A stretch of 64,000 nt of DNA, taken from Vulcanimicrobiota bacterium (GTDB taxonomy: Bacteria > Vulcanimicrobiota > Xenobia > Xenobiales > JADMJV01). The stretch spans positions 552,008 to 616,007 of the forward strand of contig JBFWNU010000001.1 of assembly GCA_050250895.1 (NCBI GenBank), read 5' to 3'. The position numbers were made by a program, and so were the translations under genes. Below are positions 1 to 64,000 of this stretch, piece by piece. Under the pieces are notes generated by a model, which was given only the letters and a program-made list of their open reading frames with translations, had not been told where the DNA came from and did not search any database. Numbering within the stretch: the stretch's first letter is position 1; every line of letters begins with the position of its first letter.

Positions 1-347
1 CCAGTCTGGCCACCTGCCTGGAGCTGGCCGCTGGCAACGCCTCGCCACTGGTGGTCTCGTTGCCCGCCATGGCAGCCACCCAGAGTCTGGTGGGCGTAGG
101 CGAAGGACTGGTCACGGCCGGCGCTATCGGTTTTTTGGCCCGCACGCGCCCCGGATTGCTCCGGCGACAAGACTCGGCCTGGCCCGGAGGGGTGGGGTTT
201 GGCCTTCTTCTGGCCGGTTGCCTGGCTGCAGCTCTCTTACTGCCGAGCCGGCCCCTGGCCCCGCTGTTCTGCTGGCTGGCGCTTTGTGGCTTGAGTCTTA
301 TTGGCTATGGGGTGACCCGCTTCATCGGCTGGCGAGGCAAGCCATGA
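1..347 (+). CDS. cbiM: Cobalt/nickel ECF transporter S component, 5'-partial
   Basis: Reading frame runs in from the window edge. 'LELA...AM...LVGVGEGLVT' matches the CbiM/NikM C-terminal part. Its stop overlaps the cbiQ start (ATGA). Confidence 0.75.
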   Translation, partial: SLATCLELAAGNASPLVVSLPAMAATQSLVGVGEGLVTAGAIGFLARTRPGLLRRQDSAWPGGVGFGLLLAGCLAAALLLPSRPLAPLFCWLALCGLSLIGYGVTRFIGWRGKP

Positions 348-1093
348 TCGCGACCTTCAGCCCCAGGGCCAGCCGGCCCTGGCAGTTGGATCCCCGGGCC
401 CTAATGCTGAGCGCGCTGCTGGCCATCGCGGCTATTACCTGGACCGAAAGCTGGGCAGGCCTGGGCTTGACCGCGCTGGCCCTGACGCTTCTGGCTTTGC
501 TGTGGGGAGTGCCGTTGCTGGCCTGGTGGCTGCGTTCGGCACTGGTCTTGCCGTTTTGCCTGGCGGCTTTGCCCCTGGTCTTCACCGATCCCGGTCCGGC
601 CTGGATTCAGGTGATGGGCCTGACCGCCAGCCACACCGGGGTCGAGCACTTTCTCTCCATCGTCGTTCATTGCTGGCTCTGCCTGCAGGCGCTCCTACTA
701 GCAATGGCGGTCGGCGGCCCCACCCAGCTGGTCGAAGCCCTGGGAGGTCTGGGCATGCCGGCCCGCTTGTTGATGGTGGTGCGCCTCTGCGTGCGCTATC
801 TCGACCTGCTCAAACAAGAGGCCGCTCGCATGGCCCGGGCCCGCCAGTGCCGCAGCTGTGGTCCGGGGCGCCCTGGCCTGGGCTTTCGTCTGGCGGTGGT
901 GGGCCAACAGGTGGGCTCTCTCTTTCTGCGAGCGCTCGACCGCGCTCAGCGAGTCCACCTGGCTATGCGCTGCCGAGGCTACAGCTCGGCCGACCCCATG
1001 TTCGCGGTCGAGTTCCGCCCCTGGCGGGGCGCCGACTTCGCCCTGGTCGGCCTGAGCTTGGGCTGGCTAGGGACAGCGGTCTGGCCCGGGTGA
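344..1093 (+). CDS. cbiQ: ECF transporter T component CbiQ/NikQ
   Basis: 'LDPR' near the N-terminus, TM helices, 'RA.RV..AM.CRGY' T-component motif. ATG at 344 overlaps the upstream TGA. Confidence 0.85.
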   Translation: MIATFSPRASRPWQLDPRALMLSALLAIAAITWTESWAGLGLTALALTLLALLWGVPLLAWWLRSALVLPFCLAALPLVFTDPGPAWIQVMGLTASHTGVEHFLSIVVHCWLCLQALLLAMAVGGPTQLVEALGGLGMPARLLMVVRLCVRYLDLLKQEAARMARARQCRSCGPGRPGLGFRLAVVGQQVGSLFLRALDRAQRVHLAMRCRGYSSADPMFAVEFRPWRGADFALVGLSLGWLGTAVWPG

Positions 1094-1794
1094 GTTGGCT
1101 GCGGGCTACCGACCTGAGCTTTGCCTATCCCGATGGCCAGCGGGCCCTCGACCAGGTCTCGTTCGCACTCGCCAGCGGCGAAAAGGCTGTGCTACTTGGG
1201 CCCAACGGAGCCGGCAAGTCCACTCTCTTACTGCATCTCAACGGCATCCACCACGGCCAGGGACGGCTGGAAATCGGCCAGGTCGAGGTAGCTCGCCACA
1301 ACCTCGACCAGATCCGAGCCCGGGTGGGACTGGTCTTTCAGAACCCCGACGACCAGCTGTTTTGCCCTACCGTGGCGGAAGATGTGGCCTATGGCCCTCG
1401 CTATCAGGGCCTGACCGGAGCCGAACTTGAAGCCCGGGTCAAAGCAGCCCTCGAGCAGGTGGATCTGCTGGAAGCCGCCGACCGGTTTCCCCAGAACCTG
1501 AGCGGCGGAGAGAAAAAGAGAGCGGCCCTGGCCACCGTCCTGTCGATGCGTCCCGATTTGCTGGTGCTAGACGAGCCTACCGCCGGGCTGGATGCGCGCG
1601 CCCGGCGCAGCGTCATCGAGGTGCTCAAGGCTCTGGCTACCACCATGCTGGTGGCGACCCATGACCTGGAGCTAGCCAGGGAAATGTTTGAGCGGGGACT
1701 GATTCTCGACGGGGGAAAGCTGGTTTACGACGGACCCCTCGAGGCCGCCCTGGCCGACCGCGAACTGTTGCTACGCCACGGTCTAGTCGCTTGA
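1090..1794 (+). CDS. cbiO: ECF transporter ATPase CbiO/NikO
   Basis: Walker A GPNGAGKST, 'FQNPDDQLF', LSGGE, LDEP. GTG at 1090 overlaps the cbiQ TGA. Confidence 0.9.
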   Translation: MSWLRATDLSFAYPDGQRALDQVSFALASGEKAVLLGPNGAGKSTLLLHLNGIHHGQGRLEIGQVEVARHNLDQIRARVGLVFQNPDDQLFCPTVAEDVAYGPRYQGLTGAELEARVKAALEQVDLLEAADRFPQNLSGGEKKRAALATVLSMRPDLLVLDEPTAGLDARARRSVIEVLKALATTMLVATHDLELAREMFERGLILDGGKLVYDGPLEAALADRELLLRHGLVA

Positions 1795-2220
1795 GCTGCG
1801 GCGACCGCGCAGCAGACTCAAGCCGCCGAAGATACCGAAGAGAACGCTGATGCCGACCAGCAGGCGGGTGTGAGTGGCCACCAGCGGCTGCGAGAACGAC
1901 TTCACCACCTGGTGCTCGTCCACTTCGACCTCTACCGTGGCGCCATGCAAGCCATGGGTGGAATCGGCCTTGACCTTGACCGTCCATTGGCCGGGCTGGT
2001 CTGGCACGAACACGACCCGGCCATGAAAATCGGTGCGGCCAATGGCAAAGGGGTTGCCCTCGGCACCTCCGGGTGGGAAGACCTCGTATTCAGAATAGCT
2101 GGCTTCTTCATCGCCGAGCTGAACCGTGACCACCACCGCCTCGGCCTGGGTCACCTCGTGGTTCACCGTGTGGGCCAGAGCAAGAGTGGATAGCAGCAAA
2201 CAGATCGCCAGGACTCGCAT
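1783..2220 (-). CDS. Secreted/membrane-anchored nickel/cobalt transport accessory protein (CbiL/NikL-like)
   Basis: Signal peptide ending ALA-H, 'GRTD..G...F.PD.PG.W.V', His-rich 'HGLHG', C-terminal TM helix. Convergent with cbiMQO. Confidence 0.6.
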   Translation of the reverse strand: MRVLAICLLLSTLALAHTVNHEVTQAEAVVVTVQLGDEEASYSEYEVFPPGGAEGNPFAIGRTDFHGRVVFVPDQPGQWTVKVKADSTHGLHGATVEVEVDEHQVVKSFSQPLVATHTRLLVGISVLFGIFGGLSLLRGRRSSSD

Positions 2221-2275
2221 GGCCCCAGTCTATACCGAAAACGGATGCACTTGCAACCGTTCGCGGGAGGGGCGG

Positions 2276-3463
2276 TTAGCGTCGGAACCTCTGGGGAGTT
2301 GCCAGCGCCCGCCGAATCTGGCGAAGCACCTCGGAGGACAGATCGGGTTCGACCACTTCCAAGCTGAATTCTTCCACCGAGAAACTCGGCTTCTCTTCAA
2401 CCACCAGCACACTGGTGTTGGAATGTCGGGCCAGGGCCATCAGTTGCTCGCGGTTCTCGGCCAGCAACACCCGGTAACCAGCCTCCTCCAGCTGGCGGTG
2501 AAGCACTCCGCCCAGCTGGCCCAGGAGCAAGATACACTCTTTGCCCCCCGGGGCGGCGGCGCTCCCGGCACGGGGCAAAACCAGGGTCAACGTGGTGCCC
2601 TGACCCGGGGCTGATTCGATTTCGATCTTGCCCCCCATACTACGAACCCAGCCATACACCCGGGCCAGGCCCAGACCGGGCTGCCCCAGGCGGGTGGTGT
2701 AGAACGGTTCGAACAGGTGCCGAGCCGTACTTCGATCCATGCCATGACCGCTATCCGAGACCGATAGGCGAAGCCAGCCGTCGGGAGAATCCTCGGCTTC
2801 TATCTGAAGCCAACCGCTCCCTGAGGCCATTGCCTCGAGCGAGTTCTGACAGATCTCTCGCAACATCTCTTCACAAACCGAGGACCGAGCCAACAACGTC
2901 AGGCTGGGCGGACACTTCGTCTCGCAACGGGTGCCGGGGGATCGCTCTTTCACCCAGCGGGCCAGGTTGCCCAGCAAAGGCACGACGGCCGTGCCCTCCA
3001 TCGCTTGATCGATGGCACCATAGAAAACCGAGAAGGCGTTGGCTCGGTCTTCGAGCTTGCGACAAGATTCCAGGATCGACTGCAGACCCTCGGTCACCTC
3101 GGGTTGATTACAATCCAGCAGGGCCAACTCGGCCTCGCCCTTGACCCCCGCCAATACGTTACGAAGGTCGTGAGCCACTCGGTCGGCCATGCGGCGCAGC
3201 GCCGCGAAGGCAGGCGCCTCGCGCCCTTCGGCCATCTGGTCGAGCAACTGCCGGCGAAACGTCTCGAGTTCTTCCGGCAAGGTGTCGCAGGCGGCCTGGT
3301 TCTGACGACGCACCTCTTCCAGCAGTTCGCCCCGCACCACCGACACCTCGCGGGGAGCCTCGATACCCAGCCGAACCTGATCGGCTCGGGACTCGAGCAC
3401 GGTGATGATGACATCGTCCCCCACTTTGAGGGATTGCTTCTTCTTGCGCGAGATTACGAGCAT
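2276..3463 (-). CDS. csrA: CsrA - histidine kinase - pseudo-receiver fusion protein
   Basis: aa 1-60 are CsrA (MLVISRK...VRLGIEAPREVSVVRGE...N55). Then H-box VAHDLRN, N-box QNSLEAM, G1 DSGHGM, F-box LFEPFYTT, G2 GLGL, and a degenerate REC domain. Lies directly after fliW. Confidence 0.85.
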   Translation of the reverse strand: MLVISRKKKQSLKVGDDVIITVLESRADQVRLGIEAPREVSVVRGELLEEVRRQNQAACDTLPEELETFRRQLLDQMAEGREAPAFAALRRMADRVAHDLRNVLAGVKGEAELALLDCNQPEVTEGLQSILESCRKLEDRANAFSVFYGAIDQAMEGTAVVPLLGNLARWVKERSPGTRCETKCPPSLTLLARSSVCEEMLREICQNSLEAMASGSGWLQIEAEDSPDGWLRLSVSDSGHGMDRSTARHLFEPFYTTRLGQPGLGLARVYGWVRSMGGKIEIESAPGQGTTLTLVLPRAGSAAAPGGKECILLLGQLGGVLHRQLEEAGYRVLLAENREQLMALARHSNTSVLVVEEKPSFSVEEFSLEVVEPDLSSEVLRQIRRALATPQRFRR

Positions 3464-3888
3464 GCTACCGGCCTCCTGGATAAGCTGTGACAGGTTCCGA
3501 ACCGAGTGTCGTCAAGTACGACCTGACCGCCCGTCCGGGTTCGCTGGTGCAATACCACCGGGGCCGCCAGATTCATGGTCCAGCCGTCCTGGTCGCAAGT
3601 CACCACGCAATAGATGGCCAGTTCGTCGCCCCGTTCCACTCGCAAAGCCTGCAGAAAGGCGCTGTCGAGATCGGGTTCATAGTCCGAGAAAAAGGTGAAC
3701 GGGTCGGCCAGAGCCAGGGCCAGGTCGGCCTGGTCCACCGACTGAAGCCAGACGAAGGGGCGATACTTGGGCATTTCCAAGAGCACGAACCGGCGACTTT
3801 CTTCGAGACCCACCAGGGGTCGGGTGAACTCGATCAAGCTGCTCTCTGGAACCTCTAACTGGCCGAATCTCAGGCTATCCAACTGCAT
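3454..3888 (-). CDS. fliW: Flagellar assembly factor FliW
   Basis: 'RFG...', 'F.WLQS', 'DPF.FF.DY', 'T.NLAAPVV', 'QVVL'. Conserved flgL-fliW-csrA order. Confidence 0.92.
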   Translation of the reverse strand: MQLDSLRFGQLEVPESSLIEFTRPLVGLEESRRFVLLEMPKYRPFVWLQSVDQADLALALADPFTFFSDYEPDLDSAFLQALRVERGDELAIYCVVTCDQDGWTMNLAAPVVLHQRTRTGGQVVLDDTRFGTCHSLSRRPVACS

Positions 3889-3909
3889 TCTAATCTCCTC
3901 GACTGTTTT

Positions 3910-4809
3910 CTATCTAAGATAATTGACCAGACTCAGCTGAGACACTCGTGAGGCCACCTGCATCGTGGCCTGGACGGTGGTCTCGGCAGAGAGCATCTGG
4001 GTGATGGCGGTGGGCAGGTCGACTCCGCTCAAATCCTGCAGTTCCATGTTCAAGTTGATCAGCTTCTCGCCGGTGTGGGTCGACAGGCTCTCGAGATACT
4101 GACCGGCGCTGGCAGCCTCGGCTCGCCGAGTCAGCAAATTGTTCTCGATTTTCTCGAGCTTGTCGAGAAAGGGAGCGGCGTCGAAGTCTGGCTTTTGCAG
4201 GGCGTCGCGCAGCTCGATCACGGTCTGGAAGAAGTCTTCTCCCGACCCGCCCGAAACCGACTGCCCGTTGAGGCTGATGTTGAGGGTCTTGCCGTCGGGC
4301 AGGTTCAAAGGCGGAGAGCCTAGATCGCCTGCGTAATTCACCGAGGTGATTTTGCCCCCCGATTCGGTAGTCTGGAAAGGGGGAGTGCGGCTCTTGAAGC
4401 CGCTCAACAAGTAGCTGCCGTTGATCTCGCTGTTGCTCAAGTTGAGGGCCGACTGCAGGATGCTGTCGACCTCCTGAGCCAGCGACTCTCCCAACTGAGG
4501 TCCAGTGCTACCGTTGGCGGCTCGCTGGGTGATGGTGCGCAAGCTGCGCACTTTAGAGGTCAGGTCGCCCAGCATCTCGTCGACGTAGCGTAGAGAGCCG
4601 GCGCTTTCTGCGACCATGCCCTGATCGGTCTCTAGCCGCGTGATCGCCGCCTGCACTCGGGTCTTGCGGGCGTAGGCCGAGGGGTCCTCGCTGGGGCGGG
4701 TGAGCTTCTGGCCCGAGGCGATCTGTTCTTGCAGGCCGTTGAGACGGCTACGGGCCGATTCTAGATTGTTGAGGATGGCTCGCTGAAAGCGGGCATCGTT
4801 AGCACGCAT
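3910..4809 (-). CDS. flgL: Hook-associated protein FlgL
   Basis: 'IASGQKLTRPSEDP', 'YLLSG', C-terminal 'SLVNYLR'. Downstream of flgK. Confidence 0.9.
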   Translation of the reverse strand: MRANDARFQRAILNNLESARSRLNGLQEQIASGQKLTRPSEDPSAYARKTRVQAAITRLETDQGMVAESAGSLRYVDEMLGDLTSKVRSLRTITQRAANGSTGPQLGESLAQEVDSILQSALNLSNSEINGSYLLSGFKSRTPPFQTTESGGKITSVNYAGDLGSPPLNLPDGKTLNISLNGQSVSGGSGEDFFQTVIELRDALQKPDFDAAPFLDKLEKIENNLLTRRAEAASAGQYLESLSTHTGEKLINLNMELQDLSGVDLPTAITQMLSAETTVQATMQVASRVSQLSLVNYLR

Positions 4810-4810
4810 A

Positions 4811-6481
4811 CTATCTGGCTCCCATGCTGATCAAAGTCGACATGATTTCGTCGGCCACGGTGGCCACCCGAGCCGCGGCCGCAAACGATTGCTGGTAACG
4901 CTGCAGGTTGAGCAACTCCTCGTCGGAGTTGACTCCCGAGATCTGCTGGCGGCGCTCGTCGGCATCGGTTTCTAGCAGAGTGTTCCGTTGAGCCATCACC
5001 ATCTCGCGACTGCGAGCGGCTCCGGCCGAGGTGGCCAAATCGTCGATGGACTCTTGAAAAGTGCGGTCGCCACCCGAGCCGAAAGCGGCGCTATCGAGCT
5101 TGGAGGCCATCTGACGCAACATCCGACCGTCGCCAGGCACGGCTGGCGCAGACACGGCACCGGTGAGGCCGAGCACCTGCGAAAGGTTGCCGCCGAGATC
5201 GTTGACGGTGATACCAGGCGGACCGGCCATTGAGGGGTCGCGCTCGAGCACCACCCGACCACTGGGTGAGTCGAATCGAGCTTTGACTCCGGCGGCGCTG
5301 AGGTTGCTCAGAATCTGGTCGGTGGATTGGCTATCATCCCAGCTGACGGCGATTCCGTTGATTTCGATGGTGCCAGAGGCGGTGGCCGGGGTATTGAGGT
5401 TGGCCGCCTGGTTGACCAGGCTGTCGCCGGCAGTGAAGCTAGCGTTGCCCACCCCGCTGGTGCCCTCGACTCGGGCCAGGGCTCCGGCGATGGCCCGGGG
5501 ATCGGTGAGGGCCAGGCGGAGGTCGCCAGCCCCGCTGCCCTGCAAGAGGTCACGCCCGGCCACGCCGTCAAGACCGTAGCCGAGTTGGTGAACGCTATTG
5601 AGCTGATCTTTGAAGCTGTTGGCGCTGGCATCGAGGGCGGTGCGAAAGCCGGCCAATTCGGTCTGGGCGAAATTCAGGTTGGCGGCCAGCGAGCCGCCGC
5701 GGGGGCTCAAGCTTTGGCCGGTCTGGGTGCGGAGGCCATTGGTGGCGTCCCACTGCAGCTGGTCGAGCTGGACGCCATAGAGAAGCTGCTTGCCATCGAG
5801 ATAGACCGAGGTGGCCCCGCCGTGAGATTCGCGCACTTGCACGTTGACCAGGCCGCTCAATTCGTCGAGCAGCACGTCGCGCCGGTCGAGCAGCACGTTC
5901 TTGCCGGCGCTGCCGTCGAGAGGCGGCAGTTGCTTATTGATGCCCTGCAGCTCGACCAAAATCTGGTTGGCCCGGTCGGTCAGATCGCCGACGCGAGCGC
6001 GGGCCTCGTCGCCCAGCTGGTCAAGCGAGTTCGAGGTGTCCTGAAAGGTCCGCGTGAATCCGTCGAGCTTGCTCAACAGGTCGCTGCGTAAAGCTATATC
6101 GTCGGGATGGGTGGCCACCTCGAGCAGGGCCGCTCGGACGTCCTGTGCCTGGCTGCTCAGACCCTCGGAATTGTTGAAGATCGACTCCAGGCGACTGGTC
6201 AGGGGGTCAAGACTGCGCGAGGCCTCGGCGTTGCGATGGTGAAGGCGATAGGCAGTATCCAGTAAGCCATCGCGAACTCGCTCGAAGCCCTCGACCTGCA
6301 CGCCCAGCCCGTCGTGGTGCTGTTGGAAGGTCGAAATCGCCGGTCCGACATTGCTGACCACAGCCCTCTGCCGGCTGTAGCCGGGCAGATCGACACCTTC
6401 CAGGTTGCGACCGGTGAGCTCGATCTGGAGCTGACTCGAGCGCAGCAGGCTGGAGGCGATATTTAGTGAGTTGAGAGCCAT
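4811..6481 (-). CDS. flgK: Hook-associated protein FlgK
   Basis: 'PGYSRQR', 'LLDRRD.LLDELS', 'ISGVNSDEE..NL..YQ..F.AAARV'. Start placed at MALNSLNIA. Confidence 0.9.
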   Translation of the reverse strand: MALNSLNIASSLLRSSQLQIELTGRNLEGVDLPGYSRQRAVVSNVGPAISTFQQHHDGLGVQVEGFERVRDGLLDTAYRLHHRNAEASRSLDPLTSRLESIFNNSEGLSSQAQDVRAALLEVATHPDDIALRSDLLSKLDGFTRTFQDTSNSLDQLGDEARARVGDLTDRANQILVELQGINKQLPPLDGSAGKNVLLDRRDVLLDELSGLVNVQVRESHGGATSVYLDGKQLLYGVQLDQLQWDATNGLRTQTGQSLSPRGGSLAANLNFAQTELAGFRTALDASANSFKDQLNSVHQLGYGLDGVAGRDLLQGSGAGDLRLALTDPRAIAGALARVEGTSGVGNASFTAGDSLVNQAANLNTPATASGTIEINGIAVSWDDSQSTDQILSNLSAAGVKARFDSPSGRVVLERDPSMAGPPGITVNDLGGNLSQVLGLTGAVSAPAVPGDGRMLRQMASKLDSAAFGSGGDRTFQESIDDLATSAGAARSREMVMAQRNTLLETDADERRQQISGVNSDEELLNLQRYQQSFAAAARVATVADEIMSTLISMGAR

Positions 6482-6735
6482 CTCGAAGAGTGGGCCGCCT
6501 TTTGCGAATAGGTCGTCCTGACGGGTCCACCGAGGGTGTCCAGAAGATCCCGGTTGAGTGCCCACACGTGGCGAAGCTCGTCAGGGTCGAGTTGGTGACG
6601 GGGCAGCTCTTCGAGCAAGGCTTGCTTCTCGAACAGGATCTCCCCCAACACTTCAGGTCGCGGATCGAGCAGGCACTCGATCTCTAGAGTCATCAGCTCG
6701 GCCAGTCGGGCGAGCAAACCAGCTTCAGATGACAT
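6463..6735 (-). CDS. flgN: Probable FlgN-like export chaperone
   Basis: Short helical protein between flgM and flgK, with 'EK..LL' and 'LN..LL...TY' features typical of FlgN. Confidence 0.55.
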   Translation of the reverse strand: MSSEAGLLARLAELMTLEIECLLDPRPEVLGEILFEKQALLEELPRHQLDPDELRHVWALNRDLLDTLGGPVRTTYSQKAAHSSRWLSTH

Positions 6736-7009
6736 CGCTGAGCTTGTCGGCCAGCTGGTCGAGGTCGACCTTGTAGTCGCCCGAGGCGATGCGGGACTTG
6801 AAGCTCTCGACCACATCGGTGCGAACGTCGGGCGAGTCCTGGACCAGCTTCGAGAGTTCGCTCATCTCTTTGGCGGAAGTCGACACCTCGACGCTGCTGG
6901 AGCCGCCCTTCGAGCACGAAGAGGCGCAGCTAGTCGAGGCCGGGGTCCGGACCTCGCTGACCCCGTTGATTTTGCTGGGAATGTTGTTTGAACTACCTGA
7001 TACAGTCAT
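6725..7009 (-). CDS. flgM: Anti-sigma28 factor FlgM
   Basis: 'VEVS..A', 'DVR.D.V...K..IASGDYKVD...LADKL'. Confidence 0.9.
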   Translation of the reverse strand: MTVSGSSNNIPSKINGVSEVRTPASTSCASSCSKGGSSSVEVSTSAKEMSELSKLVQDSPDVRTDVVESFKSRIASGDYKVDLDQLADKLSDVI

Positions 7010-7046
7010 TGCCTATTCCTCCTACTAGCACTATTGTCTGCTAGTA

Positions 7047-7073
7047 TTATCGACCGGGTGGGGGTTTCCTTAA
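7047..7073 (-). promoter_or_regulatory. sigma28 promoter of the flgM-flgN-flgK-flgL-fliW-csrA operon
   Basis: TTAA-N15-GTCGATAA on the minus strand (consensus TAAA-N15-GCCGATAA). Confidence 0.75.
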
Positions 7074-7094
7074 TACCCCGTATGGGGGTTTTCC

Positions 7095-7982
7095 CTATGA
7101 GGCTCGGGAGTTAGCACCCACACCAACGTAGTTGCCGATCTCACAGAACTCGTCCTGAGCGGCCGCAACGGCCCGTTCGACTTCCTCGACGGTCAAGTCG
7201 AGCAACTCGAGATAGAGGGAGTTGACCTCCTGCCCCTCCCAGGCTGAACAGGCCAGGGCGACCAGGGCGGCGGGCTTCTCGTGCTTGCCGGCCTTGTTCG
7301 GGCTATGGTGATAGCGCACGCACTCGATCAGCATTTCGGGAAGCTTCCACGCCTCGCAGGTGGTGGCCCCAATCTCGGCGTGGTCGGTTCCCAGAAACTC
7401 GCGCTCGGCCGCCAGGGGGTCCTCGGCGTCGGCCAGCCTGGCCATCAACATCGTGTGCTCGCGGGGAGCATACTTCCGCAGGACCGAGTAGCCGACATCA
7501 TGCAGCATCCCGGCCACGAAGAGTTCCTCGGGACAGCCCTGGCGGGCGAGTCTGGCCAGGTTCTTGGCTACCAGACCGGTGCCCATGGCTCGCTTCCAAT
7601 GGACGGCCTGGTCGTTGCCGGTACCGGCGAAGAACGAGTCGTACGAGGCCAGACAGAAACACAAGCTGCGGACCACGTTGAGTCCCAGCATGCTGACCGC
7701 CTGGGTCACCGACATCACCCGCTGGGTGACGCCGTAGTAGGCCGAGTTCACCATTCTCAATACCCGAATGGAGAGTGACTGGTCGGTCGAAATGACCTTG
7801 CCCAGGTCGCGGGCCGAGACGAACGGCGAGTTCAACAGGCTCAGCAGTTTGCGATACACAAACGGCATCGTATCCAGATCGCTGAGTCGCGAGTGGATCT
7901 TTTGTTTGAGTGCCTCGGTGTCGAGATTCTCGATTTCCACGGGTTGCTCGGCAGCGGCTCTGCCGTAGGTAATCCTCTTCAC
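7095..7982 (-). CDS. HDOD-domain protein
   Basis: 'D..LS.RVLRMVNSAYYG', 'AVSMLG', 'AGMLHDVG', 'E...LG.DHAEIG....W.LP', 'YHH.P'. Confidence 0.9.
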   Translation of the reverse strand: MKRITYGRAAAEQPVEIENLDTEALKQKIHSRLSDLDTMPFVYRKLLSLLNSPFVSARDLGKVISTDQSLSIRVLRMVNSAYYGVTQRVMSVTQAVSMLGLNVVRSLCFCLASYDSFFAGTGNDQAVHWKRAMGTGLVAKNLARLARQGCPEELFVAGMLHDVGYSVLRKYAPREHTMLMARLADAEDPLAAEREFLGTDHAEIGATTCEAWKLPEMLIECVRYHHSPNKAGKHEKPAALVALACSAWEGQEVNSLYLELLDLTVEEVERAVAAAQDEFCEIGNYVGVGANSRAS

Positions 7983-9109
7983 GCTGGAACCTCCTGGGGT
8001 TTTGAGTCTTGACTGGTTTGATAGCGACCGTTGCCAGAATTAAAGGGCTCGCCCTCACGCGAATATCTCTCCTTGATGTCGAGAATCTCGGGCAAAACCT
8101 GCATAAAGATGTTCACCAGCCTGGGATCGAACTGGGTCCCAGAACAGCGTTGGATCTCGGCGACCGCGTCTTCGACCGTCCAGGCCTGCTTGTAGGGTCG
8201 CTCCGAAGTAAGCGCGTCGAAAACGTCGCACACGGTGGAGATCCTGGCTTCGAGAGGAATCTGCTCGCCCCGTAAGCCGTCAGGATAGCCCTTGCCGTCC
8301 CAACGCTCGTGGTGCCAGCGAGCCACTCGCTCGGCCATCTTCATCAGCTCGGAACTCCCACCCCGCATGAGCTCGGCGCCGATCTTGGCGTGGCTTTTCA
8401 TGATCTCCCACTCCTCGGGGGTGAGCTTGCCCTTCTTGAGCAGCACGTGGTCGGGAATACCGATCTTGCCGACATCGTGCAGGGCGGCCGCGTGCAGCAG
8501 CTGCTCGCGCTGCTCGATGGGCATTCCCATGGCTCGGGCCACGACCACGGCGTAGCGGCTCATCCGGCTGATGTGCAGACCCGTTTCGTCGTCGCGATAC
8601 TCGGCGGCCATGCCCAGGCGCCTTACCATCTCGAAATGAGCCTCTTGGAGAGCCAGAGTGCGCTCGCGCACCCGGTTCTCCAAATCCTTGTTCTGAGCAT
8701 AAAGTTTGCGATGCAGCAAACGAACCTCGAGCAGATTCTCTACTCGGCAAAAGAGTTCGAAGCGGTCAAAAGGCTTGCAGACGAAGTCGCGAGCCCCCAA
8801 ACCCAGGGCGCGACGACGGGTTTCGGGATTGGTGTCCCCGGTCAGCACCAGCACCGGCAAATAGGTGCCGTCGTGAAACTCTTCGGTCTCTAAGATAGTG
8901 AAGCCGTCCAGGACCGGCATGTTGAGGTCCAGTATCACCAGATCGGGCCTGAACTCTCGAAAGGCTTTCTCGAAGTGAAGCGGATTGCTGATCCCTTTGA
9001 GGTCCTGATAACCCGCTTTGCCGAGCAAGCGCTCGACGATCCTGACGTTAATCTCCTCGTCGTCGACGATGAGAATCCGTGCTGTTTTTCGCTCTTGATC
9101 CGTGATCAC
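7979..9109 (-). CDS. Response regulator with HD-GYP c-di-GMP phosphodiesterase domain (RpfG-like)
   Basis: Intact REC domain (VDD, LDLNMP, LTG, KPF), plus LHDVGKIG, HHERWDGKGYP and DALTSERPYK. Confidence 0.95.
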   Translation of the reverse strand: MITDQERKTARILIVDDEEINVRIVERLLGKAGYQDLKGISNPLHFEKAFREFRPDLVILDLNMPVLDGFTILETEEFHDGTYLPVLVLTGDTNPETRRRALGLGARDFVCKPFDRFELFCRVENLLEVRLLHRKLYAQNKDLENRVRERTLALQEAHFEMVRRLGMAAEYRDDETGLHISRMSRYAVVVARAMGMPIEQREQLLHAAALHDVGKIGIPDHVLLKKGKLTPEEWEIMKSHAKIGAELMRGGSSELMKMAERVARWHHERWDGKGYPDGLRGEQIPLEARISTVCDVFDALTSERPYKQAWTVEDAVAEIQRCSGTQFDPRLVNIFMQVLPEILDIKERYSREGEPFNSGNGRYQTSQDSKPQEVPA

Positions 9110-9144
9110 TGAGCACTCCTTTCGGAACCCGATTTCACCCCTGT

Positions 9145-9171
9145 CTATCGGTGGCTAGCAAAAAAACTTGA
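9145..9171 (-). promoter_or_regulatory. sigma28 promoter of the REC-HD-GYP/HDOD operon
   Basis: TCAA-N15-ACCGATAG on the minus strand. Confidence 0.7.
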
Positions 9172-9175
9172 GGCC

Positions 9176-9202
9176 TTTAGCCCAAAAAGTTGCGGCCGAT
9201 AG
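9176..9202 (+). promoter_or_regulatory. sigma28 promoter of the flgF operon
   Basis: TTTA-N15-GCCGATAG followed by a GGAGG RBS. Confidence 0.75.
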
Positions 9203-9221
9203 ATTCAACTGGAGGTGAACT

Positions 9222-9893
9222 ATGCTCGTACCCGGTATTGACAAGGTAACCAGGCGCCTGGGCGAAGAGTTCTGGCGGCTCGACCAGTTGGCCAACAACC
9301 AGGCCAACGCCGACACACCCGGCTTTCAAGCCACGATGAGCGGCCTGCGGGCCGGCAAGCTCGAACAGTGGCGCGACGCTCGGGCGGGCTCGCAGACGGT
9401 CACCGAGCGCCAGCTCGACCTGGGACTGCCCGAGGGTTCTTATCTACAGGTTAAAAGCCAGGGGGTGACCTTCTTCACCCGCCGCGGAGACCTGAAGATG
9501 GACCAGGACGGCTTTCTTACCACCGGCTCCGGCGAACAGGTCCTGGACGCCACCGGCAACCCCATCAAGATAGAGAAGATGGACAGTACCCGCATCGCCG
9601 AAGATGGCAGCGTCAGCGTGGACGGAAAATCGATAGGCCGCATTCCTCGCTACACGGTCAGCGCCGTCAATGAGAAGGGTGGAGTTCTGTTCACGCCGGC
9701 GCCCAACGCCGACATCACCGAGGACATTCGCCCCATCTCCGCTGGCAGCCTCGAGCGCTCCAACGTGGAGGTAGCCGATAGCATGGCGGAACTGGTGGCC
9801 ACCATGAATCGGGCCAGGGTCTTTCAAACCACCGCCAGCTTGCAAGATTCGACCGTGGAACGGGCCTTACGAGAAATGACCGGCGGCCGATAG
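9222..9893 (+). CDS. flgF: Flagellar basal-body rod protein FlgF
   Basis: 'LANNQANADTPGF', 'TRRGD', 'LERSNV'. Precedes flgG. Confidence 0.8.
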   Translation: MLVPGIDKVTRRLGEEFWRLDQLANNQANADTPGFQATMSGLRAGKLEQWRDARAGSQTVTERQLDLGLPEGSYLQVKSQGVTFFTRRGDLKMDQDGFLTTGSGEQVLDATGNPIKIEKMDSTRIAEDGSVSVDGKSIGRIPRYTVSAVNEKGGVLFTPAPNADITEDIRPISAGSLERSNVEVADSMAELVATMNRARVFQTTASLQDSTVERALREMTGGR

Positions 9894-9911
9894 AGTGCTC
9901 GGAGGATTACT

Positions 9912-10697
9912 ATGATTCGTGCACTTCGCACCGCTGCCACCGGCATGCGGGCCCAGCAGATGAACGTGGACACCATCGCCAACAACCTGTCCAACGTCAA
10001 CACCACCGGGTTCAAGCGGACCCGCATGGACTTTCAAGATCTCTTCTATCAGGGGCTGCGCGCGGCCGGTTCGCCAACGGCCGATCGCCAGTTGCCCACC
10101 GGGCTCGAAGTCGGCCTTGGCGTGCGCGCCGCGGCCACCCAGAAGATTTTCGTTCAGGGCACCTTCGAGCAAACCGACAACCCTCTCGACCTCGCCATCG
10201 AGGGACAGGGCTTCTTCCAGGTCACCATGCCGGACGGCACCGTCGCCTTCACCCGCGACGGCTCGTTCAAGCGTGACGCCGAGGGCACCATGGTGACCTC
10301 GGACGGCTATGCTCTCGAGCCCAGCATCGTCATCCCGCCCGATGCGACCAGCGTCACCATTTCGTCGGACGGCACCGTGTCGGCTCAGGTGGCCGGCCAG
10401 CAGGACGCCCAGGTGCTGGGAGAGATCAACCTGGCCAGCTTCAGTAATCCGGCCGGCTTGCACTCGATGGGCAAGAACCTATACGCCCGCACCCCCGCCA
10501 GCGGCGAGCCGGTGGTCAACCCGCCGGGAACCGCCGGATTTGGCACTGTCTCGCAAGGCTTTCTCGAAAAGTCCAACGTAGATGTCGTGGAAGAGATGGT
10601 CAACATGATCGCCGCCCAGCGCGCCTACGAGATCAACTCGCGGGTCATCCAGGGCGCCGACCAGATGCTCGAAGTCGCCAGCGGACTGGTCCGATGA
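9912..10697 (+). CDS. flgG: Flagellar distal rod protein FlgG
   Basis: 'MIRALRTAATGM.AQQ..DTIANNLSNVNTTGFK', 'AQRAYEINS'. Confidence 0.97.
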   Translation: MIRALRTAATGMRAQQMNVDTIANNLSNVNTTGFKRTRMDFQDLFYQGLRAAGSPTADRQLPTGLEVGLGVRAAATQKIFVQGTFEQTDNPLDLAIEGQGFFQVTMPDGTVAFTRDGSFKRDAEGTMVTSDGYALEPSIVIPPDATSVTISSDGTVSAQVAGQQDAQVLGEINLASFSNPAGLHSMGKNLYARTPASGEPVVNPPGTAGFGTVSQGFLEKSNVDVVEEMVNMIAAQRAYEINSRVIQGADQMLEVASGLVR

Positions 10698-11374
10698 GAA
10701 ATCTGATCCTCGTGCTGATGGCCCTGAGCGGGGTCTGCTTGGCCGCGCCCACCTGGCTGGAGGGTGAAAAAGTGCTCGCCCAGGCCTACCAGGCCCTGGG
10801 CGAAAGGCCCGAGACGCTGACGGTGGTTTATCGACCGGGTGGTACTCAGGTCGCCGCCGGCAAACTGCACTGGAATACCTCGGTGCTAGAATCGGGCGAG
10901 ATGCCGCGAGTGCGGGTCGAGGCCACCGTGGACGGTCGCAGCGCCCACGTCTGGACGGTGGTCTTTCGCCGCCGCCAGATGGTCGACTGTCTGGTGGCCG
11001 CCCACGACCTTCCTCCCGGTCAACTCGTCACCAAAGACGACATCAAGGTGGTTCACGCCCCCTTCGACGGACCCGGTCGCCCGCTGGGTGACCCCGACGA
11101 ACTGCTGGGCCGCCAAACTCGACGCTACCTGCCCGCCGGCACCGTGCTCGAAAAGCGCGATCTGGTGGTCCGCCCCATCATCGAGCGGGGCCAACGCGTC
11201 GTCGTTACTCACAACAGCGACGGCATGGTCTTGACCATCGAGGGCAAGGCCACCCGTCCGGGCTATCCCGGGCGCATCCTGCCCATCAAGACCGCCGCCG
11301 GCACCACCGTCAAGGTGTGGCTCGACTATGAGGGCAACGTGCGCGAACTTTCTGATTCGGGAGCAAGGGAATGA
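10694..11374 (+). CDS. flgA: P-ring formation chaperone FlgA
   Basis: Signal peptide, SAF domain, 'IIERGQ.V', 'EGKA...G..G'. Synteny flgG-A-H-I. Confidence 0.8.
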   Translation: MRNLILVLMALSGVCLAAPTWLEGEKVLAQAYQALGERPETLTVVYRPGGTQVAAGKLHWNTSVLESGEMPRVRVEATVDGRSAHVWTVVFRRRQMVDCLVAAHDLPPGQLVTKDDIKVVHAPFDGPGRPLGDPDELLGRQTRRYLPAGTVLEKRDLVVRPIIERGQRVVVTHNSDGMVLTIEGKATRPGYPGRILPIKTAAGTTVKVWLDYEGNVRELSDSGARE

Positions 11375-11925
11375 ATCTCCTCAAGGCAATGCTACTAATA
11401 GCCCTGCTCACTACGGGAGCGTGGGCCGACTCGCTCCTGCCCGAAGGCCACCCTGACCTCTACAAGGCGGTGTGCCTGCAGGCCGGAGACCTGGTCACCA
11501 TCGTGATCACCGATCGCGTCACGACCACCCAGTCGGTCGACCTCAAGTCGCAGGACAAATCCCAAGCGGGAGGACCCCTGGTGCAACTACTATCCGCCGC
11601 CATTCTCGGCATCGCGCCCCAACACGAAGACTCGGCCGACCGCAAGGAAGCGGCCAGCTCGGTCAGCCAGTTCCAAGATACGGTCACGGCCACCGTCACC
11701 GAGGTCAAAGGAAATGTCCTGACCCTGCAGGCCAGCCGGGTGGTTCAGCTCGATGGCAAGACGCGCACCCTGACCCTGCAGGGCCAGGTTCGCAACCAGG
11801 ATGTCAACCCCGATAACACCGTCTCGTCGTCGCTTTTGGCCAACTCGGTGGTCAAGGTCGACGGCCTGCACCAGAGCCCGGTGGAGCCGGGCATCCTTAC
11901 CAGAATCCTGCGGGTACTCTTCTGA
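11371..11925 (+). CDS. flgH: L-ring protein FlgH
   Basis: 'GDLVTIVI', 'TATVTEV..N', 'LQGQVR.QDV..DNTV.S..LAN'. Confidence 0.85.
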   Translation: MNLLKAMLLIALLTTGAWADSLLPEGHPDLYKAVCLQAGDLVTIVITDRVTTTQSVDLKSQDKSQAGGPLVQLLSAAILGIAPQHEDSADRKEAASSVSQFQDTVTATVTEVKGNVLTLQASRVVQLDGKTRTLTLQGQVRNQDVNPDNTVSSSLLANSVVKVDGLHQSPVEPGILTRILRVLF

Positions 11926-12926
11926 TGCGGCTGGTGCTGTTGATGCTCGTGGCCCTGCTGACACCGGCCCTGGCTCAGGAGCCCCCGGCCAGCGCCTGGA
12001 CGATCCACGATCCGATCCCTCGCGGCCAGCGCCTCAAGGATATCGCTCGGCCGGCCGGCCTCAACAACCATAGCCTGACTGGCTATGGCCTGGTGGTAGG
12101 CCTGCCCGGCACGGGCGATTCGTCGATGTCGCTGAGTTCGCCGATGATGACCAACATGCTCAAGCGCCTGGGTCTCGACGCCGGGCCTGGCGCCGTCACC
12201 GGCCTGAAAAGCAAAAACGTAGCCGTGGTTGCGGTCACGGCCGCGCTGCCGGCCGTGGTTCGCTCGGGCGACCCCATCCATGTCGAAGTGGCCTCGATGG
12301 GAGACGCCAAGGATCTTACCGGCGGCGTGCTCTTGCAGTCGTTGTTGACCGGCCCCGATGGCCAGGTCTACGGAGCCGCCCAGGGCAAGGTGAGCGGTGG
12401 CTCGGACCCCGGCAAGAAGGGCCCTGTCACCGGCCGCATCGAGATGGGCGGCACCGTCAGCCGCGAACTGACCAGCCCGGCCCTCTCGCGCCCCCGCCTG
12501 ATTCTCGAACTGCATAAGCCCGATTACTCGACCGCCCAGAAAGTCGCCGACGCCATCTCGTTGCGCCTGTCGGTGACGGCCCGGCCGCTCTCTGACTCGA
12601 TGGTCGAGGTCAACCTGGAGGGAACCGGGTTGACCGTCGTCGGGGCCCTGGCCCAGATGGAAGACATCACCGTCGAACCCGACCGTCGCGCCACCATCGT
12701 GGTCGACCGCCGCAGTGGAGTGGTGGTGGTCGGCTCGACCAGCCACATTCGTCAAGCTTTGATCAACCATAAGGGAATCACCGTCGACATCGGGCCGCAA
12801 GGCGTCCCGCTGAAGTCGGTGCTCGACTCGCTATCCAAAGCGGGTGCCGGACCCGACGATGTCGTGGCCGTGCTCGAAGCCCTGCACCAGGCCGGCGCTC
12901 TGCCCGGCGAGATCGAATATCGTTAG
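11925..12926 (+). CDS. flgI: P-ring protein FlgI
   Basis: 'RLKDI', 'GYGLVVGL.GTGD', 'KNVAVV.VTA.LP', 'GDAKDL.GG.L', 'L..AGAL'. Confidence 0.92.
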   Translation: MRLVLLMLVALLTPALAQEPPASAWTIHDPIPRGQRLKDIARPAGLNNHSLTGYGLVVGLPGTGDSSMSLSSPMMTNMLKRLGLDAGPGAVTGLKSKNVAVVAVTAALPAVVRSGDPIHVEVASMGDAKDLTGGVLLQSLLTGPDGQVYGAAQGKVSGGSDPGKKGPVTGRIEMGGTVSRELTSPALSRPRLILELHKPDYSTAQKVADAISLRLSVTARPLSDSMVEVNLEGTGLTVVGALAQMEDITVEPDRRATIVVDRRSGVVVVGSTSHIRQALINHKGITVDIGPQGVPLKSVLDSLSKAGAGPDDVVAVLEALHQAGALPGEIEYR

Positions 12927-12934
12927 GAGGCCCC

Positions 12935-13789
12935 ATGCGGACCGACATGGACATTCGGAGCTTAGGAACTTTAGCTCCCAGGGCGACTCCCGTCCCCATC
13001 GTGCCGAGCGAGAGCTTTCGCTCGATGCTGGCCCGCACATGCACCCTGGCCACTCCTGGGGTCGAGGCCGAAGCGCCCCAGCCGACCCGAGTCGAGTTGC
13101 CCGAGGTCGAGCCGTTCGAGGGCCTCAAACGCGGCGCCCGCGGGGCCGATGTCAGTCGGGTCCAAAAGGTGCTGGCCAAGTGGAACGACAAACTCGGGGT
13201 CAAAGACACGGGTCGCTACGACGAGGCCACCCAGAAAGCGCTGACTCTCTACAAAGCCATCTATGGAGGCCAGGGTGGAGGAGCCGAGATCGACAACAAG
13301 ACCGCCGGCTATCTTCGCCAGATGGAGGATGGCTCGTTCTGGGACAACCCCCCCGAGAAGACTCCGGCCCAATCGATGCTCTACCACGCCTCGCGCCAAC
13401 TGGGAGTCCCCTACCGCCTGGGCGGCGACGGCAAATCCAGCACCGACTGCGGCATGCTGACCTCGTCGGCCCTGCGCCAGGCCGGTGTCGACGACACCCC
13501 CAGCCGACTGGCCGACCTGCAGTATCTGGCCGCTCGCCAAAATCAGGGCGGATTGTCCTTCCGACGCCAACACCCCGAATCAGGCGACCTGGTCTTTTTC
13601 AACGTGCCCACCCGCCAGAGTCACCTGGCTTACAACGGAGTGACCCACGTGGGAATGTACGTTGGCGACGGCCTGATGCTGGCTGCCTCGTCCTCGGCCG
13701 GCAAGGTGGTCATGCAACCCGTCAACCAGCTCGGTGACTACGTGGCCGGCTACGGCCGCCCGGAAGGCCCGGCCCTGGCCAGCTTCTAG
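12935..13789 (+). CDS. NlpC/P60 peptidoglycan peptidase with PG-binding domain, at the flgJ position
   Basis: PG_binding-like 'LKRGARG.DV..VQ..L', then 'LGVPY.LGG', catalytic 'DCG', 'GDLVFF', 'HVGMYVGDG'. Confidence 0.8.
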   Translation: MRTDMDIRSLGTLAPRATPVPIVPSESFRSMLARTCTLATPGVEAEAPQPTRVELPEVEPFEGLKRGARGADVSRVQKVLAKWNDKLGVKDTGRYDEATQKALTLYKAIYGGQGGGAEIDNKTAGYLRQMEDGSFWDNPPEKTPAQSMLYHASRQLGVPYRLGGDGKSSTDCGMLTSSALRQAGVDDTPSRLADLQYLAARQNQGGLSFRRQHPESGDLVFFNVPTRQSHLAYNGVTHVGMYVGDGLMLAASSSAGKVVMQPVNQLGDYVAGYGRPEGPALASF

Positions 13790-14796
13790 TTAACCCAGTC
13801 GAGGCCTTCGGCCAGGCTGTCGCTCCCCTGTCCCATTGCCTGGTTGCGTTGGGCCTCGGTGATGCCCACCAGCCAGAGCAGATTGATCGGATCGCCGCGA
13901 AAACCCGGCATCGCGATGTCTGGACCGGCCTTACAAAGCAACACCGCCGGCTTACCCGCAAGCCCGGTAAAAGGCACGGTGTGTCCCTGTCCAAACCAGG
14001 TCATCAATCCCCACGGATAGCGAGCCAACCCACTCAGCTGGCGGGCCAACGCCTCGGTGTCGTGGCCCCTGAGAGCGATGGCCAACTCGACCCGCCGGTG
14101 ACCCACCGGGTCCTCGAGAGCCATCTCGACCCCGGGCATAGGCCTCACGCTCATGCCCACCGTGGCCAGCACGGTCACGCCATCGCCGGTCGATAGCTGC
14201 ACCACGCCCATCGGCGGCCATCCTCCACTGTCGATGGAGTAGTAGTTGGTCTGGGTTCCCAGGCTCTGATAGGCTTTCAACAAACTATCCTGATAGCCGG
14301 GCCAGAACATCTTGCCGGGAGGCTGATGCCAGCTGGCCCAGTATTCGCGAGCTCGCTCGATGCGCTCGAGCATGTCCTCGCCCTCGGGCAGCGGCCAGCA
14401 GAGCGGCGAGTCGGCGATGCAGTCGCGGGCATAGCCGGCAAAGCCCTGAATACCGCTCCAGCCGGGAATGATCGCCAGCAGCTGATCGCGCTCGAACAGG
14501 GCCACCCCGTCACCCTCTTCAAACCAGACCACGCTCAGGCTCTTAGGATCGATGGGCGCCCCGCCCTGAGGATGACCGCAGCATTCGGCCGGCAAGGCCG
14601 GCGGGCGCCCCCGCCCGTCGAGGGCCACCGTCTTGGGGGCGGCCTTGAGATTGCGCACCCAGCACGCCTTCATGCCGAAGGTCTTGCCCTCGGTCAACTC
14701 TTGCAGATAGAGATACACGACGCCGTCGGTAGCGTCGACCACTGCCCCCAGTCGGCCATCCATGGAACGCTCGGTGAATAGAATCGTATCAGCCAT
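13786..14796 (-). CDS. Suppressor-of-fused (SUFU) domain protein
   Basis: 'ATVGMS.RPMP.VE', 'RVELA', 'TWFG.GHT', 'LLWLV.IT'. Start supported by the upstream promoter motif. Confidence 0.75.
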   Translation of the reverse strand: MADTILFTERSMDGRLGAVVDATDGVVYLYLQELTEGKTFGMKACWVRNLKAAPKTVALDGRGRPPALPAECCGHPQGGAPIDPKSLSVVWFEEGDGVALFERDQLLAIIPGWSGIQGFAGYARDCIADSPLCWPLPEGEDMLERIERAREYWASWHQPPGKMFWPGYQDSLLKAYQSLGTQTNYYSIDSGGWPPMGVVQLSTGDGVTVLATVGMSVRPMPGVEMALEDPVGHRRVELAIALRGHDTEALARQLSGLARYPWGLMTWFGQGHTVPFTGLAGKPAVLLCKAGPDIAMPGFRGDPINLLWLVGITEAQRNQAMGQGSDSLAEGLDWVN

Positions 14797-14915
14797 CGCG
14801 GGCGTTTCGCCTCGCCCAGGCTTTTTCCCCGGGCTAGAGCCCGAAAAGCCGCTGGGGGAGCCCGCGGCCACGAGGTCTTTGTTTCCGGCCCGAAGAAGTG
14901 CCCTATCGCAAGTCT

Positions 14916-15698
14916 ATGTGCATTTTCACCGGCGAAGTCGAGGCCGTCAGCAATACGAGCATCTTCGCCCGGGTCAACCCGGCGAAAGAGCAGTATCTGG
15001 CCTACGAGATGGCGGCGACGCTGCCTGAGGAGATGGCCATGGTCCTACCGCTGCCTACCGCTGGTCCTCGCGATGTCGCCGTGACGTTCATCGATTTAAG
15101 CGGCTGTCCCGACCTTTTCACCTGGCTTCGCGAGGCGTTCGAGCCAGCCTCGCTCGGGTTCGATCTCGATGAGGCGAGCGGCTCGCTCTCGCTCGACCTT
15201 CTTCCCGTCGTCGATGTCGGAAGCTTCGAGGCGTCGTACGTCCCTCAACTCAAGGACTTCGAGAGGCTCGACCCTCGTTTCCGGCTAGACGCCACGGTGT
15301 GGGCTCAGCTTCCCGACTACGCCGACTATGGCTTCGCGGTGTTCAAGCTCAAAGCCGGCAACCTCGAAGTGCATCCCATGGGGCTCAAGTTCACGACTCG
15401 ATTTCCGGATCATGCCTTTTTTCCGACGGTGCATGTGCACCACCGCACGGTCCCCGAGCGAGAGACCTTCGATCACGAGCTCTACCTGCAGTCCGAGGGG
15501 GAGGCAGGGAACGAAGGATGGAGTGGCTTTCTAGAGTCGCCCGGCCCCCTCGGCCAGATTGTTCCTGAGGGTCACGACACCGGTGGGATGATCAATCCGT
15601 CGCGATTCGGATTTCGCAGGGTCATGAAAGGTATCTTCCCCAACCAGGATGTCCTGGTCCCGATTTCCCCCGTGCCCGACTTCATCGCCCGAAGCTAA
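14916..15698 (+). CDS. Conserved hypothetical protein
   Basis: Protein-like composition ('MCIF', 'AMVLPLP', 'F.PTVH.H', 'FDH.LY'). Function not recognised. Confidence 0.7.
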   Translation: MCIFTGEVEAVSNTSIFARVNPAKEQYLAYEMAATLPEEMAMVLPLPTAGPRDVAVTFIDLSGCPDLFTWLREAFEPASLGFDLDEASGSLSLDLLPVVDVGSFEASYVPQLKDFERLDPRFRLDATVWAQLPDYADYGFAVFKLKAGNLEVHPMGLKFTTRFPDHAFFPTVHVHHRTVPERETFDHELYLQSEGEAGNEGWSGFLESPGPLGQIVPEGHDTGGMINPSRFGFRRVMKGIFPNQDVLVPISPVPDFIARS

Positions 15699-15706
15699 GC
15701 CCAGCT

Positions 15707-16851
15707 TTAGTCCTCGGCCACGAAGCCGGGCCCGCACATGCGCACCATCCGGGGCCAGAATCGTCCCAATCGGTCGAGCACCGGGCCGTGGGCGGTGACC
15801 ACCGACTCGATGTCGCGATAGACGGCCGGCCACTCGTCGCTGGCCGACTGCAGCACACGAACTCGTCCTAGCGAGGCGGCCACAGCCCGACCGCGGTAGG
15901 CCCGGTGGGCGGTGGCGCGGCTAAGCAACCGACCCGCCCCGTGGGCAGCCGAAAACAGCAGTTGCGGGTCGTCGCGGCCCCGGACTAGATAGGTCGGCGC
16001 CGTCATCGAACCGGCGATCAAGCCCAGCTCGCCTGGTCCCAGCCGAATCGCTCCCTTGCGGTGGACGACCACTCGCTCGCCCTGGTAATCTTCGAGGCTG
16101 GCGAAGTTGTGTGGACAAGACAAACCAAAGATCGCGCTCAAGCCCAGGCTTTGAGTGATGCGCTGGTGCAGCCAGCGGTGGCTCGCTTCAGAATACGCCA
16201 GACAAACCGCGGCCGCGCGCCAGAAGGGTTCGTAATCGGCCGAGTCCTGTGAGAGCCAGGCCCATTCACGCAACTCGGGGGGCAGGCGCGGGCTCTGCTG
16301 ACGGGCTAACCGGTGATAGTGGCGGGCCAAACCGCCGCGCGGAAGCAGGGCCGGGAATTTGAGTCGCGAGGCGCCTCTCTGCCAAGAAGCGCCGAACGCA
16401 TAATACCGAGCTGTATTTGAGAGAGGCGCGACGCCGGCAGAGAGGATGGATCGCGGCTCAAAAATTGGCAATGCTTTCGTGCGGCGGTTTCAGTCCAGGC
16501 CAAGGCCGCGGCTGCCGCTGTGGGTGAGCAGCGCCTGGTAGCGCCGGGCGGGGCTAAGACCCCCCACCGCCTCGAGGGGCTCGAACAGACCGAAGTCGAC
16601 GAAGTGATTGCCCGTGCCGCTCGAGCCGAACCACTGGCGAGCCAACCCGAGCAGGCCGGCCAAGATTGGCGGGCCCAATCCGGCTCATCAAAGAGGGGCA
16701 CTGCGGCGGGCTCGGCAAAGAACTCGTCACCAAAGCGTGTGTCGCTATTCAGGCACGAGCGGATCTGGTCGAGGCGGGCGCGGTCCGAAAAGACGGTCAA
16801 GCTGATTCGACAGCCCAGGTCGCGACCCATGGCCCTGGGAATGACCGCTCC
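15707..16851 (-). pseudogene. rtcB: Disrupted RtcB-family RNA ligase
   Basis: RtcB motifs in order: VIP..MGRDLGC, GTGNHF, THSGSRG, HNFA, HRKGA, GSM, HGAGR, DE.P.VY. The N-terminus is missing, there is a frameshift near 16670, and a 162-bp insertion creates a TGA. Confidence 0.85.
16329..16490. mobile_element. 162-bp palindromic MITE-like insertion in rtcB
   Basis: 19-bp terminal inverted repeats (AAACCGCCGCrCGrAAGCA, 17/19 identical) plus inner 12-bp and 10-bp inverted repeats. Removing it restores GLGLDWARHY in frame. Confidence 0.7.
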
Positions 16852-16949
16852 ATTTTACACTTTGTTCACATCTCGGGATGCCTGAACACATGGGTCACAC
16901 TGCTGGCGAGTAACCTGGGCTGGCAGGACAACTTAAGGAGCACACCACG

Positions 16950-18515
16950 ATGACCACAAGCAACGCATTTGGCACCTTCAACAGCACAGCAATCGGGGGA
17001 TTCGCCCAGGCCGCCCATCTTCACAACGCCAGCCAATGGGGAACGCCAGCCCCGCTCGCGTCCCCGATGTCAGAGATCCTCCCGGTGCTGGAACTTATGG
17101 TCACCGCATTGGCCCAGATGCAGCAGGGCTGGGGAGGCCTGGCTGCGCCCGCCTCCGCCCAATCCCCCGTGTCCAACTCTGGTATCCAGGCCTATGCCTC
17201 ACCTGTGGCCGACTTGCAGCGTTACATCGACGCCGTCGACAACTCGGGGGGCGTCAACAGCCAGCGGCTGGGCGTCGGCCAGGTGGGCGAATACGAGGCC
17301 CGTTCCAGTCTCGTTAACGGCTACGCTTCCGAGTTCTACGCCGGCGGGCGCGTCACCGACGTCAACACCCTCAGTCAGCACCAGAGCACGCTCTACCGCG
17401 ACCTGTCCGGCCAGAGTGGCGCCAACGCCCAACAGGCGGCGACCTTCGCTCTGGTGGCCAGTCGTTTTAAGAATGCCAACGGAAACTATAGCAAGCGGGA
17501 ACTGGTCCGCCTCTTGAAGGCCACCGGCAACCAGGACCTGGTATCCTCAGGCGTGGGCACCGCTGACGTCCAGACCCTGAGCGCGGTGACCGCGGCGCTC
17601 AAGCGCGGGACGCTGAGCCTGAGCCAGATCTACGACCCCCAGACCGGCCAGGACGCGCTCGGTCGTCACTCCATCGAGATCGCCGACAATGACCTCTACG
17701 ACCGGGCCATCCAGGCCGTCACTCAGAATCCACCCAACCTGGGCACCTCCATCACCAAGCAAGAAGCCGGCGCCGCTCGTCCCGACCTGTTGACCTATCT
17801 GGGCGGCTCCGCTCAGGGAATCGGGGGCACCGGCAACGCGGGCAACGCTGGCAACGCGGGTAACGCCGGTAATGCTGGGAACGCCGGCAACGCGGGTAAT
17901 GCGGGTAACGCCGGGAATGCTGGCAACACGGGCAACGCCGGGCCCCTGAGCCGCCTCGGTAACGCGGCCATCTCGCTGGGGGACCTGGCCAGCGATACCG
18001 TCAGCGACCTGGTTCTGGGCGTGGGGGGCAAGGCGCAGGAAGCCGTGGGCCTGGTCGGGGATCTCCTCCACGGCGACGTAGGGGGTGCGCTCACGGGCGC
18101 CGTGAGCCTGGTGACCGACACCGTCGGACAAGCCGCCACGCTGCTGGGCGGCAAGATCAACAACGCCCTGGGCATCGTCTGCGAGCTGATTCACCCCGGC
18201 AAGCACCACCCTGGCACCAAGAAGGCCACCCCACCCGTCGCCTACGCCCCCGCGCCTAACGCCTATGGGGCGACGAGCTATGGCTATGCGAGCGCTCCCA
18301 GCCCCACCACTTCAACCCCTGCCGAGGCCGCCGCCGTGCAGTCACTGGTGTGCCTCGTGCAAACGCTGAGCGGCCAATACCTCGGGGCCGCCCCCTACGG
18401 CTTGTATCAACCGGCTCCCGCCTACTCACCGACCAGCGCCGGCGGGACCAGCTACGCCGCGCCCGCTTCGGTCAGCTGGGGCCAGGCTTCTCAGCTGGTT
18501 GGGGGTGCCTACTAG
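16950..18515 (+). CDS. Hypothetical low-complexity protein with (Gly-Asn-Ala)n repeat
   Basis: 521-aa ORF with an AAGGAG RBS, no signal peptide, Gly/Ala/Ser/Pro-rich. Confidence 0.8.
   Translation: MTTSNAFGTFNSTAIGGFAQAAHLHNASQWGTPAPLASPMSEILPVLELMVTALAQMQQGWGGLAAPASAQSPVSNSGIQAYASPVADLQRYIDAVDNSGGVNSQRLGVGQVGEYEARSSLVNGYASEFYAGGRVTDVNTLSQHQSTLYRDLSGQSGANAQQAATFALVASRFKNANGNYSKRELVRLLKATGNQDLVSSGVGTADVQTLSAVTAALKRGTLSLSQIYDPQTGQDALGRHSIEIADNDLYDRAIQAVTQNPPNLGTSITKQEAGAARPDLLTYLGGSAQGIGGTGNAGNAGNAGNAGNAGNAGNAGNAGNAGNAGNTGNAGPLSRLGNAAISLGDLASDTVSDLVLGVGGKAQEAVGLVGDLLHGDVGGALTGAVSLVTDTVGQAATLLGGKINNALGIVCELIHPGKHHPGTKKATPPVAYAPAPNAYGATSYGYASAPSPTTSTPAEAAAVQSLVCLVQTLSGQYLGAAPYGLYQPAPAYSPTSAGGTSYAAPASVSWGQASQLVGGAY
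17832..17939 (+). repeat. 12 x 9-bp coding tandem repeat (GNA, one GNT)
   Basis: Units GGN AAY GCN with varied wobble positions. Confidence 0.9.
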
Positions 18516-19089
18516 GGCCTTGGGGCTCGTCAGGGGCCGAGAAGATGGGCTCGAGTTCCAGGCTCAGATTCGGCAGAAGCTTGGACTGAAGGCGCTGGTC
18601 GACGCCAAACGTCTTCCAGCACTCGAGCTCTGCATCCTGACTGGCCACGTGGACCTCGATGGTGTTCGCGGCGGGGTCCACCAGCCATAGCTCTTGAGCC
18701 CCGTAACGCGAGTAAGTGGACCGTTTGACTCCGCGGTCGCGCTTTTCGGTAGCCGGCGAGAGGGTCTCGACCACCAGGTCAGGGCAACCCTGAAGAAACT
18801 TGGGCTTGATGATGCTCTTTCGACCCCGGGCAAGGACCACGAGGTCGGGCTGCAACACGTCATGCTCGGAGAGTTTGACGTCGATTGGAGCATTGAACAG
18901 TAACCCCCACCTGGTTTCGCGTAGATAGAGTTCCAGAGCAAATTGCAGCTCGCGCGAGATCCATTGATGGCGGGTCGTCGGGGCTGGTGTTATCCTGAAG
19001 AAGTCTCCGTCTAGAAGCTCGAACCGCAGCCCCTCAGGCAACTGAGTGTAGTGCTCATAGGTGAATTTGTGCTTGGACTCGACGGCCAT
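18472..19089 (-). CDS. Uma2/DUF820 family PD-(D/E)xK endonuclease-like protein
   Basis: 'RFELLDG', 'P...HQ', 'QPDL', 'PDLVVE.LSP.T...DR..K...Y...G..E.WLVDP'. Confidence 0.9.
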   Translation of the reverse strand: MAVESKHKFTYEHYTQLPEGLRFELLDGDFFRITPAPTTRHQWISRELQFALELYLRETRWGLLFNAPIDVKLSEHDVLQPDLVVLARGRKSIIKPKFLQGCPDLVVETLSPATEKRDRGVKRSTYSRYGAQELWLVDPAANTIEVHVASQDAELECWKTFGVDQRLQSKLLPNLSLELEPIFSAPDEPQGPSRHPQPAEKPGPS

Positions 19090-19141
19090 AGTCTGATTTT
19101 AGCAAGCGATGCCAGTCACAGCAAGTTCTTCCGGGTCAGGG

Positions 19142-19168
19142 TTACGAAGCTCAGGCCGGTGCCGATAA
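19142..19168 (+). promoter_or_regulatory. sigma28 promoter of fliC
   Basis: TTAC-N15-GCCGATAA, with a perfect -10 element. Confidence 0.75.
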
Positions 19169-19245
19169 CCCCAACCGGAAGGAGTTTCTCCCGGGACCTG
19201 CTCTCGCAAAATTCGCCGTCCCGCGATCTTCGGGCTTTCGAGCCC

Positions 19246-19302
19246 CGGGCGACAAGGATGTCGCTCGCTCACAGAGAGCGTGAGGAAGCACTCAAGGAGG
19301 AG
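19246..19302 (+). promoter_or_regulatory. CsrA-binding sites in the flagellin 5' leader
   Basis: Hairpin CGGGCGACA-AGGA-TGTCGCTCG containing ACAAGGAUGU, plus further GGA motifs at TGAGGAAG and the RBS CAAGGAGG. Confidence 0.7.
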
Positions 19303-19310
19303 TAACAAAC

Positions 19311-21164
19311 ATGGGTTTCAGAATCAACCAGAACATCGGCGCGATGGTCGCGCTGAACAACTTGCAGCAGAACGACATGTCGATCAGTAAATCGATCGAA
19401 CGTCTCTCGACCGGCTTGCGCATCGTTCGCGGCGCCGACGACCCGTCTGGACTGGTCATCTCGGAGCGCTTTCGCGCCCAGGTGGAAGGTCTCGGACAGG
19501 CGGTCAGCAACGCCAAAGACGGTATCAACATGGTTCAGACTGCGGAAGGTGCGCTCGACGAGGTCAGCCAGGTGCTGCGCAATATGCGCAACGTGGCGGT
19601 TCACGCGGCCAACACCGGCCCCAACGACGCAGCCACCCTCGAAGCTGACCAGAACCAGATGCGTGAAGCCATCAAGACCCTGGACCGCATCGCCAGCCAG
19701 ACCCAATTCGGTGCCAAGAAGGTGCTCGATGGTTCGGCCGGCGTAACGGGCACGGTCACCAACGCCAACGTCAGGTTCGTATCGGGAACCACCAAGACTG
19801 CCGATGGCACCTACGCGGTGAATATCACCACCGCCGCCGCCAAGGGCAAGGTGACCTCGAACGCCAACGGTGGCGCGGCCGTGGCTCGCGGCACTCAGAA
19901 CACCACCGGGGCTAACGCCACCGACGGCAACGCTCTGACCGGTGCCGAGACCCTCACCATCACGGGAGCCATGTCCGGTGGCGCTAACATCGCCATCGCT
20001 CTGACCACCGGCGACGACGTCGACGACATGATCGACAAGATCAACCAGAACGCCGATGTCAAGTCGGCTGGTCTGACCGCCTCCAACGTGGGTGGCAAGA
20101 TCCAGCTGGCCTCTGATCGACTCGGAGCGGGAACCGCCGCCGAGCTCGACATGACCATCACCAACGCCAACGGCGGGACGGCCGTGAGTGGCCTGGCCGC
20201 TGCTGGCGCCAACACCTACTCCCAAGACGATGCCACCGGCGCGACCAAGCTGCGCAATGACGAGTTGCTGACCTTCTCGAACGGCACCAACACCGTCAAC
20301 GTCTCTTTGACCGCCGGTATGACCACTGCAGCCGCGGTGAGCGCCATCAATACCGCCCTCGACAACGCGGGCATCGGCGTCACGGCCGGCTTCGACAGCA
20401 CCGACGCGGTGTTTACCCTCGAGAACGATGCTTACGGCTCGAGCAGCACCGTGTCCAACACCTTCTCGTCGAACTTGTCGGGCGCTAACAGCACCGGACT
20501 AGCCGGCGCAGCGGGCACCAGCTACAACATCGCTGGCTCCGGCGCGGCCCTTTCGGGCGCGGACGGTTCTGACGGTGCCGACGTAGCCGGGACCATCGGC
20601 GGCTTTGCGGCTACCGGTTCGGGCCAGTTCCTGACCGGCAACGCAGGCACCGACGTAGAAGGACTCGAGATCAAAGTCAGCGGTGGTGGCACCGGCGCTC
20701 ACGGAACGGTGACCGCCGCCAACAACTCGCTGACCTTCCAAATCGGCGCCTTCGCCGACCAGACCGCCACCCTCGCCATCGGAGCGATGACCTCCACCAG
20801 TCTCGGAACCGACGCCGCTGGCGTCAGCATCATGAGTTCGGTGAGCGTGTCTAACATCGATGTCTCGTCGGGTGACGGCCAGGGCGCGCAGGATGCCATC
20901 AAGGTCCTCGACGCCGCCATCTCCCAGGTCTCCAAGCTCCGCTCTCAGATCGGTTCGTTCCAAAAGGACATCCTCGAGAGCACCGTGCGGACCCTGGGCG
21001 TGGCCAAGCAGAACCTGGCTTCCAGCGAATCGAACATCCGCGACGCTGACTTTGCGGCCGAGATGATGACCTTCTCTCGCTCGCAGATCCTCAGCCAGAC
21101 CGGTATGTCGATGTTGACCCAGGCCAACCAGGCCGGCCAGTCCGTCCTGAGTCTGTTCCGATAA
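19311..21164 (+). CDS. fliC: Flagellin
   Basis: 'RINQN..A', 'ERLSTGLRI...ADD', 'FQIGA', 'S.IRDADFA.E...QILSQ...QANQ'. Confidence 0.98.
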   Translation: MGFRINQNIGAMVALNNLQQNDMSISKSIERLSTGLRIVRGADDPSGLVISERFRAQVEGLGQAVSNAKDGINMVQTAEGALDEVSQVLRNMRNVAVHAANTGPNDAATLEADQNQMREAIKTLDRIASQTQFGAKKVLDGSAGVTGTVTNANVRFVSGTTKTADGTYAVNITTAAAKGKVTSNANGGAAVARGTQNTTGANATDGNALTGAETLTITGAMSGGANIAIALTTGDDVDDMIDKINQNADVKSAGLTASNVGGKIQLASDRLGAGTAAELDMTITNANGGTAVSGLAAAGANTYSQDDATGATKLRNDELLTFSNGTNTVNVSLTAGMTTAAAVSAINTALDNAGIGVTAGFDSTDAVFTLENDAYGSSSTVSNTFSSNLSGANSTGLAGAAGTSYNIAGSGAALSGADGSDGADVAGTIGGFAATGSGQFLTGNAGTDVEGLEIKVSGGGTGAHGTVTAANNSLTFQIGAFADQTATLAIGAMTSTSLGTDAAGVSIMSSVSVSNIDVSSGDGQGAQDAIKVLDAAISQVSKLRSQIGSFQKDILESTVRTLGVAKQNLASSESNIRDADFAAEMMTFSRSQILSQTGMSMLTQANQAGQSVLSLFR

Positions 21165-21173
21165 ACCTAGCTC

Positions 21174-21223
21174 GGGCCGGGGGGGGACCCCCCGTATCAT
21201 GCCCCCTCCGGCCCATTTCTTTT
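21174..21223 (+). terminator. Intrinsic terminator after fliC
   Basis: GGGCCGGGGGGGG...CCCCCTCCGGCCC stem followed by ATTTCTTTT. Confidence 0.6.
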
Positions 21224-21239
21224 CTGAGAGGAGCCCACC

Positions 21240-22637
21240 GTGGCCGTCACCTCCACATCCAATTCAGGCTTTCAAGTCAGCGGCATCATCTCGGGCCTCG
21301 ACACCGATGGAATCATCCAGAGCCTGGTCGGCATCGAGAAAGCGCCCTTGACCAACCTGGACGAACGCGAGGCGGAGTATAACAACGAGCTGACTGCCTG
21401 GCGCTCCTTGAACACGCGCCTGCTGGCCATGGATACCACCGCCAGTCGGCTGACCTCCGACACGCTCTATGAAGCCCGCAAAGCCTCTCTCTCGGATTCA
21501 GCGGCGGCCACCGTGATAGCCTCACCGGGCAAGGACCTGGGTACCTTCAGCTTCTCGGTCGAGAGCCTGGCCACCCGTCACCAACAGATTTCTCAAGGTT
21601 TCGCCGAGACGACTTCGTCGGTGGGCTCGGGGACCATCACCATCAAGATTGGCAGTGCCCAATTCAATCCCATCACCATCGACAGCCAAAACTCGACCCT
21701 GGCCGGCGTGCGCGACGCCATCAACCAGGCCAATGTGGGAGTCACCGCCTCCATCGTCGACTCGGGCGAAGCCGCCGGGAGCGACCGTTATCACCTGATC
21801 CTCAACAGCAAGAACACCGGCACCAAAGGAGCCATGGACATCAGCTTCAACCTGGCCGGTGGCACCGCCCCGGCCCTGTCCGATTTGCAAACGGCCGCCG
21901 ACGCAACCATCAAGTTCGGTAAGGGCGCCAACGCCATTACCATCACCTCGAGCAGCAACACCATCAGCGACGTGCTGCCCGGCGTCACGCTCGACCTCAA
22001 ACAGGCCAAACCGGGCGAGTCGATCGACCTGACCATCAGCTCGGACCGCACCGCCGCGCGCACGGCCGTGACCAACTTCCTCAGTCAATTCAACGCCATG
22101 TCGGATTTCTTCAAAGAGCAATTCGAATACGATGCGGCCACCGGAGCGACCGGCACTCTGTTCGGCGACGCGGGTCTGCTCTCACTACAGGATCAGCTCT
22201 CGAGCACCGTCACCTCCACCCGTTACGTCAAGGGCGACTACTACTCTCTGGCCCAGATCGGTATCACGCTGGACCAGGGCGGGCATCTGTCCATCAGCGA
22301 CGAGGCTGCCTTCTCGAAGGCCCTCGAAAATCCCGAGTCACTGAAAGCCCTGTTCAACGATTCGAGTCACGGCGTCATCACCAAGACCCGCAAACTCATC
22401 GACCAGACCAAGACCGTCTCGACCGGACTGGTCGACATTCAAGAAAAGAGTATCAACACCGAACTCGAGGCCATCCACGACAAGCGCCTCGATATTCTGC
22501 GCCGGGCCGACGCCACCGAGCTCTTGCTACGAAAGCAATTCGCCGCCATGGAAACGGCTCTGGCCGCCCTACGCTCTCAAAGTTCTCAACTAGCCAGCCA
22601 GATTAGCAGCGCGACGGTCTCGACCTCGGGCACTTAG
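21240..22637 (+). CDS. fliD: Filament cap protein FliD
   Basis: 'SG..SGLDT', 'V.SLAT', 'SSNT...PGVTL.L', 'L.QIGI', 'QF.AME'. Confidence 0.93.
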   Translation: MAVTSTSNSGFQVSGIISGLDTDGIIQSLVGIEKAPLTNLDEREAEYNNELTAWRSLNTRLLAMDTTASRLTSDTLYEARKASLSDSAAATVIASPGKDLGTFSFSVESLATRHQQISQGFAETTSSVGSGTITIKIGSAQFNPITIDSQNSTLAGVRDAINQANVGVTASIVDSGEAAGSDRYHLILNSKNTGTKGAMDISFNLAGGTAPALSDLQTAADATIKFGKGANAITITSSSNTISDVLPGVTLDLKQAKPGESIDLTISSDRTAARTAVTNFLSQFNAMSDFFKEQFEYDAATGATGTLFGDAGLLSLQDQLSSTVTSTRYVKGDYYSLAQIGITLDQGGHLSISDEAAFSKALENPESLKALFNDSSHGVITKTRKLIDQTKTVSTGLVDIQEKSINTELEAIHDKRLDILRRADATELLLRKQFAAMETALAALRSQSSQLASQISSATVSTSGT

Positions 22638-22651
22638 AACGGAGGATCTCG

Positions 22652-23035
22652 ATGAACAACCTGGCCAAGAAGTATAGAAACGTCCAGCATTCGACTACCG
22701 ACAAAGGTGGCGTGCTCCTGCTCTTGCACGATGGAATCCTGCGAGAGTTACGCAAAGCTCAAGAGGCCTTCTCGGAGCCCCAGGGAGGCGAACTCAGCCT
22801 GCTAAAAGCCCAGATGGGGGTGGTGGAGCTCGACCGCACTCTCAACTTCGAGGCCGGACCCGAGCTGGCCGACAGTCTGCACAACCTTTACCTGCATATG
22901 CTGTGGGTCATGTCCGAGGCCCTGGAAAAGCGCGACGCTCTGGGACTGGTCCCGGTCATCAAGATGCTCACCGAGTTGCGCGAGGCCTGGTCGGTGGCCT
23001 GCACCGAGACGCGCCAGGCCAAGAGAGCGGTCTAG
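22652..23035 (+). CDS. fliS: Flagellin chaperone FliS
   Basis: 'KY', 'LL.L.DG', 'L..E.G.ELA..L..LY', 'LREAW'. Confidence 0.9.
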   Translation: MNNLAKKYRNVQHSTTDKGGVLLLLHDGILRELRKAQEAFSEPQGGELSLLKAQMGVVELDRTLNFEAGPELADSLHNLYLHMLWVMSEALEKRDALGLVPVIKMLTELREAWSVACTETRQAKRAV

Positions 23036-23037
23036 CC

Positions 23038-23328
23038 ATGGAACTGTTCTCAGTGGGCGACGAGCTGCTGCGGGCCTTGCAGCAACCCGAGCCGAACGTC
23101 AACGAGATCCTCCGGCTCGTGAACTGCCGTCAGGGCTGGCTCGACGCGGCCGTGGTCAAAGGCCTGTCGCAGGGCGACCAGCAGCGCCTGGTGGAACAGG
23201 ACCGACAACTGGTGCGCAGCGCTCACCATTGCTGGCAAAGCCTGGGCGACGCCCTCACCCGGGTGGGTCCGGCCAAACGCCTCAAAGCTCGGGGCAAGCC
23301 CAGTCGCTTTATCGACTGCCGCACCTGA
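23038..23328 (+). CDS. Possible FliT-like chaperone
   Basis: 96-aa helical ORF immediately after fliD-fliS, ending 'SRFIDCRT'. Assigned by position. Confidence 0.45.
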   Translation: MELFSVGDELLRALQQPEPNVNEILRLVNCRQGWLDAAVVKGLSQGDQQRLVEQDRQLVRSAHHCWQSLGDALTRVGPAKRLKARGKPSRFIDCRT

Positions 23329-23816
23329 CCAAAGAGAATAGACGAGGCGCTAGCGACCTCAGCAGTGCGGCAAGCCTCCTCTCTCAAGCTATTCTCGTCA
23401 CCTTAGGACTGGCCGGCAATCCCGCCGGCCTTTTGCCTTGGCTGCCGGGGCTGACCTGCGGGCTGGCCGGGCTGGCCGGCTGCTGTCGACGAAGATGAAC
23501 CGGCAACGGTGGTGAGCCTGGGCTCTGGGGCCTTCTGGCCTATTTCTGGACCGCGTCTGCTGGTGGTCATGATCTCTTTGGCCAGCGACCGCGCTACTCC
23601 GGCGTCGGCTCGGCGGCGGGTATGTGGGTGCTTGGCCTGGTGGCCTTCGACCGGACCACTCGTCGCCTCGAGCGTGAGGCCAAAGAGGCGCTGGCATCCA
23701 GGCTTAGCGAAGCGGAACGCCAGCACCTCGACCGGTTTAGGCCGCCTGCTCTTCGAACAACGCAAACTGACCCGGGGGCGCCGTCCCCGGGTCAGTCATC
23801 CGCGCTGTCGGTTCCC

Positions 23817-24572
23817 CTAATGAGCGACTTTGAGCGTCTCCAGGCTGGTGTTCTCGAGGTACTCCCGAAGCTTCTTGAGAGCTCTTCCGTGCAACTGCGA
23901 GACACGGGCTTCGGAGACTTCGAGGATGGCCGCGATCTCGCGGATGTTGAGGTCCTCGAAGTAATACAGCGATAACAACAGACGGTCCCTCTCCTTGAGG
24001 ATCTTGAGGCCCTCTTTGAGCAGTTGTTTCTTGGTGGCCTTGTCGGCCAGGGCGTCCACGCTCGGGCCTTCGTCGGCCAGCGAATCCAACCATGTCTCGC
24101 CCTCTTCGTTGCGCAGGCGCGACTCTTGCAAAGAACCCACGAAGCCCGTCTTGCTCTCGTTGCGACGGCGCTCGATCTCGTTCTCGGTGATACCCATCTC
24201 GGCGGCCAGCTCGACCCGTTCGGGATAGCGTCCCAGGCGATGACAGAGGGTCTCTTCAGCCTGGTTGAGTTCGCGTAAGCGGCGGCGCGCACCTCGACTA
24301 GCGAAGTCCTTGCTGCGCAGGGCATCCAGGATGGCACCGCGGATGCGGTTGGAGACGAAAGTCTTGAATTGAATTCCCTTACTGGGATCAAAGCGATGCA
24401 GGGCGTCCATTAGCCCCACCACTCCATCGTGAAGCAGGTCCTCTGTATCTACATGACTTGGTAGCGTCATGGCGATTCTCGAGGCGATGTGTTTGACCAG
24501 GCCCGCGTGCTTTTTGGCATACAGGTCCCGCTCTTCTGGACTCAGGCGATTCTTCTCGGCGCTCGCTCCCAT
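23817..24572 (-). CDS. fliA: RNA polymerase sigma28 factor FliA/WhiG
   Basis: 'LP.HV..EDL...G..GL.DA..RFDP.KG..F.T....RIRGAILD.LR', 'VSEARVSQLH'. AGGAGG RBS before ATG 24572. Confidence 0.95.
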   Translation of the reverse strand: MGASAEKNRLSPEERDLYAKKHAGLVKHIASRIAMTLPSHVDTEDLLHDGVVGLMDALHRFDPSKGIQFKTFVSNRIRGAILDALRSKDFASRGARRRLRELNQAEETLCHRLGRYPERVELAAEMGITENEIERRRNESKTGFVGSLQESRLRNEEGETWLDSLADEGPSVDALADKATKKQLLKEGLKILKERDRLLLSLYYFEDLNIREIAAILEVSEARVSQLHGRALKKLREYLENTSLETLKVAH

Positions 24573-24657
24573 TTGGCGATTCCTCCTATCCGATTTCGCT
24601 TGTATCATTGCCAGCCGAGGGCCAACCCCCTTGAGAGGGATCCAGAATGCGGGTTTC

Positions 24658-24700
24658 CCCTCCCGAGGTCGTACAAGTACGCCCTCGGGAGGGTGGTTTT
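24658..24700. promoter_or_regulatory. Strong inverted repeat between the divergent sigma factor genes
   Basis: CCCTCCCGAGGtCGTAC-aa-GTACGcCCTCGGGAGGG followed by TGGTTTT. Confidence 0.5.
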
Positions 24701-24793
24701 CATACCGGCCTCTACACCGTCTATCCCCACTACAAGCAGCCTCTGGCCAGACCTATGATGGAGCCACAAGAGAGACACGGAGGACGGAACAAA

Positions 24794-25384
24794 ATGGGGA
24801 CTCACAAGATGGAATACACGCAAGAGCAGCTGGTGGAGATCGTGGAAGGCGCCCAGGCCGGCGACCAGACAGACTGCCAGATCCTTTTCGAGAAATTCGA
24901 GGGCTACGCCCACTACCTGACCCGGCGCTTCTTCCTGCCCGGGGCCGAGAAGGAAGACCTGTTCCAAGAGGCCGTGGCCGGCTTCGCCAAAGCCCTCGAC
25001 GGCTATCGCGCCCAGCACGGCACCCGGGTAGAAGACTACTTCTGCATGTGCATGCGCAACTCGGTAGTGGCCAGTGTGCGCAAGGCCACGCGCAAGAAAC
25101 AGCAGGTACTCTCTGACGCCACCGCCCTGGAAGATGTGGTGCCGGTAGCCTCCTCGACCTGGTCACCCGAGCGTGTGGTGGAAGGCAAAATGGCCTTCGA
25201 GCAAATGCTGCGCGGTCTGAAAGAAGCTCTATCCAGCCTGGAATTCGAAGCTCTGTTCGCCCGCATCCGCGGTATCACGGTAGCCGAAATCGGCGAGGCC
25301 ATGGGTATCTCGCCGAAAACCGTCGAGAACGCCCTTTTCCGGGCTCGCCACAAAGCTCGCAAGGTTGCAATCGCTATGGCTTAG
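24794..25384 (+). CDS. SigH-like alternative sigma70 factor
   Basis: 'FFLPGAEKEDLFQE...G..KA...Y', 'RKATRKKQ', 'LS.LE', 'KTVENAL.RAR.K' parallel Firmicute sigmaH (YFLIGADREDIVQEG...KSIDNALQRVKRK). Confidence 0.8.
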   Translation: MGTHKMEYTQEQLVEIVEGAQAGDQTDCQILFEKFEGYAHYLTRRFFLPGAEKEDLFQEAVAGFAKALDGYRAQHGTRVEDYFCMCMRNSVVASVRKATRKKQQVLSDATALEDVVPVASSTWSPERVVEGKMAFEQMLRGLKEALSSLEFEALFARIRGITVAEIGEAMGISPKTVENALFRARHKARKVAIAMA

Positions 25385-25387
25385 GCC

Positions 25388-25414
25388 TTTAGCTCTCGGG
25401 GTTTGGACCGATAA
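25388..25414 (+). promoter_or_regulatory. sigma28 promoter of motAB
   Basis: TTTA-N15-ACCGATAA. Confidence 0.75.
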
Positions 25415-25456
25415 CCTCCGTAAGAACCGGAACACCGGACTTACGGAGGTTTCTTC

Positions 25457-26326
25457 ATGCTGATCATTGTTGGGGTGATTGTCGTCTTTGGCTGCGTGGC
25501 CGGGGGTTTCGCCATGCACCACGGACCATTCGGGGTGCTTTGGCAGCCCTCAGAGTTCGTCATCATCGGCGGCGCAGCCCTGGGCTCGATGATCATTATG
25601 GCTCCCGGTCACGTGCTCAAAGAAATCTTGCACGGTCTCATCGGCCTGCTCAAGGGCAAGAGCGGCGGGAAAGCCCAGATGCTGGGCTTGCTGGCCACCC
25701 TCTTCCATCTGGTAAAGGTTGGGTCGTATCAGGGCAGCAACGGTCTCGAGCCCCACGTCGAGAACCCGGAAAGTAGCGACATCATCAGCAAGAATCACGA
25801 CCTGGTGCACGACCACCACGTCATCGAGTTCTTGTGTGATACGCTCAAAGTCATCATCATCGGGGGCGTGCCCGAGCACCAGATCGCCGAACTGACCGAC
25901 ATGAGCCTCGATGTCCACTCGGAGGAGGCTCATCACCCACCGGCCGTCCTGACCAAGATTGCCGACTCCCTTCCAGGTATGGGAATCGTCGCGGCCGTGC
26001 TGGGCATCATCATTACGATGCAGCACATCGATGGCGAACCCGCCGAGATCGGCCACAGCGTAGCCGCCGCCCTGGTAGGAACCTTCCTCGGTATTCTGAT
26101 GGCCTACGGGGTCATCGGCCCCCTGGCGTCCAAGCTCGAATTCGCCAGCCATGAGACTCACTTCAAACTCAACGCGGTGCGCGGCTGCGTGCTGGCCTAC
26201 GCCCGCGGGCTGCATCCACTACTCTGCGCCGAATTTGGCCGCCGAGCCCTGCCTTCTCACCTTCGCCCGAGCTTTAGTGAACTAGAAGCCGCCTGTCGTG
26301 ACGGCGCATCAGTGGAGGCCGCATGA
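25457..26326 (+). CDS. motA: Flagellar stator protein MotA
   Basis: 'LWQPSE..IIGG', 'ADSLPG.GIVAAVLG', 'AALVGTFLGIL..YG', 'E.GRR', 'RPSF.ELE'. Confidence 0.97.
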   Translation: MLIIVGVIVVFGCVAGGFAMHHGPFGVLWQPSEFVIIGGAALGSMIIMAPGHVLKEILHGLIGLLKGKSGGKAQMLGLLATLFHLVKVGSYQGSNGLEPHVENPESSDIISKNHDLVHDHHVIEFLCDTLKVIIIGGVPEHQIAELTDMSLDVHSEEAHHPPAVLTKIADSLPGMGIVAAVLGIIITMQHIDGEPAEIGHSVAAALVGTFLGILMAYGVIGPLASKLEFASHETHFKLNAVRGCVLAYARGLHPLLCAEFGRRALPSHLRPSFSELEAACRDGASVEAA

Positions 26327-27189
26327 GCGACTTCGATGGACCTCCGATCATCGTCAAAAAGATCGTCAAGGGTGGTCACGGTCACCACGGTGGCAGTTGG
26401 AAGGTGGCCTACGCCGACTTCGTCACGGCCATGATGGCGCTCTTCATCGTGCTCTGGGTTATCGGACAGAGCGACCCGGTCAAGCAAGCCGTCTCGGAAT
26501 ACTTCATCGATCCCTCGCTGAGCCCCGAAGAGATCGCCATCAAATTGAGCCGGGCCAAGGCCGAAGCGGAAGAGATCAAGCCCGAGCCGATGCTCGAACC
26601 GCAAGAAGACAAGCCCGACGAAGAGATGGTCGATCTTGCCGACCGCATCCGCAATGCGCTCGAGGCCCTGGATTGGGAAGACAAACTCGAAGGCCAGATC
26701 ATCATCGAACTCACCGACGAAGGTCTGCGCATCGAACTGATCGACCTGGCCACGTCCCCCTTCTTCGACATCGGCAGCGCTCTGCCCAAGCCTCACACCC
26801 AGCAAGCCTTGCGCGCCATCGGTAAGCAATTGGCCAACAGCGACAAGCCGATCGCCCTGGAAGGCCATACCGACTCCAGGCCATTTCACAACGGGTACTA
26901 CGGCAATTGGGAACTCTCGGCCGACAGAGCCAACGCCGCCCGCCGCCTGCTGGAGGAAGCCGGCGTCTCGGCCAGTCGCATCCAGGCCGTGCGCGGCTAT
27001 GCCGACCAGCGCCTGCGGGACAAGAAGAACCCGATGAGCGCCAGCAATCGCCGCGTCAGTATCGTGGTTTTCCACAAAAAGCAACCCGGCTCGAAGAAGA
27101 AGCCACCCAGGGAGAAACACGACGAGTCTCACAGTGAGGACATCCACCCGAGCGAACGCCACGCCTCGACCGGCCCTCACGAAGACTAG
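26323..27189 (+). CDS. motB: Flagellar stator protein MotB
   Basis: 'HHGGSWKVAYADFVTAMMA' and OmpA-like 'EGHTD...NWELSADRA'. Confidence 0.97.
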   Translation: MSDFDGPPIIVKKIVKGGHGHHGGSWKVAYADFVTAMMALFIVLWVIGQSDPVKQAVSEYFIDPSLSPEEIAIKLSRAKAEAEEIKPEPMLEPQEDKPDEEMVDLADRIRNALEALDWEDKLEGQIIIELTDEGLRIELIDLATSPFFDIGSALPKPHTQQALRAIGKQLANSDKPIALEGHTDSRPFHNGYYGNWELSADRANAARRLLEEAGVSASRIQAVRGYADQRLRDKKNPMSASNRRVSIVVFHKKQPGSKKKPPREKHDESHSEDIHPSERHASTGPHED

Positions 27190-27469
27190 ATCTTAGGGGA
27201 CCAACCCGCCGGGTCTGCTGGTCAGCTGTGGCGACCGCTCAGGCTCCCAGTGTGTGCCCGAGGACTGGTTGGTGACGCCTTCGCCGCTACTGGTCGAGGT
27301 GCCCGATCCCGACCTCAGCCTTGACCGTGACGAGGTGTTGGCCGCGCTACCGCCGCAACCGCCCCTCGACGAGGTACGAGAGTCGACACCCGAATACACC
27401 CGGGCTTGAGTCCGGGAATGGTTCTTCCGACCGGCAAGAATTTGTCGAGCAGACGCGAATGGGCGCCGA

Positions 27470-28168
27470 GTGAACGAAGTCCTGCGGTTCTTGCGGCTCG
27501 AGGGCGGAAACACCGATGTGCTTCCCCTCTGGGAGGTCATTTTGGCCCTCTGCGTCGCCCTGTTCTGCGCCCTGGTGATCGGGGCCACCTACCGCGCCTG
27601 CCATCGCAGTGCGGGATACTCCCAGTCCTACGTCCATTCGCTAGTGCTCACTTCGCTGGTCACGACCGTCATCATGATCGTGATCGGGTCCAATATTGCC
27701 CGAGCCTTCTCGCTGGTAGGCGCTCTCTCGATCATCCGCTTTCGCAATGCCATCAAAGAGACGCGCGACGTGGGCTACATCTTCTTTTCGATGGCCATGG
27801 CCATGGCCGCCGGAACGAGATTCTACGCCGTAGCGTTTGTGGCCACGGCGTTTATCTGCCTGACCTTGATGCTGCTGACCCGACTAGACTACGCATCAAG
27901 CCCGCTTGCGCCCGAGCGCCTCTTGAGAGTCCAAATGCCGGTGGGGGTCGATCCGGTTACCCTGCTTGACGCGACCTTCCAGAAGGTATTCACGAGCTAT
28001 AGCCTGGCCCTGGTGAGAACGGCCAAGCAGGGGCTGGCGGTCGAGGCCGTGTTTTCGGTTCGCCAGCGCCCTGACCTCAACGCGGTCGAGGTGCTAGAGC
28101 AGATCCGGGCGGCCGGCGAGAACATCAAAGTCACTTACCACTACGACTTTCACACCGAGGATGTCTGA
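27470..28168 (+). CDS. DUF4956 membrane protein
   Basis: 'IGSNIARAFSLVGALSIIRFRNAIK..RD'. Confidence 0.88.
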   Translation: MNEVLRFLRLEGGNTDVLPLWEVILALCVALFCALVIGATYRACHRSAGYSQSYVHSLVLTSLVTTVIMIVIGSNIARAFSLVGALSIIRFRNAIKETRDVGYIFFSMAMAMAAGTRFYAVAFVATAFICLTLMLLTRLDYASSPLAPERLLRVQMPVGVDPVTLLDATFQKVFTSYSLALVRTAKQGLAVEAVFSVRQRPDLNAVEVLEQIRAAGENIKVTYHYDFHTEDV

Positions 28169-28172
28169 CCAG

Positions 28173-30815
28173 CTAGTCGCCTACCAGGTCGTGCCATTCG
28201 GAACTGGGAACACGGGTGATCTTCACTTCAGGAGTGGCCCGAGCCGTGGTCTGACAGAGTTCGATAGAGGAAGCTCCACCGGTCTTTAGATCGAGCTGAT
28301 TGCCGACCAGTTCGACCCCCCACAACAGGGCCGAGCCTCCAACCGGGAAGAGCCACTTCTCTTGAGCGCAAGCCACCCCAATCTGATTGCCCTCAAACCG
28401 ACAATCGATAAGGGCGGCCCGCGAGCTGTCCCTGACCTCGACGCCGAGGTTGCAACGGCGCGTAGTCAGGTCCCGCCCCGTCAGCAGACTTCCCTCGCCG
28501 ACGCTTAAAGCCTTGTCACCACAGTCTGCGAAGGTCGTGTTGCCAAGCTTTACCCGGGAAGTCCTCACGGTCAGGCCAGCCTTGCCACAGCCAGAAAACG
28601 CACAGCCTTCGATGACGGCCTGACAGCGGTCGAGGTCCAGTCCGTGCGCGCGGGCCTCACGCCAGCGACAGTTCCGGATGACCACCCCGGTTTCGGCCAG
28701 ACTCACGCTAACGTCGCCAACCTGGTTGGGGCCCACCTCGCACTCTTCCATCACCACTCCAGAACTGGTATAGACGTTGACCATTCCCTGAAAGCGGATG
28801 CCGCGAAAACGGCCCCTACTACCCCCCGAGACCCTCAAGTGACGAAACTGGCTGCCGGCACTACCGGCGCCCTGCAGACCGAGACAGCCCCAGGGCCGCT
28901 CGGTGGCGGCCGCGATCTCGACAGGGGCAGCCCGGGTGCCTTGAATCAAAAGCTTGCCCCGGCCATAGAGGCTCACGTCGGGACCCATCAACAGGCGAGT
29001 GCCGGGCGCTATCTCGAGAGTCTGGCCCTCTTCGACGACCAGGTCCTGGTCGACCCTGACTATACCGGGCCCAAGACGGGAGCGCCGCGGCTTCGGGCGC
29101 AGTCGCTCCAGGAACCAGGGGTGGATGCAGAACAACTCGCCCTGGAAGGCGGCTGGCGGGGGCGATGGCTGAACCGCTTCACCGGTGATGGCGTTGCGAA
29201 AGCTCAGGCTTTCCGGGGGGGTCTTGAAGAAGTAGACCAGCGGGGCTGGACTGTGGTAGAAGATGGCGCCGCCCGGCTCGTCGACCCGTTCAAACTGCTT
29301 GCTCAAGCCAGGGTAGACACGCTGACTGGGATTGGTCTGGTCCCAGGGGTCGGTGACGCCATTGGGGGAGAACACATCCACGGCCACCACCCCAAAGCAG
29401 GTCACCTGGCTACCGCCGTCCTTCCAGGGTTCGACCGAGACATAGGCTTGCCCAAGCTGTTGCTCGAGAAAGCGATTGCGCTGCTCGACGTAAGCGAGAA
29501 ATTGCTCCCGTCGCGCGGCCAGCGACGAGGCCGAAGGCGATACCGGTTCGAGCCAGGCCAGCACATAGCCCAGCTTGAGTGTGTCGGGCCAATGGAAGCG
29601 TAGCTGTCCCAGTTTGGGGTCGGACCTCAAGTAGGGCAGAGTCGACTCGAGCTGGGTATCGACCCGGGCTCGGACCGCCTCGAGACTGGCGCTGGAGTGG
29701 AGCAACTCATAAACCTTCTGATTGCGCAAATGACGCCAGCGGGGATCATAGCCGGCCGTGATCAACAGCTGATGGGAATAGCTGTCGAGCCTGGCCTCGG
29801 GACCGAGATTGATTCCATAGCTATTGAAGTCCCAAACGACCGGTTCCAGGCGCCCGCGGGTCGAGTCGTAGAAAAAGTTCTGGTTGTGAAAGCTATCGAC
29901 GTGGCCCGTGCCGGTCACGGCGGTGAGCGCGACAAAGGAAGCGTACTGCTCGAAATCGAGGATGTCCCAGAGCTTTACGATGAGCTCGGGGGTGGGGGGC
30001 TGAGCGACCAGCCTCCGCAGGTCTTGCAGCCGAGAAAGATCGGCCTCGTCGCCGGTGAGTTTCCAGCCCACCGGCTCGGGCTCACGCCACAGCTCGCCTC
30101 CCCCGAACCGGTCACCCTTAAAAAAGGTGCCGTTCAGGCGTGAATTGGCTAAGGCCAGATCTTCACCCAGGCGATGAGAGCGGAGGTAGAGGCCGGCATA
30201 GTGGTTATTGATATAAACGGCGACGTGGTCACTGACTCCGGTCACGACTCCCATTTCGCGGCCCAACTCCTCGGGCAGCCAGTTGCATAGAGCCAGGGCG
30301 TCCTCGGGCCGCGACAACTCGACGAAGCGACGACCCGCTCTAATCTCGGATTTCTTGATCTTGACGCGGAACGAAGGCTTAGCGGGCGAATGGTGCCAGT
30401 CGTTGGCTCCGCGCAGGGTGACCTTGCAGGCCGAGGGCGCCCCATCGGCCTCGCGATAGTAGGCAGGCAGGTATAGCTTGGATTCCTCTCCTTTGCGGCT
30501 CGAGCGCACCAGCGTTTCGATGGCCCCGTCGGCCAGGTAAAGCCTCACCTCGGGAAGCCCGCCGTGCAATGGCGGCGCAGGTGCCCAGGCTGCGTCCCAA
30601 GAGGCCTGCAGATGCTGGCCCATCAGCCGGCGGGCGTAGGGCCAGCCATCTTGGCGTGAGAGAAACACGGCCACCGTCGAATCTTCTCGATTGATCGCCA
30701 AGAACGTCCCCGCCAGACAAGCCATAACCGTCAGAGCCAGTAGCCCAAGAATCCCCGGCAAGTGCAGAAAGCGCGCGCGACCAGGACCGAGCCTGCGCCA
30801 GAAACCGAGTTTCAT
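28173..30815 (-). CDS. CotH-kinase family protein with C-terminal right-handed beta-helix
   Basis: 'LRG...WH...KPSFRVK', 'V.IN..Y.GLY', 'HN..FY', 'PVVWD', then beta-helix repeats ('GDKALSVGE.S'). Start overlaps the VTC gene stop. Confidence 0.75.
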   Translation of the reverse strand: MKLGFWRRLGPGRARFLHLPGILGLLALTVMACLAGTFLAINREDSTVAVFLSRQDGWPYARRLMGQHLQASWDAAWAPAPPLHGGLPEVRLYLADGAIETLVRSSRKGEESKLYLPAYYREADGAPSACKVTLRGANDWHHSPAKPSFRVKIKKSEIRAGRRFVELSRPEDALALCNWLPEELGREMGVVTGVSDHVAVYINNHYAGLYLRSHRLGEDLALANSRLNGTFFKGDRFGGGELWREPEPVGWKLTGDEADLSRLQDLRRLVAQPPTPELIVKLWDILDFEQYASFVALTAVTGTGHVDSFHNQNFFYDSTRGRLEPVVWDFNSYGINLGPEARLDSYSHQLLITAGYDPRWRHLRNQKVYELLHSSASLEAVRARVDTQLESTLPYLRSDPKLGQLRFHWPDTLKLGYVLAWLEPVSPSASSLAARREQFLAYVEQRNRFLEQQLGQAYVSVEPWKDGGSQVTCFGVVAVDVFSPNGVTDPWDQTNPSQRVYPGLSKQFERVDEPGGAIFYHSPAPLVYFFKTPPESLSFRNAITGEAVQPSPPPAAFQGELFCIHPWFLERLRPKPRRSRLGPGIVRVDQDLVVEEGQTLEIAPGTRLLMGPDVSLYGRGKLLIQGTRAAPVEIAAATERPWGCLGLQGAGSAGSQFRHLRVSGGSRGRFRGIRFQGMVNVYTSSGVVMEECEVGPNQVGDVSVSLAETGVVIRNCRWREARAHGLDLDRCQAVIEGCAFSGCGKAGLTVRTSRVKLGNTTFADCGDKALSVGEGSLLTGRDLTTRRCNLGVEVRDSSRAALIDCRFEGNQIGVACAQEKWLFPVGGSALLWGVELVGNQLDLKTGGASSIELCQTTARATPEVKITRVPSSEWHDLVGD

Positions 30816-31537
30816 CGGGGCACCGCCAGAGCCAACATGCCCTGAGCATATTTCGAGAAGCGGACCGGCATCACTCCCTCGAGGGCCAGGATGTCCCTGA
30901 GCCAGGCCGGGATGCGATGGTTGAACTTGGTCTCGAGAATGAACTGATGGGGAGCTAGAAAGCTCGCTCCGGCCACCCGTCCGGGCGACTCGATATCGGC
31001 GGGCCCGAACGCCTCGCATTGGTGGTCGAAAGTAACCCGCAAGTGATCGTCGTAGCGGCCCACCCAGGCCTCACGCAAGTACGAGATCACAGCCGTGGCT
31101 TGCAGCTTCTGCTGGGCCGCCTGCAGTTCGATGGCGGCCAGAAGGTAGCGCTCGTCGACGCTCAACGAGGCCAGGTCGGTGAACTGGTGCAGACGCGGAA
31201 GATTCCAGGCCGAGTCTTCCAGCAGGGCCGCCACCGTGGCCGGCGATAAAGGCAGACGGTGTTTCGAAACCAGGTTATTCTGGCGCGCTTTGATCTCGAG
31301 ATGGTAAGAGCGAGCCGGGGCCAGTCCGTAAAAGCGCACGCGCAGCTTGCGCCTCAGGGCCACTCCGTCGAGTTTTTCGGTCAGGGCCGTATGCTGGGGT
31401 GAGTCGAAGTACTGACTGGTGACGCGATACACTCCCTGGTCGCCATTGGGGTCATCGCGCAGTCCCGGCGCAGCCGCCTGCAGCAGTCGAGCCTTCACCT
31501 GCGCGTCGACCAGGAATTTTAACTCATAGCGCTGCAC
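30812..31537 (-). CDS. VTC-domain polyphosphate polymerase family protein
   Basis: 'RYELKF', 'Y.V.S.YFD', 'R.K.R.RFY', 'LEIK', 'RVTFD', 'ILE.KF', 'FSKY'. Confidence 0.9.
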   Translation of the reverse strand: MQRYELKFLVDAQVKARLLQAAAPGLRDDPNGDQGVYRVTSQYFDSPQHTALTEKLDGVALRRKLRVRFYGLAPARSYHLEIKARQNNLVSKHRLPLSPATVAALLEDSAWNLPRLHQFTDLASLSVDERYLLAAIELQAAQQKLQATAVISYLREAWVGRYDDHLRVTFDHQCEAFGPADIESPGRVAGASFLAPHQFILETKFNHRIPAWLRDILALEGVMPVRFSKYAQGMLALAVPR

Positions 31538-31646
31538 CGCGCCTCCTCGAACTCGCCGAATGTCTTGGTCGTCTTCGAGGTCCGTTCGCCGCGGCCCCTT
31601 CGGCGGCATCGGCCAGATTCCGTGGCCGCTAAAGCAGCCTTAACCT

Positions 31647-32639
31647 TCACCTCTGGCTTTGAACCAGGGAGTCCATCCATTCCAGCACCCTGGCCACCAT
31701 GGTATGGTCGAAACGGCCATAATCCTGGCCATAGAGTTCGTGCACCATACCCTCCTGGTAGAAAATCGTCAAGTCAGTCTTCTGGTGAAGTTTGTCTGCT
31801 TTGGTCCGCAACAAGCGCTCGGGACATTTCAGGTCCTCGCTTCCGTTGACGATCAAGACCGGAGAGCTCACCGTCACGATCTTCTCCACCACTTCGGCAC
31901 CCAGGCGGTCCGACTCGAGATAGAACTCTCGAGAGGCGCCAGCCATCATCTGCCCCGGACCCACCTGGCCACTGTCGAGCGCCGCATAGACCTGGCGGAA
32001 GGTGTCTCGGGCCGCCTCGATCTCCTTCATTGTCCCGTCCAGTTGGCCGCCGATATTTTGCTTGGCTACCACTTCCAACTGGTAAGCAGCCTGGTATTCG
32101 ATCTGCTCTCGCATCGGCAACAGCGCTGGGGCCAGCAGCACCAACCCCGCCAGTTGACGTCCCTGAGCCACCCAGGGTCCCAGCGTTCCTCCCTGGCTGT
32201 GACCGAACACAAAGAGCCGGTGGGGGTCGACTTCGGGTTGCCGGACGAGCAGAGCCAGAGCGGCTTGAGCGTCACTGACGAAGTCCATGGGAGTGATGGT
32301 CTGGAGTTCGTCCCAGCGGCCTGCCTGCAGGAGCGTGAAGGTCCGCTTGTCATAACGCAAGACCACCACGCCCGCCTGAGCCAGTGCATGCGACAGCTCC
32401 TTAAAAGGACGAATCACGCCCAGGCCGACCGGCATGGTTTCGTCGCGATCGTTAGGCCCGGACCCGTGAACCAACACCACGGCGGGATACGTTCCCGGGG
32501 CAGAAGGATACTCGAGAGTGGCTCCCAACCGCAGGCCTGGCGCGACCTCCACCTCGAGTTCCCGGGAGGCGGTCGCAAGTGGCTCGGCGGCCACAGACAT
32601 CACGAGCACTAACAGCAGAAGTATTGTTCTCTTGACCAT
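31647..32639 (-). CDS. Secreted alpha/beta hydrolase
   Basis: Signal peptide, 'VHGSGP.DRD', 'RYDKR', nucleophile elbow GHSQG, 'G.ED', late His. Confidence 0.88.
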   Translation of the reverse strand: MVKRTILLLLVLVMSVAAEPLATASRELEVEVAPGLRLGATLEYPSAPGTYPAVVLVHGSGPNDRDETMPVGLGVIRPFKELSHALAQAGVVVLRYDKRTFTLLQAGRWDELQTITPMDFVSDAQAALALLVRQPEVDPHRLFVFGHSQGGTLGPWVAQGRQLAGLVLLAPALLPMREQIEYQAAYQLEVVAKQNIGGQLDGTMKEIEAARDTFRQVYAALDSGQVGPGQMMAGASREFYLESDRLGAEVVEKIVTVSSPVLIVNGSEDLKCPERLLRTKADKLHQKTDLTIFYQEGMVHELYGQDYGRFDHTMVARVLEWMDSLVQSQR

Positions 32640-32713
32640 GAGGGAAGAATACGCCCTGGTATGATCGAGTTCTTGCTTCCAGGAAGTACCCTCTGGACCA
32701 GGAACTGTGCCAG

Positions 32714-33163
32714 ATGCTAAAGATCAAAGACGTGATGCAAGCCAAGGTCATGAAGGTTCTGCCCGAGATGTCGGTCCCGGCGCTGATTCAGTTGCTCCAG
32801 ACGCAAATGATCCAGGGAGCCCCGGTGGTCGACCAGCAGAATCGCGTCATCGGGATTGTGTCCCTGAGCGACGTCGCCTCGGAAGCGGCCCGCACCCAGG
32901 GCGAGGTCTTACGACTGCATCACGGCCAGGAAGCTCCTTTCGACGACGAGTCACTGCGCTTTTCCACCGTGCGCGAGATCATGAATCCGGTCGTTTATCA
33001 GGTGCAAGAAGACGAGCCCGTCGACGAGGTCATCCGGTTCATGCTCAATGCTCGCATTCACCGGGCTATCGTGGTCCGTGGAGAAACGCTGGTCGGCATC
33101 GTCAGCACGACCGACTTCATGCGCCTGTGCCTGCGCTACCTCGAGAGCCCATCCAGCGTTTGA
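32714..33163 (+). CDS. CBS-domain pair protein
   Basis: 'KDVM', 'GAPVVD....GIVS..D', 'VREIM', 'IHR..V....LVGIVS..D'. Confidence 0.9.
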   Translation: MLKIKDVMQAKVMKVLPEMSVPALIQLLQTQMIQGAPVVDQQNRVIGIVSLSDVASEAARTQGEVLRLHHGQEAPFDDESLRFSTVREIMNPVVYQVQEDEPVDEVIRFMLNARIHRAIVVRGETLVGIVSTTDFMRLCLRYLESPSSV

Positions 33164-33175
33164 GTCCAGCCGGGC

Positions 33176-33613
33176 CTAGCGCTTGTAGCGCAGGGTGCCC
33201 AATTCGTCGAGTTCACGGTCCTCTTTGACCTGCTGAGCGGCCCTGAAGTGAGCCAGAGCCTTCTCGTGAGCCCGTTCCAACCGGCGTACCTCGAACTCGA
33301 GTTGCTGGCGCAGCTGAGACGTGCGGCTGATGGCCAGTTCGATCTCGGCCCGTCGCAGGTTGAGCGTCGAGAAATTCAGTCGCAAGGCCTCGGCGTGAGA
33401 AAAGAACGGCCGGGTGGCGTCGATGGCCGCCGACTTGCCCAGCAGCGAACGAGAAAAGTGCTCTTCCAGCGCTTCTTGCTGTTGCTGAAGGTCAGCCATG
33501 GCATCCAGGCATTCTTGCTTCATCCGTTCGAGCGAGGCCAGCACGCGCAGGCACTGGTCGCGCTCACGCACGGCCCGGTCCAACAGGGGCTGTAGTCGAA
33601 ACTTGAACTTCAT
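33176..33613 (-). CDS. fliJ: Flagellar export protein FliJ
   Basis: 'MKFKFRLQ.LL', coiled coil, 'E..ELDE'. Confidence 0.8.
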   Translation of the reverse strand: MKFKFRLQPLLDRAVRERDQCLRVLASLERMKQECLDAMADLQQQQEALEEHFSRSLLGKSAAIDATRPFFSHAEALRLNFSTLNLRRAEIELAISRTSQLRQQLEFEVRRLERAHEKALAHFRAAQQVKEDRELDELGTLRYKR

Positions 33614-33620
33614 CAGAGGG

Positions 33621-35666
33621 CTAGGCCACTCCGGCCAGACCGCGAAGTTCGCGGGCTTCGACCACGGCCACCGTGTCGAGGCTGATGTCCTTCGGTAGCT
33701 CCTCATAGGAGAAGACGGTCAGGCCGGGGATGGCCCGCTCGACCATGCGGCGCACCAGGGGACGGACCCTCTGCGAGGTGATGATGGTGGGATGGTGTCC
33801 TCGGGCGGCCACCTGGCCGGCCCCTTCGCTGAGCAAGGTGATGATCCGGCGGAGGGTGTCCGGGTCAAGGCCGGGACCGCCGGGCAGAACCCGACCGATG
33901 ACCTCTTCGAGGGCCGGCGAGAGCGCGGCTACCGGGAGGTGTTTGTCAGGGCCAAGATAGTCGCTCAACAGGGCGCGGCTGAGCGACTCGCGCACCTTCT
34001 CGGTGAGCCAGGCGGGGTCGCGATCATTGTCGATGTGATCGGCCAGGGTTTCGAGGATGAGGCGCAGGTCGCGAATCGAGATGCTCTCGCTGAGCAGGTT
34101 GCGCAGCACTTTGCGCAGCTCGGTCACCGACAGCATCGAGGGAATGACCTCGCTGACGAGCTTGGGATAGAGGGCTTTGAGCCGGTCGAGTAGCGCCTGG
34201 ACGTCCTCGCGACCGATCAGTTCGCAGGCGTGCTTCTTGAGAATCTCGGACAGGTGGGTGGCCACCACCGAGGCAGGGTCGACCACCATCAGGCCCTCCA
34301 TTTCGGCCTGCTCCTTGGTCTGCTCGGGAATCCACAGGGCCGGCAGACCGAAGGCCGGCTCGCGCACGGCGATACCCTTGACGGTGGTCTCCTGTTGCGA
34401 GGCCATGGCCAGCAGGCGATTGGGATAGACCTCGCCGTCGGCAATGGATTGGCCATAGAGGCGAAACTGGTACTGGCCCGGGCGTAGTTCGAGATCGTCA
34501 CGAATACGGATGGGGGGCACCACGATACCCAGGTCCGTAGCCAGGCTACGGCGCACGCCTACCACTCGCTCGAGCAGCTCGCCGCCGGCAGCTCCGTCGA
34601 CCAGCGGCACCAGGGCATAGCCGATGGCCAATTCGACCGGCTCGAGGTCGAGCAACTGGCGCACGTCTTCAGGCCCGTCCTCGCCCACCGGGTCCGGGGC
34701 GGGGGCCTGTTCTTCGACGGTAGTAGCCTGGAGCCGCCGGGCCGTGAGCACGGCGGCCGTGCCCAGCAGCAGGAAGGGGGCCTTCGGCATGCCGGGGATC
34801 AGCGCAAACCCCCCCAGCAACCAGCCAATACGATTGAGGGTGGTGGGCTGAACCAGCACCTCGCGGGTGAGATCGGCGCCCAGATGCGACTCGGAGGCTG
34901 CCCGAGTCACGATGAGACCCGTGGCGGTCGAGACCAACAGGGCCGAAATCTGGCCCACCAGGCCGTCGCCGATGGTCAGCAGGGTGTAGCGCTGCACGGC
35001 GTCAATGAGCGGCATTCCTTTTTGGAACACACCCACACAGAAGCCGCCCAGGATATTGATCGAGGTGATCACCAGGGATGCGATGGCATCGCCTTTGACG
35101 AACTTGGCAGCGCCATCCATCGCTCCGTAAAAGTCCGCTTCGCGCTCGACCTCGCGGCGCCGTTTTTGGGCGTCTTCCTGCGAGATGAGCCCGGCCGAGA
35201 GATCGGCATCGATGCTCATCTGTTTGCCCGGCAAGGCATCCAGGGTGAAACGGGCAGCCACCTCGGCCACGCGGCCGGCGCCATTGGTGATGACCACGAA
35301 CTGAATCAGCACCAGAATCAAGAAAATGACGATACCCACCACGTAGTTGCCACCCACCACGAAACGGCCGAAGGTGGCGATCACGTCGCCCGCAAAACCC
35401 TCGAGCAGGATCAGGCGGGTGCTGGCCACGTTGAGGGCCAGACGTCCCAGCGTCACCAGCAGCAACAGCGGCGGAAAAACTGAAAACTCAAGAGGTTTGC
35501 GCGTGTACATGGCCACCATGAGAATGGCCAGCGAGAAGGCGATAGAGAAGGTCAGAAAGACATCGAGCAGTACGCTGGGCAACGGCAGCACCATCACCAA
35601 AAGGATGCCGATCATGCCGCCTAGCATCAGGAATTCGCTCGCGATGGCCGCGCCTTGTCGTTTCAC
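33621..35666 (-). CDS. flhA: Flagellar export gate protein FlhA
   Basis: 'LNVASTRLIL', 'RVAEVAARFTLDALPGKQMSIDADL', 'FYGAMDGAAKFVKGDA'. Confidence 0.98.
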   Translation of the reverse strand: MKRQGAAIASEFLMLGGMIGILLVMVLPLPSVLLDVFLTFSIAFSLAILMVAMYTRKPLEFSVFPPLLLLVTLGRLALNVASTRLILLEGFAGDVIATFGRFVVGGNYVVGIVIFLILVLIQFVVITNGAGRVAEVAARFTLDALPGKQMSIDADLSAGLISQEDAQKRRREVEREADFYGAMDGAAKFVKGDAIASLVITSINILGGFCVGVFQKGMPLIDAVQRYTLLTIGDGLVGQISALLVSTATGLIVTRAASESHLGADLTREVLVQPTTLNRIGWLLGGFALIPGMPKAPFLLLGTAAVLTARRLQATTVEEQAPAPDPVGEDGPEDVRQLLDLEPVELAIGYALVPLVDGAAGGELLERVVGVRRSLATDLGIVVPPIRIRDDLELRPGQYQFRLYGQSIADGEVYPNRLLAMASQQETTVKGIAVREPAFGLPALWIPEQTKEQAEMEGLMVVDPASVVATHLSEILKKHACELIGREDVQALLDRLKALYPKLVSEVIPSMLSVTELRKVLRNLLSESISIRDLRLILETLADHIDNDRDPAWLTEKVRESLSRALLSDYLGPDKHLPVAALSPALEEVIGRVLPGGPGLDPDTLRRIITLLSEGAGQVAARGHHPTIITSQRVRPLVRRMVERAIPGLTVFSYEELPKDISLDTVAVVEARELRGLAGVA

Positions 35667-36706
35667 AGGTAGTCCTCCGCTTTGGTTACTGCTAACAAGA
35701 TTTCCGCCACAGCTCGGAAGAGAGCCGGAGGGATGGTCGAGTCGAGCTCGACTTTATAGAGAGCCCGGGCCAGGGGCTGGTCTTCGACGATAGGAATCTC
35801 GAGCGCGCCGGCGCGCTTTCTAATCTCGAGCGCGATGGCATCGGCGCCCTTGGCGACCACTACCGGGGCATCCATATCCCGGTTGTATTTGAGGGCCACG
35901 GCGTAGTGGGTGGGGTTGGTGATGACCACGCGAGCCTCGTCGAGCTTTTGCATGCCGGAACTCTTGAGCATCTTGCGAGCCCGAGCCCGGCGTTGGGCCT
36001 TGATGCGCGGGTCGCCTTCCTGGCGCTTGTACTCTTCTTTGACCTCTTGCTTGGTCATCATCAGGCTCTGGCGGTGCTCCCACCACTGATAGCCAAAGTC
36101 GGCGGCGCCGAACACAATCTGGACGCCGATCAAGCGCCAGATAAAGTCCTTGAGCATCTCCATACGGCCGAGATAATAGGCCAGCTGGCTGGCGCCCAGG
36201 CTGGTCATCTCCTGAATGTGCTCTTTCCAAAAACTCCAGCAAACCCAGAAGACCACGGCCGTCTTGAGGCTGATCTTCACGCCCTCGATGAGGATCTTCT
36301 TGGAGAACCAGCGTTTGATGGCCTCGAACGGGTTCAGCTTGTTGAGATCCGGGGTGAGCACGCCAGGCGTGAACACGAAACCGGTCATGGCTAGTTGCAG
36401 CAGGGCGGCCGCTGCGGCCGAGGCGATCATCATGCCCAACAAAGTCGTGCTGCCAAAAAGCATCAGATCCCAGATGAAGCCCTGAGCCGCCCCCAGGGGA
36501 TCGACCCCCGTGAAGGCCGTGACCAGGCCCGTGCGCAACAGGCCGATGAACTTCTCGACCAGGAAGGGAAGCGAAGCCGCCAGCATGGCGAAAGAGACGG
36601 CCATGGTTACGGCCGCCACCAACTCCTGGCTCTTGACCACCTGTCCCTTGCGAATGGCCTCGCGCTTACGATGCTCGGTTGCCTGTTCGGTTTTCTCCTC
36701 AGACAC
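35663..36706 (-). CDS. flhB: Flagellar export protein FlhB
   Basis: 'EKTE.AT', 'KQEVKEEYK..EGDP', NPTH autocleavage site. Confidence 0.96.
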   Translation of the reverse strand: MSEEKTEQATEHRKREAIRKGQVVKSQELVAAVTMAVSFAMLAASLPFLVEKFIGLLRTGLVTAFTGVDPLGAAQGFIWDLMLFGSTTLLGMMIASAAAAALLQLAMTGFVFTPGVLTPDLNKLNPFEAIKRWFSKKILIEGVKISLKTAVVFWVCWSFWKEHIQEMTSLGASQLAYYLGRMEMLKDFIWRLIGVQIVFGAADFGYQWWEHRQSLMMTKQEVKEEYKRQEGDPRIKAQRRARARKMLKSSGMQKLDEARVVITNPTHYAVALKYNRDMDAPVVVAKGADAIALEIRKRAGALEIPIVEDQPLARALYKVELDSTIPPALFRAVAEILLAVTKAEDYL

Positions 36707-37448
36707 GCAGGCCTCCGAGGATATCGATACCGCCCTGTAGCACCCGGGCCATGACCTGGGTGGTCAGAGGCAGGCTCAGACTGATCAGCACCAGCCCGGC
36801 CAGCACCCGCACGGGGGCGGCCGCGATCAGCATGTTCATCTGGGGCAAAAGGCGAGAGAGAAAAGCCACCGCCACTTCCACCGAGAGCAGACCAATGGTC
36901 ACCGGCAGCGCCAACCAGACCGAGGCCATGAAGAAGTTGCCGGCACTCTCGGCGATCACCCCCAGCAGGCGAGCGTGGCGCAGGTCGGGCAGGCCACACG
37001 GCAGCCAGTAGAAGCTCTCGAGCAGGATGCGGGTCAGGGCCAGATGCAGGTCGGTGGCCAGGGCTACCAGCACCATCAAAACCTGATAGAAGCTGGCCAT
37101 CATCGGCTGGCTCTGGTCGCCGGCCGGGTTGAGCATTCCCGAATTGCCGAAGCCCATCTGATAGTCGGCGATGGTTCCGGCCGTGGCTGCGGTGGCCACC
37201 GTGAAGTTGGTGACCGTGCCCAGGCCAAGGCCGAGCAGCAGCTCCCATAATCCGGCCACCACCATGGTCGCCAGGGTCGGGGTCAGCTCAGGGGCCTCGA
37301 GCATCGGCAGCATCACACCGGTCAGCAGGCCTGCCATCAGCACCTTGAGAGCCACCGGCAGCTGCTTGTTGTTGAGCACCGGCGCCGAGACGATAAAGCC
37401 CAGCAGGCGCAAGAAGACCAGAGCGGCTCCCAATACCAGAGCGGTCAC
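36699..37448 (-). CDS. fliR: Flagellar export protein FliR
   Basis: 'F.R..G....P', 'AG...D.QMGF', 'SR..PQMN'. Confidence 0.9.
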   Translation of the reverse strand: MTALVLGAALVFLRLLGFIVSAPVLNNKQLPVALKVLMAGLLTGVMLPMLEAPELTPTLATMVVAGLWELLLGLGLGTVTNFTVATAATAGTIADYQMGFGNSGMLNPAGDQSQPMMASFYQVLMVLVALATDLHLALTRILLESFYWLPCGLPDLRHARLLGVIAESAGNFFMASVWLALPVTIGLLSVEVAVAFLSRLLPQMNMLIAAAPVRVLAGLVLISLSLPLTTQVMARVLQGGIDILGGLRV

Positions 37449-37711
37449 AGCGGTTGACCCATCGAGGTCAGCATGGTGACGGCCAGGTTGACCAACTTCG
37501 AGAGCATCCAGGGCGCCAGCAGCAGGGTGGTGCCGATACCGGCTAGCAACTTGGGCACAAACGAGATCGACTGCTCCTGCACCTGGGTCAGCGCTTGAAT
37601 CAGGCTGATCACCAGCCCCACACCACCCACCACCAACAGGGGCGGGGTGACCACCACGGTGGCGGTGATCAGCATCAGCCGGGCCAGGTTGAGGGCGTCG
37701 AGAGGTTCCAC
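37445..37711 (-). CDS. fliQ: Flagellar export protein FliQ
   Basis: 'GLVISLIQALTQVQEQSISFVPKL', 'PWML'. Confidence 0.93.
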   Translation of the reverse strand: MEPLDALNLARLMLITATVVVTPPLLVVGGVGLVISLIQALTQVQEQSISFVPKLLAGIGTTLLLAPWMLSKLVNLAVTMLTSMGQPL

Positions 37712-37774
37712 GTCCGAACCATTGCTTAACCAGGGCACCGGCCCTTGCGGCTCGATTTTTTTCCGACGGAAAGT

Positions 37775-37801
37775 ACATCGGCCGATGACTGGCAATGTTA
37801 A
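37775..37801 (-). promoter_or_regulatory. sigma28-like promoter of fliQ-fliR-flhB-flhA-fliJ
   Basis: TTAA-N15-GCCGATGT. The -10 lies inside the palindrome CATCGGCCGATG. Confidence 0.55.
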
Positions 37802-37829
37802 GGGCGAAACGGTGAAAGGAGAAAACCTC

Positions 37830-38126
37830 GTGAACATCCCTGCCGGTCTACGCACCAACCCGGTCGCTCCAACCGCGGCCCCCACGACCACCCAGGGCAC
37901 TTCGTCCCGGTCGTTCTCGGGCACTTTGAGCGACGCCATCAACGAGGTCAACCGCCTGCAGATGAAGTCGGCCGACTCTGGCAAGGCCTTGAGTGAAGGC
38001 TCGGCCGAGAGCATCCACCGGGTCGTGCTCGAGGCCGAAGAGGCGAGCCTCTCGATGCAGCTGATGGTAGCCGTGCGTAACAAAGCCATGGATGCCTATC
38101 AAGAAGTCATGAGGATGCAGGTCTAA
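37830..38126 (+). CDS. fliE: Hook-basal body protein FliE
   Basis: 'SF...L..AI..VN..Q', 'VRNK..DAYQEVMRMQV'. Confidence 0.95.
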   Translation: MNIPAGLRTNPVAPTAAPTTTQGTSSRSFSGTLSDAINEVNRLQMKSADSGKALSEGSAESIHRVVLEAEEASLSMQLMVAVRNKAMDAYQEVMRMQV

Positions 38127-38479
38127 TGCTAGAGCCTTTCCTCAACAATCATGATCTGGCCCATCTCAAAGCCGGTATGGAAGTGGCCTGGCGCGAGCAG
38201 AACGAGGTCAACAACAACCTCGTCAACGCCGAGACGCCGGGGTTTCAACCCAAGGACACCGATTTTCGCTCGCTGCTGATGCCCGACCAGGAGGGCGCGG
38301 CCCCCACCCGCGGGCAGGGCTTTGACCTCTACCTCGAGGCTCTCCAGGGACCGGCCAGGTTCGAATTCGAGAAAGAGATGCAGCGTTTGTCGCAGGCCAA
38401 CCTCGAAAACGCCGCCTACACCAAACTACTCACCCGCCGCTACCAGGATCTGCGGACGGTCATTCGGGAGGGACGCTAA
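38126..38479 (+). CDS. flgB: Rod protein FlgB
   Basis: 'NNLVNAETPGF.PKD..F', 'E.EM..L', C-terminal 'VIREGR'. Confidence 0.85.
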   Translation: MLEPFLNNHDLAHLKAGMEVAWREQNEVNNNLVNAETPGFQPKDTDFRSLLMPDQEGAAPTRGQGFDLYLEALQGPARFEFEKEMQRLSQANLENAAYTKLLTRRYQDLRTVIREGR

Positions 38480-38904
38480 TGTCGATGTTCGGATCGATGA
38501 ATATCAGCGCCAGCGGGCTAGAAGCCTCGCGCAAGCGCATGGAGGCGGTGGCCTCGAACCTGGCCAACGCCGAGTCGAGCGCCCCCGTGGGCGGCCCGGT
38601 CTACCAACCCCGTCGGGTCAAACTGTCCCAAGCATACGAAAGCTTTCAAAACGAATTGCGCTGGCAATCCCGCGGCCAGGGGGTCGAGTCCGAGACAGTG
38701 GAAGAGAACCGCCCGGCCCGCCTGGTTCACGACCCCGGCCATCCCGACGCCGACGCCAATGGCATGGTGAGGATTCCCGATATCGAGCTGACCGACGAGC
38801 TGGCCGAAATGATGGCCGCCCGCCGGGCCTACGAAGCGGGACTGACGGCCTACAGCCAGGCCCGCGAGCTCTTCCTGAACACTCTTGACATCATCAGGTC
38901 ATAG
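38479..38904 (+). CDS. flgC: Rod protein FlgC
   Basis: 'ISASGL...R.RM...ASNLANA', 'DPGHPDA...G.V..P', 'RAYEA'. Confidence 0.95.
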   Translation: MSMFGSMNISASGLEASRKRMEAVASNLANAESSAPVGGPVYQPRRVKLSQAYESFQNELRWQSRGQGVESETVEENRPARLVHDPGHPDADANGMVRIPDIELTDELAEMMAARRAYEAGLTAYSQARELFLNTLDIIRS

Positions 38905-38906
38905 CC

Positions 38907-40508
38907 ATGCTTGAAACTCGTCCTAACAATAACATGTTGGCCGACCTGCGCGAGCGCTGGGAGGATATACCCGTCAACCAGAAGCTCATCGCCGTAGCAG
39001 TGATCTGCCTTTTGGTAGCCAGCCTGGTAGGCGTGATGGCCACCCAGAAGAGTGACGCCATGGTGCCCCTGTTCGGGAGTCTCTCGTCGACCCAGGCGGC
39101 CGAAATGGTCCAGAAACTAGAAGAGGGCAACCATCGTTTCGAGCTGGCCGATGGCGGCTCGCTCATCCTGGTGCCCGAAGAAGATCGCCAGCGACTGCGC
39201 CTGGAGATGGCCGGCAACGGCATGCTCAATCAAGAGAATCCGGGCTTTGAGCTGTTCGAAAAAACGACTCTGAGCCGCTCGGACTTCTCGGAGCGGATCA
39301 CCTATCTGCGAGCCCTACAGGGCGAACTGGCCGCCACCATCGAGGCCATTCCCCAGGTGCGCAAGGCGAGAGTCCACCTCAATCTCCCCCGTCGCCCGCT
39401 CTATCTTGACGAAAAGCAAGAGACGAGCGCCGCCGTTTATGTCGAGCTCGCCTCTGGCGCCTCGCTCAACAAGAACCAGATGGCCGGCATCATTAACCTG
39501 GTGGCTAGCTCGGTAGAGGGAATGACCCCAGCCCAGGTCACCTTGATGGACGGTTCGGGAGCCCTGCACATGCGCGGCGACCAGCTCGACGAGCAGGGCG
39601 GCGTGGGCGGTGACGACAACGACCGCTCCAAAGAGATGACCAGGGTGGCCCAAGAACTGGTCGACCGCGTCCTGGGCCCGGGCAAAGCGATGGCTACCGT
39701 GCGCATCGAGCTGGCCCGCGAAGCCCGTACCACCGAGCGCGAAATGGTCGAGCCCGGCAACGATGGCAAAGGGGTGCTACTCCATCAGGAGGAGCAAATC
39801 GAAACCTTCGAGGGCACCAAGCCCAACGCTCGCCAAGAGATCGCACAGGGGGCTGCCCCGGTGACGGCGACCACCCCCCCTACGGCCGAACAAGCCAACG
39901 GCAAAACCCCATCCTATCAGCAAAAGAGCACGAAAGCCGACTTCGCCGTCTCGCGCGTTAAAGAGGTGCTCGAAACCAGGCCTGGCGCCACTTCCCGTCT
40001 GAGCGCCTCGGTCATCGTCGACTCTAAGGCCGGCCTCAGTGAGGACGAAATGGCTGCTCTGGCCGACGGCGTCAAGACCGCCATCGGCTTCGATCAGGCG
40101 CGAGGCGATGCGTTCGAACTGCGCGCGCTCACCTTCAACCGCGACCACCTTGAGGCTATGCAAGAAGAAGTTGCGGCCGAAAATCAGAAGGAGGCCGACC
40201 AGAAGGCTCTGCTGATGTATCTGCTGGCCGGCATCGGTGGCACCACCGTGCTGGGACTTCTGATCGGCTTCATCCTCAAGCGCCGTAAGGCTCGCGAAGT
40301 GGTCTGGATGGATGTCGACGTGAATCCGAACATGCCTCAACAAGAAATGTTCCCTGAGAGGCTCGATCTGGCCCTGCCGGCCGAGATGCCCCCCCTGCCC
40401 ACGGAGGGCGTGGAAGAACTTCTGGTCAAGGCCCTCGAGGCCGTCGAAAGAGAACCAGCCCTGGTGGCTCGCCTGGTCGAGCGTTGGGCCAACGAAGGAG
40501 AACGATAA
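38907..40508 (+). CDS. fliF: MS-ring protein FliF
   Basis: Two TM helices, 'GFELF', 'RALQGELA.TI', 'ARVHL', 'A.SVEG', 'AIGFD..RGD'. Confidence 0.95.
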   Translation: MLETRPNNNMLADLRERWEDIPVNQKLIAVAVICLLVASLVGVMATQKSDAMVPLFGSLSSTQAAEMVQKLEEGNHRFELADGGSLILVPEEDRQRLRLEMAGNGMLNQENPGFELFEKTTLSRSDFSERITYLRALQGELAATIEAIPQVRKARVHLNLPRRPLYLDEKQETSAAVYVELASGASLNKNQMAGIINLVASSVEGMTPAQVTLMDGSGALHMRGDQLDEQGGVGGDDNDRSKEMTRVAQELVDRVLGPGKAMATVRIELAREARTTEREMVEPGNDGKGVLLHQEEQIETFEGTKPNARQEIAQGAAPVTATTPPTAEQANGKTPSYQQKSTKADFAVSRVKEVLETRPGATSRLSASVIVDSKAGLSEDEMAALADGVKTAIGFDQARGDAFELRALTFNRDHLEAMQEEVAAENQKEADQKALLMYLLAGIGGTTVLGLLIGFILKRRKAREVVWMDVDVNPNMPQQEMFPERLDLALPAEMPPLPTEGVEELLVKALEAVEREPALVARLVERWANEGER

Positions 40509-40516
40509 TCGTGAGT

Positions 40517-41458
40517 ATGAAGCGCGCTGCCACTCTGTTGCTCTGTTTGGGAGTCGACGCCGCCGTCGAAATCACCAAGCGGCTCGACCAGTCTCTGGCC
40601 TACGACGTCATTCGCGAGGCGGCCAAGATCTCGGCTCTGGAGGCCGAAGAGATCTCGGAGGTTCTCAAGGATTTCAACGAGCAGTTGCCCGAACTCAAGC
40701 GCTCGCCTTCGGGCAAGCGATTCGCCGCCGAGGTGCTCAAGCGGTCGTTCGGCGAAGACCAGGCCGCCTCCATCGACTTTCTGCGCCGCCTCGACCGCAT
40801 CCAGTTGCAGGACATCGTCGAGACCGAGCATCCCCAGGTGGCGGCCTTCGTGCTCTCTTACATTCATTCGGATGTAGCCAGCTCGTTGCTAGCCTCGCTC
40901 GACCCTGAGCGCCAGGTAGAGATTGCGCGTCGCATCGCCCGCACCGAACCGCCTCAGCGCGAGGGGATCGCCCATCTGGTGCGCAGCCTCAGCAATCGCC
41001 TCAGCTTCCTGGGCGCGGCCGAGCGGGTCACCGAGGATGTGGGCGGGGTCGATTCGCTGGTCAGCATCATGAAGAACGTGGGCCGCGATGTCGAGCAAAA
41101 CATCCTGCAGGGTTTCGAGGAAGAAGAGCCCGATTTGGCCGAGGAGATCAAGAAGCGCATGTTCGTCTTCGACGACCTGATGCTACTCGACGACCGCGCC
41201 TTCCAGAAAGTGCTCAAGGAGGTCGACGGCAAAATCCTGGCCCTGGCCATGCGTCGCGCCTCCAAAGAGATCGTCGAACTCATCCATCGCAACCTGTCCG
41301 AGCGCGCCCGCAATATCCTCAAAGAGGACGTTGCCTCGATGGGCAAGGTGCGCGTGCGCGACGTGGACAAGGCCCAGACCGAGATCGTCAACATCGTGCG
41401 TCGTCTGGAAGAATCTGGCGAAATCAACGTAAGCCGCGAGGACGAAAAGTTTGTCTAG
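40517..41458 (+). CDS. fliG: Motor switch protein FliG
   Basis: EHPQ motif, 'GGV', MFVFDDL, 'NLSERA..IL.ED..MG.VR..DV..AQ'. Confidence 0.96.
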   Translation: MKRAATLLLCLGVDAAVEITKRLDQSLAYDVIREAAKISALEAEEISEVLKDFNEQLPELKRSPSGKRFAAEVLKRSFGEDQAASIDFLRRLDRIQLQDIVETEHPQVAAFVLSYIHSDVASSLLASLDPERQVEIARRIARTEPPQREGIAHLVRSLSNRLSFLGAAERVTEDVGGVDSLVSIMKNVGRDVEQNILQGFEEEEPDLAEEIKKRMFVFDDLMLLDDRAFQKVLKEVDGKILALAMRRASKEIVELIHRNLSERARNILKEDVASMGKVRVRDVDKAQTEIVNIVRRLEESGEINVSREDEKFV

Positions 41459-42092
41459 CGCCAAAGCCTGGGTCATTCCCCAACTCTGTTCAACCTATCG
41501 CCAGACCGAGGAACCAGGCGGTGCCGCTGAGCTGGCCCTGCTGGAAGAGGCCGTCGAGCAAGCCCGCGACATTCGCGAGATGGCCCGACGCGAAGCCAAT
41601 CGCGAGCGCCAGGCGGCCCGCACTGAAGGCTACGCCGAAGGCCTGGCGGCCGGACGGGCAGAGGCCCGCGAGGCCTACCGCCGCGAACAAGACTCGCGAG
41701 AAGAACGCTTTCGGGCCAACTTCGAGGTGCTGCAAGAAGCCGCCGAGGCTCGCTGGGCCGAACTTTGCGATGAGCTGAGCCAGTCGGTGGTGGAACTGGC
41801 CCAGGCCATGATGGCCAAGCTGGTCGGGCCCGAGCACATGGCTCATCTACCCGTGAGCGAGGTTCGGCGGGCTGTCGAGCTTTTCGGAGACATGGACGAA
41901 GTCGTGGTCAAAGTGCATCCTCTCAGTCTCAACCTGGCGGGCTCGGTGACCCGAGGTTTTCGCCTGGAAGGCGATGAGTCGCTCGACCCGGGAGATTTCA
42001 TCGTAGTAACCCCCCGGGGACAGGTGGACGGGCGGGTGGTCACCCGCCAGGCGCGGCTGGCCGCCTGGCTCGAAGAGCAAACTATTTGTTGA
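41451..42092 (+). CDS. fliH: Flagellar assembly protein FliH
   Basis: GxxxG repeats 'EGYAEGLAAG', 'V.VHP', 'D..L.PGD..V.T..G.VDG'. Confidence 0.8.
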   Translation: MSSAKAWVIPQLCSTYRQTEEPGGAAELALLEEAVEQARDIREMARREANRERQAARTEGYAEGLAAGRAEAREAYRREQDSREERFRANFEVLQEAAEARWAELCDELSQSVVELAQAMMAKLVGPEHMAHLPVSEVRRAVELFGDMDEVVVKVHPLSLNLAGSVTRGFRLEGDESLDPGDFIVVTPRGQVDGRVVTRQARLAAWLEEQTIC

Positions 42093-42735
42093 GGACCTCG
42101 GTAGCGAAATCTGGATAGTAGAGCGGGTGGTCGTTGTCCTTGACCACGTTCTCGTTCATCTGCAGGTCGCAATCATCGACTTTGACGGCGGAGGCGTTCT
42201 TCTCGATGCGATTGCGGTAGAGCATGAGGCTCGACCGGTAGCCCCAGACTCCGGCATAGGTGTTGTGATGGATGCGGCAACCGCTCACCACCACCTCCTT
42301 CGCATCGTGGGCATAAACGCCGGCCGCGCCACAACCATTGAGGTCGCAATTCTTCACCAGAATCTTGGACGACTCGGAGATGTCGATGACCGCGCCCTCG
42401 CATTGATACTCGTTGGCGGGTCGCTGGTGACGGGCCGACAGGTTGACCAGAAACACCCGTGAGCACTTTTCCAGCCGGATCACGGCCTGATCGAGATTGG
42501 TGAGGATCAATTCCACCTCGCCCCGACCGCGCAGGGTGACATTGTTGAGCCCGCTCAGCACCAGTCCCTGGTCCAGGACGTACTGGCCGGAGCGCAATTC
42601 GATCACGTCACCGGACCTGGCCCGGGCCAGGAAAACCCCCAGGGAATCAGTGTTCTCGGGAGTCAGGGTCAGTTCTTCGGCAAAGGCGCCCGAAGAAACC
42701 ACCAGCAGCAGAACTATCGCCATGAAACGTCGCAT
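42082..42735 (-). CDS. Secreted right-handed parallel beta-helix protein
   Basis: Signal peptide, 'GD.I.L..G.Y', and Asn/Cys-laddered beta-helix repeats. Confidence 0.8.
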   Translation of the reverse strand: MRRFMAIVLLLVVSSGAFAEELTLTPENTDSLGVFLARARSGDVIELRSGQYVLDQGLVLSGLNNVTLRGRGEVELILTNLDQAVIRLEKCSRVFLVNLSARHQRPANEYQCEGAVIDISESSKILVKNCDLNGCGAAGVYAHDAKEVVVSGCRIHHNTYAGVWGYRSSLMLYRNRIEKNASAVKVDDCDLQMNENVVKDNDHPLYYPDFATEVLNK

Positions 42736-42885
42736 CGCCGGTGCTTCGCAACCCGGGCCTCTACTCCTGGAAGGGGTCGAACCTTGACCGAAATTCTATT
42801 CGCATCTTGCAGGCAAAATATACTAGTGGGAGAAGCGGGGGCAACCAGAACATGACTCCAACCTCTGGTATGAAAGGAAGGTCCT

Positions 42886-44991
42886 ATGCTTAGACAGCTT
42901 TCCCGAGCCCGAGAACGCTTCTCGTGGCGTAAAGCGGCCGCCGGAGCCCTGCTCGCTGGCGCGCTTCTCTTCACTGGCTGTAATGATAGTGACAATAACG
43001 ACATTTTCGGGGGCATTCCCGGAGGACAGGGTCGCCCAATCAACATCTTCGGCCTGACCGTGTATGTCTCGAACAACGGCGCTGCTAACGCCGGCCAGGT
43101 GGACCAGACCGACCAGGTCTTCACCAATCAGGCCACCTCGACGCCGGGCAACAACGAAGGTGTCGAACTCGATCCTTTCGGAAACCTCTATCAGGCCGGC
43201 GACCTGGCCGCCGGCTCGCTGCGCGTTTTCTCCAAGGTAAAGGGCCGCACCACCGCCTTCAACGCCACCCTTGACCGCGAGCTCACCGGGGCCAACACGA
43301 CCCTGACCAACCCCAAGGGTATCGCTCGCGCCAACGCCCGCGGCCTGGTCATCATCGCCGACTTCGGCACCAACCTGGCCACCTCGGGCCTCACCGTCTT
43401 CGGCGAGAACACCGGCGGCAACCAGGCCCCCCTGGCCATGCGAAACGTCGGTGCCCGCCCCTGGGATGTCGCCTATGACGAGGCCAACGACCGCCTCTAC
43501 GTGGCCTTCACCAACGGCACGATCGGCGTCTTCGACACCTTCGTAGGCGGCGGCTTCGCTCCCGGTGGGGCAGCCACCCGCGTCATCACCCCGGTCGACG
43601 GCAACAACGCCCAACTCTCGATCAACTTGCATGGTATCGTGTTCGATCCCCTCTTCAACCGCGTCATCGTCTCTGATGTGGGTGCGGTCAATGCCGGGCA
43701 AAGCGCCAATTTCGCCAGTGACGGCCGCATCTATGTCATCGGCAACGCCGCGACCGCGGCGGGCAACGTGCAGCCTCTTCGCGTCATTCGCGGTGACCAG
43801 ACCCAGCTGGGCAACCCGGTCGACATCACCTATGACGGTCTCAACTTGCGAGTGGCCGAAAAAGCCAATAACAAACTGCTGATCTTCGCCAGCCTGTATC
43901 TCGACACCACCACCAACGCCGCTCCCGACGTATCGGTCGACGAAACCGGTCCGGAGTCGCTGGTCAACCAGGCGCAGACGGTGGTCACCAGCAACGATAC
44001 CTCGGACCTCGACGGCATCAACACCATCACCTCGGTGCTGAGCAGCTCGAACCCGGGCACCGGCGCCGGAACCACCGGCGAGATCTCGCGCCTGGCTCCG
44101 GCTCTCAATAACGTGGTGACGACTTTCACGGCTAACAACGGCACCTTCCCGGCGGCCAACTTCGCCATCGAGAGCGCCAAAGTCGATCGTCTCGGTAACG
44201 TCTTCGCCACTTTCGACATGGGCGCCGCCGGCCCGGGTGGTATCTTCGTCCTCAACCGCGTCGGCACCCAGCGTAACGGCGGGGCTCTCAACCTGTCGGA
44301 AGACCGCGCCATCTTCGGGGCCGCCACCGGCCTGCAGTCTCCCAAAGGCCTCGACCTGGTCGAGTCTCGCGACGCCATCCTGGTGGCCGACCTGGGCACC
44401 GGCACCATCCGTCGCTTCGGCAAGAACGCCGAGGGCAACGTAGCTCCGACCCTGGTGACCACTCCCGGCGTCAACCCCTGGGATTGCGACTATGACCCTC
44501 GCAACGACCGTCTCTTCGTGGCCCTCACCAACGGCACCGTCGGTGTTTATGACAACTACTTCGCCAACAACCCGACGGGAGCGCCCACTCGCATCATCAC
44601 CCCCAACGTCAACCCGGCCTCGATGAACCTTCACGGGATCATCTATGATGCGGCCAACGACGCCTTGATCGTGTCCGACATCGGCTCGCCGGCCGATGCC
44701 ACCGACGGCAAGCTCTACGTCATCTCCAACGTGGGCACGCTGACGGCGGCCAACAACAACCCTACCCCGAGCGTGCGCATCGCCGGGGCGGCCACCCAGC
44801 TGGGCAACCCCGTCGACGTAGCCTTCGACGGAGCCAACCTCTATGTGGCTGAAAAGTCCAACGGCCAGATCCTGCGCTTTGACGCCGTGCGCGTGCCAGT
44901 AGCCGCCGACCCCAACCGGGCTCCCTCGGCTTCCATCGCTCGCACCGCTCCCGAGTCGGTCACCGTGCTGCCCCCGGGCACCAACCCGTAG
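42886..44991 (+). CDS. Lipoprotein with two tandem NHL/beta-propeller-like halves
   Basis: Lipobox LFTGC. Internal duplication of PKG.., PWD..YD..NDRL.VA.TNGT, NLHGI and TQLGNPVD...AEK.N. Confidence 0.8.
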   Translation: MLRQLSRARERFSWRKAAAGALLAGALLFTGCNDSDNNDIFGGIPGGQGRPINIFGLTVYVSNNGAANAGQVDQTDQVFTNQATSTPGNNEGVELDPFGNLYQAGDLAAGSLRVFSKVKGRTTAFNATLDRELTGANTTLTNPKGIARANARGLVIIADFGTNLATSGLTVFGENTGGNQAPLAMRNVGARPWDVAYDEANDRLYVAFTNGTIGVFDTFVGGGFAPGGAATRVITPVDGNNAQLSINLHGIVFDPLFNRVIVSDVGAVNAGQSANFASDGRIYVIGNAATAAGNVQPLRVIRGDQTQLGNPVDITYDGLNLRVAEKANNKLLIFASLYLDTTTNAAPDVSVDETGPESLVNQAQTVVTSNDTSDLDGINTITSVLSSSNPGTGAGTTGEISRLAPALNNVVTTFTANNGTFPAANFAIESAKVDRLGNVFATFDMGAAGPGGIFVLNRVGTQRNGGALNLSEDRAIFGAATGLQSPKGLDLVESRDAILVADLGTGTIRRFGKNAEGNVAPTLVTTPGVNPWDCDYDPRNDRLFVALTNGTVGVYDNYFANNPTGAPTRIITPNVNPASMNLHGIIYDAANDALIVSDIGSPADATDGKLYVISNVGTLTAANNNPTPSVRIAGAATQLGNPVDVAFDGANLYVAEKSNGQILRFDAVRVPVAADPNRAPSASIARTAPESVTVLPPGTNP

Positions 44992-45007
44992 TCAGCCCCG
45001 ACCCGCG

Positions 45008-45036
45008 AAAAGCCACCCTTCGGGGTGGCTTTTTTT
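45008..45036. terminator. Bidirectional intrinsic terminator
   Basis: AAAAGCCACCC-TTCG-GGGTGGCTTTTTTT between convergent genes. Confidence 0.9.
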
Positions 45037-46078
45037 ATTGGCGCCAGGCTCCCTCGACCCACCCCGTGGCGCGTCGGTGCCGGCGCAGCCGCTGCTGCTC
45101 CTTGACCTCGTCGAGGTGGAGACCCAATTCGACCAGGGCTGCCTCCATCCACAACTTGCCCTTGGCCGCGGTGGACACACTCGGAGCGCCATAGCTACCG
45201 GTGCGGGTGTCGTCGCTCCAGGGCGGATTGGCGACCAACACCCCGTCTGAAATCCAGTCGACCTGATAGCGCGGGGTGGCCACGAAGTCGACCTCGTCGA
45301 CCGCTCGCTCCATGTGCACCAACTCTGGTCGCAGATGGAGCAGATAGCTGGTTTCGAGTTCGCAGGCGTGGCCCATCAACTTCGAGTCACGGGTCCGCTC
45401 GAGTAATTCTGCCGCCGCGCCTGACGAGGTGTGCAAAAACGAAGTCGTCACGAACATCTCGGGCCAGCGGTCACCGGCGAACTTGGTCACGTTCACCAGA
45501 AACGAGTGGTTGCCTCCGTGGCCGTTGAGCAGATAGACGCAGTCGAAACCCAGCCCCCGCAGGCAGCCTACGATGTCGACCCAGAAGTCTTCCCAGGCGC
45601 GCGGCTCGATGGTTAGAGTGCCTGGATACTGGCGGCGGTGGGTACTCACTCCATAAGGCCAGACCGGCAGGCAAGTTACGTCCGGCCGACGACCAAGGGC
45701 CTCACCCAGCGCGCCGGCGATGACGGTGTCGGTGGACAGTGGCAGATGAAAGCCGTGCTGCTCGGTATGGCCGGTGCACAGCAGAGCAACCTCGGTCAAC
45801 GGTAGCTCGACCGGGCCGGGACACTCCACCAGGTGTTGGTTGTGAAATCCGTCCTCGGCCAGAACGGCTCGCAGCGAGTCGAGCACCCGCTCGAAGCTGT
45901 CCGCCTTGAGCGGGGGCGCAAATCCAAACGGCAGAGCCGGAAAGAGGATGCGGTCGGGCCCGGGCAAGTCGTCTGGCAAAGGCCCCCTGCCCAGGGGCAG
46001 GATGACGGGCCAACTGCGGTCGAGTTGTTCGACTTCGGGGAAGGTCAGTTCTTCATAACGGAGATTCACCCGAGGCAT
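45035..46078 (-). CDS. Creatininase/MftE-family amidohydrolase
   Basis: 'G.TEQHG.HLPL.TD', 'YGVS', 'PGT', 'NGHGGN', 'HACELETS'. Confidence 0.88.
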   Translation of the reverse strand: MPRVNLRYEELTFPEVEQLDRSWPVILPLGRGPLPDDLPGPDRILFPALPFGFAPPLKADSFERVLDSLRAVLAEDGFHNQHLVECPGPVELPLTEVALLCTGHTEQHGFHLPLSTDTVIAGALGEALGRRPDVTCLPVWPYGVSTHRRQYPGTLTIEPRAWEDFWVDIVGCLRGLGFDCVYLLNGHGGNHSFLVNVTKFAGDRWPEMFVTTSFLHTSSGAAAELLERTRDSKLMGHACELETSYLLHLRPELVHMERAVDEVDFVATPRYQVDWISDGVLVANPPWSDDTRTGSYGAPSVSTAAKGKLWMEAALVELGLHLDEVKEQQRLRRHRRATGWVEGAWRQ

Positions 46079-47339
46079 TTCCCTGAGCGTCGGCGAGCCA
46101 CCTCCGGGCCGCGACCAGGCCCAGGGGAGTGACCAGGGCGATACAGGCATAGATCAGCCACAGCACCTCGGGGCGACCCGGGCCGCCGAGGGGCAGGTAG
46201 TGCTCGAGCATCCAGCCCGAATAGAGCCCGGTGGTAAACTTGGCGCAGAACCAGGGAATGCCGGCCATCCCCATGTAAGCTCCCAGCCGTCCGGGTGGCG
46301 CGATCTCGGCCACATACTCGAGAAAGCGCGAGCCCCACATGGCCTCGCCCACCGAAAACAGCACGATATAGATGAGCAGATTGCGCAAACTCGGTGGACC
46401 GGCCAGACAAAAGGTAGTGACGGCCGTCAGGCCGGTGCCCGCGATCATCACGTCTACGATGCGGACGCGGCGGGTCCAGAGGGTGAACAGCGGAACCAGC
46501 ACCAACACAATCGGGGGATTGATTCCCATCAGCCATTCGAAGCGGTCGGAAATCTCCGTGGGAAAGGTGCGAAAGACATAGTTGGGCAGGGTCAGGAACT
46601 GATGAGCAAAGAGCGTCCGCACTGGCAGCAGGATGAAGATGAAAAAGATGAAGCGCGAGTCGAAGCCTCCCCCCACCTCGGCCGCCTGACCGGTCTCGAG
46701 CGCAGCGGGGGGTTGATAGAAGGCTAGATGGAAAGCCACCGTGGCCCAGGTCAAGAGGGCCGCTACCCAGAAGACGCCCGTGATACCCAGGCCCAGCCCG
46801 TGAACCTGAAACCAGGCGGGCCCGAAAACTGCCTTGGTGCGCACCAGAGGGCTGAGAAAGCTGCCCACTCCGATACCCAGACTCAGGGTGGCGTAAAGCA
46901 CGCTATAGCCCAGACTGGCGGCGCGGGGTTCGGCGTGCACCTTGACACCCGTGTAGAGGGCCGGCTGACTGATCCCCGAGCCCACGGCCGAGAGCAAGAG
47001 CCCGGCCACCGCCGCCCCCCATCCCAACCCCGACGAAGCCGCCAGTAACGTGCGTCCAAGCGCGGTGAGCACCATCGAGACGGTAATGGCCCGTCCCACC
47101 CCCAGCCGATCGCTGACGCGTCCACCCCACAACATGGTGATGGTGACCAGACCCGTGTAGAACGAGACCATCAAGCCGGCTGGCCGGTCGGACCAACCCA
47201 ATTCACCGAGAAAAAGCGTGAGCAGCGTCAGGATCAAAAAATAGGCGATGTTGTCGCCCAGATTGACCGTGTTCACCAGCCAGAACCCGCGCGAGCGCGT
47301 CAACAGCAGCCGAATAGCCAGGCGGGACTCTTGGTTCAC
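46053..47339 (-). CDS. MFS transporter (peptide/POT-like)
   Basis: About 12 hydrophobic segments, MFS motif 'GRVSDRLG', 'APPGR.G.YMG'. Confidence 0.85.
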   Translation of the reverse strand: MNQESRLAIRLLLTRSRGFWLVNTVNLGDNIAYFLILTLLTLFLGELGWSDRPAGLMVSFYTGLVTITMLWGGRVSDRLGVGRAITVSMVLTALGRTLLAASSGLGWGAAVAGLLLSAVGSGISQPALYTGVKVHAEPRAASLGYSVLYATLSLGIGVGSFLSPLVRTKAVFGPAWFQVHGLGLGITGVFWVAALLTWATVAFHLAFYQPPAALETGQAAEVGGGFDSRFIFFIFILLPVRTLFAHQFLTLPNYVFRTFPTEISDRFEWLMGINPPIVLVLVPLFTLWTRRVRIVDVMIAGTGLTAVTTFCLAGPPSLRNLLIYIVLFSVGEAMWGSRFLEYVAEIAPPGRLGAYMGMAGIPWFCAKFTTGLYSGWMLEHYLPLGGPGRPEVLWLIYACIALVTPLGLVAARRWLADAQGNASGESPL

Positions 47340-47465
47340 CGAGCAGACTTCGGCGCCGGTCGATCCGCCGCCTCTCGTGAGGAATCCCTTTCAATGGTTA
47401 GTTTTCAGGATGCATGACCGCAGCCTCCATTGATACTATGGGCACCTCGAACACCATTAGGGGGA

Positions 47466-47669
47466 ATGACCTTGCAAATCTGCTTTCGCGCAGCCAGTAC
47501 CGAACAACAACTCGCCGATTTCTCTTCCTACCTGCAAAAACTGCCCGACAAAGTCTCTGACCTGCTCGACGTCTACGGGACCGAACAGGTCGTCTTCACC
47601 TTCCCCCGGCCCGAAAGCAACTTCATCGACCTTTACGAGCAAGGCGAACGCTCGGCCATCAACTGGTAG
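47466..47669 (+). CDS. Small hypothetical protein
   Basis: AGGGGG RBS, codon usage typical of the window, fills the gap between two minus-strand genes. Confidence 0.5.
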   Translation: MTLQICFRAASTEQQLADFSSYLQKLPDKVSDLLDVYGTEQVVFTFPRPESNFIDLYEQGERSAINW

Positions 47670-49080
47670 AAGGCTTGTTCCCCTGCTCTTCGGCCGCGGC
47701 CACGCAGAGCAGGGCGTCGTCGCCGCAAAGACGGTAGGTCTTGGGATTGACCAGGACCTTGCCGTCGGCTCTTTCGATAGCCACCGGAATGGCGCCCGTC
47801 TTCTGGTAAAACGACGTCAGAACCGAATCAAAGGTCTGACCGACCAGTTCCTCGGGCATCTTGAAGGGCATCAGGCTATTGCCTTTGGTCGGACGCAGCA
47901 GCTCTTGCAGTAAATGGACATTGGCTGAATAGAGCGCGGCCTGGGCCAGCAGATGTCCGGCCAGGTCGCGGGTGATGATAACCTCGTTGACTCCGCCCAT
48001 GCGAAGGTGCGTCTCGTTGACGGCATTGGAGAGTTCGGCGCAGGTATGGACGGCCGGATTGAGCTTTTCGATAGTGAGGGCCGCCAATACGGTGCGGGCA
48101 TCGGCGTCCTGGCGGCTACGGCCGCTGGAAACGTCGGACACGATGATGGCAATGGCGGCCTTGAGCACGTTCGCCCTGAGGAGGACCTCGGCTCGGGTGA
48201 AGTCATCGGTCAAGAGGCGCACGTTGCTGGGATTGGGCAAGTTCATGACCGGCAACTCGTCCCGACCGGCCACCACCACGATATCGCGGTTTTTGAGCGT
48301 GGAACTACTCTGCAACTCGACGAGGATGGTCTCGACCCCCGAGTTCCAGCCGCAGATCAAGATATGGTCTTCTAGATCTTCGAGCATCATCCGCTTGAGG
48401 ACCGTTCCTTCCCTCAATTTTTCGATCATGACCGCCGAGACGGTACCTGTCAACAACGCGAAGAATGCCAGCCCGCAGAACTGAACAAAGAGAATGACCA
48501 TCTTGCCGCCCAGGGTCGAGGGGAACGTGCTGATATACTCCCCCGCCACCAGACTGAAGAGCGTCTCCCAGAACGACTCGGCCAGCCGTTCCCAACCCTG
48601 CTTGTCCGACTCGCGAAAGTGCGACATCCCCAGGGTACCGAAGACCGTGGCAAAGCCCAGCAAGAACAGGGTGAACAGATACTCGGCCGCCCGGCGCTGC
48701 AAAAGGAACTTGAAAATGCGGCTGTTGCTGGTCAGCAACGAAGCCAGGCGAAACAGACGCAACAATCGTAGCAGCCTGAGAAAGCGAAAGACCCTGAAGA
48801 CACGAAGCAGCGGCAACACGGCCAGGATGTCGATCCAGTATTCGCGCAAAAAGCGGTCGCGCCGCTTCATGGCGATGAAGCGAATGATCAACTCGATCAC
48901 GAAGAAGGCGGTGATCACCTCGCTGATGCGCACCAGTCGCAGATGCAGTGCCGACTCTTGCGGCACGGCGATCTCGTAGCTCAACAGCACCACCGAGGCC
49001 ACAATGAGCGCCAACACCACCACATCGAAGGCGGCGTGACTGGTCAAACGCCGGCAGAACCTTTCAAGCCTGGGGAGCAC
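47659..49080 (-). CDS. Voltage-gated-type 6TM cation channel with RCK/TrkA-N domain
   Basis: S4 segment 'LRVFRVFRFLRLLRLLRLFR', pore region 'FWETLFSLVAGEY..P....GK', RCK 'DHILICGWN'. Confidence 0.85.
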   Translation of the reverse strand: MLPRLERFCRRLTSHAAFDVVVLALIVASVVLLSYEIAVPQESALHLRLVRISEVITAFFVIELIIRFIAMKRRDRFLREYWIDILAVLPLLRVFRVFRFLRLLRLLRLFRLASLLTSNSRIFKFLLQRRAAEYLFTLFLLGFATVFGTLGMSHFRESDKQGWERLAESFWETLFSLVAGEYISTFPSTLGGKMVILFVQFCGLAFFALLTGTVSAVMIEKLREGTVLKRMMLEDLEDHILICGWNSGVETILVELQSSSTLKNRDIVVVAGRDELPVMNLPNPSNVRLLTDDFTRAEVLLRANVLKAAIAIIVSDVSSGRSRQDADARTVLAALTIEKLNPAVHTCAELSNAVNETHLRMGGVNEVIITRDLAGHLLAQAALYSANVHLLQELLRPTKGNSLMPFKMPEELVGQTFDSVLTSFYQKTGAIPVAIERADGKVLVNPKTYRLCGDDALLCVAAAEEQGNKPSTS

Positions 49081-49151
49081 GCAATTTGGTTCCCCTCGGC
49101 CCCAAGCATCCCTGCAGGAGCCGAGTCCCGAGACTCAAATAGCCATCCTGC

Positions 49152-50807
49152 ATGAATGCTCGTCGATGGCTAGCCGTCGGGCTGATGATCCTCGCGCAGT
49201 TGGCGCCAGCCCTGGCTAAAGAGCCAAGGCTGGTGGTGGTTCTCGTGATCGACCAGTTTCGCCAGGACTATCTGGACCGATTCCACGCCCAGTTCCAGCC
49301 CGATGCTCCGGGCCGCCCCGGCGGTTTTTCCTATCTACTCGAGCACGGAGCTGTGCACACGCGCTGCTTCTACGATCACGTGCCCAACCACACGGCCGTT
49401 GGTCACGCCGCGCTGGCCACCGGCGCCCTGCCGGCCGTGCACGGAATCGTGGGCAACCGCTGGTACGATCGCGATGAGGGCGAGAAAAACGACGTGGCCT
49501 TCGACCCCGACTTCCCGCTCGTGGGCACCGCTGCCCAAGGCGGGGTCTCTCCCCGGGCTCTGCTCTCGACTACCGTGGGTGACGAACTCAAGCTGGCCAG
49601 CATGGGCCACAGCCGCATCTTCGGGGTGGCCATCAAAGACCGGGCCGCCATGCTCACTACCGGCCGGGCCGCCGATCTCTGTGTCTTCTATGACCATCAC
49701 ACCGGCCGGTGGATCTCGAGCACTTACTATTTGCCCGACGGCAAGCTGCCGGCCTGGCTCGAGGCCTATAACGCCACCGGTTGGGCCGACAGACTCTTCG
49801 GCTGGGAATGGAAGCCCTATCACCCCGCCAGCGCCTACGCCACTTGCCGGCCGGCCGTCTTCGTGGGCGCCAACGGCGCCTATCTCGATATCGGCGAGTC
49901 CTATCCCCACAAATTCACAGGTGGCCTGGACAAGCCCGGCCCCAAGTATTACGAAGCCATCAGCTTCACCCCCCATGGCGTGACCTCGACTTTCGAGGTG
50001 GCCCGCCGTCTGTGCCAGGCCGAAAAGCTCGGGCAGGGCGACTATCCCGACCTGCTGGTCATCAGTCTCAGCAGCAACGACAAGGCCGGCCACGCGTGGG
50101 GTCCATTCAGCCCCGAGATGCTCGACATCACCCTCGAGACCGACCGCGAACTGGCCAATTTTCTTCAGTTCGTCGACTCTCAGGTCGGGCTCGACCACAC
50201 CCTGATCGCTTTCTCGTCCGATCACGGCGTCGCTCCCCTGCCCGAGTTGGCCGAGAAGTTCCGCTTTCCAGGCGGGCGCCTGGCTCCTGATCAGTTTCGC
50301 AAGTCGCTCAACGATGTGCTGGTGGCTCGCTTCGGACCGGGCAACCACCTGGTCGCCTATAACGAGCCGAACCTCTATCTCAATCGCGCGACCATCCCGG
50401 CCGAGCACTTCGCCGAGGCGTGTCAGTTGGTGGCCGAGAAAGCCCGCACCTTGCCCGGTCTGCAAGCTGCCTTCACCCGTCAGCAACTCGAGCAAGGCGA
50501 CCTGCCACCCACCGAACTGGCCCAGCTGGCGGCTAACAGCTTCCACCCGCATCGTAGCGGCGACGTGATGGTGTTTACCCAACCCTACACCATCTTCAGC
50601 TTCAACAAGCCGGCGGGAACCACCCACGGCGCCCCCTGGAACTACGACTCGCACGTGCCCATGATCGTGGTCGGCCCTGGTGTTCCGGCCGGCATCTATC
50701 ACCGCAAATGCACCCCCCGCGATCTGGCCCCCACTCTCTCCGAGCTGCTCCATATCTCGCCCCCGGCCGGAGCCAACCGAGAGGTGTTGGAATGGCTGAC
50801 CCGCTGA
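49152..50807 (+). CDS. Alkaline phosphatase family protein (PafA-like)
   Basis: 'IDQFR.DYL', 'T..GHA...TG', 'KDR', 'D..GH', 'SDHG', 'HG.PW.YD.HVP'. Confidence 0.9.
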   Translation: MNARRWLAVGLMILAQLAPALAKEPRLVVVLVIDQFRQDYLDRFHAQFQPDAPGRPGGFSYLLEHGAVHTRCFYDHVPNHTAVGHAALATGALPAVHGIVGNRWYDRDEGEKNDVAFDPDFPLVGTAAQGGVSPRALLSTTVGDELKLASMGHSRIFGVAIKDRAAMLTTGRAADLCVFYDHHTGRWISSTYYLPDGKLPAWLEAYNATGWADRLFGWEWKPYHPASAYATCRPAVFVGANGAYLDIGESYPHKFTGGLDKPGPKYYEAISFTPHGVTSTFEVARRLCQAEKLGQGDYPDLLVISLSSNDKAGHAWGPFSPEMLDITLETDRELANFLQFVDSQVGLDHTLIAFSSDHGVAPLPELAEKFRFPGGRLAPDQFRKSLNDVLVARFGPGNHLVAYNEPNLYLNRATIPAEHFAEACQLVAEKARTLPGLQAAFTRQQLEQGDLPPTELAQLAANSFHPHRSGDVMVFTQPYTIFSFNKPAGTTHGAPWNYDSHVPMIVVGPGVPAGIYHRKCTPRDLAPTLSELLHISPPAGANREVLEWLTR

Positions 50808-50843
50808 CAGGAGTCGGCAAAGGTGTCTTGAACGACCCGCCCC

Positions 50844-52076
50844 ATGGCTGAAAAAGTAGTGCTCGCATATAGCGGAGGCCTCGATACCTCCTGCATTCTC
50901 AAGTGGCTCATCGACAAAGGATACGAAGTGGTCGCTTTTGTCGGCAACGTAGGTCAAGAAGAAGACTTTGACGAGGTCAAGCGCAAAGCTCTGGCCATCG
51001 GCGCCTCGAAGGTCTATGTCGAGGACCTGCGTCGAGAATTCGTCACCGACTTCATCTTCCCGGCCATCAAGGCTAATGCTCTCTACGAGGGTCGCTACTT
51101 GCTGGGCACCAGTTTGGCCCGCCCCTGCATCGCCCGCTCGCACATCAAGGTGGCCGAGCAAGAAGGCGCCCGATACGTTTCCCACGGGGCCACCGGCAAA
51201 GGCAACGACCAGGTTCGCTTCGAGCTGGCCGTCTACGCCCTCAAGCCCAACCTGCAGGTGATCGCCCCCTGGCGCATGGACGAGTTTCTCGACCGCTTCA
51301 AAGGTCGCACCGACCTCATGAACTACGCCGCCGAGAACGGCATCCCGGTGCCGGTCACGCCGGCCAGTCCTTACAGCATGGACGAGAACCTCTATCACAT
51401 CAGCTATGAATCGGGTGTGCTCGAAGACCCTCGCCAACCCCCGCCCAAGGACATGTTCCGTATGACCGTCGATCCGACCGAGGCGGCCAGCGAGCCCGAG
51501 CGGGTTACCATCGAGTTCAAGGACGGTGTGCCGGTTCGCGTCGAGAACCTCGAAGACGGCACCATCAAGAGCGATCCCCTCGAGTTGTTCATGTATTGCA
51601 ACGAACTCGGTCGCCGCCACGGCATCGGTCGTATCGACATCGTCGAGAACCGCTTCGTGGGGATCAAGTCGCGTGGTGTCTACGAAACTCCTGGCGGCAC
51701 GATCTTGCGCGAAGCCCATCTCGACATCGAAGGTATCGCCATGGACCGCGAAGTACTGCGCCTGCGTAACATGCTCAGCCCGAAGTTCAGCGAACTCGTC
51801 TATAACGGCTTCTGGTTCTCGCCCGAGATGGAGTTTCTCATGGCCGCCATGGACAAAGCTCAGGAGCTGATCGACGGAACGGTCGAGCTGCAGCTGTATC
51901 GTGGCCGGGCCATGGTACGCGGCCGCTGGTCGCCCAGTTCGCTCTACGATCAGGACCTGGCCAGCATGGAACTCGAAGGCGATTTCAACCCGCGCAATTC
52001 GGAGGGTTTCATCAAGACCAACGCCGTGCGACTGCGGGCTCACCGGGCCATCATCGAGGCTCGCAAGGGAAGCTAG
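50844..52076 (+). CDS. argG: Argininosuccinate synthase
   Basis: '[12 protein letters not shown]', '[14 protein letters not shown]', '[16 protein letters not shown]'. Confidence 0.98.
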
Positions 52077-52115
52077 GCGACAGGAACCCGGCCCGGCCGT
52101 CAGAAAACACGCGAG

Positions 52116-52874
52116 ATGCGCGTCCACCTGCTTCTTATTCTGCTACTGGTTGGTCTGGCCGGGTGCAAGGCTCCTGAGCAAGATGACTTGCACGCTTTCA
52201 CCCGGCGCGGCGACCTTGCGAAGATGCAAGCCGCTCTCGACACGGGCGTCGATATCAACCAGCTTAAAGGGGGCGTGACGGCCCTCCACGAGGCGGTGGA
52301 ACGCGGTCAGGAAGATGCCGTCCAATGGCTGCTCGAGAAAGGTGCCGACCCGGGCGTGAAGGATGCCAAAGGGCGGACGGCCTGGGAGGCCCTCTTCGCA
52401 GACCACCCCAAGCACATCACCAGCCTGCAATCCCGGTGTGCCGCCGCGCTGGTGGAGGGCGGAGCGCGGGTTGGCCACCCGCCCGACCGCGACCTCACCT
52501 ATTTGCATCTGGCCGCCCGCTGCAGCGACAGCGGCAGGCTGATGAAGGCCCTGATCGACAAAGGCGAGCAGAAGGTGGATGCTCGCGATGAAAACGGCTG
52601 GACCCCACTTCACTATGCGGCCCTGGGTGGTCACGGCGAGGCGGCCGCGGCGTTGTTGGCGGCCGACGCCGACGTCAACGCCGAGACCACCGCCACTTGG
52701 GAGAAAACCGAAAAACGCGGCAAGTCCGACCACACCGAGTATCGCTACCAAGCCGGCAGCCGCCCGCTCGATGTGGCCAACACCGACATCGCCAGAGGCC
52801 GCAAGAGCGTCTCACAGGTACTCAAAGAGTGGGGTGGCACCAACAACGATAAAGTCCACAACCTCCGCCATTAG
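52116..52874 (+). CDS. Ankyrin-repeat lipoprotein
   Basis: Lipobox LAGC, with 'TALHEA' and 'GWTPLHYAA' ankyrin repeats. Confidence 0.88.
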   Translation: MRVHLLLILLLVGLAGCKAPEQDDLHAFTRRGDLAKMQAALDTGVDINQLKGGVTALHEAVERGQEDAVQWLLEKGADPGVKDAKGRTAWEALFADHPKHITSLQSRCAAALVEGGARVGHPPDRDLTYLHLAARCSDSGRLMKALIDKGEQKVDARDENGWTPLHYAALGGHGEAAAALLAADADVNAETTATWEKTEKRGKSDHTEYRYQAGSRPLDVANTDIARGRKSVSQVLKEWGGTNNDKVHNLRH

Positions 52875-52909
52875 ATCTTTTTAAGGCACATCGTGTTCTA
52901 TAAGAGCGG

Positions 52910-55177
52910 ATGCACGCTTTGCCTTTTAGCGCTTACCGAGGGGCCCCCACCCGCCCGGCTTCGTCATGCCCCGACGCGGTCAGCCAGCGCCTCAGCTGGT
53001 TGGGTCGCCAAAAGCAGCCCTCGGCCAGCCTGGCTGAAAGCAGACTGGCCCGCGAAGGGGACCAGGCCGGGTCGGACCAGCTGCTGCTCAACCTGCTCGG
53101 CGGCTTGCCTAACGAATTTATGCTGCAGCAATCGGTGCCCCTGGCCGTCTCGACCCTCGAGCGTCTTGGCCCTGATGAAGATTCGGTTCGGGCCGTCACC
53201 CACGGCGCCCAGGCGCTCTTTCACGAAGGCCAACCGGCCCTGGCCGAGCAGGCCATCGGTTTGCTCGAGAAATGGCGCCAATCGGGAGAGCTGATGGCTC
53301 CCGAAGGCGACTGGAAAGTCTTGCTCGAGGGGCCGCTGGCGGTCGAGAAAAATCAGGTCAAATCAGCCCACGAAACGCCGCCCGAGCTACCTCCCCTGGC
53401 CTGGGCCGAGGCCCGCGCTCTGCTCGACGACGGGACCCCCCTCACGGCGGCGGAATCGGCCCTGGCGGCCACCTTCCTGGTCCGGGCACGACCCTCCGGC
53501 GAAGCTTTCACCAAGCTGACGAAAGCCTTCTGTGAGCAGCCCGAGTTCTTTCGGCCTCACGCCTCCTACCTCGGCCAGATGGCCTCGCGCATGCAAAGTC
53601 TCAGCTGGCAGTATCCCGAGCCCGAACCCCTCTACGGGCGCGAGCCGCTTCACGACTACTACGCCAACTTCATACCCAATTTTCCCAGGGCGGTCGACGG
53701 CGACCTCGTTCAACAGCAGCTTTTGCCTCTCACCCACGAATTGTATTTCAATGACCGCGCCACCGAACTCTGGCGGGATCTGTGGTCACGAAAGCCCGAA
53801 ACTTTCGCCCTTTGCCTGGACGATCTGGGCCGACGCGGCCCCAAGGAGCCGGGCTCGTTCGACCTGTTAGTGCTGCAAGAAGCGGTTCGCCGCGATTGGC
53901 GGCCCGAGCCCGAACAGGCCGACTGGTTGGCCAGCCGCCTCATTCGAGGCGAGGGTGTCACGCTGGACGACAAGGTCTTTGGCACCAGCCTGGTGCTGCT
54001 CGCCAAGCAACCCCCCGAGCTGAACCTTCCCGACAGCCAGGGCCAGAGCAAGCCCCTGGGTCAGGCTCTCTTCGATCGTATCCTCCACGACCCCGACCCT
54101 GGCCTGCTGCTCTTTCTCTCTCACGACGGTCCTGTCAGCCAGGCATTCTACCAACTGGCCACGCCCGACCTCGAGCGTCTCGAGGAACTGGTCAAAGCCG
54201 GCCTGAGCCGCGGTGGCATCGAGGCCATGGAAAAGCCTGAAGAGGCCGCCCTGGTGATGCTCGACCGCCTCGAGCCCAAACGCCTTCAACCCCTGCTTGG
54301 CGCCGAACTCGAGCGCGAACAGAGCTACTTCGTGCTCACCGACGTGGTCAACCACTTTCGCACCCGGGCCCTGGCCAACTTCGCCGGCGAGCCTCGCCAG
54401 GGCTTGCGCATGTTAATGGCCGGCGACTCGGCCAAGCTCACCAAAGCTCATCTGCAAGACTTTCTTTCCGCCGCCCCGGTCGAGCCGGACGCCTGGTGGA
54501 ACGACTTCCATCAATCGGACCTCGAAAAACTGACCCCTGACCAGAAGGCCTCGTTCCTGCTCTACGAAAACTGGACGCGCCAGGATGCCGGCGAACGCCA
54601 GCAGTTTCTCGACTGGATGGGGCCTCGCCTTGAGAAGCTCGGCGATTCGGGCCTGCGCACCGCCTATGACCAGATGCGACGCGAGCAAATCGAGGCCAAC
54701 CTCGACCAGTTGACCCAACCGAGCGATCTGTCTTGCGCCTTCTCGTTGGTGGTGAAAAATCAGATCATGGCGGATAAAGTCTACGACCTCGACCGGGGCG
54801 ACATCTGGCAGGCTTCAGCCGCCGCCTTCCACCGAGGCTTGGCCGAGTGCACCGACTGGCGTGGCGAACTGGCTGAGGTCAGCACCCAGGGCCACTCGCT
54901 CGAGATCGCGCGCTATCTCAGTCAACAGGTGGGCGACGACAACCTGGCCGACTACTGGCCGGGCTTCGCGGCCACTCTCAAAGCGCGCCCGGGGGCCGAA
55001 CTACGCGAGGTGGCCGCCGACCTGCGAGCCTATGCCGAGGCCCGCAAGAACGGACTCGACCACGCCGGAGCCCTGCGCACCCTGGTGGTGGGCGAGGCCG
55101 CCCCCATCACCCGCGAACTGCAACTAGAAATCGACCAGCTCTGGGTCGGGGACATCTCGCTCGAGATCCACGACTAG
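52910..55177 (+). CDS. Large hypothetical alpha-helical protein
   Basis: 755-aa ORF with window-typical codon usage. No recognisable domain and no signal peptide. Confidence 0.7.
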   Translation: MHALPFSAYRGAPTRPASSCPDAVSQRLSWLGRQKQPSASLAESRLAREGDQAGSDQLLLNLLGGLPNEFMLQQSVPLAVSTLERLGPDEDSVRAVTHGAQALFHEGQPALAEQAIGLLEKWRQSGELMAPEGDWKVLLEGPLAVEKNQVKSAHETPPELPPLAWAEARALLDDGTPLTAAESALAATFLVRARPSGEAFTKLTKAFCEQPEFFRPHASYLGQMASRMQSLSWQYPEPEPLYGREPLHDYYANFIPNFPRAVDGDLVQQQLLPLTHELYFNDRATELWRDLWSRKPETFALCLDDLGRRGPKEPGSFDLLVLQEAVRRDWRPEPEQADWLASRLIRGEGVTLDDKVFGTSLVLLAKQPPELNLPDSQGQSKPLGQALFDRILHDPDPGLLLFLSHDGPVSQAFYQLATPDLERLEELVKAGLSRGGIEAMEKPEEAALVMLDRLEPKRLQPLLGAELEREQSYFVLTDVVNHFRTRALANFAGEPRQGLRMLMAGDSAKLTKAHLQDFLSAAPVEPDAWWNDFHQSDLEKLTPDQKASFLLYENWTRQDAGERQQFLDWMGPRLEKLGDSGLRTAYDQMRREQIEANLDQLTQPSDLSCAFSLVVKNQIMADKVYDLDRGDIWQASAAAFHRGLAECTDWRGELAEVSTQGHSLEIARYLSQQVGDDNLADYWPGFAATLKARPGAELREVAADLRAYAEARKNGLDHAGALRTLVVGEAAPITRELQLEIDQLWVGDISLEIHD

Positions 55178-55220
55178 AGCCGCCCAAGGAACAGCGGTCT
55201 GGGAGGCGAAAAGACCGCCC

Positions 55221-55688
55221 ATGCAACTCGACGAGATCTGGCAATTGCTGGAACAATCCGCTCCGCTGAGTCAACTGATAGAGGTGCTCAACGAGCTAGA
55301 AGAGTCCGACTTCGAGCAACTCGGCGAAGCGCTGTCCCAACTTGGCCCTCAGGAACGCTTTCACGCCGTGCAGGTCCTGTCTGAAGCGGGCAATCCCGAG
55401 GCCATGGCCGCTCTTGAGTTTCTCTTTGAAGACCCCGAGGAAGAGATCCGGGCTCGCGCCCTCGAGGGCTACTACGAGTTTGGCAGCGACGAGGCTCAAC
55501 TCGAACGCCTCGGCCGACTGCTGCAGGCAGATCCGTCCGAACGGGTCCGTTGCTCGGCCGTCTTGGCCCTGGCCGTTACCGGCCAACCCGAGGCCCGGCG
55601 CCTACTCGAGGGCGCCGCCGAAGAAGACCCCTTCCCCAGCGTGCGCCGCCAGGCCCAGCAAGCCCTGGCTCGATTCGCCTGGCGCTAG
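55221..55688 (+). CDS. HEAT-repeat protein
   Basis: Repeated 'L.D....VR..A..AL'. Confidence 0.85.
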   Translation: MQLDEIWQLLEQSAPLSQLIEVLNELEESDFEQLGEALSQLGPQERFHAVQVLSEAGNPEAMAALEFLFEDPEEEIRARALEGYYEFGSDEAQLERLGRLLQADPSERVRCSAVLALAVTGQPEARRLLEGAAEEDPFPSVRRQAQQALARFAWR

Positions 55689-55770
55689 GCAAATTTACAT
55701 TTCAGCAACAAAAGTCTGCTAGACTGCTTACTCGGGGGTCGGTAAAGGACTACTGGAGGTCCATCTGCTC

Positions 55771-57303
55771 ATGACTCGCCCTGTCTCTGGCTCATCCACG
55801 CCTACGCCCGTGGCGGCCCCCAGGCCCGCCGCCGCCACCACGGCGGTCGATCCCACCATCAAAGAAGTCGGCGTCAGTCCCGCCCGTCTGGCCAACGGCC
55901 AGCTCGGCGAAGGTTGGGCTGCGGTAGCCGAGGCTCCCTCCACCGTAGACCCCGCTCACATCGCCTCGGTCGAAGGTCAGGCCCCACGCTTGAGCACCTC
56001 GACCACCGACCTGCTGCGCACGATGCAGGAAGATATCTACACCAACCCCGCACTTACCGACGCCCAGCGAGCCGAAATGCACGGAGCCTACCTGAGGAAT
56101 CTGCAAGAGGGCGGACCGATCGGGCTCAAGCAGCCCTTTAGCGAGTTCAGTGACGACGTGCGAGCCATCTACGCCTCGCGCGGACTCGCCAACGAAGAAC
56201 TGGTGGTGCAGGGCAGCGCCGTCAACAACGCCTCGAGCAAAGGCGGAGGCTTTCGCTTTAGTGACGGCGGACTCAAGGCCTCGGATATCGACGTAGCCGC
56301 CCGGGTCAGCCCCGAGCGCTTCAACGAGCTAGCCATGCAGAGTATTCGCGAGATGCAGCAGCAGGGCAAGATCCCCGCCTCGGTGCAATCGTTAGACGAT
56401 CTGCAGGCCCTGGACGCCTCGACCCTCAGCCGCGGAGCCAGGGGATTTCGCAACAACCTGCAAAACGGCGTCATCCGCGCCTATAACATCCCGGGGGGCG
56501 ACCCCAAGGTGAGCGTGCTCCAGGAAGACCTGACCGCGGCCGCCAGCCGCAAGGTCCAGATGAGCGTGGTCGAACAGGGCGGAAACTTCGACACTCCTTC
56601 GCGCCTGCCGCTCCGACCCGAAGGAGTGGGCGCTGCCGGCGAAGCGGGCGAGGCAGCCACCCTGGCGCGCACCACCGGCGAGGTGGCCGACGCCGCCCCC
56701 GGCGCATCCCGAGTCGCTGGCGAGACGGCCGAAGTGGCCTCGGGAGCTGGCCGGCTGGCCACCGTGGCCCGCTATGGCGGCGGAGCGCTGGCGGTGGGTG
56801 GCGGCGGGATTCAGATGGCGGTCGGCGTCAGCGAACTGGCCGATGGCAAGATTGTGGACGGCTCGGCTGACCTCACAGCCGGCGCCGCCAACACCACGTC
56901 CGGCGTGGCTCTGCTCGCCGGAGCGGGAACTCTGGCCGCCGGGGCGGGCGGAGTAGGCGCCGTCATCGACGGCGGCCGCGACGTCATCAACGGCATTCGC
57001 GAGGGAGACGGCGAGAAGATCACCGTGGGCGGAGTGAAGACCGCCGCGGGGGCCATGATGATCGCTGGCGCCGCCACCGCCAACCCGATTCTGATGGTCG
57101 GCGGAGCCGCTACCTACGTGGGCGCCACCGTCTATCAACACCGCGAGGCCATCGGCAACGCCATCTCGAGCGCCGCCGACGCCACCGTCGACTTCGCCGG
57201 GCGGGCGGCCGACACCGTGGCTACCGGGGTCAGCAACGCTGTCTCGGCCACCGGCGAAGCGCTTTCGGCCGGTTGGAAGCGATTTACAGGCTGGTTTGGC
57301 TGA
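55771..57303 (+). CDS. Putative effector/toxin: nucleotidyltransferase-like domain plus Gly/Ala-rich hydrophobic C-terminus
   Basis: GGAGG RBS; 'VQGSAV...SDIDVA' (GS...DxD); glycine-zipper-like C-terminal helices. Confidence 0.55.
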   Translation: MTRPVSGSSTPTPVAAPRPAAATTAVDPTIKEVGVSPARLANGQLGEGWAAVAEAPSTVDPAHIASVEGQAPRLSTSTTDLLRTMQEDIYTNPALTDAQRAEMHGAYLRNLQEGGPIGLKQPFSEFSDDVRAIYASRGLANEELVVQGSAVNNASSKGGGFRFSDGGLKASDIDVAARVSPERFNELAMQSIREMQQQGKIPASVQSLDDLQALDASTLSRGARGFRNNLQNGVIRAYNIPGGDPKVSVLQEDLTAAASRKVQMSVVEQGGNFDTPSRLPLRPEGVGAAGEAGEAATLARTTGEVADAAPGASRVAGETAEVASGAGRLATVARYGGGALAVGGGGIQMAVGVSELADGKIVDGSADLTAGAANTTSGVALLAGAGTLAAGAGGVGAVIDGGRDVINGIREGDGEKITVGGVKTAAGAMMIAGAATANPILMVGGAATYVGATVYQHREAIGNAISSAADATVDFAGRAADTVATGVSNAVSATGEALSAGWKRFTGWFG

Positions 57304-57346
57304 CGCCGGCGCGGCCTTGTGCCGGGGCCTGGCCGGAGAAGCCTCG

Positions 57347-57943
57347 CTAGCGCTTGGGCTCGATTTCCAGAGCTTCAGCGATCTGATCGAGTCCGCCCTC
57401 GAACGTGTCCGGGTCGACGAGTTTGGCCTTGATGTGGACTGGATAGGGCCTGTTGCTAGTCGAGTGGAACCAGATGGCATACTCGTGTCTGCCAGCCAGG
57501 GGCACGCTGGTCTGCTGAAAGAAAGACCGATTGCGAGGCGGTAGCCGATAGCCCGTCAGTTGCACATCGCGCAACGATTGAAAGTGGGTGAAGTAGTCTC
57601 TGTCACGTCCTTTGCGCGGGAAGATATACCAGCTTGAGAAATCGTTCTGGGCGTCCAGCGAGAAAAACCAGACCAGGTGGTGGTTATTCGGCGGGGTCAT
57701 GAAGCGGACGCCATCCATGCCGTAGCCCTTCCTGTTGAGCTGAACCTGGATAAATTTGGGCTTCTCGCTTGGACCCGGCACCCGGATCATCTGAAACTGA
57801 TTCCAGTCCTTGCGCATCTCGTCCTCAGCGAGGCCCGTCTCGCCCTGGGCCGCCAACTGACTGGCCTTCTGAAACGCGTTGAGCGGTTGCGTCCAGGCGA
57901 GCATTGTTAGAGCAACCAGCAAAGCCAAAATCTTGTATCTCAC
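57347..57943 (-). CDS. Secreted hypothetical protein
   Basis: Signal-peptide-like N-terminus (MRYKILALLVALTMLAW). Start supported by the upstream promoter motif. Confidence 0.65.
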   Translation of the reverse strand: MRYKILALLVALTMLAWTQPLNAFQKASQLAAQGETGLAEDEMRKDWNQFQMIRVPGPSEKPKFIQVQLNRKGYGMDGVRFMTPPNNHHLVWFFSLDAQNDFSSWYIFPRKGRDRDYFTHFQSLRDVQLTGYRLPPRNRSFFQQTSVPLAGRHEYAIWFHSTSNRPYPVHIKAKLVDPDTFEGGLDQIAEALEIEPKR

Positions 57944-57986
57944 CGGAGTAACTTCGACCCCTCCCCCTCGTCCCCTGGCCGGTAAC

Positions 57987-58574
57987 CTAGAAGGTCGGCT
58001 CCCCAATGCGGGGCCGGGTCGTGAAACGGTCGACCTTCCTGATGTCAGCGAGCAAGATCTTCTCGAAGACAGCCTCCCGGCCACCCCAGCGCCCCCTCCG
58101 ATTCTTCCTGCGCGGCAACCTGGTGAACAAGCGCGGCCAGCTCTTTTCCAGCCCCTCGCGCCACTGGCGGGGCAGGTCGTAGAACGACGCCTCGAGCAGC
58201 CCCGCCGCCTTCAGCCTGCGACGCCAATCCTGCTGAGCTTGGCGCGTTCCGAGGTAGTCGAGCCGAAAGACGAAGTCCCAGGCCCAGATGGGGAACGAGA
58301 CGATCCTCTCGGCCGGCACCTCAAGCTCCAAGCGCACCTGCTCTGGCCCGCCCGGCAAGCTTCCGTGACGAAAGACCCTCAGGTCAGGTTGGCTACAGTA
58401 GGCCCACCACGGCCAGTTCCCTTCGTATCCATCCAGCCGCCGCCGCAGCTGGTCAACCAGCCACTCAGTAGAAGGCTGGACCGGCGCGCGACGTAAAGCC
58501 GGATCCACCACCGCGACGCCGCCCTGTTCGAGCTGCTCCCAGACACACAGGGGCTGAATCGTCCACACTCTCAC
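57987..58574 (-). CDS. DUF3841-like protein
   Basis: 'WTIQ...W..L', 'WL..Q', 'P.WA', 'PDLR', 'SW..LF'. GGAGG RBS. Confidence 0.7.
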   Translation of the reverse strand: MRVWTIQPLCVWEQLEQGGVAVVDPALRRAPVQPSTEWLVDQLRRRLDGYEGNWPWWAYCSQPDLRVFRHGSLPGGPEQVRLELEVPAERIVSFPIWAWDFVFRLDYLGTRQAQQDWRRRLKAAGLLEASFYDLPRQWREGLEKSWPRLFTRLPRRKNRRGRWGGREAVFEKILLADIRKVDRFTTRPRIGEPTF

Positions 58575-58791
58575 CTCGACCTCCTACGACCCGCCCCCCG
58601 CCAAACCCGCCCGGGCCAAGCAATTCGGCACCTGACGGCGCCGTACCCGGGCCGGGGCGGCCGATCTCGCCTGCTCCAGGGCATTCGGCAGCACACACTG
58701 CCGGATCCGGCTTACCACGCTGCCGAACGGCCGGAATCCGGCGTACCACACCGCCGCCCGGGCCGGGCCGAGTTCGCCCGGGCCCCCCAAC

Positions 58792-58822
58792 AAGAAAGGA
58801 GCGGCCCTTACGAGCCACTCCT
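58792..58822 (-). terminator. Intrinsic terminator of the S8 peptidase gene
   Basis: AGGAGTGGCT-cgtaag-GGCCGCTCCT followed by TTCTT on the minus strand. Confidence 0.6.
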
Positions 58823-58866
58823 CTACCGTCTACCGTCTGACGACTACCGTCTCAAGACTACCGTCT
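58823..58866. repeat. Short tandem repeat, 4 x CTACCGTCT with 7/14-bp spacing
   Basis: Copies start at 58823, 58830, 58844 and 58858. Confidence 0.75.
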
Positions 58867-58868
58867 AG

Positions 58869-61109
58869 TTACGCGTCGCCGAAGACTTTCAGGTTGTCGA
58901 GCAGCAGGCCGTCACGGCTGGTGCGCTCGTTGGTCTCGACGCGGAAGCGCAGCTGCACTTCTTTGCCATCGAAAGCCGACAGGTCGATGGACTGCTCGCC
59001 CCAGTCGCTGGTGCGAGGCAGGGTCTTGAGGCTGGTCCAGTTCTGGCCACCGTCTTCGGTGATCTCGACCATCGCGTTGTCGCCCCAAGCGAAGTCGGTC
59101 TTGGCATCGAAGGTCATCAGGTTGTTGGTGGTGTTGGCCAGGCTAAAGGTGGGCGAGGTCAGAGCGGTGTTGGTACCGTTCTGATATTCGCCCTCGGGAC
59201 TGTCGGTCCAGACTTTGCCACGACCTTCGACATCGACCCGACCCCAGTTGGCGTCGGCCGACCAGGCGCTCTCTTCGCCGTCGAAAGCATCGCCGAACGC
59301 CAGGGTGGCGGCCGGGATGGTTACGGTGGCCGAGCGCAGCTCGGAGCGGTTGCCCACGTTGTCGATGGACTTCATCGCAAAGTGCAGCTGGCGAGGCTCG
59401 AGCGAAGGAGCCAGGTCGTAGCGCAGGCTCTCGATGTTACCAGTGGCGGTGGGGCCGTTGGTCGCGATCGGGCTGGCTTCGTCAAACGAGTCGGCGTTGA
59501 TGGCCGCATCCGAGACGCGCAGGTCGAAGGCAGCGGCGGGGCCGTTGCACCAACCGTCGTCGCCGGTGGCGGTCCAGCTCAGGGTCACGCCCCGGGTCGA
59601 AGCTTCGCTACCGGCGAAGTCGTTGGGAGCGGCCGGAGCCACGTTGTCGTCCTCGAGAGCCCGGGCGGCGTTGACACGACCACCACTGGCGCTCACCGTC
59701 GACAGCTGAGCCTTCTTGTCCGAGCTGTAGATGAGGCGGTCTTTAATCTGAGCGTTGGTCCACTCGGGGTGGGCGCTCTTCATCAGACCCACCACGCCCG
59801 AAACGTGAGGGGTAGCCATCGAGGTGCCACTGTAGCTGGCGTAGCCGTTGTTGGGCACGGTCGAAAGGATGTCTTTACCGGGGGCGGCCACGTCGACGGT
59901 CACCGTGCCATAGTTCGAGAAGCTGGCGCGGTTGTCGTTGTGGTCGGTGGCGGCGACCGATACGATGTTGGGCAGGTCGTAGCCCATCGGATAGAAGGGA
60001 CCACGGTCGGTGTTGCTGCCATTGTTCCCGGCGGCGCACAGGTGGATAGCGGGCGAGTTGGCGAACGCGTCGCGAATGGCGTCGTTAGGCCGGCCGCCGC
60101 CCCACGAGTTGGAGGTGATGTCGGCGCCCTGGGCGGTAGCATACAGGATCCCGCGCACGATGGCGTCGGCGCTGGTGCTGCCCGAGTCGCTGAAGATCTT
60201 GACCGGCATGACGCGGGCTTCCCAGTTGACACCGACTACGCCCTGGCCGTTATTGCCGACGCCGGCGATGGTGCCCGAGCAGTGCGAGCCGTGGGAGTGA
60301 CCGTCGAGGGGGTCGCCGGTGTTGGCATAGGCGTTGTAGCCGTGGACATCGTCGATGACGCCGTTGCCGTCGTTGTCGATACCGTCGCCGGCAATCTCGC
60401 CGGGATTGGTCCAGATGTTGGCAGCCAGGTCCGGGTGGTTGTAGTCGGCACCGGTGTCGATAACGGCGATGAGGGGGCCGTTCTCGCGGCTACCGGTGGT
60501 GACTTTCCAGGCGTCCATTGCGTGAACGTCGGCGCCGGCGGTTCCACCGGTCTGACCGGTGTTATTGATACCCCACAGCTGAGGGTTGAGGTCGTTGGGC
60601 ACGCCCGGCTGAGCAGGGGGCTGCTGAGGCGGGTTCTGGCTGGGAGGCTGCTGGCCTTCCTGGGGGTCGAGACGAATGACATCGTTGGGCTCGGCGTAGG
60701 CTACCCGAGCGTCAGCGCGCATCGCGGTCACGGCCTCGGCCAGGGTGATGCCGGCCGGCAGCTTCAGGCGCAGCAGGTCGCCGTCGAAAGCTTTGTAGAT
60801 GTTCTGGGGAATGTCGAACTTCTCGACGACGGTGGCGCCGTACTCCGAGGCGAAGTCGCCCATCAGAGAAAAGTCCATTCCGGGTTTTACCTTGACCAGC
60901 AGTTCGCCGTCGACGAACTCGTGGCCCTGGAATTCCTTGGCCACGGCGGCTACCGCCGTCGGGTTCAGGCTAGCGATGCGAGCGGGCAATTGGGTGAAGC
61001 TGGAGGATTCGCTGGGTCCGGCGGGTTCGGCCGAAGCAGCAGCAGCGGCGGCTTTGGGGGCGGCGCTGCGGGTATAATTAATCGCGGACAGGTTCTGATT
61101 GATAATCAC
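58869..61109 (-). CDS. Subtilisin-like S8 serine protease with propeptide and C-terminal FN3/beta-sandwich domains
   Basis: Catalytic triad IAVIDTG / HGSHCSG / SGTSMATP and oxyanion AAGN. N-terminus is MIINQNLSAIN. Confidence 0.93.
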   Translation of the reverse strand: MIINQNLSAINYTRSAAPKAAAAAASAEPAGPSESSSFTQLPARIASLNPTAVAAVAKEFQGHEFVDGELLVKVKPGMDFSLMGDFASEYGATVVEKFDIPQNIYKAFDGDLLRLKLPAGITLAEAVTAMRADARVAYAEPNDVIRLDPQEGQQPPSQNPPQQPPAQPGVPNDLNPQLWGINNTGQTGGTAGADVHAMDAWKVTTGSRENGPLIAVIDTGADYNHPDLAANIWTNPGEIAGDGIDNDGNGVIDDVHGYNAYANTGDPLDGHSHGSHCSGTIAGVGNNGQGVVGVNWEARVMPVKIFSDSGSTSADAIVRGILYATAQGADITSNSWGGGRPNDAIRDAFANSPAIHLCAAGNNGSNTDRGPFYPMGYDLPNIVSVAATDHNDNRASFSNYGTVTVDVAAPGKDILSTVPNNGYASYSGTSMATPHVSGVVGLMKSAHPEWTNAQIKDRLIYSSDKKAQLSTVSASGGRVNAARALEDDNVAPAAPNDFAGSEASTRGVTLSWTATGDDGWCNGPAAAFDLRVSDAAINADSFDEASPIATNGPTATGNIESLRYDLAPSLEPRQLHFAMKSIDNVGNRSELRSATVTIPAATLAFGDAFDGEESAWSADANWGRVDVEGRGKVWTDSPEGEYQNGTNTALTSPTFSLANTTNNLMTFDAKTDFAWGDNAMVEITEDGGQNWTSLKTLPRTSDWGEQSIDLSAFDGKEVQLRFRVETNERTSRDGLLLDNLKVFGDA

Positions 61110-61290
61110 GATGCTCTCCTAATGGTGTGTGCGTGTGTGAGGAAGGTATCACGCTGTCCCACCAAGGAGCGCTCGATATTGTTAACATGAAACCATGACC
61201 GAGATAATCGCCCAGAGGGCGACAGGGAGCGGCTTCGCCGAGCTATCGCCTGCGGCGACGAGGAGCGGCGGAGCCGAGAACCTCGCAACA

Positions 61291-61317
61291 TAAGAAAGGG
61301 TGCCTTTCGGCACCCCT
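61291..61317 (-). terminator. Intrinsic terminator of the dehydrogenase gene
   Basis: AGGGGTGCC-GAAA-GGCACCCTT then TCTTA on the minus strand. Confidence 0.7.
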
Positions 61318-61416
61318 CTCGAGGCGAGCTCAGCGAGCCTCGCTGCTTATCCCGGCCCGCAGGGCCGCTCCTGCTCCTTCAAGCGAAGCGAAGAACTCCT
61401 CGGCCGCAAAGCGGCC

Positions 61417-62520
61417 CTAGCTGGCTACGCCGGCTTTCATCTGCTCGATGATGGCGTCGGCCACCTGCGAGGTGCCTACGGCCGTGGGATCGTTGCGGTC
61501 GGCTTTCATGTCGTAGGTGACTTTGTCGCCTTTGCGGATGACTTCGGCCATGGCCCGGTCGAGGCGCTGGGCGGCTTCTTTTTCGCCCAGGTATTCGAGC
61601 ATCAAGACGCCCGAGAACATCATTGCCATCGGGTTGATCTTGTTCTGGCCGGCATACTTGGGCGCACTGCCGTGGACGGGCTCGAAGAGAGCGTAGTCGT
61701 CGCCCAGGTTGGCGCTGGGAGCGATACCCAGACCGCCGACCAGACCGGCGCACAGGTCGCTGAGGATGTCGCCGAACAGGTTGGGCAGCACCAAAATGTC
61801 ATAATCCTCGGGCTTTTGCACCAGCTGCATGCACATGTTGTCGACGATACGATCGTCGAATTGGATATCGGGGTAATCCTTGGCGATCTCACCGGCCACT
61901 TGCAGGAAGAGGCCGTCGGTGAACTTACAGATGTTGGCTTTGTGCACTGCGGTCACGCGCTTGCGACCATTGGCGCGGGCGTACTCGAAAGCGCGCTTGA
62001 CGATACGGGTGGTGCCGTAGACCGAAATCACCTTGAAGGTGACGGCCGCGTCTTCGCGGATGTCCATACCGGCGAAGTCCTTGACAGCCTTACGGAACTT
62101 CTCCATTTCAGGGCTGCCCTTTTCGAACTCGAGCCCGGCGTAAAGATCTTCGTGGTTCTCGCGAAAACAGATCAGATCGATGTCTTCGTAGCGAGTGCGC
62201 ACGCCTTTGTAGTATTTGGCGGGGCGCAAGTTGGCATACAGGTCGAGCTCTTTGCGCAAAGCCACGTTGACCGAGCGGAAGCCCGAGCCGATGGGCGTGC
62301 CGATTGGGCCTTTGATCCCGATCTTGTTCTTGCGAATCGAGTTGAGCACGTGCTCCGGCAGCGGCGTGCCGTGCTCCTCGAGAGCCTGCTGACCGGCGAT
62401 CTGCTCGTCCCACTCGAATTTCACTCCGGTGGCCTCGAGGACGCGGACGGTCGCCTCGGCGATCTCAGGGCCGGTTCCATCTCCGGGTATCAGCGTTACT
62501 TTGTAGCTCAACTTGGCCAC
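61417..62520 (-). CDS. Isocitrate/isopropylmalate dehydrogenase family (probable NAD-dependent isocitrate dehydrogenase)
   Basis: 'PGDG.GPE', 'FRSVNVALRK.LDLYAN.RP', 'VHKANI.K.TDGLF', 'NLFGDILSD', 'EPVHGSAP'. Confidence 0.92.
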   Translation of the reverse strand: MAKLSYKVTLIPGDGTGPEIAEATVRVLEATGVKFEWDEQIAGQQALEEHGTPLPEHVLNSIRKNKIGIKGPIGTPIGSGFRSVNVALRKELDLYANLRPAKYYKGVRTRYEDIDLICFRENHEDLYAGLEFEKGSPEMEKFRKAVKDFAGMDIREDAAVTFKVISVYGTTRIVKRAFEYARANGRKRVTAVHKANICKFTDGLFLQVAGEIAKDYPDIQFDDRIVDNMCMQLVQKPEDYDILVLPNLFGDILSDLCAGLVGGLGIAPSANLGDDYALFEPVHGSAPKYAGQNKINPMAMMFSGVLMLEYLGEKEAAQRLDRAMAEVIRKGDKVTYDMKADRNDPTAVGTSQVADAIIEQMKAGVAS

Positions 62521-62601
62521 CTCTCTCTTCTCTCTATTCTAGGCGGGGTCTGGCTGCGACCGTCGCTTGTGTATAGTATTCCGAAGGGCGACGAGATCCT
62601 G

Positions 62602-63942
62602 CTAAATTGTATTTTGGCCACTAAGTCGCCAGACCCCCCGCAGGCGACCGAGCCGGATGTTGACCGTCGACAGTACCGCGTCTCCTCGGCCTCTAGCCAT
62701 GACCCCCAGAACGAGACCCCCCGCGGCGCCGCTCACGGCTCCAAAGAGACCGGCCGCCGGACCACCAAGAATGCCCAGATAGAGGCCTCCAGTCGTGGCC
62801 AGGCCACCGATCATCTTGGCCCACGGCACCGGCGGCGTCAGCGAGTGCATATAGCGAGTCATCACGGGCTGGTGGGCCACGAAGGCCAGCACCAACTGTT
62901 GAAAGCGCTCCTCAAAAGCCTTGTCCCGAACCACTCTCATGGTCGACAGGTCAAAATCCAGTCCGTCTACGCTCAGATAAAGCTCGAGCCCGGGGCAGGT
63001 CTGGGTGAGATGGTCTTGCTCGACCACCACACCGTGATGACAAAAGTAGACCGGGATGGGCTTGGGTGGAGGCCAGTACTGCGTGATCGAGCCCCCGGCC
63101 AAAAAGGGCCCCAGGGCAGACGCGTCGGGCGGTTGGATGTGCCGAATCAGCGTCCCTTCTGCCCCGGGCCTGCGGTTCACGAAGATGCCCGGCTCGTCTT
63201 CGGTAGCCGGGTCGTGAGCTCGATAGTTGGGGCGAAAGCCGTCGCCCGAGGGCGAAGCCAGATGAAACTCGGAGGCAAAGAACGAGCCGGGCGGGGGTGA
63301 GCCCACCAGCTTGGGAAAATGGCGCGGCAGTTCGTAGCCGTCGAGTCGAATCGGCATGGGCGACATCCAGCAGCGCTCGGTGAGAGCACTGATCTCGTCG
63401 ACCGTCTGGGTGAGAGTAGCCCGCAACGAGTCGCCCAACTTCCATTCCTCGCCCGCCTTATGCAACTCGAAGAGGTAGGTGGTCTCGCCTTCGATCGTGG
63501 CCGGCTGCGTCTCCACCACACCGAGTTCGGTGCCATCGGGGCGGATGGTAAACTGACGATTCTTGTCGGCCGAGATTTGAGCGAAAGACATCGATTCGGG
63601 CACCCGGGCCAAGGAGGCCCGCATGCCCGTGATCAAGTGACGCAAGCTCCAGTCCGAGGCGATCCGCCCCGAAAAAAGCTCTTGCAGGACCTGGTCACAA
63701 TCAAAGGCAGGCGGGGCGGAAAAGGCCACCCGCAGGCGCCGGCGATTGACCCGGATGCTGAACGAAGAAGCCCCGGCCGACACCGCTGCCTGCACCATTT
63801 TGACCAGCCACAAACCGGGTTGTTCGAGTTGATGGCGGGCGAGCTTGGCCAGGGCGCGGCTGGGGTCGAGGGTGATCTGGCCGGTCGACTCCAACACCCC
63901 CTGGTCGTGCTGGGCCCTGAGAAAATCCTCGAGGGGGTTCAT
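62602..63942 (-). CDS. Hypothetical protein with degenerate HSP90/ATPase-like N-terminus and C-terminal TM helices
   Basis: 'ES.G..TLD..RAL.KL...QL..P..W..K.VQAAV' N-terminus and two Gly-rich hydrophobic helices at the C-terminus. Confidence 0.65.
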   Translation of the reverse strand: MNPLEDFLRAQHDQGVLESTGQITLDPSRALAKLARHQLEQPGLWLVKMVQAAVSAGASSFSIRVNRRRLRVAFSAPPAFDCDQVLQELFSGRIASDWSLRHLITGMRASLARVPESMSFAQISADKNRQFTIRPDGTELGVVETQPATIEGETTYLFELHKAGEEWKLGDSLRATLTQTVDEISALTERCWMSPMPIRLDGYELPRHFPKLVGSPPPGSFFASEFHLASPSGDGFRPNYRAHDPATEDEPGIFVNRRPGAEGTLIRHIQPPDASALGPFLAGGSITQYWPPPKPIPVYFCHHGVVVEQDHLTQTCPGLELYLSVDGLDFDLSTMRVVRDKAFEERFQQLVLAFVAHQPVMTRYMHSLTPPVPWAKMIGGLATTGGLYLGILGGPAAGLFGAVSGAAGGLVLGVMARGRGDAVLSTVNIRLGRLRGVWRLSGQNTI

Positions 63943-64000
63943 CCGCGGCCGGGCTCGGGCTTGCTCGGATAAAGAATCTGAATCTCGATAACGTCGCCCT
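63939..64000 (-). CDS. 3' end of an unidentified gene entering from beyond the window
   Basis: Open frame GDVIEIQILYPSKPEPGRG* whose TGA overlaps the next ATG (ATGA). Confidence 0.45.
   Translation of the reverse strand, partial: GDVIEIQILYPSKPEPGRG

What the first reader, a model, noticed from the sequence alone, without database searches (positions are those of the whole stretch)
2276..3888. CsrA-histidine kinase fusion coupled to FliW: a possible flagellin-sensing phosphorelay
Seen: at the canonical flgK-flgL-fliW-csrA position, csrA does not stop after about 70 aa. It continues in frame into a complete kinase core (His98 in VAHDLRN; N, G1, F and G2 boxes) and a degenerate receiver, so CsrA occupies the sensor-domain slot. 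It keeps the RNA-contact residue R44 and N55, and its start overlaps the fliW 3' end by 10 nt. Established: in B. subtilis FliW switches between flagellin and CsrA, N55 is needed for FliW antagonism, and CsrA is a dimer, as is the DHp domain. Inference: FliW release after flagellin export, or binding to GGA RNA, could switch kinase activity. That would convert filament-assembly status into phosphorylation, or let phosphorylation tune translational repression. I know of no characterised CsrA-kinase fusion.
Basis: partly seen in the sequence, partly recalled or inferred. Interest (0 to 1): 0.92.

Follow-up and report, generated by a model that had tools for sequence, protein, structure and literature searches.

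The report
CsrA fused to a histidine kinase
In this soil-type bacterium the only copy of the RNA-binding flagellin repressor CsrA is made as one protein with an apparently active signalling kinase, next to its antagonist FliW, which suggests an undescribed way of turning flagellum-assembly status into a phosphorylation signal.

Summary
Window 2276-3463 (-) is one 395-aa frame: CsrA (1-59), linker, DHp with His98, ATP-binding domain, and a 95-aa tail. Its ATG overlaps the fliW stop by 10 nt. It is the genome's only CsrA.

It is not an artefact. An 88%-identical, 395-aa protein comes from another assembly. A 350-aa version lies behind fliW in a second genus and in a metagenome contig. Eight more full-length cluster representatives exist. 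In all 11 aligned sequences His98, Asn102, the N, G1 and G2 residues, and CsrA R44 and N55 are invariant.

The kinase cores form one clade. The fusion is rare: 1 further genome among 185,579 species representatives.

Support for the mechanism is indirect. A model places FliW on CsrA residues 38-76, centred on N55, at the junction with the kinase (0.71 against 0.00 for controls). This resembles solved 5DMB. The flagellin leader keeps a canonical CsrA hairpin.

The "degenerate receiver" is only a remnant without a phospho-acceptor. No partner regulator is identified.

The scan noted this same stretch once more, and CsrA-REC and CsrA-FliW fusions on other DNA, but no CsrA-kinase. Six literature searches found no report.

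The parts
3287..3463 (-). CsrA RNA-binding domain (residues 1-59) of the fusion, including helix 45-59 and N55
   Evidence: Pfam PF02599 scores 71.7 bits against cut-off 27. L2, V3, R6, R44, E46 and N55 are invariant in 11 of 11 members. This is the most conserved part of the family, at 57% mean pairwise identity.
3212..3286 (-). Linker (residues 60-84) with a predicted helix at 63-78. It corresponds to the C-terminal extension of FliW-regulated CsrA proteins
   Evidence: The AF2 model has helix 63-78 with pLDDT 62-77. The query aligns at 2-74 to residues 3-75 of the CsrA chain of 5DMB. Residues 61-76 lie in the modelled FliW interface. L66 is kept in 10 of 11 members. The linker is otherwise only 18% conserved.
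3023..3211 (-). DHp (HisKA) dimerisation and phospho-acceptor domain, residues 85-147. The His98 codon is at 3170-3172
   Evidence: HisKA scores 26.2 bits against cut-off 26.9. H98 and N102 are invariant. The model has helices 84-117 and 121-147. This domain is 63/63 identical to P0002.
2564..3022 (-). Catalytic ATP-binding domain (HATPase_c), residues 148-300, with N, G1, F and G2 boxes
   Evidence: PF02518 scores 75.9 bits against cut-off 26.4. N207, D237, G239, G241, G263 and G265 are invariant. Foldseek's best matches are ZraS, HK853, CckA and ShkA kinase cores.
2276..2563 (-). C-terminal tail (residues 301-395 plus stop): a remnant of a receiver-like alpha/beta domain with no acidic pocket
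   Evidence: Pfam finds no REC. hhalign against a receiver profile gives probability 84.7%, E 6.6e-6 over 39 columns. The model shows beta-alpha-beta-alpha-beta-beta-alpha. The tail is present in 10 of 11 members with variable length.
3454..3888 (-). fliW, overlapping the csrA-kinase start by 10 nt
   Evidence: PF02623 scores 114.1 bits against cut-off 25. The overlap was read. The modelled complex with the fusion scores 0.71 against 0.00 for the best control.
3910..6565 (-). flgL (3910..4809) and flgK (4811..6565), upstream in the same orientation
   Evidence: Pfam finds Flagellin_N/C and FlgK_D1/Flg_bbr_C. This synteny is kept in all 5 family loci.
6725..9109 (-). Head of the gene string: REC-HD-GYP (7979..9109), HDOD (7095..7982) and flgM (6725..7009)
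   Evidence: Pfam assignments are. HDOD and flgM are conserved next to flgK in relatives. REC-HD-GYP is not conserved at this position in the relatives.
19225..19325 (+). Flagellin leader with a hairpin presenting ACAAGGATGT (19252-19261) and GGA in the Shine-Dalgarno region. This is the likely RNA target of the CsrA domain
   Evidence: The fold has -35.7 kcal/mol, z -2.6. The motif occurs once in the window against 0.13 expected. The same motif precedes flagellin in G009 and G006, and a related one in G008.

Best explanation
The gene encodes a soluble homodimeric protein. The flagellin-mRNA repressor CsrA takes the place of the N-terminal input domain of an active HisKA-type histidine kinase.

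The CsrA part most likely still binds the GGA hairpin and Shine-Dalgarno sites of the flagellin leader, and still binds FliW. FliW grips helix 45-59 (N55) and the following linker helix (63-76), the segment that feeds directly into DHp helix 1 carrying His98.

Proposed mechanism, which is inference. When flagellin is exported, free FliW clamps this junction. Conversely, RNA occupies the CsrA dimer when FliW is held by flagellin. Either event shifts the kinase/phosphatase balance of the DHp-CA core. Filament-assembly status would then be passed to an unidentified stand-alone response regulator as well as to flagellin translation.

Shown: the architecture, its conservation, its synteny and its single copy. 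Modelled: the FliW interface. Inferred: retained RNA binding, kinase activity, the direction of signalling and the output.
For: Architecture and copy number:
- One ORF with CsrA, HisKA and HATPase_c.
- It is the only CsrA hit in a 99.6%-complete genome.

Independent copies:
- P0002 is 88% identical, also 395 aa, from another assembly.
- G009 has a 350-aa version behind fliW.
- L144 is a near-identical copy on a metagenome contig.
- Eight more full-length representatives have 28-43% identity.

Conservation in 11 of 11 aligned members: H98, N102, N207, D237, G239, G241, G263 and G265, and CsrA L2, R6, R44, E46 and N55. H-D/E/Q-x-x-N is kept. The CsrA domain is the most conserved part, at 57% mean pairwise identity.

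Evolution and phyletic pattern:
- The kinase cores of all 11 fusions fall in one clade, SH-aLRT 95. The fusion is therefore old and maintained.
- Within the family, the same 5 of 16 genomes carry fliW and csrA.

FliW model: score 0.71 against a best control of 0.00 in 3 controls. The mark was reached by 58 of 80 solved complexes and 2 of 110 mismatched pairs. The runs agree in at least 75% of contacts and the partner pLDDT is at least 80. The contacts are residues 38-76, with N55, V51 and L66 the most certain.

Linker: the query aligns at 2-74 to the FliW-bound CsrA chain of 5DMB. The old C-terminal FliW-binding extension has thus become the interdomain linker.

RNA target: the flagellin leader keeps an ACAAGGATGT hairpin and CAAGGAGGA at the ribosome-binding site. 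This holds in G000, G009 and G006, with a related form in G008.

Structure: the AF2 model has mean pLDDT 86.5, with a CsrA sheet, two helices, the DHp hairpin and a CA domain.
Against: - No experiment or expression data exist, and no sequencing run was listed.
- The FliW model may pass from memory of 5DMB. It shows likeness, not binding. My own alignments were used, so the calibration holds only roughly.
- The linker is poorly conserved, at 18% mean identity.
- HisKA scores 26.2 bits, just under Pfam's 26.9.
- The CsrA part is under the NCBIfam equivalog cut-offs: 65.9 against 73, and 59.8 against 70.1.
- No cognate regulator was found. The REC-HD-GYP gene in the same gene string is absent beside the G009 fusion.
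- The kinase-plus-tail module exists without CsrA. P0183 does so in G011, in a non-flagellar context and nested in the fused clade. P0150 is another case. The kinase therefore can work with another input or with none.
- Sister genomes replace the kinase by a small glyoxalase-like module or a Pro-rich tail, so the kinase is not essential to the FliW-CsrA circuit.
- Gene context is known for only 2 of the 11 sequences plus L144.
Confidence: 0.42

Rival explanations
1. Reverse direction. The kinase module, with its receiver-remnant tail, is the input and CsrA is the output. Nucleotide state, autophosphorylation, or a ligand or partner bound by the tail would reshape the dimer. That would tune RNA binding or FliW sensitivity, putting flagellin translation under a second signal such as c-di-GMP.
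For: - The tail is kept in 10 of 11 members, with a conserved I-L-x-G...L-E-x-x-G-Y-R-V-L-L-A-E core.
- Foldseek aligns 324 columns to full-length ShkA, entry 6qrj. From recall, its pseudo-receiver binds c-di-GMP.
- c-di-GMP-related genes sit nearby: HDOD in 4 of 5 loci, REC-HD-GYP in G000, and PilZ after csrA in G008.
- Receiver-CsrA fusions, in which CsrA is the output, have long been catalogued (passage in PMC2222644).
Against: - One member (P0129) has no tail and several have only about 40 residues.
- Full conservation of the phosphatase/kinase motif H-D-x-x-N and all ATP boxes suggests phosphotransfer to a partner rather than a purely internal switch.
- No ligand site could be tested.
- The kinase clade includes CsrA-less members.
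Confidence: 0.2
2. Tethering without allostery. The two modules act independently. Fusion only ensures co-expression, fixed stoichiometry or stable dimerisation, or co-localises a kinase of the late flagellar regulon with CsrA.
For: - In the same family CsrA carries three unrelated C-terminal additions: the kinase, a glyoxalase-like module and a Pro-rich tail. The CsrA C-terminus seems a permissive site for accretion.
- The linker is only 18% conserved.
- The kinase module occurs alone.
Against: - The fusion has been maintained while the sequences diverged to 28-43% identity, in one clade.
- The FliW-binding segment lies exactly at the junction, so binding without any effect on the DHp helices would be surprising.
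- L66 in the linker is nearly invariant.
Confidence: 0.2
3. Pseudokinase scaffold. The kinase part no longer phosphorylates anything and serves as a dimeric platform or FliW/flagellin-binding surface.
For: - HisKA is marginal in Pfam: 26.2 bits here and 18.6-26.9 in relatives.
- The receiver has already decayed.
- Other first-stage notes report apparently dead kinases elsewhere in this genome. I did not check them.
Against: His98, Asn102, N207, D237, G239, G241, G263 and G265 are invariant in 11 of 11 sequences, which otherwise share about 30-35% identity in these domains. That pattern is the signature of catalytic constraint.
Confidence: 0.08
4. Artefact: a lost stop codon, a frameshift or a chimeric assembly has joined csrA to a downstream kinase gene.
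For: None found. Read coverage could not be inspected.
Against: - The same in-frame junction occurs in an 88%-identical protein from another assembly.
- It occurs in a second genus and again on a metagenome contig.
- It occurs in 8 further cluster representatives.
- There are no stops in the frame.
Confidence: 0.01

Closest known systems
Hag-FliW-CsrA partner switch (Bacillus subtilis; FliW-CsrA structure 5DMB from Geobacillus thermodenitrificans)
   Same: - The flgK-flgL-fliW-csrA gene order, with fliW and csrA translationally coupled.
- N55 and R44 are kept.
- The query aligns over residues 2-74 to the 5DMB CsrA chain.
- The modelled FliW interface is centred on N55.
- The flagellin leader has a GGA hairpin and GGA in the ribosome-binding site.
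   Different: - Here CsrA is not a protein of roughly 70-80 aa. Its FliW-binding C-terminal extension continues into a DHp-CA kinase core and a receiver remnant, giving 395 aa.
- There is no free CsrA in the genome.
- The roles of N55 and the partner switch are recalled from the B. subtilis literature and were not tested here.
Soluble HisKA-family and hybrid histidine kinases with cytoplasmic input domains (CckA/ShkA-like, PAS-HK-REC)
   Same: - H-box H-D-x-x-N, plus N, G1, F and G2 boxes.
- The best sequence and fold matches are ZraS, KinB, DivL, CckA, ShkA and HK853.
- The nearest non-fused relatives are hybrid kinases carrying receivers.
- The tail is homologous to the start of a receiver.
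   Different: - The input position holds an RNA-binding, partner-switching domain instead of PAS, GAF or HAMP.
- The receiver lacks the acidic pocket and the phospho-acceptor, so the protein is not a working hybrid kinase.
- No adjacent regulator gene is present.
Receiver-CsrA response regulators (catalogued domain combination)
   Same: CsrA is physically joined to two-component signalling. RRs with CsrA output domains are listed in a passage of PMC2222644. The scan's note e1-4281866 describes planctomycete examples.
   Different: There CsrA is the output of a receiver. Here CsrA is joined N-terminally to the kinase itself, next to fliW, and no working receiver is present.
Single-chain CsrA-FliW fusions
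   Same: The C-terminus of a flagellar CsrA is extended in frame into another protein of the same circuit.
   Different: The added part there is the antagonist FliW, not a kinase. I did not re-examine those loci.

Membership tests
CsrA/RsmA family (PF02599) | Match to the family profile above the curated cut-off | tested here: met
   71.7 bits against 27, residues 1-52. All 8 relatives scanned also pass, at 60.6-70.9 bits.
CsrA/RsmA family (PF02599) | Equivalog-level identity with CsrA (NCBIfam NF002469, TIGR00202) | tested here: not met
   65.9 bits against cut-off 73, and 59.8 against 70.1. The match is at domain level only.
CsrA/RsmA family (PF02599) | RNA-contact residues in beta1 and beta5 (L2, L4/I4, R6, R7/K7, V40, V42, R44, I47/L47). 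The list is recalled from E. coli mutagenesis | tested here: met
   L2, R6 and R44 are invariant. I4, K/R7, V/I40, V/I42 and L/I47 are conservatively kept in 11 of 11 members. RNA binding itself was not tested.
CsrA/RsmA family (PF02599) | Small single-domain protein of about 55-115 aa | tested here: not met
   The protein is 395 aa. Outside this family, 48 complete CsrA frames in the same phylum are 55-113 aa. In other loci, 123 of 125 frames are 50-127 aa.
HisKA-type sensor histidine kinase | HATPase_c domain with N, G1 and G2 boxes | tested here: met
   75.9 bits against 26.4. N207, D237, G239, G241, G263 and G265 are invariant.
HisKA-type sensor histidine kinase | HisKA/DHp domain with the phospho-acceptor His | tested here: inconclusive
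   HisKA scores 26.2 bits, just under the 26.9 cut-off. Relatives score 18.6-26.9. However, H98 and N102 are invariant and the model has a two-helix hairpin at 84-147.
HisKA-type sensor histidine kinase | ATP-dependent autophosphorylation and transfer to a receiver Asp | not testable with these tools
   This needs biochemistry. No partner regulator was identified.
Hybrid histidine kinase (kinase plus receiver) | Receiver domain with an acidic pocket and a phospho-acceptor Asp | tested here: not met
   There is no PF00072 hit at E <= 10. hhalign covers only receiver positions 7-48, with G-Q in place of the acidic pair and no aligned acceptor.
FliW-CsrA partner-switch module | fliW immediately upstream of csrA in a late flagellar operon | tested here: met
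   This holds in G000 and G009/L144, and in the three sister genomes with other CsrA forms. Context for the other 9 fusion sequences could not be fetched.
FliW-CsrA partner-switch module | A CsrA residue equivalent to N55 and a FliW-binding surface | tested here: met
   N55 is invariant. The model scores 0.71 against a best control of 0.00, with N55 as the most certain contact. The model supports binding but does not show it, and may owe its pass to likeness to 5DMB.
FliW-CsrA partner-switch module | CsrA sites in the flagellin leader | tested here: met
   An ACAAGGATGT hairpin and GGA in the ribosome-binding site. They are conserved in relatives. Binding was not tested.

The most novel reading that the evidence does not exclude
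This is a natural one-polypeptide converter. Occupancy of an RNA-binding, partner-switching domain (flagellin mRNA against FliW) directly gates a histidine kinase. The completion of the hook and the onset of flagellin export would then be broadcast as a His-Asp phosphorylation signal, for instance to c-di-GMP turnover through the REC-HD-GYP gene in the same gene string. It would be the first histidine kinase whose input is a CsrA domain, and possibly the first gated by an mRNA.
Probability: 0.3. Interest if true: 0.9.

Novelty: new variant of a known kind. Interest (0 to 1): 0.78.

Why it matters
CsrA is one of the best-studied global translational regulators. It is treated as a small stand-alone dimer controlled by sponge RNAs or by FliW.

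A conserved lineage in which the sole CsrA is the input end of a catalytically intact histidine kinase links two large regulatory systems in one protein: post-transcriptional control and two-component signalling. It offers a compact, soluble system for asking whether a protein antagonist or an mRNA can gate a kinase through the DHp helices.

It also bears on how flagellar assembly checkpoints are coupled to other behaviour. Public annotation labels the one named relative simply "carbon storage regulator", so the architecture is easily overlooked.

Tried and rejected
Tried without result:
- Sequencing runs: none was listed and no RNA holder was listed.
- Word-index search for other CsrA fusions of 217-692 aa. 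It returned only P0001 and P0002 among 36 candidates. It is evidently insensitive, because it missed the representatives that one search found. I did not run the 'longer' or 'shorter' variants.

Considered and rejected:
- The fusion arose from the hybrid kinase that lies two genes after csrA in G006 and G008. The tree puts those kinases far from the fused clade.
- L067 (Nitriliruptoraceae) and L151 are further fusions. Both are ordinary PAS/GAF kinases without CsrA. L084 has a short CsrA.
- Long 'open_frame_aa' values in the phylum scan mean fusions. Reading from the CsrA start gave 55-113 aa.
- The tail is a normal receiver.

Glyoxalase-like module of the G006/G008 CsrA forms. The AF2 model was poor, with mean pLDDT 55.7 from two sequences. 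Foldseek gave no match at E <= 0.001, and the best was 3.9e-3, to glyoxalase or bleomycin-resistance folds. That assignment stays tentative.

Caveats on my own steps:
- In one search my pattern did not recognise a CsrA frame in 5 of 59 loci (L003-L007). Those loci are not in the length counts.
- In the tree the 72 non-family rows were chosen as the top hits to this protein, plus three neighbour kinases. Rows whose profile match was shorter than 150 positions were dropped.

Literature. Six searches found no CsrA-kinase fusion. I read passages only of PMC13443453 ('kinase' occurs 0 times), PMC12471899 and PMC2222644. All other papers were seen as search listings only. Supplements were not opened and may hold domain tables.
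Full report
**What is there**

Window 2276..3463 on the minus strand is one open frame of 395 codons. Pfam finds three domains:
- CsrA at residues 1-52: 71.7 bits against a cut-off of 27.
- HisKA at 89-138: 26.2 bits, a hair under the cut-off of 26.9.
- HATPase_c at 198-298: 75.9 bits against 26.4.

The frame starts 10 nt before the stop of fliW (3454..3888; PF02623, 114.1 bits). An AGGAGG lies inside the fliW 3' end. flgL and flgK lie directly upstream. flgM, an HDOD gene and a REC-HD-GYP gene lie further up in the same orientation. No transmembrane or other sensor domain is present.

**It is real and it is the only CsrA**

The genome has 9.5 Mb in 17 contigs and is 99.6% complete. It has a single PF02599 match, which is this one.

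Independent copies with the same in-frame junction:
- A 395-aa protein, 88% identical, with the same three Pfam domains, comes from a separate public MAG. It is labelled only "carbon storage regulator" of a candidate Eremiobacterota bacterium.
- A 350-aa version lies behind fliW and flgL in a genome of another genus of the same family (G009). The same record is L064.
- A near-identical copy is on an independent metagenome contig (L144).

An exhaustive phmmer scan of 1.84 billion cluster representatives gave 14 proteins at E <= 1e-30. Eight of them, besides the query, align from residue 1 to the kinase end. These are P0121-P0127 and P0129, with 310-382 aa and 28-43% identity.

In the 11-sequence alignment the following are invariant:
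- Kinase residues H98, N102, N207, D237, G239, G241, G263 and G265.
- CsrA residues L2, V3, R6, R44, E46 and N55.

Mean pairwise identity is 57% in CsrA, 18% in the linker, 35% in DHp, 30% in the ATP-binding domain and 30% in the tail. That is the pattern of a maintained, catalytically constrained protein. It is not a read-through accident.

**How rare, and where**

In the window's family, 5 of 16 genomes have fliW, and the same 5 have csrA. The same-genus genome G001 (98% complete) has neither. All five CsrAs are extended:
- A kinase in G000 and G009.
- A module of about 80 aa with weak glyoxalase or bleomycin-resistance matches in G006 and G008.
- A Pro-rich tail in G007.

Elsewhere in the phylum, 304 of 401 sampled genomes have CsrA. 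I read 49 frames outside the family from the CsrA start. Forty-eight complete ones are 55-113 aa and one is cut by a contig end. Five of the 59 loci were missed by my pattern. Two rows come from unpublished genomes and do not change the range.

A pattern scan of 185,579 species genomes found 555 CsrA relatives. Only G009's record was a fusion, and the window's own genome is left out by that tool. The two other long matches were checked and are not fusions. Both scans used CsrA patterns taken from this family, so fusions with a divergent CsrA would be missed.

**Origin**

A maximum-likelihood tree of 84 kinase cores puts all 11 fusions in one clade with two CsrA-less proteins (SH-aLRT 95).
- P0183 is sister to fused P0126 (support 99). 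It lies in G011, a 75%-complete genome of the same family. Its neighbours are an acyl-CoA-dehydrogenase-like gene and a membrane-protein gene (both read from the sequence alone). Neither fliW nor csrA was found in that genome.
- P0150 is a 355-aa soluble kinase with the same kind of tail.

So a short soluble kinase-plus-tail module was joined once to CsrA, has been kept since, and can also live without it. The large PAS hybrid kinases two genes after csrA in G006 and G008 are not its source. The own genome has no paralogue above 38% identity.

**Structure**

AlphaFold2 on a 57-row alignment gave mean pLDDT 86.5. The elements in order are:
- CsrA strands, then helix 45-59.
- Helix 63-78, with lower confidence (62-77).
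- DHp helices 84-117 and 121-147.
- The ATP-binding domain, 157-298.
- A tail of beta-alpha-beta-alpha-beta-beta-alpha.

Foldseek matches kinase cores: ZraS, HK853, CckA and DivL. It also matches full-length ShkA over 324 columns.

The tail has no Pfam receiver hit. It aligns to receiver positions 7-48 at probability 84.7%, without the acidic pair or an acceptor Asp. One member lacks the tail and several keep only about 40 residues. It is a receiver remnant.

**FliW and RNA**

By sequence the closest solved CsrA is the FliW-bound chain of 5DMB, aligned over residues 2-74. The linker helix of the fusion therefore corresponds to the C-terminal extension of FliW-regulated CsrAs.

A complex model was run with two copies of residues 1-160 plus FliW.
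- It scored 0.71, 0.67 and 0.71 against a best control of 0.00 in 3 controls.
- The mark was reached by 58 of 80 solved complexes and 2 of 110 mismatched pairs.
- The runs agree in at least 75% of contacts, and the partner pLDDT is at least 80.
- My own alignments were used, so the calibration holds only roughly.
- Contacts are CsrA 38-76. N55, V51 and L66 are the most certain, and they face FliW's invariant G27, N106, P110 and Q122 region.

A like complex is solved, so the pass shows likeness, not binding.

The flagellin gene (19311..21164) has a leader hairpin presenting ACAAGGATGT. This is the only match in 64 kb, against 0.13 expected. The leader also has CAAGGAGGA at the ribosome-binding site. 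The same hairpin motif precedes flagellin in G009 and G006, a related one is found in G008, and G007 has a less canonical one. With a single CsrA in the genome, these sites argue that the fused CsrA still binds RNA. The consensus RUACARGGAUGU is recalled.

**Most likely mechanism**

- Shown: a conserved CsrA-DHp-CA protein, coupled to fliW, the sole CsrA, with catalytic and FliW/RNA residues intact.
- Modelled: FliW sits on the helix and linker that lead into DHp helix 1.
- Inferred: FliW is free when flagellin is exported, as in the B. subtilis partner switch (recalled). It clamps the junction and shifts the kinase/phosphatase balance. H-D-x-x-N is the motif associated with both activities (recalled). 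RNA binding may do the opposite. The output is an unidentified stand-alone regulator.

I put this at about 0.42. The rivals are:
- Signal flowing the other way, from kinase and tail to CsrA: 0.20.
- Simple tethering without allostery: 0.20.
- A pseudokinase scaffold: 0.08.
- An artefact: 0.01.

Points against my reading are these. The kinase module works without CsrA in P0183 and P0150. Sister genomes do without the kinase. The linker is poorly conserved. REC-HD-GYP is not conserved beside the G009 fusion. Nothing here measures activity.

**Known or new**

CsrA as the output of a receiver is a catalogued combination (passage in PMC2222644). It is also listed in a 2025 review (passages). Earlier notes of this scan report CsrA-REC and CsrA-FliW fusions, and a fliW-csrA pair coupled to REC-Hpt genes, on other DNA. 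I did not re-test those.

Six searches of the held library found no CsrA-kinase fusion. A 2026 survey of natural CsrA variation does not contain the word kinase (passages only). Supplements were closed.

I therefore class it as a new variant of known kinds: a histidine kinase with an unprecedented input domain, or equally a CsrA with a kinase output. It is rare but old and conserved.

**Verdict**

The phosphorelay and the regulation are untested, and the receiver is only a remnant. Interest 0.78.

Noticed in passing
L011 1501-1953 (+) in G006; L012 1156-1653 (-) in G008: In two sister genomes CsrA (also behind fliW) is fused to an approximately 80-aa module with weak glyoxalase or bleomycin-resistance matches. 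Pfam gives E 7.8e-4 and 5.8e-3. The AF2 model is poor. Foldseek's best match is 3.9e-3. A PilZ-like gene and a hybrid PAS kinase of about 1000 aa follow.
   Followed up: partly
L013 1501-1872 (+) in G007: CsrA of 124 aa with a Pro-rich tail of about 65 aa and no domain match, followed by a gene that reads like fliN/fliY (from the sequence alone). This is a third kind of C-terminal extension in one family.
   Followed up: no
L229 1091-2110 (-) in G011 (= P0183): A CsrA-less copy of the same kinase-plus-tail module sits in a non-flagellar context, in a 75%-complete genome where fliW and csrA were not found. In the tree it is nested inside the fused clade as sister of P0126, which suggests loss of the CsrA domain.
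   Followed up: partly
window 7095-9109 (-): REC-HD-GYP (7979..9109) overlaps an HDOD gene (7095..7982) at the head of the flgM-flgK-flgL-fliW-csrA string. HDOD is kept at this position in 4 of 5 family loci. REC-HD-GYP is not kept there in the relatives.
   Followed up: partly
window 19225-19325 (+); L225, L226, L227, L224: The flagellin leader hairpin presents ACAAGGATGT, with CAAGGAGGA at the ribosome-binding site. It is conserved in G009 and G006, related in G008 and less canonical in G007. The flagellin is long, at 617 aa.
   Followed up: partly
window 6463-6816 (-): A 117-aa frame between flgM and flgK, where flgN would be expected, has no Pfam match. It overlaps the listed GTG start of flgK, so the true flgK start is probably further downstream.
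   Followed up: no
window 1783-2220 (-): A 145-aa protein with a signal-peptide-like start lies 55 nt after the fusion's stop. It has only a sub-threshold Pfam hit and no counterpart beside the fusion in G009.
   Followed up: no
L010 (G018:C170 end) and G018:C101 start: In a same-order genome the csrA frame runs off a contig end, and a second contig begins with the second half of a CsrA domain. This is probably one gene split by an assembly break, and the remaining frame is too short for a kinase.
   Followed up: no
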